From Malacoraja senta (Eukaryota), in assembly GCA_038087875.1 (NCBI GenBank), contig CM075989.1, forward strand, positions 17,796,001-17,856,000: 60,000 nucleotides of DNA. The letters run 5' to 3'. Numbering within the stretch: position 1 is the stretch's first letter; each line of letters opens with the position of its first letter. A program made the translations under genes and the position numbers. This document shows positions 1-60,000 of this stretch, piece after piece. The notes beneath the pieces were generated by a model. That model searched no databases and was not told where the DNA came from. It saw only the letters and a list, made by a program, of their open reading frames with translations.

Positions 1-277
1 ATCAAGTTATATAACATCCTGACGTAAATCTTTCAATGATCCTTCAACCTTACAGATCTAATTTCTGGAACTTCCTATCACTGGTCTAATGTTACCACAA
101 CTTTTGAAGGTAAATTTATGGAAATCGGTTCTGATATCCTTTGTCAAACAACCACTGCCTTAGGAAGATCAATCTCGCCTCCTTCGAAGAATGTTCGCAA
201 CCATTACTTCACTGTATCATCATCAAAACAGTATTGCTTGGATCCTGACAAGATAAGATAACGGTCCCATTTATGAA

Positions 278-283
278 TTTATT
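278..283 (-). other. Candidate RASL12 polyadenylation signal (AATAAA)
   Basis: tttatt on the + strand, about 730 nt downstream of the RASL12 stop; motif only. Confidence 0.3.
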
Positions 284-755
284 GGTCTTCTGTGCAACGT
301 CTTCATTGTTGACACGGGAAAATATCATGTACTTTACTGGATGTTCCTGGAGTGATTGATTTTTGGAAAATAAATATAATTTTCATATGGTGATCCTTGA
401 AAAGCTTGTTCCACTACCCTCATTACCACAGTCATGTGGACTTCTCACAGACACTGACCCTGCTCTTCAGATTACTGGACATTTGCTACATTCCTCCCTT
501 CTCGTAGAGAACTCCTGCAGCAGAGGCCGCAATAAATATTCTTCTCACTAATTGTTTTCGCTGAAAGAGCTCTGGCAATCGTCAAAGCAGGCACACTATG
601 AGCCATTGGTCCTTTTACTCCAATCTGAATCCACATAATGTTAAGCAAAGATCACATTAGCAGTAAAACTTTGGTTGATATTTACCATTACTTTTACGTT
701 TACTGATAAGATCAGTCAGTGACCGTTTTCACCGACCATGGAACAAGATGCATGA

Positions 756-940
756 CTGAAGATAGACACAAAATGCTGGAATAACTCAGCGAGGCAGGCA
801 GCGTCTCTGGAGAGAAGGAATGGGTGAAGAAGGGTCTCGACTCGTTCCTTCTCTCCAGAGATGCTGCCTGACCCGGTGCGTTACTCCAGCATTTTGTGTC
901 TATCTTCAGTGTAAACCAGCATCTGCAGTTCTTTCCTACG
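756..940. mobile_element. Penelope-derived foldback insertion in the presumptive RASL12 3' UTR
   Basis: Inverted arms of about 60 bp; 12-bp TSD caagatgcatga at 744-755 and 941-952. Confidence 0.75.
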
Positions 941-1014
941 CAAGATGCATGATCCACCTGGTTGATATGACCTACGTTGAGTTTTGCTATTCAATGTGGC
1001 GATTAATGTTTTTT

Positions 1015-1405
1015 TCAAAATATCTTGAATCCTTTCAGCAGAGTGAGGGTGGGTGTTCTCCGCTTGCTTTGGGCTCTTGCTGACTTCACGGTGACAAGTT
1101 TAGCTGAGGTGATGGTGGGGATTTCCTTGTAGGTGGCGGTGGAGAGTCGCTGCGTTCCAAAGGCAGGGGGGTGGTGTTTAACAGCTTGGGCGAAGGCAGG
1201 GGGGTGGGGAAGGCCCGACACCGGCTTGTCCTCGGAAATAAAGAGCGGTCTGACGGGAAGGTGGCGCTCAGTCTCCCGCCTCACCTCACGTACCAACTGA
1301 TGGAACACATTCTGCACAGGTGGGAAATCCGAGCAGGCGGACACCTCGTTGAAGGAGCAGTTGTACTTGGCTGCCAGCGAGAGACCATCAGACTTGCTCA
1401 CCTGC
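1015..1405 (-). CDS. RASL12: RASL12 last coding exon (G5 EVSA ... TLTLLKGFKIF-stop)
   Basis: Part of ORF 1015..1476; acceptor after a (CT)n tract; C-terminus AKLVTVKS..AQSKR..PTLTLLKGFKIF is characteristic of RASL12; spliced CDS is 846 nt = 281 aa. Confidence 0.95.
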
Positions 1406-1415
1406 CTGTAAAACA

Positions 1416-1458
1416 GACAGAGAGAGAGAAAGAGAGAGAGAGAGAGAGCGAGAGAGAG
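1416..1458. repeat. (GA)n microsatellite serving as the polypyrimidine tract of the RASL12 last-exon acceptor
   Basis: Visible dinucleotide run just upstream (minus sense) of the AG at 1406-1407. Confidence 0.85.
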
Positions 1459-1574
1459 ATCATTTTCAAAATGCATTAGCGTTATATGTTAAGAAAAAGC
1501 AAATACCTGAAAATACTGTGAAACATCAAAGCAATCCAAAGGAAATCTTAGAATGTAGATTGAAATAAACGTAG

Positions 1575-1735
1575 GAAGGTTTAAACCGAAGATGGACACA
1601 AGAAGCTGGAGTAACTCAGCGGGACAGGCAGCATCTCTGGAGAGAAGAGTCTGAAGAAGGGTCTCGACCCGAAACGTCCCCAGAGGTGCCGCCTGTCCCG
1701 CTGAGTTACTCCAGCATTTTGTGTCTATCTTTTGG
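1575..1735. mobile_element. Penelope-derived foldback with an intact hammerhead core (1651-1678, +)
   Basis: ctgaaga-a-gggtc-tc-gaccc-gaaac-gtc; inverted arms; flanking near-direct repeat ttgaaataaa(c/t)gtag. Confidence 0.7.
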
Positions 1736-2244
1736 TTGAAATAAATGTAGAAGTCTCAACAGCCATGCAGTGCTTTGATCATTTGCTGATACTACACCGA
1801 ATTAGACAGTTTACTGCTATTGTGCACAGAATATAACTAAAAGCTCACATTCTGTGAAAGCAGATGCAAGGAATATTCTCTCCGCCTGTCATTCACTCCA
1901 AAGACGTACCTGGTGTCCCTGGTGTGTGGAGGATAGCGTTAGTGTGCGGGGACAGCTAGTCGGCACAGACTAGCTGGGCCTGTATCCACGCTGTATATCT
2001 AAACTAAACTAAACTCTCAATATCATAGCCTGGCAGATACGAGAGACTGCAGATGATGGAATCTTGAGCAAAAATCCAAAGTGCCGGAGGAACTCAGAGG
2101 GTCAGTCAGCTTCTGTGGTGGGACAAGGGCAGATGACGTTTCGGGTGTGGACCCTTCTTTAAAAAAAACAAATCGCCATCTGTACATTCCTCCACAGATG
2201 CTGACTGTCCCGTTGAGTTCCTCCAGCATGTTGTGTCCTGTTCA

Positions 2245-2590
2245 ATGTGCAAGGCCACCAACATAATCATGGATGAGTCTCACCCCGGTCACTCCCTCAT
2301 CTCACCTCTCCCATCAGGCAAGAGATATAGACGTGTGAAAACGCACACATCCAGGTTCAGGGATAGTTTATTCCCAGCTGTTACCAGGCAACTGAACCAT
2401 CCGCCAAACCTTTAGAGAACAGTCCAGAGCTACTATTTACCTCATTAGTGACCATCGGACCATCTTCGATCCGATTCCACTGGACTTTATTGTTATTCCC
2501 TTTATCGCGTATCTGTACACTGTGAATGGCCCGATTGTAATCAGCTTTCCGCTGACTGGTTACCACACAACACTGTATGTCGATGCATGT
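2245..2590 (+). mobile_element. Rex1/Babar-like LINE 3' fragment
   Basis: Translates as LPSGKRYRRVKTHTSRFRDSLFPAV, typical of the ORF end in this clade; related copies near 24825-25290 and 26615-26880. Confidence 0.6.
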
Positions 2591-2669
2591 GAAAATATAC
2601 TGCCCTCCGGCTCCCAAACCTAAGCCTCCTGCCTCCGCAGTCTCTGACATGCAAGGCTTGCTATAGTCT

Positions 2670-2855
2670 GTTCAAGAAGGAACTGCAGATGCTGGAAAAT
2701 CGAAGGTAGACAAAATTGCTGGAGAAACTTAGCGGGCGCGGCAGCATCTATGGAGCGAAGGAAAATAGGCAACGTTTCGGGCCGAAACGTTGCCTATTTC
2801 CTTCGCTCCATAGATGCTGCCGCACCCGCTGAGTTTCTCCAGCAATTTTGTCTAC
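2670..2855. mobile_element. Penelope-derived foldback, second subfamily
   Basis: Near-perfect palindrome centred on cgtttcgggccgaaacg; 13-bp TSD cttgctatagtct at 2657-2669 and 2856-2868. Confidence 0.75.
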
Positions 2856-3496
2856 CTTGCTATAGTCTTCCAGCTTCAGGCTCAAATGTACTTACTGACT
2901 GACTTCACGGCCCTCTGAGATAAAGACATCCAGAGATTTACATCCATTTGTCCAAAGGGCTTTCTTGACTTGCATACCGAAGGCAGACAGGACAGATATC
3001 TTGATGAAACGTTATTAAACGCGACCGGGACAACACCTGGAGCATTTGTAGACTGTGGAATTTGATCAGGGATTGACGGGGTAGTTGCAGGAATATTATT
3101 CCCACTTTCTGGAAAATATGAAAACCCAGCCCGATGGTCTCAGTCGGCAGTGGAAACGTCCGCATGTAGGCTGTTACCGACAGGGTGCAGGGCCCTTTAA
3201 ACAGCTGCACCTCTCAACCACGAGTTTGACTTGAACTCACACATCTTACCGAAGATAGGCACAAAAAGCTGGAGCAACTCAGCGGGTCAGGCAGCATCTC
3301 TGGATAGAAGGAATAGGTGACGTCTCAGGTCGAGACCCTTCTTCAGACCTGTCTCAGTCTCAGTCTCGACCCGAAACGCCGCCCATTCCTTCTCTCCACA
3401 GATGCTGCCTGACCCGCTGGGTTACTCCAGCTTCTCGTGTCTATCTTCGATTCAAGGCAGCATCTGCAGTTCCTTCCTACACACGACAGCTCTTAC

Positions 3497-3687
3497 CTGT
3501 ACCTCTCCATGTCCAGCTTATTCCCCAGCAAGGTGACGGGGTAGTCGTGCGGCTGTCCTTTGGTATGGCTGCAAATGATCTCCAGATAATCCCGGCTCGC
3601 TACAAAGCTCTTCCTATTGTCGATGCTGTAGACCACGACGAAGGCGTTTGCCCAGCTCAGGTATCGCTCAGAGTTCAGAGGTTTCCC
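3497..3687 (-). CDS. RASL12: RASL12 coding exon 4 (GKPLNSERYLSWANAFVVVYSID...LLGNKLDMERYR)
   Basis: Hand-translated, not in the ORF track; tAG acceptor and GTAAG donor; 191 nt; contains the G4 box NKLD. Confidence 0.95.
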
Positions 3688-4142
3688 CTAGTTGCGAAAC
3701 ACCAATGCTGGTTCATCATTCTATGCGCAGAGTATCACTAACGTATAGACATACAGGAAAAAATACCCGTGACAACAACATGGTACAGCAGGTAGTGCTG
3801 CTGCCTCAACACCTCCTGTGATCCGAATTCGGCCCTGATCTCCGCACCGGAGGTGTGAGGCAGCAGCACTACCTGCCCGTGTGGTGTTTGCACGTTCTCC
3901 CTACGACTGTATGCAGTTCCCGGGTGGTTTCTTCCCACTTCCCAAGGTTGCGCTGGTTGGAAGGTTCACTGGCTCCTTGTGTGGATGGGAGGTGGGGCAG
4001 TCCAGGAATCTCATGGGTATAGGTGAGAGAATAACCGGCAGGAAAAATAAATTGGAGAGTGGGATTGATGGGAATTCTCTGGGAGCCAGCGTCGACTCAA
4101 TGGGCCGAACAGTCTTCTGCTATGTTGTCCGGGAATGTGAAT

Positions 4143-4503
<361 letters not shown>

Positions 4504-5197
4504 CTGGAATGATATAGAATGGAATATGTTATTGCCACATGTGACAAGGCACAGTGAGATTCATTGCTTGCATACACAATGGATACAAATACTTTGGAAA
4601 GGGTGCAGAGAAGATGTACGAGGATGTTGCCAGGACAAAGAGAGCCTGGGATATAGGGAGAGGTTGAGCAGGCTAGCATTCTATTCCTTGGAGCGCAGAA
4701 GGTGGTCTTAGAGAGGTGTACAAAATCATGAAAGGATTAGATCGGGTAAACGCACGGAGTTTCTTGCCCAGAGTTGGGGAATGGAGAACCAGAGGACATA
4801 GGTGGAGGAAATAGGTCTATGACCTGACGTCATACAAAGGACTCTGCGACTCTATGGTGGCATTAAATTCATTAGTTCAGCAAAAAAGAAGGATTAAAAA
4901 GTTCAATCATTCATTCTGTTGTCTATTTAAACATTGTTTCGATAGCCCTGTGACCACAACACGCGAATGATTTGGAGATTTGTGCATCTGGGTTTCTCCA
5001 GTTTCCTCCCAGCCCTCTAAAAGACGCTCAGGTTTATAGGTTACTTGGTTTTGATAAAAATTGTAAGTTGTCCCTAATGTGTAGGCTGGAGCTAGTTTGC
5101 GGGGTCGGCGCGGACTCCGTGGGCCTGTTTCCGCGCTGTGTCTCAAATCTAAACCAAATCTCTCCTTGGATGTACAAAGTTCTCCCCGCCACGTTAC

Positions 5198-5271
5198 CTG
5201 GTCGGCCGTGTCCATTATTTTTAAGAGCACCGACTGGTGATCCACGATTTCTTCCGTAGTGTAGGTATCCT
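5198..5271 (-). CDS. RASL12: RASL12 coding exon 3 (EDTYTTEEIVDHQSVLLKIMDTADQ)
   Basis: tgcAG acceptor and GTAAC donor; 74 nt; DTAD variant of the G3 box typical of RASL12. Confidence 0.95.
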
Positions 5272-6178
5272 CTGCAAGCAAGTATCAGCAATGACGAGTC
5301 ACCATTGTGTCGGCGAAAACAGAGCACAAAATGGCACAACATGAGTGATGCACTGAACTCATAATACACTAAAATAGACACAAAATGCTGGAGTAACTCA
5401 GCGGGACAGGCAGTATCTCTGGAGAGACGGGATAGGTGACGTTTCGGGTCGAGACCCTCCTTCTTACTCAGAATGCACTAACGTCTTTTCCGAGAAATGT
5501 TGACACAGCAATAATTGAACGATAATATACAATACAATACAATACAATACAAACGAACTTTTGGTTTCTGCAGTCATACAAACAAGTAAAAAGAACCAAG
5601 ACACAACACAATTTACACAAACATCCATCACAGCGAATCTCCTCCTCGCTGTGATGGAAGGCAAAGTGAAAAGGTATGGGATTTATGTTAAATGCAGATG
5701 ACCCGTCGAGACCCTTTCTTCAGACTGAGTCAGGGGAAAGGGAACCGAGAGACACAGACGACATTGAGAGACACAGAACAAACGAATAAAAGATATACAA
5801 AAAGCAACGATGAACAAGGAAACGGTCCAGGGGTCGGGCAGCGTCCAGGGGTCGAGCTGAGACGATCCCTCAACAACTGAGATGCCCCAGTCTTGGGAAT
5901 GTGTAGGGAGGAACTGCAGGTGCTGGTTTACACCGAAGACAGACACAAAACGCTGGAGTAACTCAGCGGGACAGGCAGCATCTGTGGAGAGAAGGAATGG
6001 GTGACGTTTCGGGCCGAGACTCTTCTTCAGTCTATCTTGGGAACGTGTGTAGAGGACGGTTCCGTGTGTGAGCTCAAACACAGCGCGAATTAACTTGCTA
6101 ATATTCCCCAAAGTTTATTTCCTACGTGGGGACAGGTTGAAATGTAACTTTATAAATAAGAAAATTCGAGGCACTTAC

Positions 6179-6235
6179 CCAGGTGCGGATCATACTCGCT
6201 GATGAATCTTTTAGTCAGAAGCTTCACGGTGAGAG
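6179..6235 (-). CDS. RASL12: RASL12 coding exon 2 (ALTVKLLTKRFISEYDPHL)
   Basis: tacAG acceptor and GTAAGT donor; 57 nt, phases fit; closely matches the RASL12 switch I region as I recall it (ALTVKFLTKRFISEYDPNL). Confidence 0.95.
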
Positions 6236-6269
6236 CTGTAAGAGCAGAGGTTTAATGTCAGGGTGAGGA

Positions 6270-7215
6270 GTGTTGGAGGCGGCGCGGCTCCCCGCGTTGC
6301 CCCGGCCGGCATTCCCAGCTCAGACTGCCGCTTCACCGGCGAGACCTTCACCGCCAAGGACCGGGGTCACGGGAACTGCGCCCAAAACAGACCCTCCTGC
6401 CTACCCGCCCGCCCGCCCGCCCGGTGTGGCTAGTGGTGGGGATTGTAACTGCCCGCTCACGGGACGCGGGACACGGGCGGCGGGGAGCCGGGACGCGGGC
6501 GGGGGTACTCGGGGCGGAACTCACCGGATTTGCCGGAGCCGGCGTAGCCCAGGATGGCGATGCTACATTCCGGAGTGGGTGGGTGGTGGGCGCGGTCCCG
6601 GTCCCGGTCCCGGTCCGGGGCGCCCGGCAAAGTGACCACCCGGACCTTCCCAAACATTCCCCGCCGTCTGATACACGGCGACTGTCACCAGGCGGGTCCA
6701 CACCGGAGCTCCGCGCCCCTTGGGCCGGTGGAGGGGCGAGGGGAGGGGGTAGCTGTCAGGAGCCGCCTCCGCGGGAGGGAACGACCCGTGGAGTAAGTAT
6801 CCCGGGCAGGAGGGAAGTCGCTGCTGACATTGACCAGGGCGCCGGCGCTTTGATCCGCAGCTGCGCTCCTTGTAAGGAAGTCGCCGTCAGGGAAACAAGA
6901 GTGGACCCGCCGGGCGGGCAGCGGAGGGAGGGCCGAGTGGCCAGGGGCGAGCGGGGGGCGGGGGGGGGGGGGTCGAGGCGAGACTCCCCAGACTCACGCT
7001 GCCCCAGAGAAGCCGGCGCTCCCTCCGGCCAGGACCCCTCCCCGTCTCCCACTCAGCCCTCCTCAGTCTCCAGGTGTCCCTCCCCCCCCCACCCGCCCCC
7101 GAGCAGCGAGTCCCGGGGGGAGAGGGCACATCTCTGCAGGCACCCCCCCCCCTCCGTCTCAATCCCACCCCACAGCTCCGGGAACCCGCTGCGCCCTGAT
7201 CACCGCGGCTAGCTC
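6270..7215. promoter_or_regulatory. CpG island over the RASL12 promoter and exon 1, with G/C tracts
   Basis: Very high GC and CpG density compared with the flanks; GC boxes; G-runs at 6940-6972. Confidence 0.8.
6525..6657 (-). CDS. RASL12: RAS-like family 12 small GTPase, coding exon 1 (MFGK...AILGYAGSGKS, G1/P-loop)
   Basis: ATG at 6657 with an in-frame stop upstream; GxxxxGKS motif; GTGAGT donor at 6524; 133 nt, phase 1. Confidence 0.9.
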
Positions 7216-7336
7216 CAAAGGACAGATCTCCTGAATTAAACCGACTCAAATGATAGAGTTTCTAATAAAAAACAGAAAATGCTGGAAATACTCAGCAGGC
7301 CCCGGCAGTATATGTGGGGAGGAAACCGTTTCTGAC

Positions 7337-7600
7337 TTTTAGAGATACCGCGCAGAAACAGGCCATTCGGCCCACCGCGCCGACCAGCGACCCCTGCACG
7401 ATAACACTATCCTACACACGCTGGGGACAGTTTTACCGAAGGCCCGCACGTCTTTGAGTGTGGGAGGAAACCGGAGCACCTGGAGAAAACCCACGTGGTC
7501 ACAGGGAGAGTACAAACTCCGTACAGACAGCACCCGTAGTCAGGATCGGACCCGGGTCTCTGGCGCTGTAAGGCATCAACTCTACCGCTGCACCACCCCC
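7337..7600 (-). mobile_element. tRNA-derived SINE (HE1/V-SINE-like) with a CR1-type tail
   Basis: Reverse complement of the family seen at 38988-39287. Confidence 0.75.
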
Positions 7601-10600
7601 ATCTGATGCTCGCTGTTCCCCGTAACAGCCCGGGTTAAGCCGCACACCGTTGCTGAGGTTAGAGTCGGCAGCGCAAGGCCATTCTGCCCGTCACGCCGAC
7701 ACTGGGCCCGTGAAGCCGCTGAACCTTTTCCTCAGTCCGGCAACACATTGTGAACATGAGGGTGGAGGGGGGTGAACGACCAGGGCAGTCTCTGTAGTGT
7801 CCGGCTTCTCTGGGGATGTGTGAGTCTGGGGAGCAACTAATCACGGGAATGTTCCTGCTAAACGCTCCTCTTTACACTTTACACGAAAGTGTTGGAGAAA
7901 CTCAGGGGGTCAGGCAGCATCTCTGGAGCGAAGGAATGGGTGGCGTTTCGGGTCGAGACCCTTCTGATCTTGACGCGAAAAGTCCCCCATTCCTTTTCGC
8001 CAGAGATGCTGCCTGACCCGCTGAGTTACTCCAGGATTTTGTGTCTATCATCGGTGTAAACCGGCATCTGCAGTCCCTTCCGACATCCCTTCTTCACATG
8101 ATGTGGAGTTGAGGTCCAAGTTACATCGGGCACATTGTGTTTTGCTCAACATGATCCCGGCACCTTCCCGCAGTGCCTTGTGTCTGCCTTTAGCAAGTTG
8201 CTGTTGCCAAGCAGCGCTCCCTCTGCACATCTCCCCTCGTCTGGAGAAGGGTCTCGACCCGAACGTCGCCCATTCCTTCTCTCCAGATTTGCTGCCTGTC
8301 CTGCTGAGTTACTCCAATATTCTGTGCCTATCTTCGGGTTAAATGCCGGACTGTGCAAGTGTGGGATGATTGTTGGCAATGTCAGCCTGGACTCAGGCTC
8401 TGTTTCATGCCGTGTGAGGCACTCCGGCTGCACGCTGTGTTAGATTTCGTGTGTCATGTATGTGAATATGTATGTTAGATTTAGTGTGTCATGTATGTGA
8501 ATCTATGGCATAAGGTCATAAGTGTTAGGAGCAGAATGAGGCCATTCGGCCCATCAAGTCTACTTCGCTGATCTATCTCTTCCTCCTTACCCCAGTCTCC
8601 TGCCTTCTCACCATAACCCCCGACACCCGTACTAATCAAGAATCTGTCTCTCTGCCTCTCTCCATGTGTTAGATTCCGTGTGTTATCTATGTGAATCTAC
8701 GTGTTAGATTTCGAACATTCTGCCCTTTTTAATTTTCAATTGTTTTCAAACCTCCGCTGCTTTGACAAGTTGGATTAAGAACACTTAAACCTGGATTAAG
8801 CTTCCACTTTCATTTTAATGGCGCCCAGTGATCGTTATTTAAATAAATATTTAAACCATCACCCAGAATACGTTCGACAGTTTCACTGGGATGGAATGAT
8901 AAATACCAGATTCACCTTTATTTATTTAAATTCGGTTTTACTGAGATTAATATATTCAAATAATCTGAAGTAGCATTAAAATATTAGAACGGCAGTGATG
9001 ATCAGATCATGTTATACATGCAACGCATGTGGGGTCATTGGATGAAATTCAGTGACAATATTGATCAGTTCATCGCAGGCATTCTTTGGAACGGCAAGGA
9101 AAAGTAACTCTAACGGTGATTCCGAAGTCATCGATAACCGGTTTGAATGAGTAGGAAGGAACTGCAGATGCTGGTTTAAACCAAAGATAGACACAAAATG
9201 CTGGAGTAACTCAGCGGGACAGGCAGCATCCCTGGAGAGAAGGAAGGGGTGACGTTTCGGGTCTGAGGAAGGGTCTCGAACCGAAACGTCACCCATTTCT
9301 TCTCTCCAGAGATGCTGCCTATCCCGCTGAGTTACTCCAGCTTCAATCATCCCTTTGTCTCCCCCGAGAATTTAAAGCTCTATTTTAAAAACACAGTTTC
9401 AACTAATGCGCGCCTCTTTGTGATCTTCTTGTAAATAATTCATTTCAAGACAGAACGGCCCATGTCCCTTCAGTCCTCTGCCACTCCGCGCCTCTCTCTG
9501 CGCTCTATCTCCTGTTTGACCACCACCCTCTTATCTCGGAGCCGAGGAACACAGGCTCGATAAACTAAGCGCAATCCACTCTGAAACAGAGATAGACATA
9601 ACGTGCTGGAGTAACTCGGCGGTCCAGGCAGCATCTCTGGAGAAAAAGGATGGGCGACGTTTCGGGTCGGAACTCGGAACCCTGAGCCATGCACTCTTCA
9701 CTCTGCTCAATATTTGTATTCAGAATTAACACCGACCTGCACTGCCCCAACTAAACGGTTTAGCGTCATCAGTGCATGGTTTGAACGTACCTTGTGCTGA
9801 GCCAACAGAGCACCAACACCCACGGTGACTCTCCCTATCCTCCCATTGCAGCTCCAACCTGTCTGTTTCACTCCAGTCTTCATCTAAACACACCCAAGAT
9901 CTGACCCGCCCCCCCAGTTGATTTTAATTTACTTTTGATAGAACTTGCTCAGATGCCATTTGGAAATCTAAAGTTACAACGCTGTAACATGATATTCTGC
10001 ACGGGTGTTTTTCGCGTTGCTCTACCTGTTGTACTTGTGCATCTGCAGTTCCTTCTTTAACTCTTTAGTACTTGTGCACGACTTGGTTGTACTCATGTGT
10101 AGTTGGTTGGACAGGATAGCACGCAAACAAAGCTTTTCACTGTTTTTCAGTACACATCACAATAGTAATCCAATACCAAGTACATAACGCCACAAGGTTG
10201 TTAGGGTGATTTCGGTTCACGAGTCCTCAATAAAAGTCAGGGAATGTTGCCATTTTAGGCAGGATGACTGCTTCACTCAAAGGATAAACATCGTTTAACT
10301 CTGAAAGTTTGTGTTGTTTTAATTTCACTTTGTCTTTAACTTCATTTTTATCGGTGTCCTGAATTTTGTTCTCGTTCGTCTCTACTGGTTGTTAACTCCC
10401 CTCCCTCTCACACCCACTGCACCTTCCAATGTTAGCACTCCTTCTGTACCATTGACATACAGAAATAATGTCCACGTATTGTTCTCTGGTGATACTTTCA
10501 TGAATCTGTGCTGGTGAATCTGTGGAATTCTTTGCCACAGAAGGCCGTGTAGGCCAGGTCAGTGTGTATTCTTAAGGCAGACATAGCTAGATTCTTGATT

Positions 10601-10769
10601 AGTACAGGTGTCAGATGTTATGGGGAGAAGGCCGGAGAATGGGGTTAGGAGGGAGAGATAGATCAGCCATGTATGGCGGAGTACACTTGATGGGCCGAAT
10701 GGCCTAATTCTGTTCCTATCACTTATGACCTTATGATCAACCTTCTCGTTGGTTTTTTTTAGATCCTCA

Positions 10770-10928
10770 TTACACTGCAGCTGTGATGTTCAATTCAGGT
10801 GACTTCTTATCATAAAATCAAAGAGTGTTTAGTCTAACAGCTCACAACCGTCCACCTGAATCTACCTAGTCAAATCTGCAGTTACTAAACACCAACAATG
10901 ATCACCCAAACCACACTCAACGTGGATC
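10770..10928. repeat. 159-bp local duplication, copy 1
   Basis: Gap-free alignment to 12970-13128, about 85% identity by hand count. Confidence 0.85.
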
Positions 10929-12289
10929 TCAGAGAGCCAGTCTGTTTTTTTTCCTTCCCCATGCAGAATTTGCAAACGCCATTCATCACAAGGTACAGAG
11001 AATGCGATTGCTATAGTTTTAATGTTGAAAGCTTGCCCAGGCTCTCAACACTTCACAGTTTCACCCAGCAACATTCCACACGCAGATGAAAAAGCAAAGT
11101 AATCGCGTATCTGCATTCTTGAATCCAGGCTCGGCAATTATCAGTTGGTGAAAGCACTTGAAAAATGCAAAATATTTTTTCTGAAGAGAGATATACAAGG
11201 ATTTGTGGTCTACATTGCAACATGGCCTTTAAATTAAAGCATTCCACAAACACAGGAGGAGACCATTTGATCCATCCAAACTCCACTGCTTTCTCATCAG
11301 ACCCAGCTCAACACACTTTCCCCAAAGCCCTGCCATTCCGAATCCTTTTGTGAAAGCTCAGATTGGCCATGTCCGTGCTGGTATTGATCTCAACTCTTTT
11401 GTGTGAGCATCTTTTATCTCACTATCTTTTCCCCGTCACTTTAAATTGGCACCCCTGTCAATTGATCCATTTATTGAATTAGATTTTCTATTTACTCTCT
11501 CTAACCTGTGCCTGACCTTCGACACCTCTACTGAATCTCCTCTCAACCTCCACTGCTCCAAAGAGAACAGCCACGGTCTCCCACTCTAACCTTGCAGCTT
11601 GTTAATGGAACAATTCCAACTGAATATTTCCTGCATTTTCTGGGGGTCTTGAGATTCTTTCTCAAATATAGTGACCAGAGGCACCATTCTAGTTGTAGAT
11701 AAGCCAATGTTTTACAGGAGTTCAGTGTTTTATGGAATCTCTCTGTCGTTATATTCTGCCTCTATTCATGAAGCCCAGAATCCCATACACTTTATTAACT
11801 GCCACATCGTATATATTTACTATTAAGTCTCGCCTCAACCTCAGGCGCTCCAACCTCTCCTTGCAGCCAATACCCGCTAATCTATGCAGCATTCTGGTAA
11901 ACCTCTTCTGCACCCTCTCCAAAGCTTTCACATCCTTCATGTAATGAGACGACCAGAACTGCACACAATACTCCACATCGATGCTACGGCCAGGAAAGCA
12001 CAACAATGCCTCTACTTCCTCAGAAAAAAAGGAAATTCGGCATGTCTACAATTACTCTTATGGATACGGATACAATTACTCTTTACGGATACACCATAGA
12101 AAACATCCTATCGGTATGCATCATGGCTTGGTTTGGTAATTGCCCAGCCCCAAGCCATAAGAAATTGCAGAGTTATAGATGTAGCCCAATCCATCACACA
12201 GATCAGCCTTACCCCCCCCCCCCATCCATCTATTGAAGTACAGAGGGATTTGGGGTCTAAACCCAAAGGTTCCCTGAAAATGGCAACAC

Positions 12290-12950
12290 ACACACACATA
12301 GAGTGGTAAAGACGGCATATAGGATGCTTGCCTGCACTGGCGAGACATTGAGCATAAGAGTCAGGAAGTCATGAGCTTTGCAGCTTTGTAGGACTTTGGT
12401 TAGGCTGCATTTGGAGTATTGTGTGCAGTTCTGGTCGTCTCATTACATCAAGGACGTGAAGGCTTTGGAGAGGGTGCAGAAGTGGTTTACCAGAATGCTG
12501 CATAGATTAGAGGGTATTGGCTACAAGGAGAGTTGGATCTTCTTGGATTGTTATCTCTGGAACGCCTGAGGTTGAGGTGAGAATTAATAGTAAATATATA
12601 CAATTCTGAAAGGCATAGAACGGGTAGAAGTCAGAACTTTGTTCCCAAGTTGGAAATGTCGAGGTTTAGAGTGCACAGCTTTAAGCTGAGAGAGATAAAG
12701 TTTAAAGGAGATGCGTGGGGCAAGATTTTTACGTAGAGGGTGATGGGTACCTGGAATGCACTGTAAGGGTTGTGGTGGAGGCAGGTAGACAGTGTCGTTT
12801 AAGAGGCCTTCGGACAGACACATAAATACGCAGGGAATGGAGGGATATTAATTAAGTGTAAGCAGGTGATATCACTTTATCTTGGTCCATTATTTGGCAC
12901 AGACGTTGTGGATGGAAGGGCCTGCACCTGTACGGTGTGGTTCTTTATTA
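12290..12950 (+). mobile_element. CR1-type LINE 3' fragment
   Basis: Translates as LVRLHLEYCVQFWSSHYIKDVKALERVQKWFTRM; an inverted partial copy lies at about 11700-11980. Confidence 0.8.
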
Positions 12951-12969
12951 TCTTTTCCATCAACTTGCT

Positions 12970-13128
12970 TTACACTGCAGCTGTGATGTCTAATTAAGAC
13001 GACTTCTAGTCACAGAATCAAAGAGTGTTTGGTCTAACAGCTCATAAACGTCCACCTGAAACTATCTAGTGAAATCCGTAGTTACAAAACACGAACAATG
13101 ATCACTCAGGCCACACTCAACGCGGATC
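12970..13128. repeat. 159-bp local duplication, copy 2
   Basis: Gap-free alignment to 10770-10928, offset 2200 bp. Confidence 0.85.
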
Positions 13129-14632
13129 CTGAAATATTGAGCCTTGTGATATGTTCTCTTGGAATATTTGCTAATTGACAAGCTTGGTCACACTGTAAGG
13201 TATCAAAAACAACCAACTTGGCAGCGTTGCTTAAAGTGAAGCAGTTTGAGTCCACTCATTCATCTCTGAGCTCAAAAGCATTAGCAGCGTTGCAAACACA
13301 ATGGCAAACTCTGGGATATTTATATTCCAGCAGTTCTGTTTATTCTGGGCTTTGAGACATTGTGCACGTTGTCTCCGAGCAGCATGGAAAGTTCTAATTA
13401 TTATCAGTGAACCAGACGATGCTAAGAAAGCCGTGAGGGCTGTGACTGGGTCTGTGAGATCATTGCCTCCTGGTCAAAGGCAGCTGAACGTTAAACCTCC
13501 GCAGCTGCAGTTATGAATTTGGCAGAAAGTTCCACAACTGTTTGAAGAAGATAAATATTACAAAATGATGAAACCCATCCCAATTCATGCTGCCAATTTC
13601 CATCGTTCAGGACCAAATCACGGCTCCAATGTAACCATCTATTTCATTTCTAAACTAAGAGAACAAGAGCTAACTTTCAAAGGGGAATTACATCTATATT
13701 TAAAAGGAGAAAACGCAGGACTATAATAATAGGAAACTGGTCAACACTTTCAAAGAACTAGCAGGCACCTGATGGCTAGCAGGCACCTGATGGGCCAAAT
13801 GGCTTGTGGGTGTGAAAACAGAAAGGGCTGGAAAATCTCAACAGCACTTGTGGAAAATAAACAAGGTTAATGGTTCAAAAACCCTTTGTCAAATGCTCGG
13901 ATCGTTATCTTAAACTGGACATACGAAATATGTTTCTCTCTCTGCAGTTTCTGAGTGTTCCCGGCATTTGCTGTCTTTTGATTTCCATTCCATAGGCTTG
14001 CTGATGTGTTATATACTTCTACGCATCTATGACATTGTATCCTCAGATCTCTTATAACTTGATCCAATTGGTTTAAAAGTGTTTTAACGCAAAGAAGGCG
14101 CACTACATAAGGTGTAGGAAGGAACTGCAGATGCTGGTTTACACCAAACATGCTGGAGTCAGGCAGCATCTCTGGAGAGATGGAATGGGTAACATTTCGG
14201 GTCGAGACCCTTCTTCAGACTGAGATGGACTTAAGACTCAGTCTGATGAAGGGTGTCGACCCGAAACGTCACCTATCATTTTCTCCAGAGATGCTGCCTG
14301 ACCCGCTGAACACTACGTGACTGACTTCATTGAAGATGATCAAAATGTCTGTGAGAGAAATGGCCAATTTCCCCTTTGATGCATTAGATCCGGTTATGCC
14401 ATCTGTCCCTTGCACTAATCTGAGATAGACACAAAAAGCTGGATTAGCTCAGCAGGACAGGCAGCATCTCTTGGGAGAAGGAATGGGTGACGTTTCGGGT
14501 CGAGACCCTTCTTTAGACCCAACACGTCACCCATTCCTTCCCTCCAGAGATGCTGCCTGTCCCGCTCAGTTACTCTAGCATTTTGTGTCTATCTTCGGTG
14601 TAAACCAGCATCTGCAGTTCCTTCAGAAAAAC

Positions 14633-15117
14633 GTAGAAAAATAGGTGCAGAGGTAGGCCATTCGGCCCTTCGAGCCAGCACCGCCATTCAATATAATCAT
14701 GCCTCATCATCTAAAATCGGTACCCCGTTCCCGCTTTTCCCCCATATCCCTTGATTCCCTTAGCCCTAAGAGCTAAATCTAACTCTCTCTTGAAAACATC
14801 CACTGAATTGGCCTCCACTGCCTTCTGTGGCAGCGAATTCCACAAATTCACAACTCTCTGGGTGAAAAAGTTTTTCCTCATCTCAGTCCTGAATGGCCTA
14901 CCCCTTATTCTAAAACTGTGACCTCTGGTTCTGGACACCCCCAACATCAGGAACATTTTTCCTGTATCTAGCCTGTTCAATCCTTTAAGAATTTTATATG
15001 TTTCTATAAGACCCCTTCTCATCCTAAATTCCAGTGAATACAAGCCCTGTCGACCCATTCTCTCATCATATGCCAGTCCCGCCATCGCGGGAATTAACCT
15101 GGTGAACCTACGCTGCG
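14633..15117 (-). mobile_element. CR1-type LINE 3' fragment
   Basis: Translates as QRRFTRLIPAMAGLAYDER...RTRGHSFRIRGRPFRTEMRKNFFTQRVVNLWNSLP, followed by the CR1 3' UTR. Confidence 0.85.
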
Positions 15118-15194
15118 CAATATTCCTACGCAATGTTCCTCCTGAATTGCTTTCTTTTAGCCCTTTAAGCGCTTTGCTTGTCCCAGCACTCATT

Positions 15195-15450
15195 CCCGTG
15201 TGGCGATGTCCAGCGGAGGTCCACGTCTGTCGGTCCTGCAGTTGTGAATCATCCGCTCTAAGGTGGAGAGCGCCTGGCCTGGCCCACGCAGTCACGCCGA
15301 GCGGTCTCCCGCACCAAGTGGGCATTGGGAGGTGTAACGGAGGCCACGTCCCCAGTGTGGTTCTGAAACTCCGCCTTCATGTTCTGAAGGGGCACTGGGG
15401 GGTGTTCACAGTCAACAAGTGGCTCCGTGGTTCCCCGCTCCTCGGGGTAC
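15195..15450 (+). pseudogene. Decayed KBTBD13-like kelch-repeat fragment
   Basis: Collinear matches to the KBTBD13 CDS: LAHAVTPSG vs LRHNVALSG; aaggggcact (15387-15396 = 18146-18155); gggtgttYacagtcaaca 17/18 (15400-15417 vs 18182-18199). Confidence 0.6.
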
Positions 15451-15539
15451 AGCGGTCGAGCGGAGAGTGAGTGATCCGGGCCAGCAATCCGCTTGTTACT
15501 CAAACACAAACCAAGAGATAAACGGGTTGGTGGCTGCAC

Positions 15540-16190
15540 GTGTGTGTTTATGTGCGTTTGTTTGCGTGTATGTGTGTGTGTATATATGTGTGTATGTGCG
15601 TCTGTGTGTGATAGCTTGTGTGTGTGTGTGTGCGCGCCGGTGTGTGTATGTGCGTGTGCAACAGCATGTGTGTTTGTGATTGTGTCTGTTTGTATGTGTT
15701 TGCGTCTGTGTATGTGTGCGTGGTCGTATGTGTGTGTGTGTGTGCGTAATAGGTATGTGTGTGTGTGATAGTATGTGTTTGCGTGTGCGTGTGTGTGTTT
15801 ACGTGTCGGCCTGTATGTTTGTATGTGTATGCGTCTGTATCATAGTATGTGAGTGTGTATGTGTGAGTGTGTATGAGAATGTGAGATAGTGTGTGTAAGT
15901 GTGTGAGATAATGTGTGAGTGTGATAGTGTGTGTGAGATAGTGTGTGTGTGTGTGAGATAGTGTGTGTGTGTGTGTGAGATAGTGTGTGTGAGTGTTTGG
16001 TGGTGTGTGTGTGTGTGTGTGAGATAGTGTGTGTGAGTGTTTGGTGGTGTGTGTGTGTGTGTGTGAGTGAGTGTGTGATAGTGTGAGAGTGTGTGTGATA
16101 GTGTGTGAGTGTGATAGTGTGTGTGAGTGTTTGATGGTGTGTGTGTGTGTGTGAGTGAGTGTGTGATAGTGTGTGTGTGATGGTGTGTGA
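15540..16190. repeat. Complex (TG)n-rich simple repeat
   Basis: Direct inspection. Confidence 0.95.
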
Positions 16191-16199
16191 ACCAGTTTG

Positions 16200-17400
16200 G
16201 GGGTCCATGCATGGCATTGCTCGGCGCTCTCCGGCCACTTCCACACCCCGCACTTCCATTCCTGTCTAGATCCTTCTATCCCTATCTACGCCTGCAGGTA
16301 GAAGGCCCAGCGCGCCCACACTTGCTCACAGAGGCCACGCCGGGACAGAGTGTAGACCCCGGGTGCAGACAGACAGTGCCAGTGAACACGCAGTGAGAGT
16401 GGGGATGGGATCCAGTGCAGGATTGCAGGGCCGGAGAGGCTCGGGGACTGATAGCAACGCCGACCACCGCTCTCCCGTTTCATCCAAAATAACCCGCTGA
16501 CTGCACCTGCTCTGTCGCCCGCTCTCCAGGGACCCGGTATTAATAGCTCACTGGCTGGGCCGTGGCCACGGCTCCCCACAGACCCTGTCTGTCCCCCTGG
16601 ACATTGGCCGCGGGGTGAGTCACTGTCCCGGGGCTCCGAAACACAGTGCGCTCCTTTCTCCAGGACCTCCCGCCGGTACCGGGGAGAGACGCATCGTGTA
16701 ACCGGTACCGGGGAGAGACGCATCGTGTAACCGGTACAGGGGAGAGACGCATCGTGTAGCCGGTACCGGGAGGTAGCCACACCGTGCAGCCAGTAACGAG
16801 GGTGTAACCGGTACCGGGGAGAGACGCACCGTGCAGCCAGTAACGGGGGTGTAACCGGTACCGGGAGGTAGCCACAACGTGTAGCCAGTAACGAGGGTGT
16901 AACCGGTACCGGGAGGTAGCCACACCGTGCAGCCAGTAACGAGGGTGTAACCGGTACCGGGTGAGCGCGGCGCCATGCAGCCGGTGCCGGGCTCGGTGCG
17001 GCTGAAGGTGGAGCAGCGGGTGTTCACGGTGGGCCGGCTGGAGCTGAGCGAGGGCAGCGACTATTTCAGGGCACTGTTCGCGTCGGGCATGCGGGAGAGC
17101 GGCCAGGAGGAGATGGTGCTGCCGCTGCTGGCAGCCCGGGGCTTCGCCCTGACCTTGCGGGTCCTGGCGGGCGAGCGGCCGGCTGTGAGCGGCGAGGAGG
17201 AGATCGGCGAGGCGGCCGAGTGCGCGGCTTTCCTCCAGGCCAGGCTCCTGACCCAGCACCTGGTCCATTGCATCAGCCCCGGCAACTGCGCGCTGATGCT
17301 GCAGGCCGCCGCCGTGTATGGGCTCCCCGAGCTGCTCCACGCCTCGGCACACTTCATCAGGGACCTGCATCCCGATGTACGGCAGGAGCTGAGCTACCTG
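16200..17400. promoter_or_regulatory. CpG island over the KBTBD13 5' region
   Basis: High GC and CpG density; MCAT-like cattcct near 16257; AT-rich tattaata at 16538; possible splice acceptor ctcctttctccAG at 16663. Confidence 0.6.
16673..16990 (+). repeat. Minisatellite of 29-30 and 47-48 bp units, each opened by the palindrome CCGGTACCGG
   Basis: Palindrome starts at 16673, 16702, 16731 (variant), 16760, 16808, 16855, 16903, 16951 and, degenerate, 16981. Confidence 0.9.
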
Positions 17401-18351
17401 GCCCAGGATCAACTGGACTACATCGAATCCCTGCCCCCCAGCACACTGGTGGCCGTGACCACCCACTCCCCCTCTCCCCAACACCCCCACGACCACTCCA
17501 GGACCATCTGCTACCTGGACGAGGCGGACAATGTGTGGAGAGATCTGACCTGGTTGCCCGAGATGGCCAGCACATCCCTCGCCGGCATCGCAGTCATGGA
17601 CAACAAAATCTACATCGTGGGTGGAGTGGATGGCGTGAGCAAGCGGGTGGTGCCCACTAACTTCTGCTACGATGCGGACAGGGACAGCTGGAGCGAGTTT
17701 CCTTGCGGGCAATACCTTCGCCACAACGTGGCTCTGAGCGGCCAGGACGGCTGTCTCTTTGCCATCGGTGGCGTGTACAAGGGTAAGGTGGTGGCCACCG
17801 TGGAGAGGTTTCACGTCGCCTCCAACTCTTGGTCCTCGGTTGCCCAGCTGCCCAGACCCGGGGAAGGGGTGGCGTGCACTCGAGCGATGGGCCGAACGTT
17901 CGTGTGTCTCTGGTTCCCCATGGAGACCACGGACATTTACGAGTACGGGACCCGGGGGGACGAGTGGTCTCTGGTGACCACGCTCAGGCGCCAGCAGAGC
18001 TACGGCCACTGCATGGTGTCCCACGTAGACAACCTGTACGTGATGAGAAACGGGCCAGCCGACGACTTTCTGAGATGCTTCATAGATTGTTACAACCTGA
18101 CCAGGGACCAGTGGAGCAGCCTCTCCGGGTATTATGTCAACAGTAAAGGGGCACTTTTCACAGCCACAGTCAGAGGCGACCGGGTGTTTACAGTCAACAG
18201 AATGTTGACTCTGGTCTACGATATCCAGGGGGACCGCTGGAAGCCGGCAAAGGAAGCGGCTGGCTTCCCTCGGAGTGGCTCCATGCACAGCTTCTTACTC
18301 CGGCTCCCGAAGAGGCGACTTGCTACCCGCCACACGACTATGAATGAATGA
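16975..18351 (+). CDS. KBTBD13: Kelch repeat and BTB domain-containing protein 13 (Cul3 adaptor, muscle), intronless CDS, 458 aa
   Basis: BTB motif SDYFRALFASGMRES; kelch repeats (IYIVGG, LFAIGG); HCMVSHVDNLYVMRNGPADDFLRC and VNSKGALFT...VFTVNR; gccATG after an in-frame TAA at 16948; syntenic position. Confidence 0.93.
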   Translation: MQPVPGSVRLKVEQRVFTVGRLELSEGSDYFRALFASGMRESGQEEMVLPLLAARGFALTLRVLAGERPAVSGEEEIGEAAECAAFLQARLLTQHLVHCISPGNCALMLQAAAVYGLPELLHASAHFIRDLHPDVRQELSYLAQDQLDYIESLPPSTLVAVTTHSPSPQHPHDHSRTICYLDEADNVWRDLTWLPEMASTSLAGIAVMDNKIYIVGGVDGVSKRVVPTNFCYDADRDSWSEFPCGQYLRHNVALSGQDGCLFAIGGVYKGKVVATVERFHVASNSWSSVAQLPRPGEGVACTRAMGRTFVCLWFPMETTDIYEYGTRGDEWSLVTTLRRQQSYGHCMVSHVDNLYVMRNGPADDFLRCFIDCYNLTRDQWSSLSGYYVNSKGALFTATVRGDRVFTVNRMLTLVYDIQGDRWKPAKEAAGFPRSGSMHSFLLRLPKRRLATRHTTMNE

Positions 18352-18856
18352 CAATAGATAATAGTCAATAGACAATAGGTGCAGGAGTAGGCCATTCGGC
18401 CCTTCGAGCCAGCACCGCCATTCAATGTGATCATGGCTGATCATCCTCAATCAGTACCCCGTTCCTGCCTTCTCCCCATATCCTCTGACTCCGATATCTT
18501 TAAGAGCCCTATCTAGCTCTCTCTTGAAAGTATCCAGAGAACCTGCCTCCACCGCCCTCTGAGACAGAGAATTCCACAGATTCACAACTCTCTGTGTGAA
18601 AAAGTGTTTCCTCGTCTCAGTTCTAAATGGCTTACCCCTTATTCTTAAACTGTGGCCCCTGGTTCTGGACACCTCCAACATGGGGAACATGTTTCCTGCC
18701 TCTAGCGTGTCCAAACCCTTAATAATCTTATCTGTTTCAATAAGATACCCTCTCATCCTTCTAAACTCCAGAGTGTACAAGCCCAGCCGCTCCATTCTCT
18801 CAGCATATGACAGTCCCGCCATCCAGGGAATTAACCTTGTAAACCTATGCAGCACT
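18352..18856 (-). mobile_element. CR1-type LINE 3' fragment abutting the KBTBD13 stop codon
   Basis: ORF 18451..18855 (RFTRLIP...FFTQRVVNLWNSL); short tandem tail repeat (caataga-like) begins right after the TGA. Confidence 0.85.
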
Positions 18857-21022
18857 TCCTCAAAAATGATACTGCATTGTTACATGTGACAGGTCACAGT
18901 GGAATTCTTTGCTTGCACACAACCCTTTAGGTATGCAAATAGTTGACACATAAAGGGTACCGACAAAGTTACAAAATTTCCCTCGCCAGGTCCTCCTTTG
19001 TTTCCCCCCCCCTCCACCTCCTGATAGCACAGGACAAAAGCTTTTCACTGTACCATGGTACACGTGACAATAAACAGAACCAAACACAAACATTCTCACT
19101 TTTTAAGGCTACCTTGTTAAAGCGAGGATTCAATCATGATACTAATACAGATACAGCATGGGTATAGGGATGCAGCATGGAAACAGGCCCTTCGGCCCAC
19201 CAAGTCCATGCCAGTCATCAATCACTAGTTCTACATTATCCCACTTTTCCACCCACTCCCTACCCGGTAGGGGCAATTTACAGAGGGCCAATTAACCCAC
19301 AAACCCACACGTCTTTGGGCTGTGGGAGGAAACTGGAGAACCAGAGGAAACCCGCGCTGTCACAGGGTGAACGTGAAAACTCCACGTAGACAGCACCTGA
19401 AGTCACGATCGAGCCTGGGTCTCTGGGCTCTGTGAGGCAGCAGTTCTACCAGCTGCGAAATGAGAAATCAGTCCCTGTAAGATATTATGCTGGTGCCATG
19501 TAGACAGAAACAGACATAGGTTTTGGGGTCAGCACAGTGGTGCAGCGGTAGAGCTGCTGCCTCACAGCTCCAGAGATCCTGCCTATGGGTGCTGTCCGTA
19601 CGGAGTTTGTACGTTCTCCCCGTGACTGTGTGGGTTTTCTCTTGGTGCTCCGGTTTCCTCGCACACTCCAAAGATGTGCAGGTTTGTAAGTTAGTCGGCT
19701 TCTGTAAAATTCTCTCAGACAGAGACAGTTTAATTGCGTACAGCAGGGAATGAGATAAGAATCTGGGATGAATGGATATGCAGAGAATGGGGGAGGGTGT
19801 GCAATGGGCACCAAGATTGCTCATTCATAAACCTGGTACAGACTCAGGTCAAATGGCCTCTTTCCATGCTATAACCCAAAACTGGCATTCAACAAACAAC
19901 CTAATTAAAAAATAACTACATTATTCTTCAGCAAGAAGGGTTTCGGCCCGAAACGTTGCCTATTTCCTTCGCTCCATAGATGCTGCTGCACCCGCTAAGT
20001 TTCTCCAGCATTTTTGTGTACCTTCTTATTCTTCAGCAAAATAGGTGCAAAAGTCAGAAAAATTCAGTTTTTTTTTTAGTCCGTTCTGCCTGTAGTATTT
20101 TCACAATGACTTCACCGAGTACCGATTGTATGGATGAAACACAGTCCTCTGGAAATCGTGTGTGGCTACTGGTCAGTCAAGCCTAAAGAAGAATTAATGT
20201 CATTTTCATTCCCTCTACTTTGGTCCGCACTCCACATCAGACAATGTTTTCAGGAGATCTAACCTCCAGATCCCAGCATTAAGCTTTATAAAGAAATCAC
20301 TTCTCTGGCAATTGTGTTCGAATGCCTCAATGCTTTCTTGGAACCCTTTTGGCTGATATCCCCATTCCATTAATTAATTAATTAAAACTATTTTTAAACT
20401 ACTCGTGATGTTATTCTCATCAGATGTCCAGTATACCATATCAAAAGGACATCACTGAAGGACACATCTTTAAATACTTGCCATTCACAGTTTCTGCTGC
20501 TGGTGTCATCTCTAATATGTGCTTGGAAATCAGGGTACAAGTTTCTATTGACCGCGCTCGTAAGACAGTTTTGCAAACAATATTGTTTTAATTTGTCTAT
20601 ATAATTACTTTTATTTTTGGAACACCAATCTTATCTTTAGTGAAAGACTGTATGCTGGATATATTCCAGCACTTGGTACAACAGAGGAACACAGGTGCAG
20701 GATTAGATCATTCACCCATTTGGTCTGTTCTACCATTTATATGATTATGATCAATTCAAATCTACTGTTCTTCCTTTCTGTACATATCCCTTGACTCCTT
20801 GGTATCTGAAAGGTTTTCACATTTTCCATTAAACCATTATATCTGGTTTATGTTTCAGCATTGAATTTGCTTCAAATGTATTTCAGAGTAAAATAGAACA
20901 TAGAACAGTACAGCACAGGAACAGGCCCTTCAGCCCACAATGTCTGTGCCAGACATGATGCCAAGATAAACTAATCTCCTCTGCCAGTACATGATCCATA
21001 TCCCTCCATTGCTTGCCTACGT

Positions 21023-21341
21023 GGGTGGTACAGTAGAGTTGCTGCCTTACAGCAGTAGAGTTGCTGCCTTACAGTGCCAGAGACCAGGGTTCGATCCTGA
21101 CTATGGGTGCTGCCTGTACAGAGTTTATACATTCTTCCTGTGACCACGTGAGTGTTCTCTGCGTGCTCCAGTTTCCTCCCACACTCCAAAGACATACAAG
21201 TTTGTAGGTTAATTGGCTTTGGCAAAAATTGGAAATTGTCCCTTGTGTGTAGGATAGTGCTGATGTATGGGTTGATCGCTGGTCGGTGTGGACTCAGTGG
21301 GCCAAAGGGCCTGTTTTCACGCTGTATCTCTAAAGTTTAAA
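21023..21341 (+). mobile_element. HE1/V-SINE-like SINE inserted in a minus-strand CR1 fragment (about 20893-21690)
   Basis: B-box gggttcgatcc and CR1-type tail; CR1 sequence on both sides. Confidence 0.7.
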
Positions 21342-22694
21342 TGGTGCCTATCTAAAGTCTTTTCAATGCCACTGCCTTCTGCCTTCAACAGCACTCCTGG
21401 TAGAGTGTTCCAATCCCCAAAACTCTCTGTGCAAAAAACCTGCCCCACAAATCTCCTTTAAATTTTGCCCCTCTCACCTTAAAGCTGTGCCCTCTAGTTT
21501 TTGACATTTCCACCATGGGACAAAGGTTCTGACTGTCTACCCTATCTATGCCTTTCACAATTGTATATAGTTTTATCAGGTCTCCCCGCAACCTCTGACT
21601 TTCCAGAGAAAACAATTCAATCTGTCTGTCCAACTTCTCCTTATAGTTAGTACTCTCCACACAGATTCTGGCTTGCCTCTTCTGCACCATACTCCCAAAC
21701 CAAACTCCTATAAAGCTACAACCTGATCCTGTCTCTTACACTCAACGCCCAATTCTCAATTAAGTCGATTATTATCAGTTCAAAATGGCTGATGGGTGTA
21801 AGCCAAATGACTAATGTAGGAATATGTCCAAAGGCTTTGCAACAAATCCAGAAAAAATAACAACTTAGGAAACTTTGATACCAGAAAGAAATGTTAAGCC
21901 TTCAATGAAAAGATGAGTCGAAATACAGGAAAAAAAATACACACATAGAAGCTTGGCTATCTCTTTATCCCTATAAAAATCCATGAAGTCTATTTTATAT
22001 GAAGAAGCTAGGCTTGCAATAACCGGTAGTTAAGTTGTCTGGAGGAGTGTTGCTCTGTGAGCAAATTTGTAAATTGTTTGATAAACTGTTGGCTTGGAAT
22101 GTGCCAGATTCCTCATGCTTCTTGCTGTTATGGTTGGAATGAGAAAGAGTGGATGAAACCCTCCCTTTGAATTAAGAAAATAAATAGAAAGAAGATACAG
22201 ACTTTCATGAAGTGTGTTATATATTGTGTAAACTATTTGGATGGAGAGATAAAATGGGCGGGAGCTGCCGGCTGTGATTTTATTTCAGTTCTTCTTCAAT
22301 TGTTGAAATTCTTCCATTTGTCCGGTAGCACGAGGGAAAGATCTCCATATATAAATGTGTGTGAGTCTTGCCAAACGAGTTGGGTCCGAGATCTGGATTT
22401 TTTTGAATGACGGTTTGCTTGCCGTGATTATTTAAGAATCTGATAACTCGTGAAGGTACCAACAACAGACATCTCAGCAATGACAAATAGCTTGTATATT
22501 CTCTCAACTCTTGGCCTCGTTGGGCGAGCAGCAATATTCAGCTCTTGCACCTTGGTTTGATGTGGTATTTGTTGGTGGAGGGTGGGGAGAGGGAGGATAA
22601 TGGAGGAGGGGTATAGGGGACTGAAGAGGGAGAGTGAGATGCATTCACATTGATCTTATATTTTACAGGTTCTTGCCATTTTGAACTTTAAAAA

Positions 22695-22877
22695 CATTGC
22701 AGTCACGCTCCCACTTGCCGGCCACGCCTGCGCAGTTGGGGAAGGGTTGCCGTGACTCACGTCACAATGGCGATCTCTGGCGTCACAACGGGAACCCGTC
22801 AGCCGCGCCTGCGCAGTTGGGGGCTATGGGTCAGTGGTGGAATATTGCCTTGAGGGACGGGTCCGCACCTGGTCTAG
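22695..22877 (+). mobile_element. Probable Helitron 3' end fragment
   Basis: Ends gggtccgcacctggtCTAG followed by t, like the termini at 34594 and 35288; internal direct repeat cgcctgcgcagttgggg. Confidence 0.5.
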
Positions 22878-23189
22878 TTTGTTTCTAAATTTGCTAGGTA
22901 TTAAAATGTTTCTATTATTAAAAGACTCAAGATACCAATTCAAGTTGATACATGAGATGCATGTGTGGAAGACTCCGATATTTTCTTTAGTTCTTGGACA
23001 TCACCATCAGACACCGCAGACAATGAACTGGTCTGATGACTTGGAAAGGGTGCATGGTTCATCGAGAATAATATTTATGATTCTGTTTTTCAGAGGGAAG
23101 AAGAAGTATGTATTTTTTAATAAATGTACATCCCCTCATGAAATGATTCTATAAGCTGAATGGCCATTTACATCTACCAGTGATAAGTA

Positions 23190-24190
23190 GATAGAGTCAT
23201 GGAGTCATACAGCGTAGAAACAGGCCCTTTGGCCCAACCAGCACACACCGACCAACACTAGTCCCACCTGCCAACATTTCCTTCCAAACCTCTCCTATGC
23301 ATTTACCTGTCCAAATGTCATTTAAACGTTGTGACAGTATCCGTTTCAAATACCTCCTCTGGCAGCTCATTCCATATACCCACCACCCTTTGTGTAAAAA
23401 AGTTGCACCTCAGATTCTTATTAAATAGTTCCCCCCCCACCCCCACCCCCACCCACTTTAAACCTATGTCCTCTGTTTTTTGAATCCCATACTCTAATTA
23501 AAAGACTGTGCATTTACCCAATCTATTCCTCTCATATTAATGTGCACGTCAATAAGATCACCACTCATCCTCCTGCACTCTAAGGAATAAAGTCCTCAAC
23601 CTCTCCCTACATCTCAGGTCATCAGGTCTTGGCAACATCCTTGTAAATCTTCTCTGCAGCCTTTCCAGCTTGACAACATATTTCCTGTAACAGTGTGACC
23701 AAAATTTAAAACAATACTCCAAATGTGGTCTCATCAATGTCTTCTATATCTGTAATATGACATCCCAACTTCTATACTCAGTACTCTGACTGCTGAAGGC
23801 TAGTGAGCCGTAAGCCTTCCTGACCATCCAATCTACCGGTGATGCCACTTTTAAGGAACTATATACCTGCACACCGCGACCATTCTACACTACAGCACTC
23901 CCCAGGGCACCTGCCATTCACTACGAAGGTCCTGCCCTGGTTTGACTTCCCAAAATGCAACACATCGCACTTATCTGTATTAAACTCCATCAACCATTCT
24001 TCAGCCCACTTGCTCAAATGATTAAGATCCCGCTGCAATTTTTGATAACCATCTTCGCTGTCTACGATGCCACCCACTTTCGTGTCATCTGCAAACTTGC
24101 TAATCATGCCTTGTACGTTCTCCACAATATAAACCGCAAACAGCAGAGGGCCCAGCACTGACCCCTGAGGCGCACCACCAGTCACAGGAT
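23190..24190 (-). mobile_element. CR1-type LINE fragment with RT motifs
   Basis: Translates as PQGSVLGPLLF...SKFADDTK...WAEEWLMEFNTDKC. Confidence 0.85.
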
Positions 24191-25028
24191 TGATGTGCCG
24201 ATTGGGAGTGAATAACGTGTATGCTGTTGGACTCAGCACTCAAATTCCTCTGAGGAACACCAGCCTGATATGATCTGTAACTTTTAGCAGCAGAAATTGA
24301 GTTGTGGCAAACCATCAATGAAACACTGTGGCTCCCTACAATGAGTGTAGGTCGGGGTGGAATCATTCTTTCCATGGCTGCATTTCTTTCTAATTTAAAA
24401 CATGATGGCAAGTTAAGATGAGAACTGTTACATAAAGGAACACCTTGATAAACATCTTAAGAAACAACTCCGCCATGCAGTATGCCTTTTATAATAATTA
24501 CCAGTAACATCATTAATAGCTGCTCGATTTATTGTGGTGAATTTTGGCCAGTTATTTTGATATCTGGAGTTAAAAATAACATCTGCAATATTTTGTAAAG
24601 TATTTATTTAACCTGTGTTTTTTCAGAGCTACGTTCAAATTTATATTTCCCCTTTCTTGTTCGTTTTAATCAATTTTTTTAAATTGCACAGGTTTCTCCT
24701 TCATTTCACCTTCTCCAATAAAGGTTGTGAGGAGTTGTCAGACCACGTTGTACAGGGCTTCACAGAGTGGCAGCCACAGCCGACTAATCTATACCCACAG
24801 ACCCGTTACCTTCCACAAGTTGATCACCTCCAGATTCAGGGACAGTTTCTTCCCAGCTGTTATCAGGCAACTGAACCATCTTATCACCAACTAGAGAGCA
24901 GTCCTGAGCTACTATCTACCTAATTGGAGACCCTCAGACTCTTTCGAATTGGACTTTATTGGACTTTATCTTGCACAAAATGTTATTCCCTTTATCCTGT
25001 ATCCGTGTTCCCTGGACGGATCGATTGT

Positions 25029-25169
25029 CTTCTTCTTCTTGCGTATGGCGTGCACAGCCTAAAGTTGTAGGACAACTTGTTCTATTTGATCTTATTTGAT
25101 TGTGCACACCAGGTTGATTGCATTCGTCGAAACAGGGCGGACCACGTGAAGGTTGCAATCTCCCACCCC
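25029..25169 (-). mobile_element. 141-bp ribozyme-headed short retroposon with an (AAG)n tail, nested in a Rex1/Babar-like fragment
   Basis: 11-bp TSD ggatcgattgt at 25018-25028 and 25170-25180; 3' tail aagaagaag on the minus strand. Confidence 0.85.
25116..25169 (-). ncRNA. Minimal HDV-like (CPEB3-type) self-cleaving ribozyme, 54 nt
   Basis: GGGGUGG-GA-GAUUGCA-ACC-UUCACGU-GGU-CCGCCCU-GUUUCGA-CGAA-UGCAAUC: P1 7 bp with G1.U, P2 7 bp, P3 3 bp, L3 UUCACGU, J4/2 CGAA. Confidence 0.85.
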
Positions 25170-27281
25170 GGATCGATTGTAATCAACATGAATAGTCTTT
25201 CTGCTGACTGGATTAGCACACACCAAAAAAAGCTTTTCACTGTACCTCAGTACACAGTACACGTGACAATAAACTAAACTAAATTGAAAAGTTATACTGT
25301 ATATAGGCCAGACGGTTCTGACACTGGAACCCATGGAAGTCAATAGACAATAGACAATATGCAGGAGTAGTCTACACATCAACCCTTGAGATTTCCATTC
25401 TTTAGTGAGATAGCAATGGCAAGATATTCGAAGCACTAAGCTCAGGAAGATGGATCCTGTCACTGATCCATGTTCTCCAGAGATGCTGCCTGACACGCTG
25501 AGTTACTCCAGTACTTTGTGGCTTTTTTTGTAAAGCAGCATCTGCAGTTCCTCATGTCCAGGCTCAGGGAATCACACACCTGTCCGAGGATGCTAAATAT
25601 TCTGGAAGACATCCCTGAATTGTTACGCTGTCTCCCCGTGAGGCATTTCAACATTGTTCCCCACAGCAGACAGTTTTCTCTCAGTTTACATCGTGATCTT
25701 GCGCTGGTCTACTCGCCCAGTCCCTGAGCCCTGGTTTTTGGTGAGCCCCATCCATGGGGCCTGGGCCCACACCTGATCTTCGTGCAGAGTTATTCCCCTT
25801 TTGAATTGGCAAGATGTGCCTTCACGCATCCTTCCCATGCTACACGATCACAACATGGTAGATGCATTCAGATTTCATGGTAGGATATCACATGCAAGCG
25901 CAGGCTTCATTGAATATCCGGAGATGAGGGAGCCATCTTCAACTTACAAACTTCTCAAAATTCCACTGACACTTTGGTTTTCCTTACATCAAGAACTCAA
26001 AATGCATCGTCTGGAGTTGATTTCCCATTGAATGCTTTCTTGTGTCAGAATGGAATGATTACAACATTGTGGAATACCACAAAGAGTTTATTACCAACCT
26101 TTCCAAAGTGCTCGTGCCTGTCTGAAGGGTTAGAGACCCTTGGATGTAATTCTTTATAGCTCCCATGATAGACACAAAAAGCTGGAGTAACTCAGCGGGT
26201 CAGGCAGCATTTCTGGAAAAATATCACTCATTCCTTTTCTCCAGAGATGCTGCCTGACCAGCCGAGTTACTCCAGCTTTTTGTGTCTATCTTTGGTGTAA
26301 AACCAGCATCCACAGTTCCTTCCTACACTCTTTATAGCTCCTGTTCAGTTAAGCGTCTGAAGGCCAATCATTATAATCAAATGGAATTGCACTTTATCTG
26401 CAGTTACTGAAGGTCACGTCTGCATGGTTAGAGTTCCCGGTCATTTGGCACGGGTTTAGAGCAGGAAGAGTCAGCTGATTTCACCAGGGAACGCCGACAC
26501 AGCCTGCCACAGTATGGAGCCATTATTTATCTTGCACAGTCGGGGTTAAAGCACTTTCCCCAGCCGCAGAGCCGCACCACCAGTAAATGTATCTGCATCC
26601 AATTACCGAGGGATTGAGATTCAAGATTCAAGAGAGTTTATTGTCATGTGTCCCTGATAGGACATTGAAATTCTTGCTTTGCTTTTGCACACCAGAACAT
26701 AGTAGGCACGAACACAGAACAGATCAGTGTGTCCATACACCATTAAATAAATATATACACACATGAATAAATAAACTGATAAAGTGCAAATAAACAGATA
26801 ATGGGCTATTAATGTTCAGAGTTTTGTCCGAGCCGAGTTTAATAGCCTGATGGCTGTTGGGAAGTAGCTATTCCTGAACGTTCACTGCACGACAAGGCAG
26901 TTGGTAATAAAGTTCCCAGATTATTTTCATCCTGTGGGAAACGGTGCCTGCGAAACTGCCGTCATCACAGCCGGTGCAAAGGGGTTTGAACTTTCCCTAC
27001 TGGAGATCTATAAACAGAAGGGCTTTGATTTCAAAGCTTTACACTCCACACTCAAGGTTTGTTTTTCTAAATGGGGCTGTGTTTCCCTCATCACTGGGCA
27101 ACATCAAGGTCCAAAAGTCCTTCTGCTGAATGTTTGAGAAAGATGTCTGCAAATAATTTATAAATCTCACCACTGCACAGAGTAATGCAATGTGCAGCAC
27201 TGGGAAGCCGCAGTATGGAGAGTTGGACTGAACACTGCATCAATAATGTTTATATAAGCACTGTAAATCTGAATTTCCAGT

Positions 27282-28066
27282 TAGGCTGTGGGCCGAGCAT
27301 CAAAAATGTGTCTAGAAATCACCTTTCGTGACCCATGTCTCGGAACTACATTAAATTTTGCACAGATTTAGATAAAATATAATTGAGAAGGAAGTCATTC
27401 TGCTGAATGCCAAAAGTTGGACATCAATTAATTAAACTCATTAGAAATTAATGAATTAAACTCATTAAAATCATTTGGGACCGGCTGCGGGCTCCGTACG
27501 GGTGGCCCCGTAGCACGTCCAACTCGGCCAGCATTCCCTTCTGGTGGTGATGAAGGTAGGGAGCAGCACTGGCCTGCACGCAGCCCGGGCCGCCTTCAGC
27601 ACCCCCATAGCGCAGGCTCCATCAGACCGCCCGCACGCTCGCTGCAACACCAGCCTACCGACAGCCCAACCGACCCCTCGCAGCACCCACCGGAGACCAG
27701 GCACGACCGACCGCTCTCACCACAGCAAGGTGAGCATTACCTTTATCCTTGGAAACCTTGCTATTGTTTTGATGTAATGAGGAGGCAGCCATGATCCCAG
27801 GGTCCTCGCTGCCTAGCGACCATAAAACAAAGCGTGGGATTTGTCAATTTGCGTACGACCTCAATGTCAAACGTGCATTGATTGGGCAATTACTACTCAT
27901 AAAATTTGAGGTTTTTCCTCATATTTCTTAAAAATGTGTAGGTTTTGGTCTTGATGAGTTTCAGGTATGATTTATATAATATTTTTACACAACATGTTAA
28001 AAATTCAGGTAGTTCCGTGAGTTGGGTCACGAAAATGAACGAAAAAGCTCCTCGGCCCACAGCCTA
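27282..28066. mobile_element. Non-autonomous DNA transposon (MITE) with terminal and subterminal inverted repeats
   Basis: taggctgtgggccgag ... ctcggcccacagccta; inner pair at about 27326-27350 and 28009-28033. Confidence 0.8.
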
Positions 28067-31000
28067 AGTACAGTTTTCAATAATGTCATGGAGAACCTAT
28101 TTTAACCCATAGATGATTAAGTACTATACAATGTGTGCTATACAATGAAAGATCCAAATAAACAACTTACATTTAAAATGCAATATGATGAAACCAGATT
28201 AAACCAGTGAATTCAGGATAAATTAGTTTTCTGTGATTTTCTCTTGATGATGTGGGCGAAGAATTCTGTCACTCATTGTGCACAAGAAGATAGACACCAA
28301 GTGCTGGAGTAACTCGTCGGGTCAGGCAGCATCTCTGGAGAAAAAGGATGGGTGACGTTTCAGGTCGGGACCCTTCTTCAGACCCGAACCGTCACCCAGA
28401 CATGCTGCCTGGCCCGCTGACTTACTCCAGCACTTTGTGTCTATCTTCAGTATAAACCAGCATCTGCAGTTCTTTTCTACACAATAATTGTGCACAGTTT
28501 TATGTAAGCTGCTGATTTATCTAAGTAATGGTTTTGCACTTTCAGCATGATGTTTGGAATATATTGATTAACCACTTTGATTAAATCTTTACATTCTCTA
28601 AATTAATAATCTCTGAGTAATATTCTCTGAGTAATGACCTGAAATGTGGAGACTGGCCACTCTGTACGTCCTCACACCCACCCCTCCACTCTCCATCCCT
28701 GGACACATCTATTTTATGTCCAACACCCCACGTGGCTAAAAATAAGATAGACACAAAAAGCTGGAGTAACTCAGCAGGGCAGACAGCATCTCTGGAGAAA
28801 AGGAACAGGTGACATTTCGGGTTGAGACATTTCTGCAGACTGAAGGTCCAAAAGACTGTCCAAAGGTCTGTAGAACAGTCTCAAACTGAAACGTCATCTA
28901 GTCCTTTCGTCCAGAAATGCTGCCTGACCCCGCTGAGTTACTCCAGCATTTTGTGTCTATCTTCAGTGTAAACCAGCATCTGTAATTGCTTCCTACAAAT
29001 TCTGTCTGCTGAAAATATGGAATGTCGTAAAATGAATTTAGTTAAATATTCAATTGATCAAACTTAGAATATGAACAAACAATAGATTAGAGTTTTTATG
29101 CATGGCTTTTATTTCTATTAACATGTTTTAATCAGTGATTTAAAAAGTAAGGCTACAGAGCACATGTCCCATTGAATGTTTTACTTTGAATGACACCTTT
29201 GAACAGACTATATTCATTCATCATCGTTGAAAACATTAGTGACGCAGTGGCGCTGGTTTCCAACGGGAACGGTGACAGACACACCACACATCTCTGTCCT
29301 CCAGTTCCTGCGGACTTCTGCTGCTGGAAGTATAGGGTTTTGGTGTGTGTGCTTTATCATCATTCCTTACAATGTTATGTACGACAGTGATCACAACTTC
29401 CACTGAAGTGTTGATGGCCGTTGGCTCGCTAGAAGCTCATCCGCCCTTTGACTGGTCTTGTTTTTGGTCCTGCTGGGGGTCCACAGCCCCCTCCTCACCT
29501 GGCAAACCAGGTGGGGGAGACAGTTTAGAAACCGACTATCTGACCATGGAGCAGGTAGCACGGGATTACATGGTACCCGTGGCGGGGGGAACTCACCCCG
29601 ACAGACTATAGTTGATGTGTTACTAATGTTCACATGAGCACAACAGCAGCAGAGACAAATTAATTCATAACATGATGATCAAACTTATAGTATATTGCAT
29701 GGATCGCATGTCACATACAAAGTAAATGCTTTAAACACTTGCGTTTGTGGGGGTTTTATACAGAAGGAACGGATAAGCCTCCGTTTAATATTTCCATTAA
29801 AATGGATGAATTGATGTCTAAAATGGGGAATAATGTCAAATAAGTTCCAGGGAATTATACACAAATACATCAGCCATAAAGTATGTGCTAATAACTGAAA
29901 TCTAATTTCAAGAAATGATTTCCTTTTGTGTTTGGGTTTGTCCAAGAGTGGGAATAACAAGTACTTCTGTCAAAGTAGAGTCCTGGCTCACACACACAGC
30001 TCGGAGAGTTCAATGAATAACATTAGAATCATCCAGTAACAACAGAATGAAACCCCAACAAGCACACTTCCTTTCAGATGGGAGGATGACTTGCAAAGGG
30101 CATGTAATTCAAAACTAATATCAAAGTGAAAATGAGTCACAAGGAAATGTTGCCAAAGTCACATTTAGTTATTACACATTTAGGAATCTGAAGATGGGTC
30201 TGGACCCGAAACATCACCCATTCCTTCTCTCCAGAGATGTTGCCTGTCCCGCGGAGTTACTCCAGCATTTTGGTTTATCTTCGGTGTAAACCAGCATCTG
30301 CAGTTCCATCCTGCACAGAAAAAAAATCGTTATGCAGCTGGTTATAAATCTTTGGATTCTCAACCTTTTCACTGTGGATCCTCAGTCACTGAGAATGTTT
30401 TAGGAACTCCAGTTACTTGTAATGTTTTCAACAGACGGAGAGCAGGAACATGGAGCAAACAGAAATGGAAATTCCCATCCAGTGATTCCGGTGAACAGTT
30501 TGTGTCTATGAATTGAGTGTTGGAATCAAATGTGCCAGGTTATAATGTGTCAGACTGTAGTGATGGACAAGATGGTATAAATCAACCTCAAAGTCTTTAA
30601 TGTAATAAGATTCTAGATTAACAGGATTCTTTCAGACTGAGTTTACAATTTATTCCAAACTCATTTTGTTTTTAATAAGCAGATTTGAGGTACTGTTTTT
30701 AATGTAACAGAGACACTTGTTATAAACCAGATGCTTTTTTTTGATATGACAGATTATTAATCTAACATCTCATCAATTTTCTCATGTTTTAATGCAAGCA
30801 CATCAGTGTAAAGAAAACATTTTCTTTATAAGAATTGCGAGCCATGTTCTAAGAATAATCACAGTCCCAGCACAAACACTGTGTGTAACAATGTCGTGCC
30901 AAATTAAACCATGGAGATCCACGTCATTTTTTAAATGGGACCCAAACTTTAACATTGATGACTGCTCAGCAATTAGAGTCATAGAATCATAGTCTTACAG

Positions 31001-32125
31001 TGTGGAAACAGGCCCTTCAGCTCAACTTACACACACCGACCAACATGTCCCATCTACACTAGTCCCGCCTGCCTGTGTTTGGCCCATAAAAAAAATCTAC
31101 ACTCAAATGCTGCAAGAGTCTTTGCAGCATCATTCACATAGACAACACAACAGTTGCCAAACTCAAACATTCCCATGTATTACAGCAAAATATTTGGGAT
31201 TGTCTAATTATTTTTCCCCAAAGCAGTTTTCAGAAGTTTATCAACTTGCCCTTCCACTAACTGCAGATGCTCCAGGAGCCTGTCTCTGTCTCCCTGGAAG
31301 TTCTCACCAGCTGGTATTCCCACAGCTTTACCTGGGTATGTACGTACAATGGTGGCAGACACCTTACTCTGGGCTGCTCTGACCAGTGTTTTGCAGACCT
31401 ACAATTGACTCTGGTCCTGGATAAACTCCAAACTCCACACTTTGGGACAACCTCTTGTAATAACAACAGCTCAGTTAGACGTTATGGAGACACAAGGAAC
31501 TGCAGATGCTAGTTTGCAAATAGTTACACAAAGTGCAGGAGGCCAGGCAGCATCTCTGGAGAAGGTGATCTTTGGGATCAGGTCCCTTCTTCAGTCTAGT
31601 TTAGTTTAGGGATACAAGGCGGAAACAGGCCGCTCTGTCCACAGGCCGAGTCTGTGCCGAGCAGTGATCCCCGCACATTAACACTATCCGACACAGACTA
31701 GGGACAATATTGCAATTTTACCAAGCCAATTAACCTACAACCCTCAACGTCTTTGGAGTGTGGGAGGAAACTGGAGCTCCCGGAGAGAACCCATGCAGGT
31801 CACGGGGAGAACATACAAACTCAATACAGACAGTACCTGCAGTCATCAGGATTGAACCTGGGTGTCTGGCACGGTAAGGCAGCAACTCTACAGCTATGCC
31901 ACCGTGCCGCGCTGGGCTTTATGTCGTTCAGAAGGCCAGGCAGAGATCAAATTACTGGGTATTGTGTCCAGGTGAGCACTGGCAAAATTGTTACACATTG
32001 AAAATTAATTCATTTGTGTTGGTATTTCAGTTGGGATTTTTAAATTTTCCATTAAAAAAAATCCAGGGTTAGGGTGAGGATTAGAACACCCAAACCAAAA
32101 AATGTGAAGTCCGCACCTTTGTTGT

Positions 32126-32260
32126 CTACAGGGAACGAGCCACGAGTTCCTCAAATGCTCTTTCTCGATGGTTGCTATGGATGAGAAGAGCTTCTTTAAT
32201 ATCTTCATGATGAAAGCCCATCTCATCGAACTGCGTCATGAGGGTCAGGAATTCCTTTGC
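32126..32260 (-). CDS. UBAP1L: UBAP1-like, last coding exon (AKEFLTLMTQFDEMGFHHEDIKEALLIHSNHRERAFEELVARSL; UBA/SOUBA)
   Basis: MGF UBA motif; AG acceptor at 32261-32262; TAG stop; 135 nt. Confidence 0.92.
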   Translation of the reverse strand, partial: AKEFLTLMTQFDEMGFHHEDIKEALLIHSNHRERAFEELVARSL

Positions 32261-33400
32261 CTTCGTGGAAAAAACGATGTGAGGAAGAATAAAGGAATTA
32301 TTGAAGTTTGGCAGGAAACAAACGCAAGCTAGACAATCAGCTCTGGACATCTTTGGAAATGTGGCAATGGAATCTAGACAAATATTAACCGAGGGCTTAT
32401 CTCATCATCTAAAATGAAAACAGTATGGTCTGCAGAGAGATTTTTCTGTTTAGTTTTAAGAAGTTTCTGGAACTTTCACACAGTCTTGGATCTCATAACC
32501 GTGCACCTTGTAATTAAATGTCCCCAGCATTGGCAATTTCCATTTGAATTCAAAGTTCCATCACTTAATTAATAAATGAATCTAGAAAGAGTGCAGAGAG
32601 GATTTACGACTATGTTGCATGAACTAGAAGGCCTGTGCTATAGGGAGTGGTTGGGTAGGTGAGGACTTTATTCCTTAGAGCGCTGGGGGGGGGGTGATCT
32701 TATAGAGCTGTATCAAATCATGAGGGGATTAGATAGGGTGAATGCACAGACTCTTTTACCAATGGTAGGGAAATCGAGTACCAGCGGCATAGGTGAAAGA
32801 TGAGAGGGGAAAGATTTATTAGGAACCTGAGGGCAACTTTTTCACACTAAAGATAGTGGATATACGAAACAAGCTGACAGAGAAAGTACGCAGAAAAAAG
32901 CTGGAGCAACACGGCGGGTCAGGCAGCATCTCTGGAGAAAAGGAATAGATGACGTTTCGGGTCGAGACCCTTCTGAAATGTCACCTATTCCTTTTCACCA
33001 GGGAGGTGCGTGACCCGCTGAGTTACTCCAGCTTTTTGTGTCAATCATCGGTTTAAACCAGCATCTGCAGTTCCTTCCTACACATTTTTCCAGAGGAAGC
33101 AGTTGAGGTAGGTACAATAACAACATTTAAAAGACATTTGGACATGTACTGGAAAGGTTAAGAGGGATATGGGACATCATGGGAAAAAGGGACTAGCTTA
33201 GATGACCAAACTTGGTCAACATGGACGACTTGGACTGAAGGGTATGACTATGACTATATAAACGCAAGCTATTCCTTGTGAAATTAGACATTCCTAGATG
33301 GTAATGTGTGGATAAGCTTCATTCTCAGAATGATTGGTACAGAATGGGGAGAGAAGGGAACGATTCTTCTTAAAACGCCGTAGATTAAGGATGCTCAAAC

Positions 33401-33502
33401 CTTTTCCTCAGAATTCTGAAAAATCTCCATAGCTTCTTCGACAAGTCGCTCCTTGTAGCCTTCCATACAGAGGCGGTCCTGGGTTCTCAGGTACTTGAGG
33501 AT
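33401..33502 (-). CDS. UBAP1L: UBAP1L exon (ILKYLRTQDRLCMEGYKERLVEEAMEIFQNSEEK)
   Basis: cAG acceptor and GT donor; 102 nt, phase 0-0; second SOUBA repeat. Confidence 0.92.
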
Positions 33503-34593
33503 CTGGCAAGAAACCACAGGACAATTAATTAATGAAAGGATCAGAAAGAAACCACCTCTGAACTTACTTTTCATGCAAGTATGAAACCAACCCTCAACAA
33601 AGTTGTGAGCACTGACGTTTATTAACATTTGACATCAGTAGACCAGTCTCAAATAATGTGTCAAGGGATCAGTCTCATTTAGCATCGTTTAACAAACCAG
33701 TTTATGTCAGTTCACTACTGGTACATTCACTGTTATAAGAAAATGGTTGGAAGAAATTAAAAACATTCAAATTAAACTAAATTTCTTAATTTAGTTTAAT
33801 TTCATTTTAGACTAAAACCCCCAGATTATCTGAGAATTACTTTTACTTAATTATACATAAAGCATTTCAGATTAAAATTTAAATAGTTTCTTCATATTAA
33901 TTTATATTTGCACACAAACGTTACATATGCACATTAACATCTGCTTGTAAAATATATCTGCACTCATAAATACAGTGAGCTTGCAGACGGCTTTGATTTC
34001 ATTACTGAATGCAATGAAACATTGAAGGGTTTATAAGGAGTGAATATCACATGGCAATGCAGTCAAGTGGGGGCTTGATTAAAGATTTTATATTTGAGAG
34101 TTGTCAAAATCCTGCAGTAATATATCTTATAACTATAATCTAAAAAAGTACAAGTTCCCATGTAATCATAAGTTCACAAACCATTGGAGCAGAATTAGGC
34201 CATTCAGCCCATTGATCCATAGATTGATTGCTGGGTACTGTATAAGAATGCATGGCATCTTCCATGACTCAGCTGGGAAATGTTACTGCTTATGCAACTG
34301 CACAGAATATGAGTTTACTGCAAGGTGACAGCTACTCATCTTATAATAGGTAGAATGAATCTAATGAGGCTGAGTGAATCAGTGTCTAACAATGTGGCCC
34401 CTCTGTTTAATCACTGCCTGGGTGCAGAGTCTCTGTACCTCTGAGGTGGGCCCCATCTTATCCAGCAGCAGAAACACACAGCTGACTGAACCTCACAACC
34501 TCACAACATCTTCGAAGGCTTCAGGATTCTGCTTATTCGCAAAATTAATATAAACCAAAAAACAATTCAAATTCTATATAATTTTAGTATATA

Positions 34594-35287
34594 CTAGACC
34601 AAGTGCAGACCCGTTGGGTCTGTTCCCGCAAAGCGCGGTTGCAAGGGGGGGGGCGGCCTGATGTCATCGCGCAACGCCACGCGCTAGGCGTACGCCGTCA
34701 AGATGCTGCTTACGACGGTGAGACGCTGTGTACGACGTCGAGACGCTGCGTACGCTCGTCAAGACGCTGCGTACGCCCTCAATGCGCCTGCGGGCCGACA
34801 GGCCGTTGATGCGCGGGATTTTCGGACAGTGCAAGCCAGCGAGGACGGCGAAAAACAGCGGGGGGAGCAGGCGATCTTTGGCTTCGGCCAGCGTGACATA
34901 ACCGGGCCGGGGGGGGGGGAGTGGGAAGTGGAGGAAGTAAAATCGCTAGCGAAATGTGAAAAATGTCTGCGTTTTTGAAGGAGAGCCGGGCGGCAGCAGC
35001 CGTTATGGTCGCGCGTGGCACGCGATGAGAAGGTGGCCAGCAGGAGGCGACAATATGAGTGAGTGGGGGGGGGGGGGGAAGGATTTTATTTTAAATGTGT
35101 ACAGAAAAATGACTACATTTAATGAGGAGTGGATGAGCGAATGTAAAAGTGAAATCGCTAGTGAAATGGTAAAAATCTCGGCGTTTTAGCGTCTGGTTTT
35201 GGCAGAGTAAAGAATCAAAGGCCAAAAATATGATATACGCCAAAAATATGACATACACACACACACACACAGAGTTTTAAAAGTATA
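34594..35287 (-). mobile_element. Non-autonomous Helitron, copy 1
   Basis: Minus-strand 3' end: hairpin cagaccc-aac-gggtctg, then cacttggtCTAG, then T; internal tandem units of about 20 bp. Confidence 0.8.
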
Positions 35288-35958
35288 CTAGACCAAGTGC
35301 AGACCTGTTGGGTCTCTTCCCGCAACGCGCGGTTGCAAGGGGGGACGGCCTGACGTCATCGCGCAACGCCACGCGCTAGGCATACGCCGTCAAGACGCTG
35401 CGTACGACGTGAAGACGCTGCGTACGACATCACGACGCTGCGTACGACGTCAAGATGCTGCGTACGCCCTCAATGTGCCTGCGGGCAGACAGGCCGTTGA
35501 TGTGCGGGATTTTCGGACAGTGCAAGCCAGCGAGGACGGCGAAAAGCAGCGGGGGGAGCAGGCGATCTTTGGCTTCGGCCAGCGTGACAGAGCCAGGCCG
35601 GGGGGGGGGGGGGGGGGAAGTGGAGGAAGTAAAATCGCTAGCGAAATGGGAAAAATGTCGGCGTTTTTGGAGGAGAGCCGGGCGGCAGCAGCCGTTATGG
35701 TCGCTGGCCAGCAGGAGGCGAAAAAATGAGTGAGTGGGGGGGGGGGGGGGGGGGAAGGATTTTATTAAAAATGTGTACAGAAAAATGACTAAATTTAATG
35801 AGGAGTGGATATGCGAATGTAAAAGTAAAATCGCTAGCGAAATGGTAAAAATCTCTGAGTTTTTGCGTGTGGTTTTGGCGGACCAACGAATCAAAGACAA
35901 AATCAAAATGACATACACCTGACATACACCCACACACACAGTTTTAAAAGTATATAGA
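35288..35958 (-). mobile_element. Non-autonomous Helitron, copy 2 (complete: A/TC ... CTAG/T)
   Basis: 5' TCtatatac at 35958; 3' hairpin plus CTAG at 35288; no TSD; highly similar to copy 1. Confidence 0.8.
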
Positions 35959-35974
35959 TAAATAGATAGATAGA

Positions 35975-36325
35975 TAAAATTATGAGAGGCATACATAGGG
36001 AAGACAGTCAGAACCATTTTCCCCAGGGTGGAAATGTCCAACACCAGAGGGCATAACTATAAGGTGAGAGGGGGGAAGTTTAATGGAGATGTGCGGGGCA
36101 AGTTTTTTCTCACACAGAGTAGTGGGGGCCTATAATGCATTGTCTGGGGTGGTGGTGGAGGCAGATATGATCGTGGCATTTAACAGAGTTTTAGACAGGC
36201 ACATGGGAGTGCAGAGAATAGAGATATGCATCATATGCAGGTAGATGAGATCAGTTCAGCTAGGCATCATATTTGGCACAAACGTTGTGGGCCGTAGGGC
36301 CTGTTCATGTGTTGTACTGTTCTAA
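35975..36325 (+). mobile_element. CR1-type LINE 3' fragment
   Basis: Similar to the other CR1 3' ends in the window (accagagggcata...gggcctgttc). Confidence 0.7.
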
Positions 36326-36714
36326 GCTCTAACAGCACTTTAAGATTCACTAAAATCTGGTCAGATGCAAAAAAAACATTCAGTGTGGGAAGTGGCAACA
36401 GTTTATCAATAGAACTCGTTCCTTACTTTCAAATCATTCTAAAGTTGGACATTAAGAAGGTACAAGGAACGTAGCTGGAGCCAAAAGAAATGTTTGCAGC
36501 TCAGTTTCTCTCATTAGATTTACCGTGCAGCTGAAGTGATTGTGAGCTGGATATTTAAGCACATTTAATGCAAAATGGTTTCAGTTTTCATGCCGTGACA
36601 GAATTTAACCCCAAAGCAATGGTGAACCTGACAGTCCTTACCTTTTTTACCAATGCAAACCATTTATCAACCTCATGCAACCATAGTGGAGCAGGGTCAA
36701 TAAATACAAACAGC

Positions 36715-37020
36715 AGTTTAGTTTAGTCTTGAAATACGAAGTAGCAGGCCCTTCGGCCCACCGAGACTGTGCTGACCAGCGATCCCCGCACACTGACACT
36801 ATCCTACACACAAGGGACAATTTACAATTTACATAAGCCAATTAGCCTACAAACCTGTAGACTTTGGAGTGTGGGAGGAAACCTGAGCTCCTGGAGAAAA
36901 CCCACGCAGGTCATGGGGAAAACATACAAACCCCCTACAGACAGCACCCATAGTCAGGAGCGAACTCAGGTCTCTGGCGCTGTAAGGCAGCAACTCTACC
37001 GCTGCGCCACCATGCCGCCC
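36715..37020 (-). mobile_element. HE1/V-SINE-like SINE
   Basis: Full-length reverse complement of the family with a (ctaaa)n tail. Confidence 0.75.
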
Positions 37021-38987
37021 GCTCGTTGAATCATGGGATGAAGGTCGAGTGAAGGAATGTGGCTCTGCGGTAAAAGATATGGCACAGTTTTGTTGAATGG
37101 TGAAGCAGGGACAAGGGACAATGGCTTATTCCCACTGAGCTCTCGTACTCCCTTTAACAAAGTACATAGAACAGGAACAGGCCCTTCAGCCCACCATGTC
37201 TTTGCCAAACATGAAGCCAAGTTGAACTAATCCCTTCTGCCTGCATATGGACTATATCCTTCCATTCCCTCACTGTTCACCTGTGTGTTCCACAAAGTTG
37301 CTATCGTAGGTACCTCCAACATCATACCAGGCAGTGTGCTCCACACACACACACTACCATCTGTGTAAAACACTTGCCTCACTCATCTCCTTTAAACTTT
37401 GCGGAGGAGGGAACTGCAGATGCTGGTTTAAACCGAAGATGGACACAAAAAGCTGGAGTAACTCAGCGGGTCAGACAGCATCTCTGGAGAAAAAGAATAG
37501 GTGACGTTTCGGGTGTGACAAAAGGTCTCGACCCGAAACGTCACCAATTCCTTTTCTCCAGGGATGCTGCCTGACCTACTGTGTCTATCTACCTTTAAAC
37601 TTTGCTGCTTTCAACTTAAAGCTATGCCTTGCAGTCTCACATTTCCACACTGGGAACAAGGTTCCAACTGTCCACTTGCCTCTCATAATTGTATAAACTA
37701 CTATCCTGTCTCCCCTCAGTCACCATGTTCCAGAGAAAACAATCCAAGTTTGTCCAACCTCTCCTTGTAGCTAAATACCCTCTAAACATACAAACTCCGC
37801 ACAGACAGTCAGGATTGAACCCGGGTCTCTGGCAGGATTGAACCCGGTAAGGCAGTAACTCTACCGCTGCACCATTATGCTATAACATTTTTTCAATAAA
37901 TGTTGATAATAAACTGAGATTTTAGCAGGTGCCAAGAAAGAAAACTGCTGTTGATTCACCTTCAACCATGCTAATAACTAACAGGATGGAAGAAAAGCTT
38001 TGAACGTTGAATGTTTATTTCTTGGTTAAGTTCAGTAATATTTCCACTCTATCAAATATCAAACTATGACTACATACAGGATGCCTTTTACAAGACTTGT
38101 TTTAAAGGGAAAATTGAGCCCATTAGCTCAAAGCATTTTAATAAGGTTCTTGGAATTTTTCTTCAAACAATGTGCGGTGTTGGCATTTACAAATTAAATT
38201 TGATGCCAGCAAACATTTATAAAGTACTTAAGTTTGAAATTCAAAATGCACTTTGTCAAGAAGTGATTGTTCTGAATCGGTTCAAGTTACCTGGACTGCC
38301 TGGATGTGCTTCAGTTTTTAATTGTTAAATGTTTCATTCCACTGAACTGTCGAACTACTTTTAATCGGACTTTACTGGACCTTATCTTGTACTAAACATT
38401 CCTTTATCCTGTATCGGCACATCATGGAAGGCTTGATTGTAATCATGTAGTGAAAGCCCTGGATGGAGTGGATGTGGAGAGGAAGTTTCCACTAGTGGGA
38501 GAGTCTAGGTTGTAGCCTCAGAATAAAAGGATAGTCCTTTAGGAAGGTGATGAGAAGTAAATGATTTAGTCAGAAGGTGGTGAATATGTGGAACTCATTG
38601 CCACCAAAGGCTGTGGAGGCCAAGTCAATGGATATTTTTAAGTCAGGGATAGATAGATTTTTGATTAGTACGGGTGTCAGGGGTTATGGGGAGAAGGCAG
38701 GAGAATGGGGTTAGGAGGGAGAGATAGATCAGCCATGATTAAATGGCGAAGTAGACTTGATGGGCCGAATGGCCTAATTCTGCTCCTATCACTAATTAAC
38801 TTATGTATAGTCTTTTCACTGACTGGATAGCACGCAATTAAAAAGCTTTTCCCTGTACCTCCGTACACGTGACAATAAACTAAACATTAAGAATGGCAAA
38901 ACTAAACAGCGATCAAGTTTTGATACAGTAAATATCAACATGGAGTTGTGAGCAGTTAAACAGGTCTCACCATATCCGTTCCAACAT

Positions 38988-39287
38988 GGACGGCACGGTG
39001 GTGCAACGGTAGAGTTGCTGCCTTACAGCGCTAGATACCCGGGTTCGATCCTGACCTCGAGTGCTGTCTGTATGGAGTTTGTATTTTCTCCACGTGACCT
39101 GCGTGGGTTTTTTTCCGGCTGCTAAAGTTTCCTCCCATACGCCAAAGATGTACAGGTCTGTAGGCTAATTGGCTTCTGTAGATTGTAAATTGTCCCTAGT
39201 GTGTTGGATAGTGTTAATGTGCGGGGATCGCTGGTCGGCCCTGATTTGGTGGGCCAAAGGGCCTGTTTCCGCGCTGTATCTCTAAAC
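38988..39287 (+). mobile_element. HE1/V-SINE-like tRNA-derived SINE, near full length
   Basis: A-box-like ggcacggtggtgcaacggtag, B-box gggttcgatcc and a CR1-shared tail; further copies at about 31597-31912(-), 50545-50833(-), 56724-57020(-) and 57446-57720(+). Confidence 0.8.
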
Positions 39288-39331
39288 GGAACAAAAAAAT
39301 GAAACACATCCAGAACTGTCACTTCACCCAC

Positions 39332-39532
39332 CTGTTGCGTACTGCCTTGTCCAATGTTCTGGATGGCCCAGATCACTCTGCTCATGGGATAACCCTGCCT
39401 CAACAGCGGCTGAATCAGGTCTTGTTCTCTCTGACTGAGAAGGTCTGCAGTTGAGTCCAGGAGAGGCTTGCGGGAACTCAGAGGCCTAGGAGCTGTCAGG
39501 AGAGCTGGGAGGCAGGAGTTGGCACTGCGGAG
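39332..39532 (-). CDS. UBAP1L: UBAP1L exon (LRSANSCLP...DSTADLLSQREQDLIQPLLRQGYPMSRVIWAIQNIGQGSTQQ)
   Basis: cacAG acceptor and GTGGGT donor; 201 nt, phase 0-0; first SOUBA repeat. Confidence 0.92.
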
Positions 39533-39994
39533 CTGTGAAGGGACAGATACACACTTGGATAAACGTGAAACGTTGTAGGCAATCGGTTAGCGCTCCGCGC
39601 ACTCTACTCCCTCCAACAAGAATCCAGTTTGTTGTCTCATCCAGGAACGGATTTGGTGTCTGTCTGTTGTTTCAGCTTCTGACCCACTCCCTTCTGTCAA
39701 ACCACACAACCAAGTTTTTATCCACAGGCCAAGGCCTCCACTGTACCCCGACACACAGACTGCTCTTGCTGAGAATTACAACCCTATCAAATTTAATGAG
39801 GGCTCCACTCAAAGGAAATTAAACTAACCATGTGGTTTGGCTTAACTCACTGAATTTTACAATTCTTGTTTCTTGCCGTATTGCTCCAGGGAAACAGTTA
39901 ACTGTGGCCAGCTGAATGCTTAACATGTTTACCCCTTTCCTACATTATTCGCCTTTTTGGAAAATTGTTCAAAAGGACACCATAGAATGTTACG

Positions 39995-40330
39995 GGGTTG
40001 GACAGGCTAGATGCAAGAAAAATGTTCCCGATGTTGGGGGAGTCCAGGACCAGGGGTCACAGTGTAAGAATAAGGGGTAGGCCATTTAGGACTGAGATGT
40101 GGAAAAACCTTTTCACCCAGAGAGTTGTGAATCTGTGGAATTCTCCACCACAGAAGGCAGTGGAGGCCAATTCACTGGATGCTTTCAAGAGAGAGTTAGA
40201 TACAGTATAGCTCTCATGGCTAACGGAATCAAGGGATAGGGGGAGAAAGCAGGAACGGGGTACTGATTTTGGATGGTCAGCCATGGTCATATTGAATGGT
40301 GGCGCTGGCTCGAAGGGCTGAATGGTCTAT
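39995..40330 (+). mobile_element. CR1-type LINE 3' fragment
   Basis: ORF 39998..40210 contains RTRGHS...FTQRVVNLWNS. Confidence 0.8.
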
Positions 40331-40469
40331 TCAAATTGAAAGAGTGTTGATGGAGAGTGATTTCACAATCTTTCTCACATTGCTTGAGATCTGATTCCCA
40401 TCAGCTGAGGTGAGTAAGTCAAAAAAGTTATTCAACATTCTTTGACTCAAGAGTGCTGTTTAACTTAGA

Positions 40470-42105
40470 GTCATGTTCCTAGAAGCCCTTCAGCCAGACT
40501 TGTCAATGCTGACCAAGTTATCTTTCTGAGCTAGTCCCATTTACCTGTCTTTGGCCCATAGCCCTTCAAAACGGTTCCTATCCATGTACACACTGACAAC
40601 TTCCTCTTGCAGCTCATCCCATATACCCATCACCATCTGTGTGTAAAAGTTACCCCTTCATGTCACTTTAAAATCTTTCCCCTCTCACCTTAAACCTAAG
40701 GGCAGCACAGTGAAGCAGCTGGCAGAGCTGGATAACACACAACGAAAGCTTTTCACTATACCTCGGTACACACGACAATAAACTGAACTGAACTGCTGCC
40801 TCACAGCGCCAGAGACCTGGCTTTCATCTTGATCCTGGATGCTGTTTGTGCAGAGTTTACACATTCACCCTGTGACCCATTGGGCTTCCTCTGGGTGATC
40901 TGGTTTCCTCCCACATCCCAAAGACACGAGGGTTTGTAGCTTAATTGGTCTCTGATGTGTAGGGAGTGGATTAGAAAGTGGGATAACATAGAACTCGTGT
41001 GAATGGGTGATTGATGGCCGGCGGGGACGCAGTGGGCCGAAGGGCCTGTTTCCATGCTGTATCTCTAAATTTAAACTAAATCTGCCCTCTAGTTTTATAT
41101 TCCACTCCACTGGGAGAAAGGTGGCTATACAACTTATCTACACCCTACATGACATAATATACCTTGATAAAGTCACACCCCACGCTCCAATGTCATGGAT
41201 AAAAGTCCCAGCCTATCCAGCCTCTATTTTATAACTTGTGCTCTCTAGACTTGGCGATATTCTTGGAAATCTTTCCTGCATCACTTCCAGCTTAATGACA
41301 TTCTTCCTATACAGTAACTGGGCAATTTTAAGCACACACATTACTCCGTGTTGTCTCACCAACGACTTGCTCAGTTGTAACATGGCAACCTAATTCCAGT
41401 ACACATTGCCCTGACTGATGAAGGCAAACGCGCCAAATGTCTCCACCATCGTGTCTACCCGCCTTGACACTTTCATGGAACTATGTACCCATACCTCTCG
41501 GTCTTTCTCTGCTCTACAACACTCTCCAGGGCCCTCCTATTTACTGTGCAAGTGCAGCCCTATTTTAGCTTACCAAAATCCATCATCTCATACCTATCTG
41601 ATTCAAATTAAATCTCCCATTTCTTGGTTCACAATTCATCTAGATTCTGTCGTAATCTTAGATAAATTTCTTTATTGTCCCGTACACCAACAATTTTGGT
41701 GTCATCTGCAAACATTTTAACCATATTATTAACATTTTCATCCAAATATTTAATGTGGATGACAAACAACAGTGGACTCCACACAGGTTCCTGCAGCACA
41801 CCACTGGTCACTGGCCTCCAATCTGAAAGCTTCCTTCCACTACTATCCCTTAATGCTTCCACTGAGCCAGATTTGTATCTGATTGGATATCTAAGCCTGG
41901 ATCCCATGTAATCTAACCTTCTGGACTAGCCTACCTGGTGGGACCTTGTCAAACTTCTTGCCGACGTCCACGTAGACAACATCTACCACCTTGTCCTCTT
42001 CAATTATCTCCAATGCTTCTTCAAAAATAACTCCATCAAATTTGTGAAGTGTGACTTCCCATGCACAAAGCCATGCTGACTATTCCTAATCAGTCCTTGC
42101 CTTTG
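40470..42105 (-). mobile_element. Older CR1-type LINE fragment, interrupted by a SINE (about 40700-41080)
   Basis: Translates as SDWRPVTSGV...PLLFVI...FADDTKI. Confidence 0.7.
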
Positions 42106-42108
42106 ATG

Positions 42109-42304
42109 TTTAAGAAGGAACTGCAGATGCTGGAAAATCGAGGGTAGAAAAAAATGCTGGAGAAACTCAGCGGGTGCGGCAGCATCTATGGAGCGAAGGA
42201 AATAGGCAACGTTTCGGGCCGAAACCCTTCTTCAGACGTCGCCTATTTCCTTCGCTCCATAGATACTGCCACACCCGCTGAGTTTCTCCAGCATTTTTGT
42301 CTAC
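42109..42304. mobile_element. Penelope-derived foldback (second subfamily) with a hammerhead core at 42208-42235 (-)
   Basis: 14-bp TSD ccttgcctttgatg at 42095-42108 and 42305-42318; minus strand reads ctgaaga-a-gggt-ttcg-gccc-gaaac-gtt. Confidence 0.75.
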
Positions 42305-42863
42305 CCTTGCCTTTGATGCAGTTTATTGTGGAGTTTATGTTGGAGATTTGTGTGTTATCATTTTTGTTTGACAAACGATCTTTGCGGTTTATTGTGCCGT
42401 ACTTGGAAAGGCAGGACTTGTCAAAGATGGTTTGGCAACTTGCCACGTTGACCTGCTTGAACGTCACCATTTAAAATGGAAGTGAGACAGTTCTGCTGCT
42501 TATTCAGCATCCACTGGCTGTTGGATTATAAAACAATCAGCACAGTTATCTTGGGGTGCTGTGCTGATATTTTTCACTGTGAATCAAGTGTTAAGAATGA
42601 CAATTAGTAATTCAATTGTTCCATTCAATTAGAACATTGCACAGTTTAAAATGGGAATTATTTCTGAAATTGAATTAATGGAATTCATTATTTTAATTAG
42701 CAATTAATTATATAAATGTCACCGCATCAAATAATATTACAGAATAATTTGTGGCATTAAGATGGTGAATGTAAAGTGGTTTAAAATAATTCATAAATTA
42801 CTAATAATTTCAATTTTGTGATTTTTAAGGTTCAGGTATATTTGTCATGAGTTACATCTAACC

Positions 42864-42883
42864 CTCTCTCTCCCTCTCTCTTT

Positions 42884-42927
<44 letters not shown>

Positions 42928-42945
42928 CCTCTCCCCCTCCCCCTC
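42864..42945. repeat. (TC)n / pyrimidine-rich microsatellite
   Basis: Direct inspection. Confidence 0.9.
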
Positions 42946-45461
42946 ACTAACAGCTCAGAGAGATAATTTCAAAATGACACTCTTGAAAGATCTAATTATA
43001 CTATGCCAATGTTTTGTGCACTGCCCATTTTCAGATGATAACTTGAGTGCACAGCTCCAACAATCTCTCCAACATTGAGTTAGCAAAGTGTCCAGTGGTG
43101 AGGGGGAGGTGAAAGGTCCATTGCTCGTGGAAAAATAGTAGGTTTACTCGCTCAGTCTCTGTGAGAGCAGTAGAGATTAAACAAGTGTACTATTTTTCCT
43201 GTTGAGGCAGTCCTTTAGATCTGCTCGATTCACACACACAGAATGGGTGAGATTACGCTCCCAGCATGTTCTCATCGCTGACCAGAAGGAGAGTGAGTTG
43301 CCCCAGGCTATGTGGCTCCTATTTTCTTTGCTGCTCCATAAGGAAGTATTTACTCTGGCCTTGGCTCTTCCAGGGCTAAGATTGCCATCTCATCTTTGAA
43401 GAACGGTGAGCCTAATGTTCCATTTGGCAAACCTAAAGTTTACATTTAGCTAAAAGTTTTAGTAGGACAGTTTATTTAACAGGCTGTCCAGGAGAATATG
43501 ATTTTCACCCGACTGCACTCGAGCCAACTATTTTCAGTGTCTAATTGTTTATCTAGCTACGGCAACAACTGGAAAAACATGACTGCTGCAGTCACACAGT
43601 TGAAAAGGCGAGGTTATTGAAAGCGCAACACTGACAGGGATTTAGACCTTTCAATTGTTCTTCAACAAGACTGAATGAAATATCGAGATGTCAGGAAAGG
43701 CTGAGAGACATAACACAATATATTGGGAAGAAGGGTTTTGACTTGAAATGTTGCCTATTTCCTTCGCTCCATAGATGTTGCTGTACCCGCTGAGTTTCCC
43801 CAGCATTTTTGTCTACCATATATTGGGAAGTCAAGTTAGAATCCAATAAGCATAGCAAAACATTTCACAAACTTTGTAAAATGCGGACTTCAGTTTTTGC
43901 ACTACTATGGTTACCTAGTATAACCAATTGTTAATTTATTGTATTTTTGAATGTTATATATTTATCTGTGTGTTATTGCATTAACAAGCCAGTTAGTTAA
44001 GCTGCTGCAAGTAAGAATTTTATTGTTTCATTGCTGGTACAGATAACAATTATACACTTGTCTTGATTCTTGACTGACTAATTGTGGAGAGGGCTGGACA
44101 AGTGAGGTTGAGCCAGATCATGAGGTTTTCCAAACTGTTACATGGTTCAATTAAATTGATGTCATCGTCAGTGTGGAGATGGACTCTGCTGATCTTTTCA
44201 GCAAAATTGTGAATTACAAATTAAATTGTTCTTTAGGATAAATAGTGAGTGAAAAATGCATTCCCATTCAATATTAGAATGCAATTATTTCATAATTATA
44301 ATAGTTAGGATTTTATTCCTTGGAGCGCAGGAGGATGAAACGTGTTCTTACAGAGGTGTTTAAGATCATGAGGGGGAATACATAGGGTAAATGCTCAGAG
44401 CCTTCTACCAAGAGTAGGGGAATCAAGAACCAGAGGACATAAGGTGAGAAGGGAAAGATTTAATAAGAACTTGAGGGGCAAGTTTTCACACAGGTATATG
44501 GACTGAGCTGCCAGAGGAGATAGTTGAGGCAGGTACTATCACAACTTTTAAAAGACATTTGGACAGATACATGGATAGGAAAGGTTTAGAAGGATATGGG
44601 CCAAACACAGGCAGTGTAGATGGGGCATCTTGGTCGGTGTGGACAGGTTGGGCCGAAGGGCCAGTTTCCATGTTCCATGACTCTATGACTAGGAGAAGAC
44701 TGGCTTTAATGCTGAAACTGTACAATGGCCACTGAAGGATGTATTAACCAAATATATCCTGGAATGGTCTTTGAGGACAGGATTAATAAATAAATCAGAA
44801 TTAATACAATTGTTAGATAATATAAATTTCAACATTTCACTAGGGTTTAGAAAGTTAGTGTCCTGCTTTCTCATCGCATTACCCCTTACATATGAGCCCA
44901 ATACTCTGCTCCTATCATCAAAGAAGATGAGGTCAGAGGCTAAGACTCACCAAACAAGGACTAATTTTTCTGGGCCATTTTCTAGCATTAAACTTTGAAA
45001 ACCAGTGGGGCTGTTATTTCAGTTGGGTGTACAAGTAGAATCCCACCCATATGAATGTGATGTACCACCCTAAACCAGGCTGGTACATCACTAATAACCT
45101 GAAGCATGCACAGAGAAATTAATTAAGGCAATTCGCCTGAAATAACTATTTTTCACCAGGAGTTCTTACTGCAAGGATAAATTTACTCCGAATGGTCAGT
45201 GGGAAGATGCCATTTTCTGATTATCAATAAAATCCTGGGAAGGCACAGTGTTGCAACATTATTTCTGGGTACCTGATTTAATTTGTGGATTATTCATTGC
45301 AATAGGCATTATCTAATTCTGTATTAAAAGCAGTATGGTTCTGACTTTGAAAAACGTTTTGACTACTGAAATGCACATTAGTGCTGTAGTGGCTTCTCCA
45401 CCCAAGAGCTGGGATCTGTAAAGACCCCACTCTAGGATCTGCTGCGACTCTGTATGCTTAC

Positions 45462-46202
45462 TTGAAATGGTGGGTTGTATTTCCTGACTGGAGTTCTTGT
45501 TCTGTTCAAAGGTGACCTATCCACGTGATACTGGGCAGGGGAAAGCGGTGGGCTTCCAATAAAAAATTGGCCAAAATTATTTTTGCCGTTCCTGTTGTTC
45601 GGGTGCTGCAGGGAAAGTTTTGTCGGCAGCTTTCTGGGTGCGGACGCTGGTGACCAAGTCAACGGGTGCCTCCTACCCGCTTCCTCACCATCAGTGTTGC
45701 TAGAGAGCGGAGAGCGCCTCAGTCCAGCGATGTGAGGCAGTCTTGTGAAGCTGGTACTAAAACATTTCTCATTCTGCCGACTTCTGTAGGGATTATCCGG
45801 TGACGAAGCTGGCCTCCAGGAGTCTAGGAATCGGGATTGGACATGGGACTTGTTCCGGAGAAACGGTATCGAAGGAAGCTTCTGACTCTCGCCTTCGTCA
45901 GATGATGAGAGTTCATCGTCCTCTGCGTAGCCATCGTCGCTCTCCGAGTCTGACTTGTACACAACCTTTGAGCAAACATGTCTAATATCTGTCACACTGA
46001 AACTCCTGCACCTCTTGGTCCTCAGAATCAAATGTTCCATTTGCGATTTGGTCGGACGCGATTCATTATTTCTTTCATCTTCTCCCTCAATATCGGGAGA
46101 TGCAAACCAGAATGGTGGACACGATGGGACAATCCTTGGAGCTTCCTTGAGGAATCGGCTTTGCACCCATTCCAAGACCTTCTTTTCCAGCGTAAAGTTG
46201 TA
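45462..46202 (-). CDS. UBAP1L: UBAP1L large exon (YNFTLEKKVLEWV... end of the UMA domain plus a disordered linker)
   Basis: ttttctacAG acceptor and GTAAGC donor; 741 nt, phase 0-0; resembles UBAP1 YDFSLEKKTIEW as I recall it. Confidence 0.9.
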
Positions 46203-49200
46203 CTGTAGAAAATAAAACAGCGTTTCACATGAATCATCAACAAAGCATCAATATTTTTGTTCCAAAAACATACGTGAAATATCACGTAGAGGTGTTAACT
46301 TGCCCACAAGACTTCTCATTATCACCCGAGTACCACAATTCATCTGCCAGTGCCATGGTGAATATGTGGATCGCCCTGCAGAAACTAATGGCAATAGTTC
46401 AGAGCTTTAAATTAACTTCTCAAATAGCCAAATAACCTTTTTTAAATTGGCGATAGGTCCAATGATCTATCATATTTTCGCTCTCAGTCATATCCCCACA
46501 CATTGCTCATGGTTATTCAGAGATTATCTTGTAGAAACAAGGAACTGCAGATGGTTTACAAAGGAGGACACAAAGTGCTGGAGTAACTCAGCGGGTCAGG
46601 CAGCATCTCTGGAGAAAAAGAATAGGTGACGTTTCGGGTCGAAACTCTTCTTCAGACGTCAACTATTCCTTTTCTCCAGAGTTGCTGCCTGACTCCTTGA
46701 GTTACTCCAGCATTTTGTGTCTATCTTCAGCATAAACCAGCGGTTCCTTCCTACACACAAATGCTCCACACTGAAAGACATGCATCAATATCTTGTGTAG
46801 TCATGCAGTTACCCACAAGATACCCACTGTACTGCCTAAAAACATTGGGGAAGGTGGATTTAGAGAACATTGATTTTTAATGAGTCAGTGATAATTACTG
46901 CTCTCTAACCCTTAAGATTTAATTGTACAGCTGTGGAATCTAATTCATTCACAATTAATTCATGTGAGGAATTTAGAAAATAAGCATCATTTAATATTTC
47001 TCTTAATTCCATCAGTTTTACAAATGATTATTTTACGTTTTGTCCATAATGTTTCCTCAAATTAAATCCAGTTTAAACTTCCATGTTTACATTGCGTTGC
47101 TGAATGAGAATTGGTTGAAAAACGTTACTGTTTCTTAACCTATTTAAAGACTCCATTGATCATCTGTAAAGGGGGTCGATACTGGATCAGACGTCAGATT
47201 AGTAAATGTCCCCACTCAGATGCTGCAAAAAGCTTACTAAGAGCCGTCACTGAGCTGAATTAATGCTGAATTAATTAATTTTATGGTCAGCAATTGACCA
47301 TAAAATACAAGACAAGACTGGGAGAGTCTAGGACTAGAGGTCATAGCGGTTATGAAGAGAAGGCAGGAGAATGGGTTTAGGAGGGAGAGATAGATCAGCC
47401 ATGATTGAATGGCAGAGTAGACTTGATGGGCCGAATGGCCTTATTTTGCTCCTATCTCTTATGATCTTACGATGATCTTATGACAATACATCCTTTGATA
47501 GTTGCTGGGTGGAAGAGAGAAAACCAAGTATTGGCAATACTTCTGAACTTTGTGTTATAACAGAAATACTGATATCCCGACTTTTTATTAGCCAAAAAGG
47601 TGCCGGTTAATAAACATATGTTATGTTGCAGGGAAACAAAATAATGACGTTTAACTTTTTAGAGGTACTGTAACAAGAACAGCATCACCGATTGATGCTT
47701 TGAGGCATATGCCATTGTAAAGGAAGGGCAGGGAATGTGGAGGAAGTAGGCGAGAAGGTGAACACAGAGAACAAGCCAAGAAATGGTTAAAAATGTGGGC
47801 TTTCCTTTGTTCCAAAGTTACAAAATGAACCTATTCATCTATTTTACGACTTGGAAAACTTCAGAAGGCCGTTTCCCTCGGTAGAAATGAAATGATAAAC
47901 CGATTCTCAGAATGATGGATCAAAGTACAAATGTAAAAAATGTTACTTGAAACAATGATTTGAAATGATTACCAAATCTGGAGCTGATTTAGCATTAAAT
48001 TATTTACACAACGCATTGGGAAGTAAGCAAAAGCAAATTGCATGTTATAGTTGCTACCAGATGAAAGGTCTACTTCAAACAGCAAATGTTGGCAACACAT
48101 CTCCTCAGTAGATTCAGGCCAACTCAGCTTTTATTATTAATGTTTTATGTGTCATTATTAATTGTTACTGTATGTCGCGTTGTTACTTGCGAGTGGAGCA
48201 CCGAGGCAAATTCCTTGTATGTGTACATACTTGGCTAATAAACCAATTAATTAATCTTTTAATTAATTAGTTACTGGAATGTCTATAGGTCAGTTTAATA
48301 GTCCATTAAGCATTGCAAGTAGCGTTTAGCTGAGAGCACAATAGTCCATTTAACCTCAGTCAATTGCAGTGGAACATTCATGAGACTTTTTATATGAATC
48401 ACCAGATATTATTATAGAACTGAGAATTACATCTCAAGTAAAGTATTAGGTAGTCCGAAATGTAGAAATTGTCTGAAGAAGGGTCTCAACCTGAAACATC
48501 ACCTATCCATGTCCTCCAGAGTTGCTGCCTGAACCAGCACTTGCTCCAGCAATTTGTAGTCCAAATCAGGCTGAACTGAATAATAGTGGACCAAAACACC
48601 ATGAGATAGAAATTCATTCAGGGTCATGGGCAGAAAAGGTGGACTACATGGGAATATGCACAGTGCACTCCTCTTACTTGAATGCAAATATTAAACTGAA
48701 CTTTCCTGACTCCTCACTGGTTCAAACTGTACGGAAGCAGGCTCCCTGGGGACCATCAAGCACTCATTCTAAACTCGAACGAATAGCCTCCTAATGTAGG
48801 CCAGGAGAGTCCCAGCAAAGTCTTGGCGAAGATTGACACAAAATGCTAGAGTGACTCAGCGGGTCAGGCAACATCTCTGAAGAAAAGGAATAGGTGATGT
48901 TTTGTGTCAAGAACCTTCTTCAGACTGTGAGTTGATAGCCTTGGCGACCCTGGGAATTCTCAGCCTACAGGATAGTAAAAGTAATCAATTAAAAAAAAAA
49001 GTATTTCAGTGATTTGTAAGTATTTGAATGTGTTTTTAATTAAACTTATGTTTGGTTTTCAAAATGTAAATAAGTAACTATTTTCATTCATTTTCATTTA
49101 TTTTATGTTCATAAGTTGTAGGAGCAGAAGTCCACTCCACCATTCAATCATGGCTGATCTATCTTTCTCTCTCAATCCCATTCTCCTGCTCTTTCCCTAT

Positions 49201-51766
49201 AACCCCTGACACCCGTACTAATCAAGAACTTATCAATCCCCACCTTAAAAATATCCATTGACTTGGCCTCCACAGCCTTTTGTGGCAATGAATTCTGCAG
49301 ATTCACCGCCCTCTGACGAAATAAATTCCTCATCATCTCCTTTCTAAAGGTTCGGAGGCTGTGGCCTCTGGCTCAAGACTCCCCTACCAGTGGAAACATC
49401 CTCTCCACATCCACTCTATCCAGGCCTTTCACTATTCGGTAGGTTTCAATGAGGTTTCCCCCTCATCCTTCTAAACTCCTGCGAGTACACTCCCAGTGCT
49501 GTCAAATGCTCATTACATGTAAAGGTTTTAATAGATTTATATTTATATATGTTTCATGTTTTAATAGATTTTAGATGTATCTGAATGTCTGTGTGGAGAC
49601 AAGGTAAATCCTCCCTGAATGTAACACTTCCATTGAGCTGTACGGAGGGGGAGATGCTGGAACTTCCCAGTGTCATTGCCAGCTTGTTTGGGGTTTCCAT
49701 TCACATGGAGGGAAAGCAGGAGACTTGTCGTTCCACATGTACCTGCAGAAGGTTTCATCACTGCACAGGTCCTCCCCGCTGAGGGTCCCTGCACAGGACC
49801 ACACACCTATGCCCAGCACACTGTACAGTTAGTGAGAGGGAAACTTAAACTTAATCCATTGCCTGAACTTCCACTGACTGCCAAATCAGGGCTGTTAGTT
49901 ATAGAGTCATAGAGTCTTACAGTGTGGAAACATGCCCTTCAGCCCAACTTGCCCACACCAGCCGACATGTCCCATCTACACTAGTCCCACCTGCCTTTGT
50001 CTGGCCCATATCCCCTCTAAATCTTTCCTATCCATGTATCTGTCTAAATGTTTCTTAAATGTCGCAATAGTACTTGCCTCAACTACCTCCTCTGGCAGCT
50101 TGTTCCATACCCCCACCTCTCCTTTGTGTGAAAAAGTTACCCCACAGGTTCCTATTAAATCTTTCTGCCCTCACCTTAAACCTATGACCTCTGGTTCTCG
50201 ATTCGCCTACTCTGGGCAAGCCCCAGCTAGAAGCGGATTTCCTCATCATGTCAGGCACACTATTACATCAAAGGTTCAGAAACTAGTTAATATATCTTTA
50301 ATTTCCAACATATCTGTTAATATTATAACAAATTTCCTTCTTTTGAATTTATGCTTGATAAAAGGAAGTTATTCTCCAAGCCATTACTTTTAACAATAAG
50401 ATTCCTGAGCAGGTTAACACCACAGATTATTTTCCCGCGATCCCTGTAACATTACAATAATGTTGATCCAAAATGCCTTTTGCAAATCTACTCCATTCAA
50501 ATAACTACTTATCCATTTCATATGTCATCTGCTTTTTTTAAACGTTTAGTTTAGAGATACAGCGCAGAAACAGGCCCTTCGGCCCACCGAGTCCGTGCCG
50601 ACCAGCGATTCCCACATACTAACACTATCCAACACACACCAGGGACAATTTACAATTTATAATTATACCAAGCCAATTAACCTACAAATCTTTGGAGTGT
50701 GGGAGGAAACCAGAGATAACCCATGCAGGGAGAATGTACAAACTCCATACAGACAGCACCCATAGTCAGGATCAAACCCGGGTCTCTGGCGCTGTAAGGC
50801 AGCAACTCTACCGTTGCGACTCCATGCTGCCGTATGATTATTTTTCAAAAATCTAATAACTTGCAAGAGGGAATCCATAACCCCAGAGTCCTCACAAGAA
50901 CAATCGGCATTTACAATAGCGCTTGTTATAGCATGGAGTTACACTCGGGGGTGAAGGGGCTGGTGAACCAGAACTACACTGAGACGACCCTCACTTCAAA
51001 CCCTGCTCTTTGTCCAAGTCTCTCCTTCTGCAGGGGGAATCAAAGACTCTTTTGTTCTGAACTCTAATCTTTCGTAAGATTTTCTCGCTATCTTTTGCTT
51101 AAAATGCCAAATTAGCTTTTACCAGAAAGTTAAAAAGGTCCAGCGTGATTTATATCAACTAACAGTTTAATGTTCGGGTACAGTTGTGCATTTGATCATC
51201 AAGCAGCTTGATATGGACTGCATTTTTTCGTGAATACTTGATAATCATTTATCCTTTTGCCAAAAGACATTCTTTGATCTTATAGCCATAACTCAACTTT
51301 CCTCCATGGATATACATTACCTTTCTCTGAACCAGATTACATTTCAGCTTCCATACCTTTGAATCCTTCTGCATGCCTTCAATATCCCTGTATTGGTCAC
51401 ATCCATGGAGATTGATTTCCCACCAGTCTAACTACATTTCGTCACTTCATGCAAGAACTGTATTAACAGCAAGAGTTCTGCAGAAACAACTCTACCAGGC
51501 ACTGATCTCCAACAGGGTGGATTGTTTTTACATAAATAATTTATTTTCCCTCTATCGCTAAATAAATGTTGTAATTCACCAGATGTGACTACCAATGAAA
51601 TGGCCAGGAATTACTGCGCTTGCCTAAGTCCCCTCAAACTGAGCAGTAAACATTCTCCCCTCTCTATCCCACAGCCAACAATGGGCCATTGTGGGCTCCA
51701 TGTTTCTTTGATTACCATTGCTTTTTAAATATCTTCCTTTCATTTGTCTTGAGTACCATCTATATA

Positions 51767-52546
51767 TTTTTTCTACTTTTGTTTTTGTTTTTTAGTGTGT
51801 CTTAATGTGTGTTTTTAATGTCTCTCTGTGTGTCTTGTGTGGGGGGTGGTGTGGGGGGGTAAGGGGGAAACCGTTTCGGTCGCCTCCTCCACGGAGAGGC
51901 GACTTTTTCCATGTCGCCTCCCCTGTGGCCTAACATCGAGGATCAGTGCGGCCTTTCCCGGAGACGCGCCTGGGGCTTCAGCAGCGGGCGCAGCGAGGAC
52001 GCTTTCGTCGCGGAGCGGGCGAGCCCTCGCCAGAGGAGAGTGCTCCATTAGCTGGCCCGCGGCAGCCTGAAGCCGCAGTCTGCGGAGCTCCAGTTGGCGC
52101 GGCGTCCAGAGCCTGGGATCCCTCGCCGGGGATCCCTGGAGAGGAGCTCCGACCGCCGGCCCTGCAGTCTGCGGTGCTTCTTGTTGCAGCGCGGCGGGAC
52201 TTTAAATCTTCGACCGCCAGCCTGCGGCCTACACCAACTTGTAGCCGCGGTCTCCGGTGGGGAGGCACCGATTCAGGACTTACCTGGACTTTACCTTGTC
52301 TGAACATCTGGACGGCCGCAGCGGCGGCTGCGGAGGGTTGTGGTCCCGACCAGGGGGGAAAATGGTGGAGGACTGGCCAAATTTCGTGCCTTCCACCACA
52401 GTGATGAATGCTGTGGTGGATGTTTGTGTTCAATTTTTATTGTGTATTGTGTGTTCTTTTAAAAAAAAATTGTACCGCTGCTGGCTTTGAATTTTCCTGA
52501 AAAGGGATTAATAAAGTATTTATCTATCTATCTAACTATCTATCTA
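51767..52546 (+). mobile_element. GC-rich non-autonomous retroelement with an (ATCT)n tail, nested in a Penelope-derived repeat
   Basis: Ends gggattaataaagtatttatctatctatc; the host repeat continues on both sides (compare the intact version at 59500-59640); related 3' end at about 5540-5665(-). Confidence 0.6.
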
Positions 52547-53326
52547 TCTCTCATTCCCCTTTTCCCTGACTCTCAGTCAGAAGAAGGGTCTCGACCCAAA
52601 ACATCACCAATTCCTTTTCTCCAGTCATGCTGCTTGTCCCACTGAGCGACTCCAGCTTTTTGTGTCTGTCTTCATTAACAAAAGATCACTCTTCAGTTTA
52701 ATAGGGGAATAAACTCAAATTTACAAAATGAATCTGCTGCATTTTCACAATATTTTATGATTTCATTTAGGGAACTGCTGCTACATTTCTGCACGTGGAA
52801 ATAAATAATGGACACGTGAGAGAGAGGACGTGAGAGGAATGGTTTTTGGTAAAAATTGCCAGGATCCTAATCATGTCCAGTTAATGCTCAAAGTTGGTCA
52901 GTTGGAGATGCATTGGAACAAAATTCAGTTCTTGGCATTCTGATAAATTAATGTAGGCTTCCATTGATTTTGGAATTCATTATGCAACTGAATAAGAAGA
53001 CAAATGGGACTGGTTCAATGCAGTAGAATTTCTCGCAATAACAAACTGAACATTGAAAGGGATTGTTCTGGATGGAAGCTGTAACATTTCTCAGGTATTA
53101 GCTTATTCAACAGCAATAACATTCTATTAAAACAAACTTCACACCTCGCAGGCACGCTACCTAATAATGTAATGCTCAGTAGAATTAGAGTTATAAAGTC
53201 ATACAGCATGGAGACAGGCCCTTCGGCCCATCTCGTCCATGCCAAGCAAGATGCCCCATCTATGGATAGAATCATACAGCATGGAAACAGGCCGTTCAGA
53301 ATTCATGCACCAGGACATCTTATTAC

Positions 53327-53469
53327 CTGCGTGTGTGCCGTTGTCTCAGTGTATTCAGGCACACGGGGAAACGATCGTGCAGAGCTCAATCTGAGTTCTT
53401 CCAAAGCAACTATCTGGAACTTCTGAGAAATTTTAAAAGGAACTTCATCCAAATAAGTTGTGGTTCCTG
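53327..53469 (-). CDS. UBAP1L: UBAP1L exon encoding the start of the UMA domain (GTTTYLDEVPFKISQKF...PEYTETTAHTQ)
   Basis: Hand-translated; YLDxVPFK is the UBAP1/UMA signature; NAGNAG acceptor (53469 or 53466), GTAAT donor; no ATG in the exon, so an upstream coding exon is required. Confidence 0.88.
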
Positions 53470-55800
53470 CTAAAACAATAAGATTCAGTGAATGAAAAGG
53501 TTTAGCTGCCCTGCAGACATGATCAGCAGATAATGTTTTTGCTCACACACCCTCACCGTTTAAAAGTATGGCAGCCCAACAAGGCTCTGAGAACACAAAC
53601 AAAAATTGCTAGAAAAATCCAGTAAGACAGGCAGCATCTTGGAGAGGGAAACAGTCAACAATTCAACTCTGACCCTTCCGCAGACCAGACACGTCAACTG
53701 TTTCTTTCTCCACAGATGCTGTTTAACTTGCCAAGATTTCCAGCATTTTCTGTGTTTGTTTCAAATTCCCAGCAACTACTGTTTGTACTGGTTGTTAGTG
53801 TGTGTAGTATAGTGTAAGTGTGCAGGGATCGCCGGTTGGCGCGGACTCGGTTGGCCAAAGGGCCTGTTTCCGCGCTGTTTCTCCAAACTAAACTAAACTA
53901 CAGATAGATACAGGGTTGGGAGTCGGTGTAAAAGGCTTGTTTCTGGGCTCTATGCATCTTTGACTCCAAACTTACACCATTACCCGATGACAACATTCCA
54001 ATCATCTCAATATGCTTTGTCAAGCAAGAGGTTGATTTTAGTGAAGGGGAACGAACTGTTCTTACTGAATAGTCATTTGCTTATTTACATGGATAATGTT
54101 GGCTGGAATTGGCATGATTTTCTCCATTGCACTTAGGAATGTATATAATGGCACAGGGAATGCTTACCATATGCATTGAGGTTATAACCAAGCACTGCCT
54201 GAATCTTTTAGTTGAGAACACCAGACATGTTTTCATTGCATGGGTATATTTTGATTTGGGATATTTTACTAGATATTTTTCCAATGACTTTGGATTTTTA
54301 CCAAAATAACTTCCAATGTTCCAGATAATTAACATAATTTACTAGCTTTCAGTTTCTTCATTGCTAGTTGTTTCCCAGCAGATCATATTGTGCACAGGGG
54401 ATCGTATGATTATTCTGGAAATAGTTTATTGTGTTTAGCTGAGAAACCGAACTAAAATACAAAGGTCGAACACTAAAACTAAGATTTAAAAAAAAGATTT
54501 ACATTACATCTAAACAGAAAGTAGTAGTGTAGGAAGGAAGTGTGGATGCTGGTTTACTCAAAGATAGACACAAAATGCTGGAGTAACTCAGCAGGTCAGG
54601 CAGCATCTCTGGAGAAAAGGAACATGCGGCGTTTTGGGTTGAGACCCTTCTTCAGACACGTTTCGGGTGAAGACTGAAGAAGGATCTCAACCCGAAACGT
54701 CACCTATTCCTTTTAAACAGTAAGTAGCATTTGTGCCATAGATATACCACGGTCATAAAGTAGCTTTAATATACAACAGCTATGCAGACAGCACAAGAAG
54801 GCTATGCAACACCATCTCCATGCAGAGACAGACAATGAATATTGCCCCTGCCAGTGTTATGTCACGATGAAAATGAACGTGAATCATCCATAATCATGAC
54901 AACCCCAGTCTCCCCAATGTTTATATCAAAGTGCTTCATTAAAAGGTATGAAAGATATGGCCTTCAGGACTGGTTTTAATGAGCTGGGAGTCAAGGGGGA
55001 ATTTTCCAGGTGATGCCCCATAATTGTCTTGGATTTTATCTGTTCTTTTGACGGTCCCATGAGATTAAAGGCTTTGGCTGTTGCACCATCTTGTCAGACT
55101 CGTGAAGCATGCTGGATGGAGCAGATTGTTACCACTCTTACTTTTAATTCGAAGATTGCCACGGAGACAACACTTTGCCTGCGAGCTGCAACCGTCCAGA
55201 CCCCATCCCCACAGATGTTTAGCTTGGAGGTACGGATGATTCACTTAATTAGAGGAAAGGCCATGATTGCCTTGGTGTGTGTATGGCTTTGGGAAATAAC
55301 TCACCCAAGCTGCTGCCAACCTCATTCTCTGAACTACTCATTGTTGTCACACTCCCAATGCACTCTGAAAGGAAGGAAACAATTAGATTACAATATATTA
55401 AAAACATTGGAAGATGTGTTATGTCAATCAAATGATCTCACCACTTCAGTGATACACCAACAATGTGCATTGAATGTGGGGCGGTCTTGTGCAGAATGGT
55501 AGAGAAGCAGTCCTTTGTTACCTCATGAATTACAGTCATAGAGTCCCACAGCACGGAAACAGGCCCTTACAATATTGCCATGTATAAATGGGCTGCATGT
55601 TTCCGATATTACAAAGGTCATGACACATTAAAAGCATTTAATTAGCTATGAAGCACTCTCTTGAGAGGTGGGGTGGGACGGGAAGAATACGTAGAGAAAG
55701 CATACCGTTGAACAATAGATTCGTACGGCACGGAAACTGGCCCGTCGGCTGAACTTGCCCACGCCGACACCAGTCTTTGGACCACATCCCTCTAAACCTT

Positions 55801-56024
55801 GTGTAGGAAGGAACTGTAGATGCTGGTTTACACCAAAGATAGGCATAAAAAGCTGCAGTAACTCAGCGGGTCAGGCAGCATCTCTGGAGAAAAGGAATAG
55901 GTGACATTTTGGGTCCAGACCTTTCTTCAGAAACAGAAGGGTCTCGACCTGAAACGTCACTTATTCCTTTTCTCCAGAGGTGCTGCCTGACCCGCTGAGT
56001 TACTCCAGCTTTTTGTATCTATCT
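55801..56024. mobile_element. Penelope-derived foldback nested in a CR1 3' fragment
   Basis: 14-bp TSD (1 mismatch) at 55787-55800 and 56025-56038; inverted arms. Confidence 0.7.
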
Positions 56025-59000
56025 TCCCTCTAAGCCTTTCCCATCCATGAACCTGTCCAAATGTCTTTTAAATGTTACAGTACCTGCCTCAACTACTTCC
56101 CCAGGCACTCATACTTCCATACACCACCCACCAGCTATATTTGAAGTGTGATATCTGTCTACCTCTGTTTCAGATAGTGTACAGATCAGGCAATCCTGAG
56201 CCATTAATCAGCGATGCGGGGTTATGGTGGATCTTAGTGTTTAAAAATAGCGCAGCTTGGAAAACCAGTTACACTCTGGATTATTCTATTGACCGGGGAA
56301 TCTCCACGTCAGCAGACACACAGTCGAACGATTCTTCCTGCCAATGTGCAGACGTACACGGAGCCAACAATAAAAACAAACTCTAAGGCTTACAGCTTAT
56401 CTTTATGTGATTAACAACCCCTGCTCAACTTGCTCTCCTGACCTTGACACGTGCACACAAACAGGCCTGTCCCCAGCCCTACTCCCACTTATATCTAAAC
56501 GCTTCAGGAATCTTAATGCACCAAGAGGTTCTAGAGCCAATTCCCCCACTCCCCCCACCTCTCCCATATTTTCCTTATTCTCATAGATCTCAGATATATT
56601 TGGCAATAATCTGTCAATATTTATATTGATAATTCTATCGTTGCCCCAGAGAAAGCTCCAGTGGTTTTCAGTGTTTCCAATACTGGACAATACCACCGCA
56701 GTGGCATTAATGCCCAATCATTCTTTAGACTTTAGAGAGAGACACAGTGTGCAAACCGGCCCACCAAGTCCGCACTGACCCCCGATCACCCCGTACACTA
56801 ACACTATTCTACACACACTAGGGACAATTTACAATTTTACCGAAGGCAATTAACCTACAAACCTGTACTTTGGAGCATGGGAAGAAACCGGAGCACCCAG
56901 AGAAAACTTACGCGGACACACGGCGAACATACAAACGCCATACAGATAGCACTCAATGTCAGGATTGAACCAGGGTCTCTGGCACTGTAAGGCAGCGACT
57001 CTGTGCCACCGTGCTGCCCTCGTCCATTGATATGTAGTGGATTGAGCAAGAGACTGCAAACTATTGGAAGCCTTTGGAGGAATTGGTGAACTGTCTGATC
57101 CAAAAGTTCAATTCTGGGTGAAGTTTCTTCTCCAAATAGGTGCATGCCCACCAGGGAAAGACAGACTTACTTTGATTAAACTGCGGGACTGAACAGCACA
57201 TCAGAAAATGAGAAGCGCCAAACTCTTTCTCATTCAAAGCAGCATTTCCAGAGTTTTCTGTTTTTAGTTCATATTTCCAGCAATCCCATAATAGTGTTTA
57301 GTTTTTCAATTCTGTCACAAGGTTTTTATTTGTGAGAAGTTGAAGGAATTTAGAAACTATTAAATATAGTTGAGTTCAATATGCCCAACATCATTCTTAG
57401 ATAATTATCACAAATAGTCAGCCAGAGTTTTTTTTTCACATAATGGGGGTGGCACAGTGGTAGATTTGTTGCCCTACAGGCCAGAGATCCGGGTTAGATC
57501 CTGATTATGGGTGCTGTCTGTACTGAGTTTGAACATTCGTCCCATGACCAAGTGGGTTTCCTCCCACCCTCCAAAGATGTAAAGGTTTGTAGGTTAATTG
57601 GTTTTGTTAAAAATTGTAAAATGTTCCCCAGTAGGATAGCGCTAGTGTACGGGGATCACTGGTCGGTGCAGTGGGCCAAAGGCCTGTATGTGCGCTCTCT
57701 AAAATAAACCAAACTAAAAACAAAGCCATAAAAACATCGTTAATGATCCAGGGCTTCTCCAAAATATAAGTGCAAGATTTAAGAATGATTTTCTTGTTTG
57801 CATTAACTTGTCAGAGAGAGAGAACTGTGTATCTTCAAGGAGCGAAGTAAAATTGCTTTGATTACGTTTTCCCAGGACTCTGATTTCATGGAGTATTTTA
57901 CATAAGACATACAGAAAGTAAACATCATGTTCACCACCCATTACAAGGCATCACAGAAACAGGCAATAACTAACCAGAATGATTGAATTAGATGCCTCTA
58001 GAATTCACCCAATTCCAACAAGCACTTCGGAAAACTATTCCACAGTGCAAAATTCAATAACTTTTAAACATTTGTAATACCTATAGCCTTTGTTCTTTTA
58101 TTTACTGTCCTGCATTTCATGCCCCCCAAACATTACACACTAAATTCAGTTCAAAACTGGACAGCATCAAATCTCATATTTCGCTTGGGCAGTGGTATGA
58201 ATATTGATTTCTCTAACTTCAGGTAGCCCCGGCATTCCCTCTCTCTCTCTATCCCTCCCCCACCCAAGTCGCACTAGCTTCTTGTTTTCATCCAACAAAC
58301 AGCTAACAATGACATGTTTCCGTTATCATCATAACTTTTTTGCATATCTTTCTTTATCTCTCTACATCATCACCTATATCTCTTGTTTCCCTTGTTCCTA
58401 ACCAGTCTGAAGAAGGGTCTCAACCCGAAAGGTCACGCATTCCTTCTCTCCAGTGATGCTACCTGTCCCACTAAGTTACTCCAGTTTTTTGTGTCTATCT
58501 TCAGTTTAAAACAGCATCTGCTGTTCCTTCCTACACAAATACTTATAAGACGTTTTATTTTTATATTTCTCATATATTGGATACATTAGATACATGAATA
58601 TTTTAAATAAAGTATGTTATGCAAATAAATAATAATTTACCATCTTGTTATGCCCATAATAATGTTAACATTTGCTTACTGTTGGAAATCAGGACTGAAA
58701 GCCAATTGTGCTCTTCAAAATATCTTCAAGGCAAGCACTGATACCTGATACAGTTCTACTGCTGGGAAGCTGCCGGTTATCCGATTCTTTATGTGGCAGT
58801 CGGTGATTACTGTTAAAGCTTCTTAGGATAATGAACAACATAAAATGTCCCCATGCTAGAGGATAGAAACACAGTTCCCGCCTATTATCCGAGTAAATAC
58901 CATCCCTGGTGCCTCTTTTATATGGTAACGTGCTCATATTGTGCCGCTCACGAAAATGCCTCAGGGCTCTTCACAGAAGCATTAGCAGAGAAAGATTGAC

Positions 59001-60000
59001 TCAGAAAGGGACATTTACTGATTGACTCAGAAAGGGACTCAGTCCGCGAGCATTGCCACTTTTCATTTCACTGCACATCTCGTATGTGTATGTGTATGTG
59101 ACGAATAAACTTGACTTGACATATTACGTCAGATGAGGAGAGTATGGATCAGAATTGTTAGTTAAAAGGAGAATGTTCGAGGAGAGGTTTAAGAAGTAAA
59201 TGGTGGAAGGGGGTTGGAGACCCAGTTAGAGGAACCAATACTCTTTAATGGTTGTAGGAGTTACAGAGGTAAGCAGGGGCAAAGCCATGGAGGGATAAAA
59301 CAAATGATTGAGCTGTTTGAAATTGAGATGCTGCTGGATCTGTGAGCCATTAGAGAACAAAGTTGAAGAGAGATCGGTGAATGCAAGGAGTGGACTTGGA
59401 GACAAGGAGGGAGTTCTAGATTAGTTCTATAAATGGACACACCTCGCAAACAGCTAACTATGGTCTGTTTACTTTATCGTTTTTGCATTTCTTTCATTCA
59501 TTTGTTCTATATTTCACCATCTATATCTCTCGTTTCCCGACTCTCAGTTTGAAGAAGGGTCTCGACCCGAAACGTCACCTATTCCTTTTCTCCAGAGATG
59601 CTGCCTGACCCGCTGAGTTACCCCAGCTTTTTGTGTCCATCTTCTGAATCTCCATTGCTTGAATGGATGGATAAGGAATCAGTGCATCATTTTTGGGAAG
59701 CCCAATATTAGTTTAGGTAAATTTAATAATTTTACAGCTGCTTTTATATAACTACCTTCTTATACTGGGACGGTGGTCAACCACAATGGGGCTTGAATAG
59801 TTGTGTATTAAGGTAGTAACATAACGGATTAAGGTTTCAGCAGCAGACAGGCTGAGGCAGGTCAATGACAGGGCAAAGGGAATTACAGGCTTCTGTGAGT
59901 CTGAACTCTGTTCAATTATGATAAAGTAGTGGATTTTCCTTCACAGTAAACTTACCATTGTTTATGGACGTCGTTAAATGGATCCCACAAAGTCTGCGGT

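Follow-up and report, generated by a model that had tools for sequence, protein, structure and literature searches.

Location and composition of the element

The window, i.e. the whole 60,000-nt stretch analysed here, belongs to a eukaryotic genome of 1.94 Gb and carries on its minus strand a 141-nt element (25169–25029), which by inspection of the sequence is flanked by an 11-bp target-site duplication (TSD; 25170–25180 and 25018–25028). An earlier sequence-only reading had given these coordinates, the 11-bp TSD, the (AAG)4 tail and a set of helices, and all of them, including every helix it named, are present in the sequence. The features, numbered from the first nucleotide of the element (G1), are as follows.

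25170..25180, minus strand: 5′ copy of the TSD, 11 bp, abutting G1 directly
25116..25169, minus strand: 54-nt ribozyme fold of the HDV/CPEB3 type lacking P4, with the predicted cut between 25170 and 25169 (descriptor, covariation, covariance model)
25163..25169, minus strand: 5′ strand of P1, G1 to G7, pairing with 25134–25140 (positions 30–36), with wobbles G1·U36 and U5·G32 (descriptor)
25154..25160, minus strand: 5′ strand of P2, positions 10–16, pairing with 25116–25122 (48–54), with a 2-nt J1/2 ahead of it (descriptor, covariation)
25141..25153, minus strand: P3-L3-P3′, ACC / UUCACGU / GGU (P3 positions 17–19 with 27–29), including U20, C22 and G25
25127..25133, minus strand: J1/4 (GU) and a 5-nt loop where P4 would stand; a G37-C22 pair, equal to P1.1, is possible
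25123..25126, minus strand: J4/2, C-G-A-A, with the putative catalytic C44 at 25126
25046..25111, minus strand: 3′ body, an 11-bp stem around a 7-bp hairpin, a putative recognition signal for the partner reverse transcriptase (RT) (predicted fold)
25029..25045, minus strand: terminal ATACG-C, then (AAG)4 (sequence; tails in the family have 1–7 units)
25018..25028, minus strand: 3′ copy of the TSD (sequence)

The element sits in an older repeat of high copy number (window 24850–25290), within its 3′ part; other copies of this repeat run across the insertion site without the element. Loose contig ends contain the host repeat with a single copy of a motif similar to the TSD; no empty site was seen among the loci examined. 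Elsewhere in the window, a single open frame of 466 aa (16951–18351, plus strand) encodes BTB and Kelch domains and looks like an intronless kelch-like gene. A family of short palindromic repeats is represented by more than 20 copies between 756 and 59679, together with several families resembling SINEs and with CR1-like fragments.

The element has no open reading frame, and its variable TSD, microsatellite tail and many copies are those of a non-autonomous LINE or SIDE. The earlier statement that tRNA-like A and B boxes are absent agrees with our scan: no tRNA is predicted in the window, the best A-box match in the element has two mismatches, and the best B-box matches have one mismatch (at +79) and two mismatches (at +10 and +38). 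A SINE in the strict sense is read by polymerase III and is headed by a tRNA, 7SL or 5S sequence containing A/B boxes; the element has no such head. By the definition given in PMC4494074, elements of this kind are non-autonomous LINEs, not SINEs, the label used earlier.

Ribozyme fold of the 5′ part

We confirm that the first 54 nt fit the fold of an HDV/CPEB3-type ribozyme without P4. They comprise a 7-bp P1 with the G1 wobble, P2, a 3-bp P3 and a 7-nt L3 in the order of the nested pseudoknot, a C as the first base of J4/2 followed by N-A-A, and both U20 and G25. The putative catalytic C placed earlier at 25126 is element position 44, the first one in J4/2. The earlier description of P4 as reduced to GUUUCGA holds for the letters, which are present, but not for the helix: a better reading divides this segment into J1/4 (GU) and a loop of 5 nt and leaves no P4. 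P1.1 would be a single pair (C22-G37), as in CPEB3; it is invariant, and hence has no support from covariation. Some features weigh against the explanation favoured below. J1/2 is only 2 nt long in the element, though also in the ribozyme of the Vingi-type LINE described below; for another HDV-like ribozyme, a J1/2 of 0–1 nt was reported to give little or no activity, and that of 3–7 nt, slow activity (PMC4908430). A possible competing 2-bp hairpin, GU-UUCG-AC, could occupy C44.

The only match of a generic HDV descriptor in the window starts at 25169, and 9 Mb of dinucleotide-matched simulated sequence (150 sequences of 60 kb, both strands) contain no match. A covariance model constructed from five other loci, with the element excluded, gives its top match at 25169–25116, with exact ends (31.3 bits, roughly calibrated E = 4.8e-7); the runner-up in the window (51855–51910, plus strand; 15.6 bits, E = 0.024) has no conserved L3 and probably is a chance match. 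The Infernal search with the Rfam HDV and CPEB3 models, which the sequence-only reading had named as a check, left the element unmatched: no ribozyme match for it was found in the Rfam search of the window and the locus, the RF00622 (CPEB3_ribozyme) threshold of 35 bits not being reached. Nested-only folding is ordinary (z = +0.9 for the 54-mer and −0.9 for the 141-mer), as is expected because the structure is a pseudoknot. For the last 87 nt, the predicted fold is the stem with an inner hairpin (z = −3.3; 1 of 200 shuffles as good), in agreement with the 11-bp stem enclosing a 7-bp hairpin proposed earlier; both arms of the stem contain the palindrome GTGCAC.

Copies of the element in the genome

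At least 4,963 places match a 35-letter ribozyme pattern with four CpGs left free, compared to none for the reversed pattern; this number is a lower bound that may count haplotype duplicates, as were 2 of the 20 fetched loci. The best 40 of 1,011 candidates are 99–100% identical to the window copy. Among 48 distinct copies, 42 align from G1, which is what the sequence-only reading had expected of a genome-wide comparison. A TSD of 9–13 bp lies within 2 nt of G1 in 42 of the 48 (10–12 bp in 37 of these; mismatched-flank control, 0 of 30), the base at position −1 is a pyrimidine in 39 of the 48, and the tails are mostly (AAG)3–5. As 30 of these copies had been selected for their full-length likeness, a fairer test is provided by the other 18, selected by the 3′ body alone. 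All 18, each of them distinct, have the ribozyme part, which starts at position 1 in 12 copies, at position 2 in three and at positions 4–7 in three, and no common upstream sequence was found among them.

The TSDs and the tails show repeated retroposition of a fixed 141-nt unit from the predicted scissile position. The earlier claim that the predicted cut site coincides with the element boundary stands, as copies begin at G1, and the data support a non-autonomous retroposon whose 5′ boundary is at the predicted ribozyme cut site. The HDV descriptor is still satisfied by only 27 of the 50 copies examined. The full-length element was also found in runs labelled with six organisms, ten rows of which may be the source of the window DNA. 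In runs labelled as two other organisms, contigs (36 and 274) diverge at 25169 into unrelated flanks (agreement 0.38 and 0.35, respectively). Run X20, with fewer than 5 words, was left out of the evidence.

A version of the element core with a long P4 has one match in the genome, rejected since it is a local duplication inside an ordinary copy. A 3′ query of 72 nt gave no matches and was uninformative, while the 87-nt query did find copies.

In other copies of the element, the TTA of the body that corresponds to 25060–25062 is an insertion hotspot for inverted-repeat MITEs of 0.2–0.6 kb with TTA duplications (L117–L127), with about five internal sequence groups in nine complete cases; we take these MITEs to be PIF/Harbinger-like.

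A Vingi-type LINE with a related ribozyme

Searching the genome for the core of the element with a genuine P4 added yielded a second family at eight loci, and the lone locus L138. The family begins at its own G1, is approximately 3.14 kb long and has one APE-RT reading frame (with two stops in the copy analysed), in which endonuclease and RT domains and a C-terminal Cys/His motif are present and RNase H is not matched. Its copies (loci L130–L137 and L139–L144, e.g. G000:C1:153860781-153863920, plus strand) are 96–99% identical to one another. By eye, the 5′ end closely resembles those of Vingi-2_Gav (3,128 bp), Vingi-4_Crp, Vingi-2_SPur and Vingi-1_BF (supplement of PMC5786205), and Vingi elements have a single ORF and no RNase H (PMC13708176). 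From the 5′ likeness, the single ORF and the lack of RNase H, we call the family a putative Vingi-type LINE.

The 5′ part of the element is homologous to the ribozyme of this LINE in architecture and core. At the other end, five of six LINE copies terminate in ACACG-AAAAG(AAG)n, and the element in ATACG-C(AAG)n, so that the terminal AYACG motif is common to both; Nimb-like and RTE-like ends have no such motif. TSDs were seen in four of six LINE copies (11, 11, 11 and 12–15 bp), but neither the TSD length nor the (AAG)n tail discriminates between candidates, as a Nimb-like family has both. Apart from the short terminal motif, the element body has no stretch in common with the Vingi-type LINE; thus, a simple internal deletion of that family does not account for the element, whose direct parent would be missing, extinct or a sister family outside the searched set. 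A Vingi family seems a reasonably probable partner.

Covariation and constraint

In the alignment of the element, four copies of the Vingi-type LINE and the lone locus L138, both partners differ in 10 of the 18 pairs, and pairing is kept in 96% of the cells; none of 500 shuffles reaches this, and slid controls give 37–50%. The sequence-only reading had proposed covariation in P1 and P2 among genomic copies as a check; compensatory changes are observed in P1, P2 and P3 relative to other ribozymes of the same genome. These changes come from three independent sequences only, and may go back to ancestral LINEs. The columns without change are the top of P1, the entire L3 (identical in the element, the LINE and L138), G37-U38, C44, A46 and A47, whereas the stems differ. 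The catalytic positions U20, G25, C44, A46 and A47 were retained while the stems turned over.

Compared to the LINE ribozyme, the element has a gap of 19 alignment columns at P4, and so does L138. The latter (L138:62-115; G000:C6:4190987, plus strand) is a lone P4-less ribozyme-like sequence whose P3 is of the Vingi type and whose P2 is peculiar to it; its loop is as long as that of the element (5 nt), and it scores 31.5 bits against RF00622. Thus, the P4-less form is present in at least two lineages of this genome, and L138 may head a second short family.

Variation within the family was assessed by eye in 100 listed rows of the 4,963. The common variants are G32A (n = 34), which converts U5·G32 of P1 to U5-A32, G45U (n = 30) at the second base of J4/2, and G42A (n = 15) in the loop; they leave every catalytic position intact. 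G45U accounts for 44% and 16% of the depth in runs X1 and X16, respectively. The excess of G-to-A changes could be of mutational origin, and we do not count it as selection. C44 is replaced by T in 5 of the 70 listed copies without T at position 45, compared to 7–9 of 100 for other CpG cytosines (counts by eye from the same 100 rows). Thus, C44 decays like other CpG cytosines, and the inserted copies show no selection.

Other candidate partners

The clade-wise search covered some members of L1-, CR1-, RTE- and Nimb-like families, the clade names being provisional and taken from domain content and characteristic motifs. No LINE carrying the 87-nt body was found by pattern searches that required exact matches and had partial coverage, so that the LINE tail seen in this body by the sequence-only reading is putative. 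The top RVT_1 matches are L1-like (8 loci examined of 150 listed), the DUF6451 matches belong to three RTE-like families (38 loci examined of 150 listed), and the Exo_endo_phos_2 matches belong to two Nimb-like and to CR1-like families; the body was found in none of them. One of the Nimb/I-like LINEs (L098–L101, L103) is very young, with 99.7% identity and many intact 1277-aa frames, and two examined copies lie in related flanking repeats (69–72% alike), hinting at a target preference.

Negated patterns, which detect under half of any divergent family and require an exact terminal match, were applied at both ends. The ribozyme followed by a non-body sequence has 64 matches, nearly all of them indel variants by eye, and the tail preceded by a non-body sequence has 110 matches (100 listed). 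A recurring alternative before the tail looked like a partner, but was rejected, as 9 of the 13 fetched loci are element copies interrupted by MITEs; the remaining four are a MITE end at the same place (two loci), an internal deletion and a 5′-truncated copy.

Discussion

The explanation that we regard as the best, and hold with moderate confidence, is that we are dealing with a short retroposon of LINE type, non-autonomous and of the Vingi/Ingi kind, with a ribozyme-cut 5′ end and copying by a Vingi-type protein. A copy would be transcribed either by read-through from the host DNA or from an internal polymerase II promoter; the promoter-less element of the sequence-only reading is one of these two candidates. 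The P4-less 54-nt ribozyme would cut just ahead of G1, producing a fixed 5′ end of the RNA; self-cleavage at G1, as modelled from the fold and the boundaries, is quite likely. The 3′ end of the element would then be bound by the APE-RT protein of a LINE residing in the same genome, most probably one of a Vingi family. This protein would nick the target next to a short match (A/AG) with the (AAG)n tail and use target-primed reverse transcription to copy the RNA, which leaves a 10–12-bp duplication. As the ribozyme would be copied together with the element, each new copy at a transcribed site could release itself again.

One alternative is a hybrid in which a ribozyme head derived from Vingi/Ingi is joined to a 3′ end that the young Nimb/I-like LINE recognizes, cf. 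the R2/R1 hybrid SIDEs. Nimb-like families end in a stem closed by GGC...GCC a few bases before (AAG)n, which is the architecture of the element body, and a 3′ end in the form of a stem with an inner hairpin is found in a Nimb-like family and not in the Vingi-type LINE. The 99.7%-identical family with intact frames also has TSDs of 11–12 bp (by eye) and is younger than the Vingi-type LINE, and such combinations of head and tail have been described (PMC3414825). The young family is thus a serious rival, but we consider this origin rather unlikely, as beyond the tail the element has no similarity to either Nimb-like 3′ end, and its last bases ahead of the tail are closer to the end of the Vingi-type LINE.

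Further, transcription might be started at G1 by an internal promoter similar to Pr77 of L1Tc/NARTc, the fold serving mainly to protect the end or to bind the LINE protein. Pr77 drives transcription from +1, and its P3/L3 motif shares 12 of 13 letters with that of the element (PMC1874656); HDV folds protect the 5′ ends of templates in engineered R2 systems (PMC13708176); and a start at G1 is expected under the promoter and cleavage models alike. This possibility is improbable given the retention of U20, G25, C44, A46 and A47 despite the turnover of the stems. Moreover, a promoter would not exclude cleavage, as trypanosomes have both together, the equivalent 77 nt of L1Tc being at once a ribozyme and an internal promoter (PMC1874656; PMC3383444).

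Mobilization by an RTE-clade LINE, the partner guessed in the sequence-only reading (as RTE or RTE-X), is very unlikely. RTE elements do have HDV-like ribozymes and bipartite derivatives (PMC5786205), and one RTE-like family of this genome ends in (AAG)n, but this family is older, with copies about 90% identical to each other compared to 99–100% for the youngest copies of the element. The 3′ sequence of the element is shared by neither of the two RTE-like families, out of three, whose 3′ ends were seen (30 and 8 loci), that of the third, a BovB-like one, being interrupted, and the type of the ribozyme points to Vingi/Ingi. Finally, that the fold is a matter of chance or a dead relic, as the lack of an Rfam match and the ordinary folding energy might suggest, is hardly credible given the empty 9-Mb descriptor control, the independent covariance-model match with exact ends (E = 4.8e-7) and the covariation.

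Returning to the explanation by a Vingi-type partner, its general design, a ribozyme plus a tail recognized by a LINE, has been reviewed (PMC6765202; PMC5786205) and has several precedents. R2 SIDEs and R2/R1 hybrid SIDEs of Drosophila are likewise non-coding and combine an HDV-like ribozyme, active in SIDEs, with a 3′ end used in target-primed reverse transcription by a LINE, and in the R2/R1 SIDEs the head and the tail can derive from different LINEs (PMC3414825). By analogy of design, the element may work like a SIDE. However, SIDEs are rDNA-specific and rare and have kept P1 to P4 (PMC3414825), whereas the element is dispersed in thousands of copies, has no P4, and its parent LINE was not found. 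NARTc, RIME and SIDER of trypanosomatids, too, are short, dispersed and non-autonomous, have a LINE of the Ingi group as partner and carry an HDV-like head (PMC4035085, PMC1874656) closely similar to that of the element in P3/L3 (the same 12 of 13 letters). They differ in occurring in protists, in being polyadenylated and in having a 77-nt head with P4 that also is a polymerase II promoter and in NARTc is identical to that of the LINE.

Bipartite derivatives, such as those of Vingi-1_EE and Bov-A, also lack ORFs and keep the LINE 5′ end (PMC5786205, PMC4494074), but they match the parent at both ends, while the element shares with the resident Vingi-type LINE only the ribozyme architecture and the terminal 5-mer. 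According to the available text of these papers, bipartite non-autonomous LINEs come from RTE, Ingi, Vingi and R2 only, and Vingi is not among the six ribozyme-bearing clades listed there.

As to the ribozyme itself, the theta and other minimal HDV-like ribozymes (bioRxiv 10.1101/2023.06.13.544163) similarly have no P4, a short loop, a short J1/2 and the catalytic C first in J4/2, and such ribozymes were shown to be active. They were reported from gut phages with hardly an exception, and frequently next to tRNAs, whereas the element is an animal retroposon with no tRNA in the window; for the screen for minimal ribozymes in human, mouse and protist genomes, the available text of the same preprint reports matches in bacteria only. 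The mammalian CPEB3 ribozyme (RF00622; PMC4836649) coincides with the element in numbering, the core U20, C22 and G25, L3 UUCACGU, CCCU-GU and CGAA-U, and the two features named in the sequence-only reading, the same L3 and the GU after P1, are among these matches. It differs in being single-copy and intronic and in having P4 and other sequences of P2 and P3 (PMC4836649).

Thus, while the design is already known from R2 and R2/R1 SIDEs, NARTc/RIME and Vingi derivatives, the P4-less ribozyme in a high-copy animal element looks new. We found no description of the family in the literature, Repbase and Dfam lying outside this search, and a repeat annotation made without noticing the ribozyme may well exist already.

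The ribozyme of the Vingi-type LINE offers a further lead. Three LINE 5′ ends score 57–61 bits against RF00622, whose gathering score is 35. In the available texts, including some of those mentioning both Vingi and a ribozyme, we found no link between Vingi and CPEB3, and the words "Vingi", "retrotranspos" and "transpos" do not occur in the available text of a study on the evolution of the CPEB3 ribozyme (PMC8233481). From these scores, we infer that a Vingi insertion may have been the origin of the mammalian CPEB3 ribozyme.

A joint reading of all these observations can be offered tentatively, as it is somewhat doubtful in its entirety. An active 54-nt P4-less ribozyme, of a form so far known almost only from phages, would head a promoter-less and protein-less animal retroposon of 141 nt, present in thousands of copies in several related genomes and close to the smallest self-processing mobile RNA; this ribozyme would be derived from the CPEB3-family ribozyme at the Vingi 5′ end, and the CPEB3 ribozyme of mammals would probably go back to a Vingi insertion.

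If true, minimal HDV-like ribozymes would be extended from phages to an animal genome, in thousands of copies, and each copy could in principle cleave host transcripts running through it in the sense orientation. The family is a natural library for mutational analysis of the ribozyme. Vingi proteins are under development for RNA-templated gene insertion (PMC13708176), and the element hints at how small the 5′ and 3′ modules of a Vingi-type template RNA might be. Lastly, since Vingi 5′ ends score as members of the CPEB3 family, the origin of the CPEB3 ribozyme becomes directly testable.
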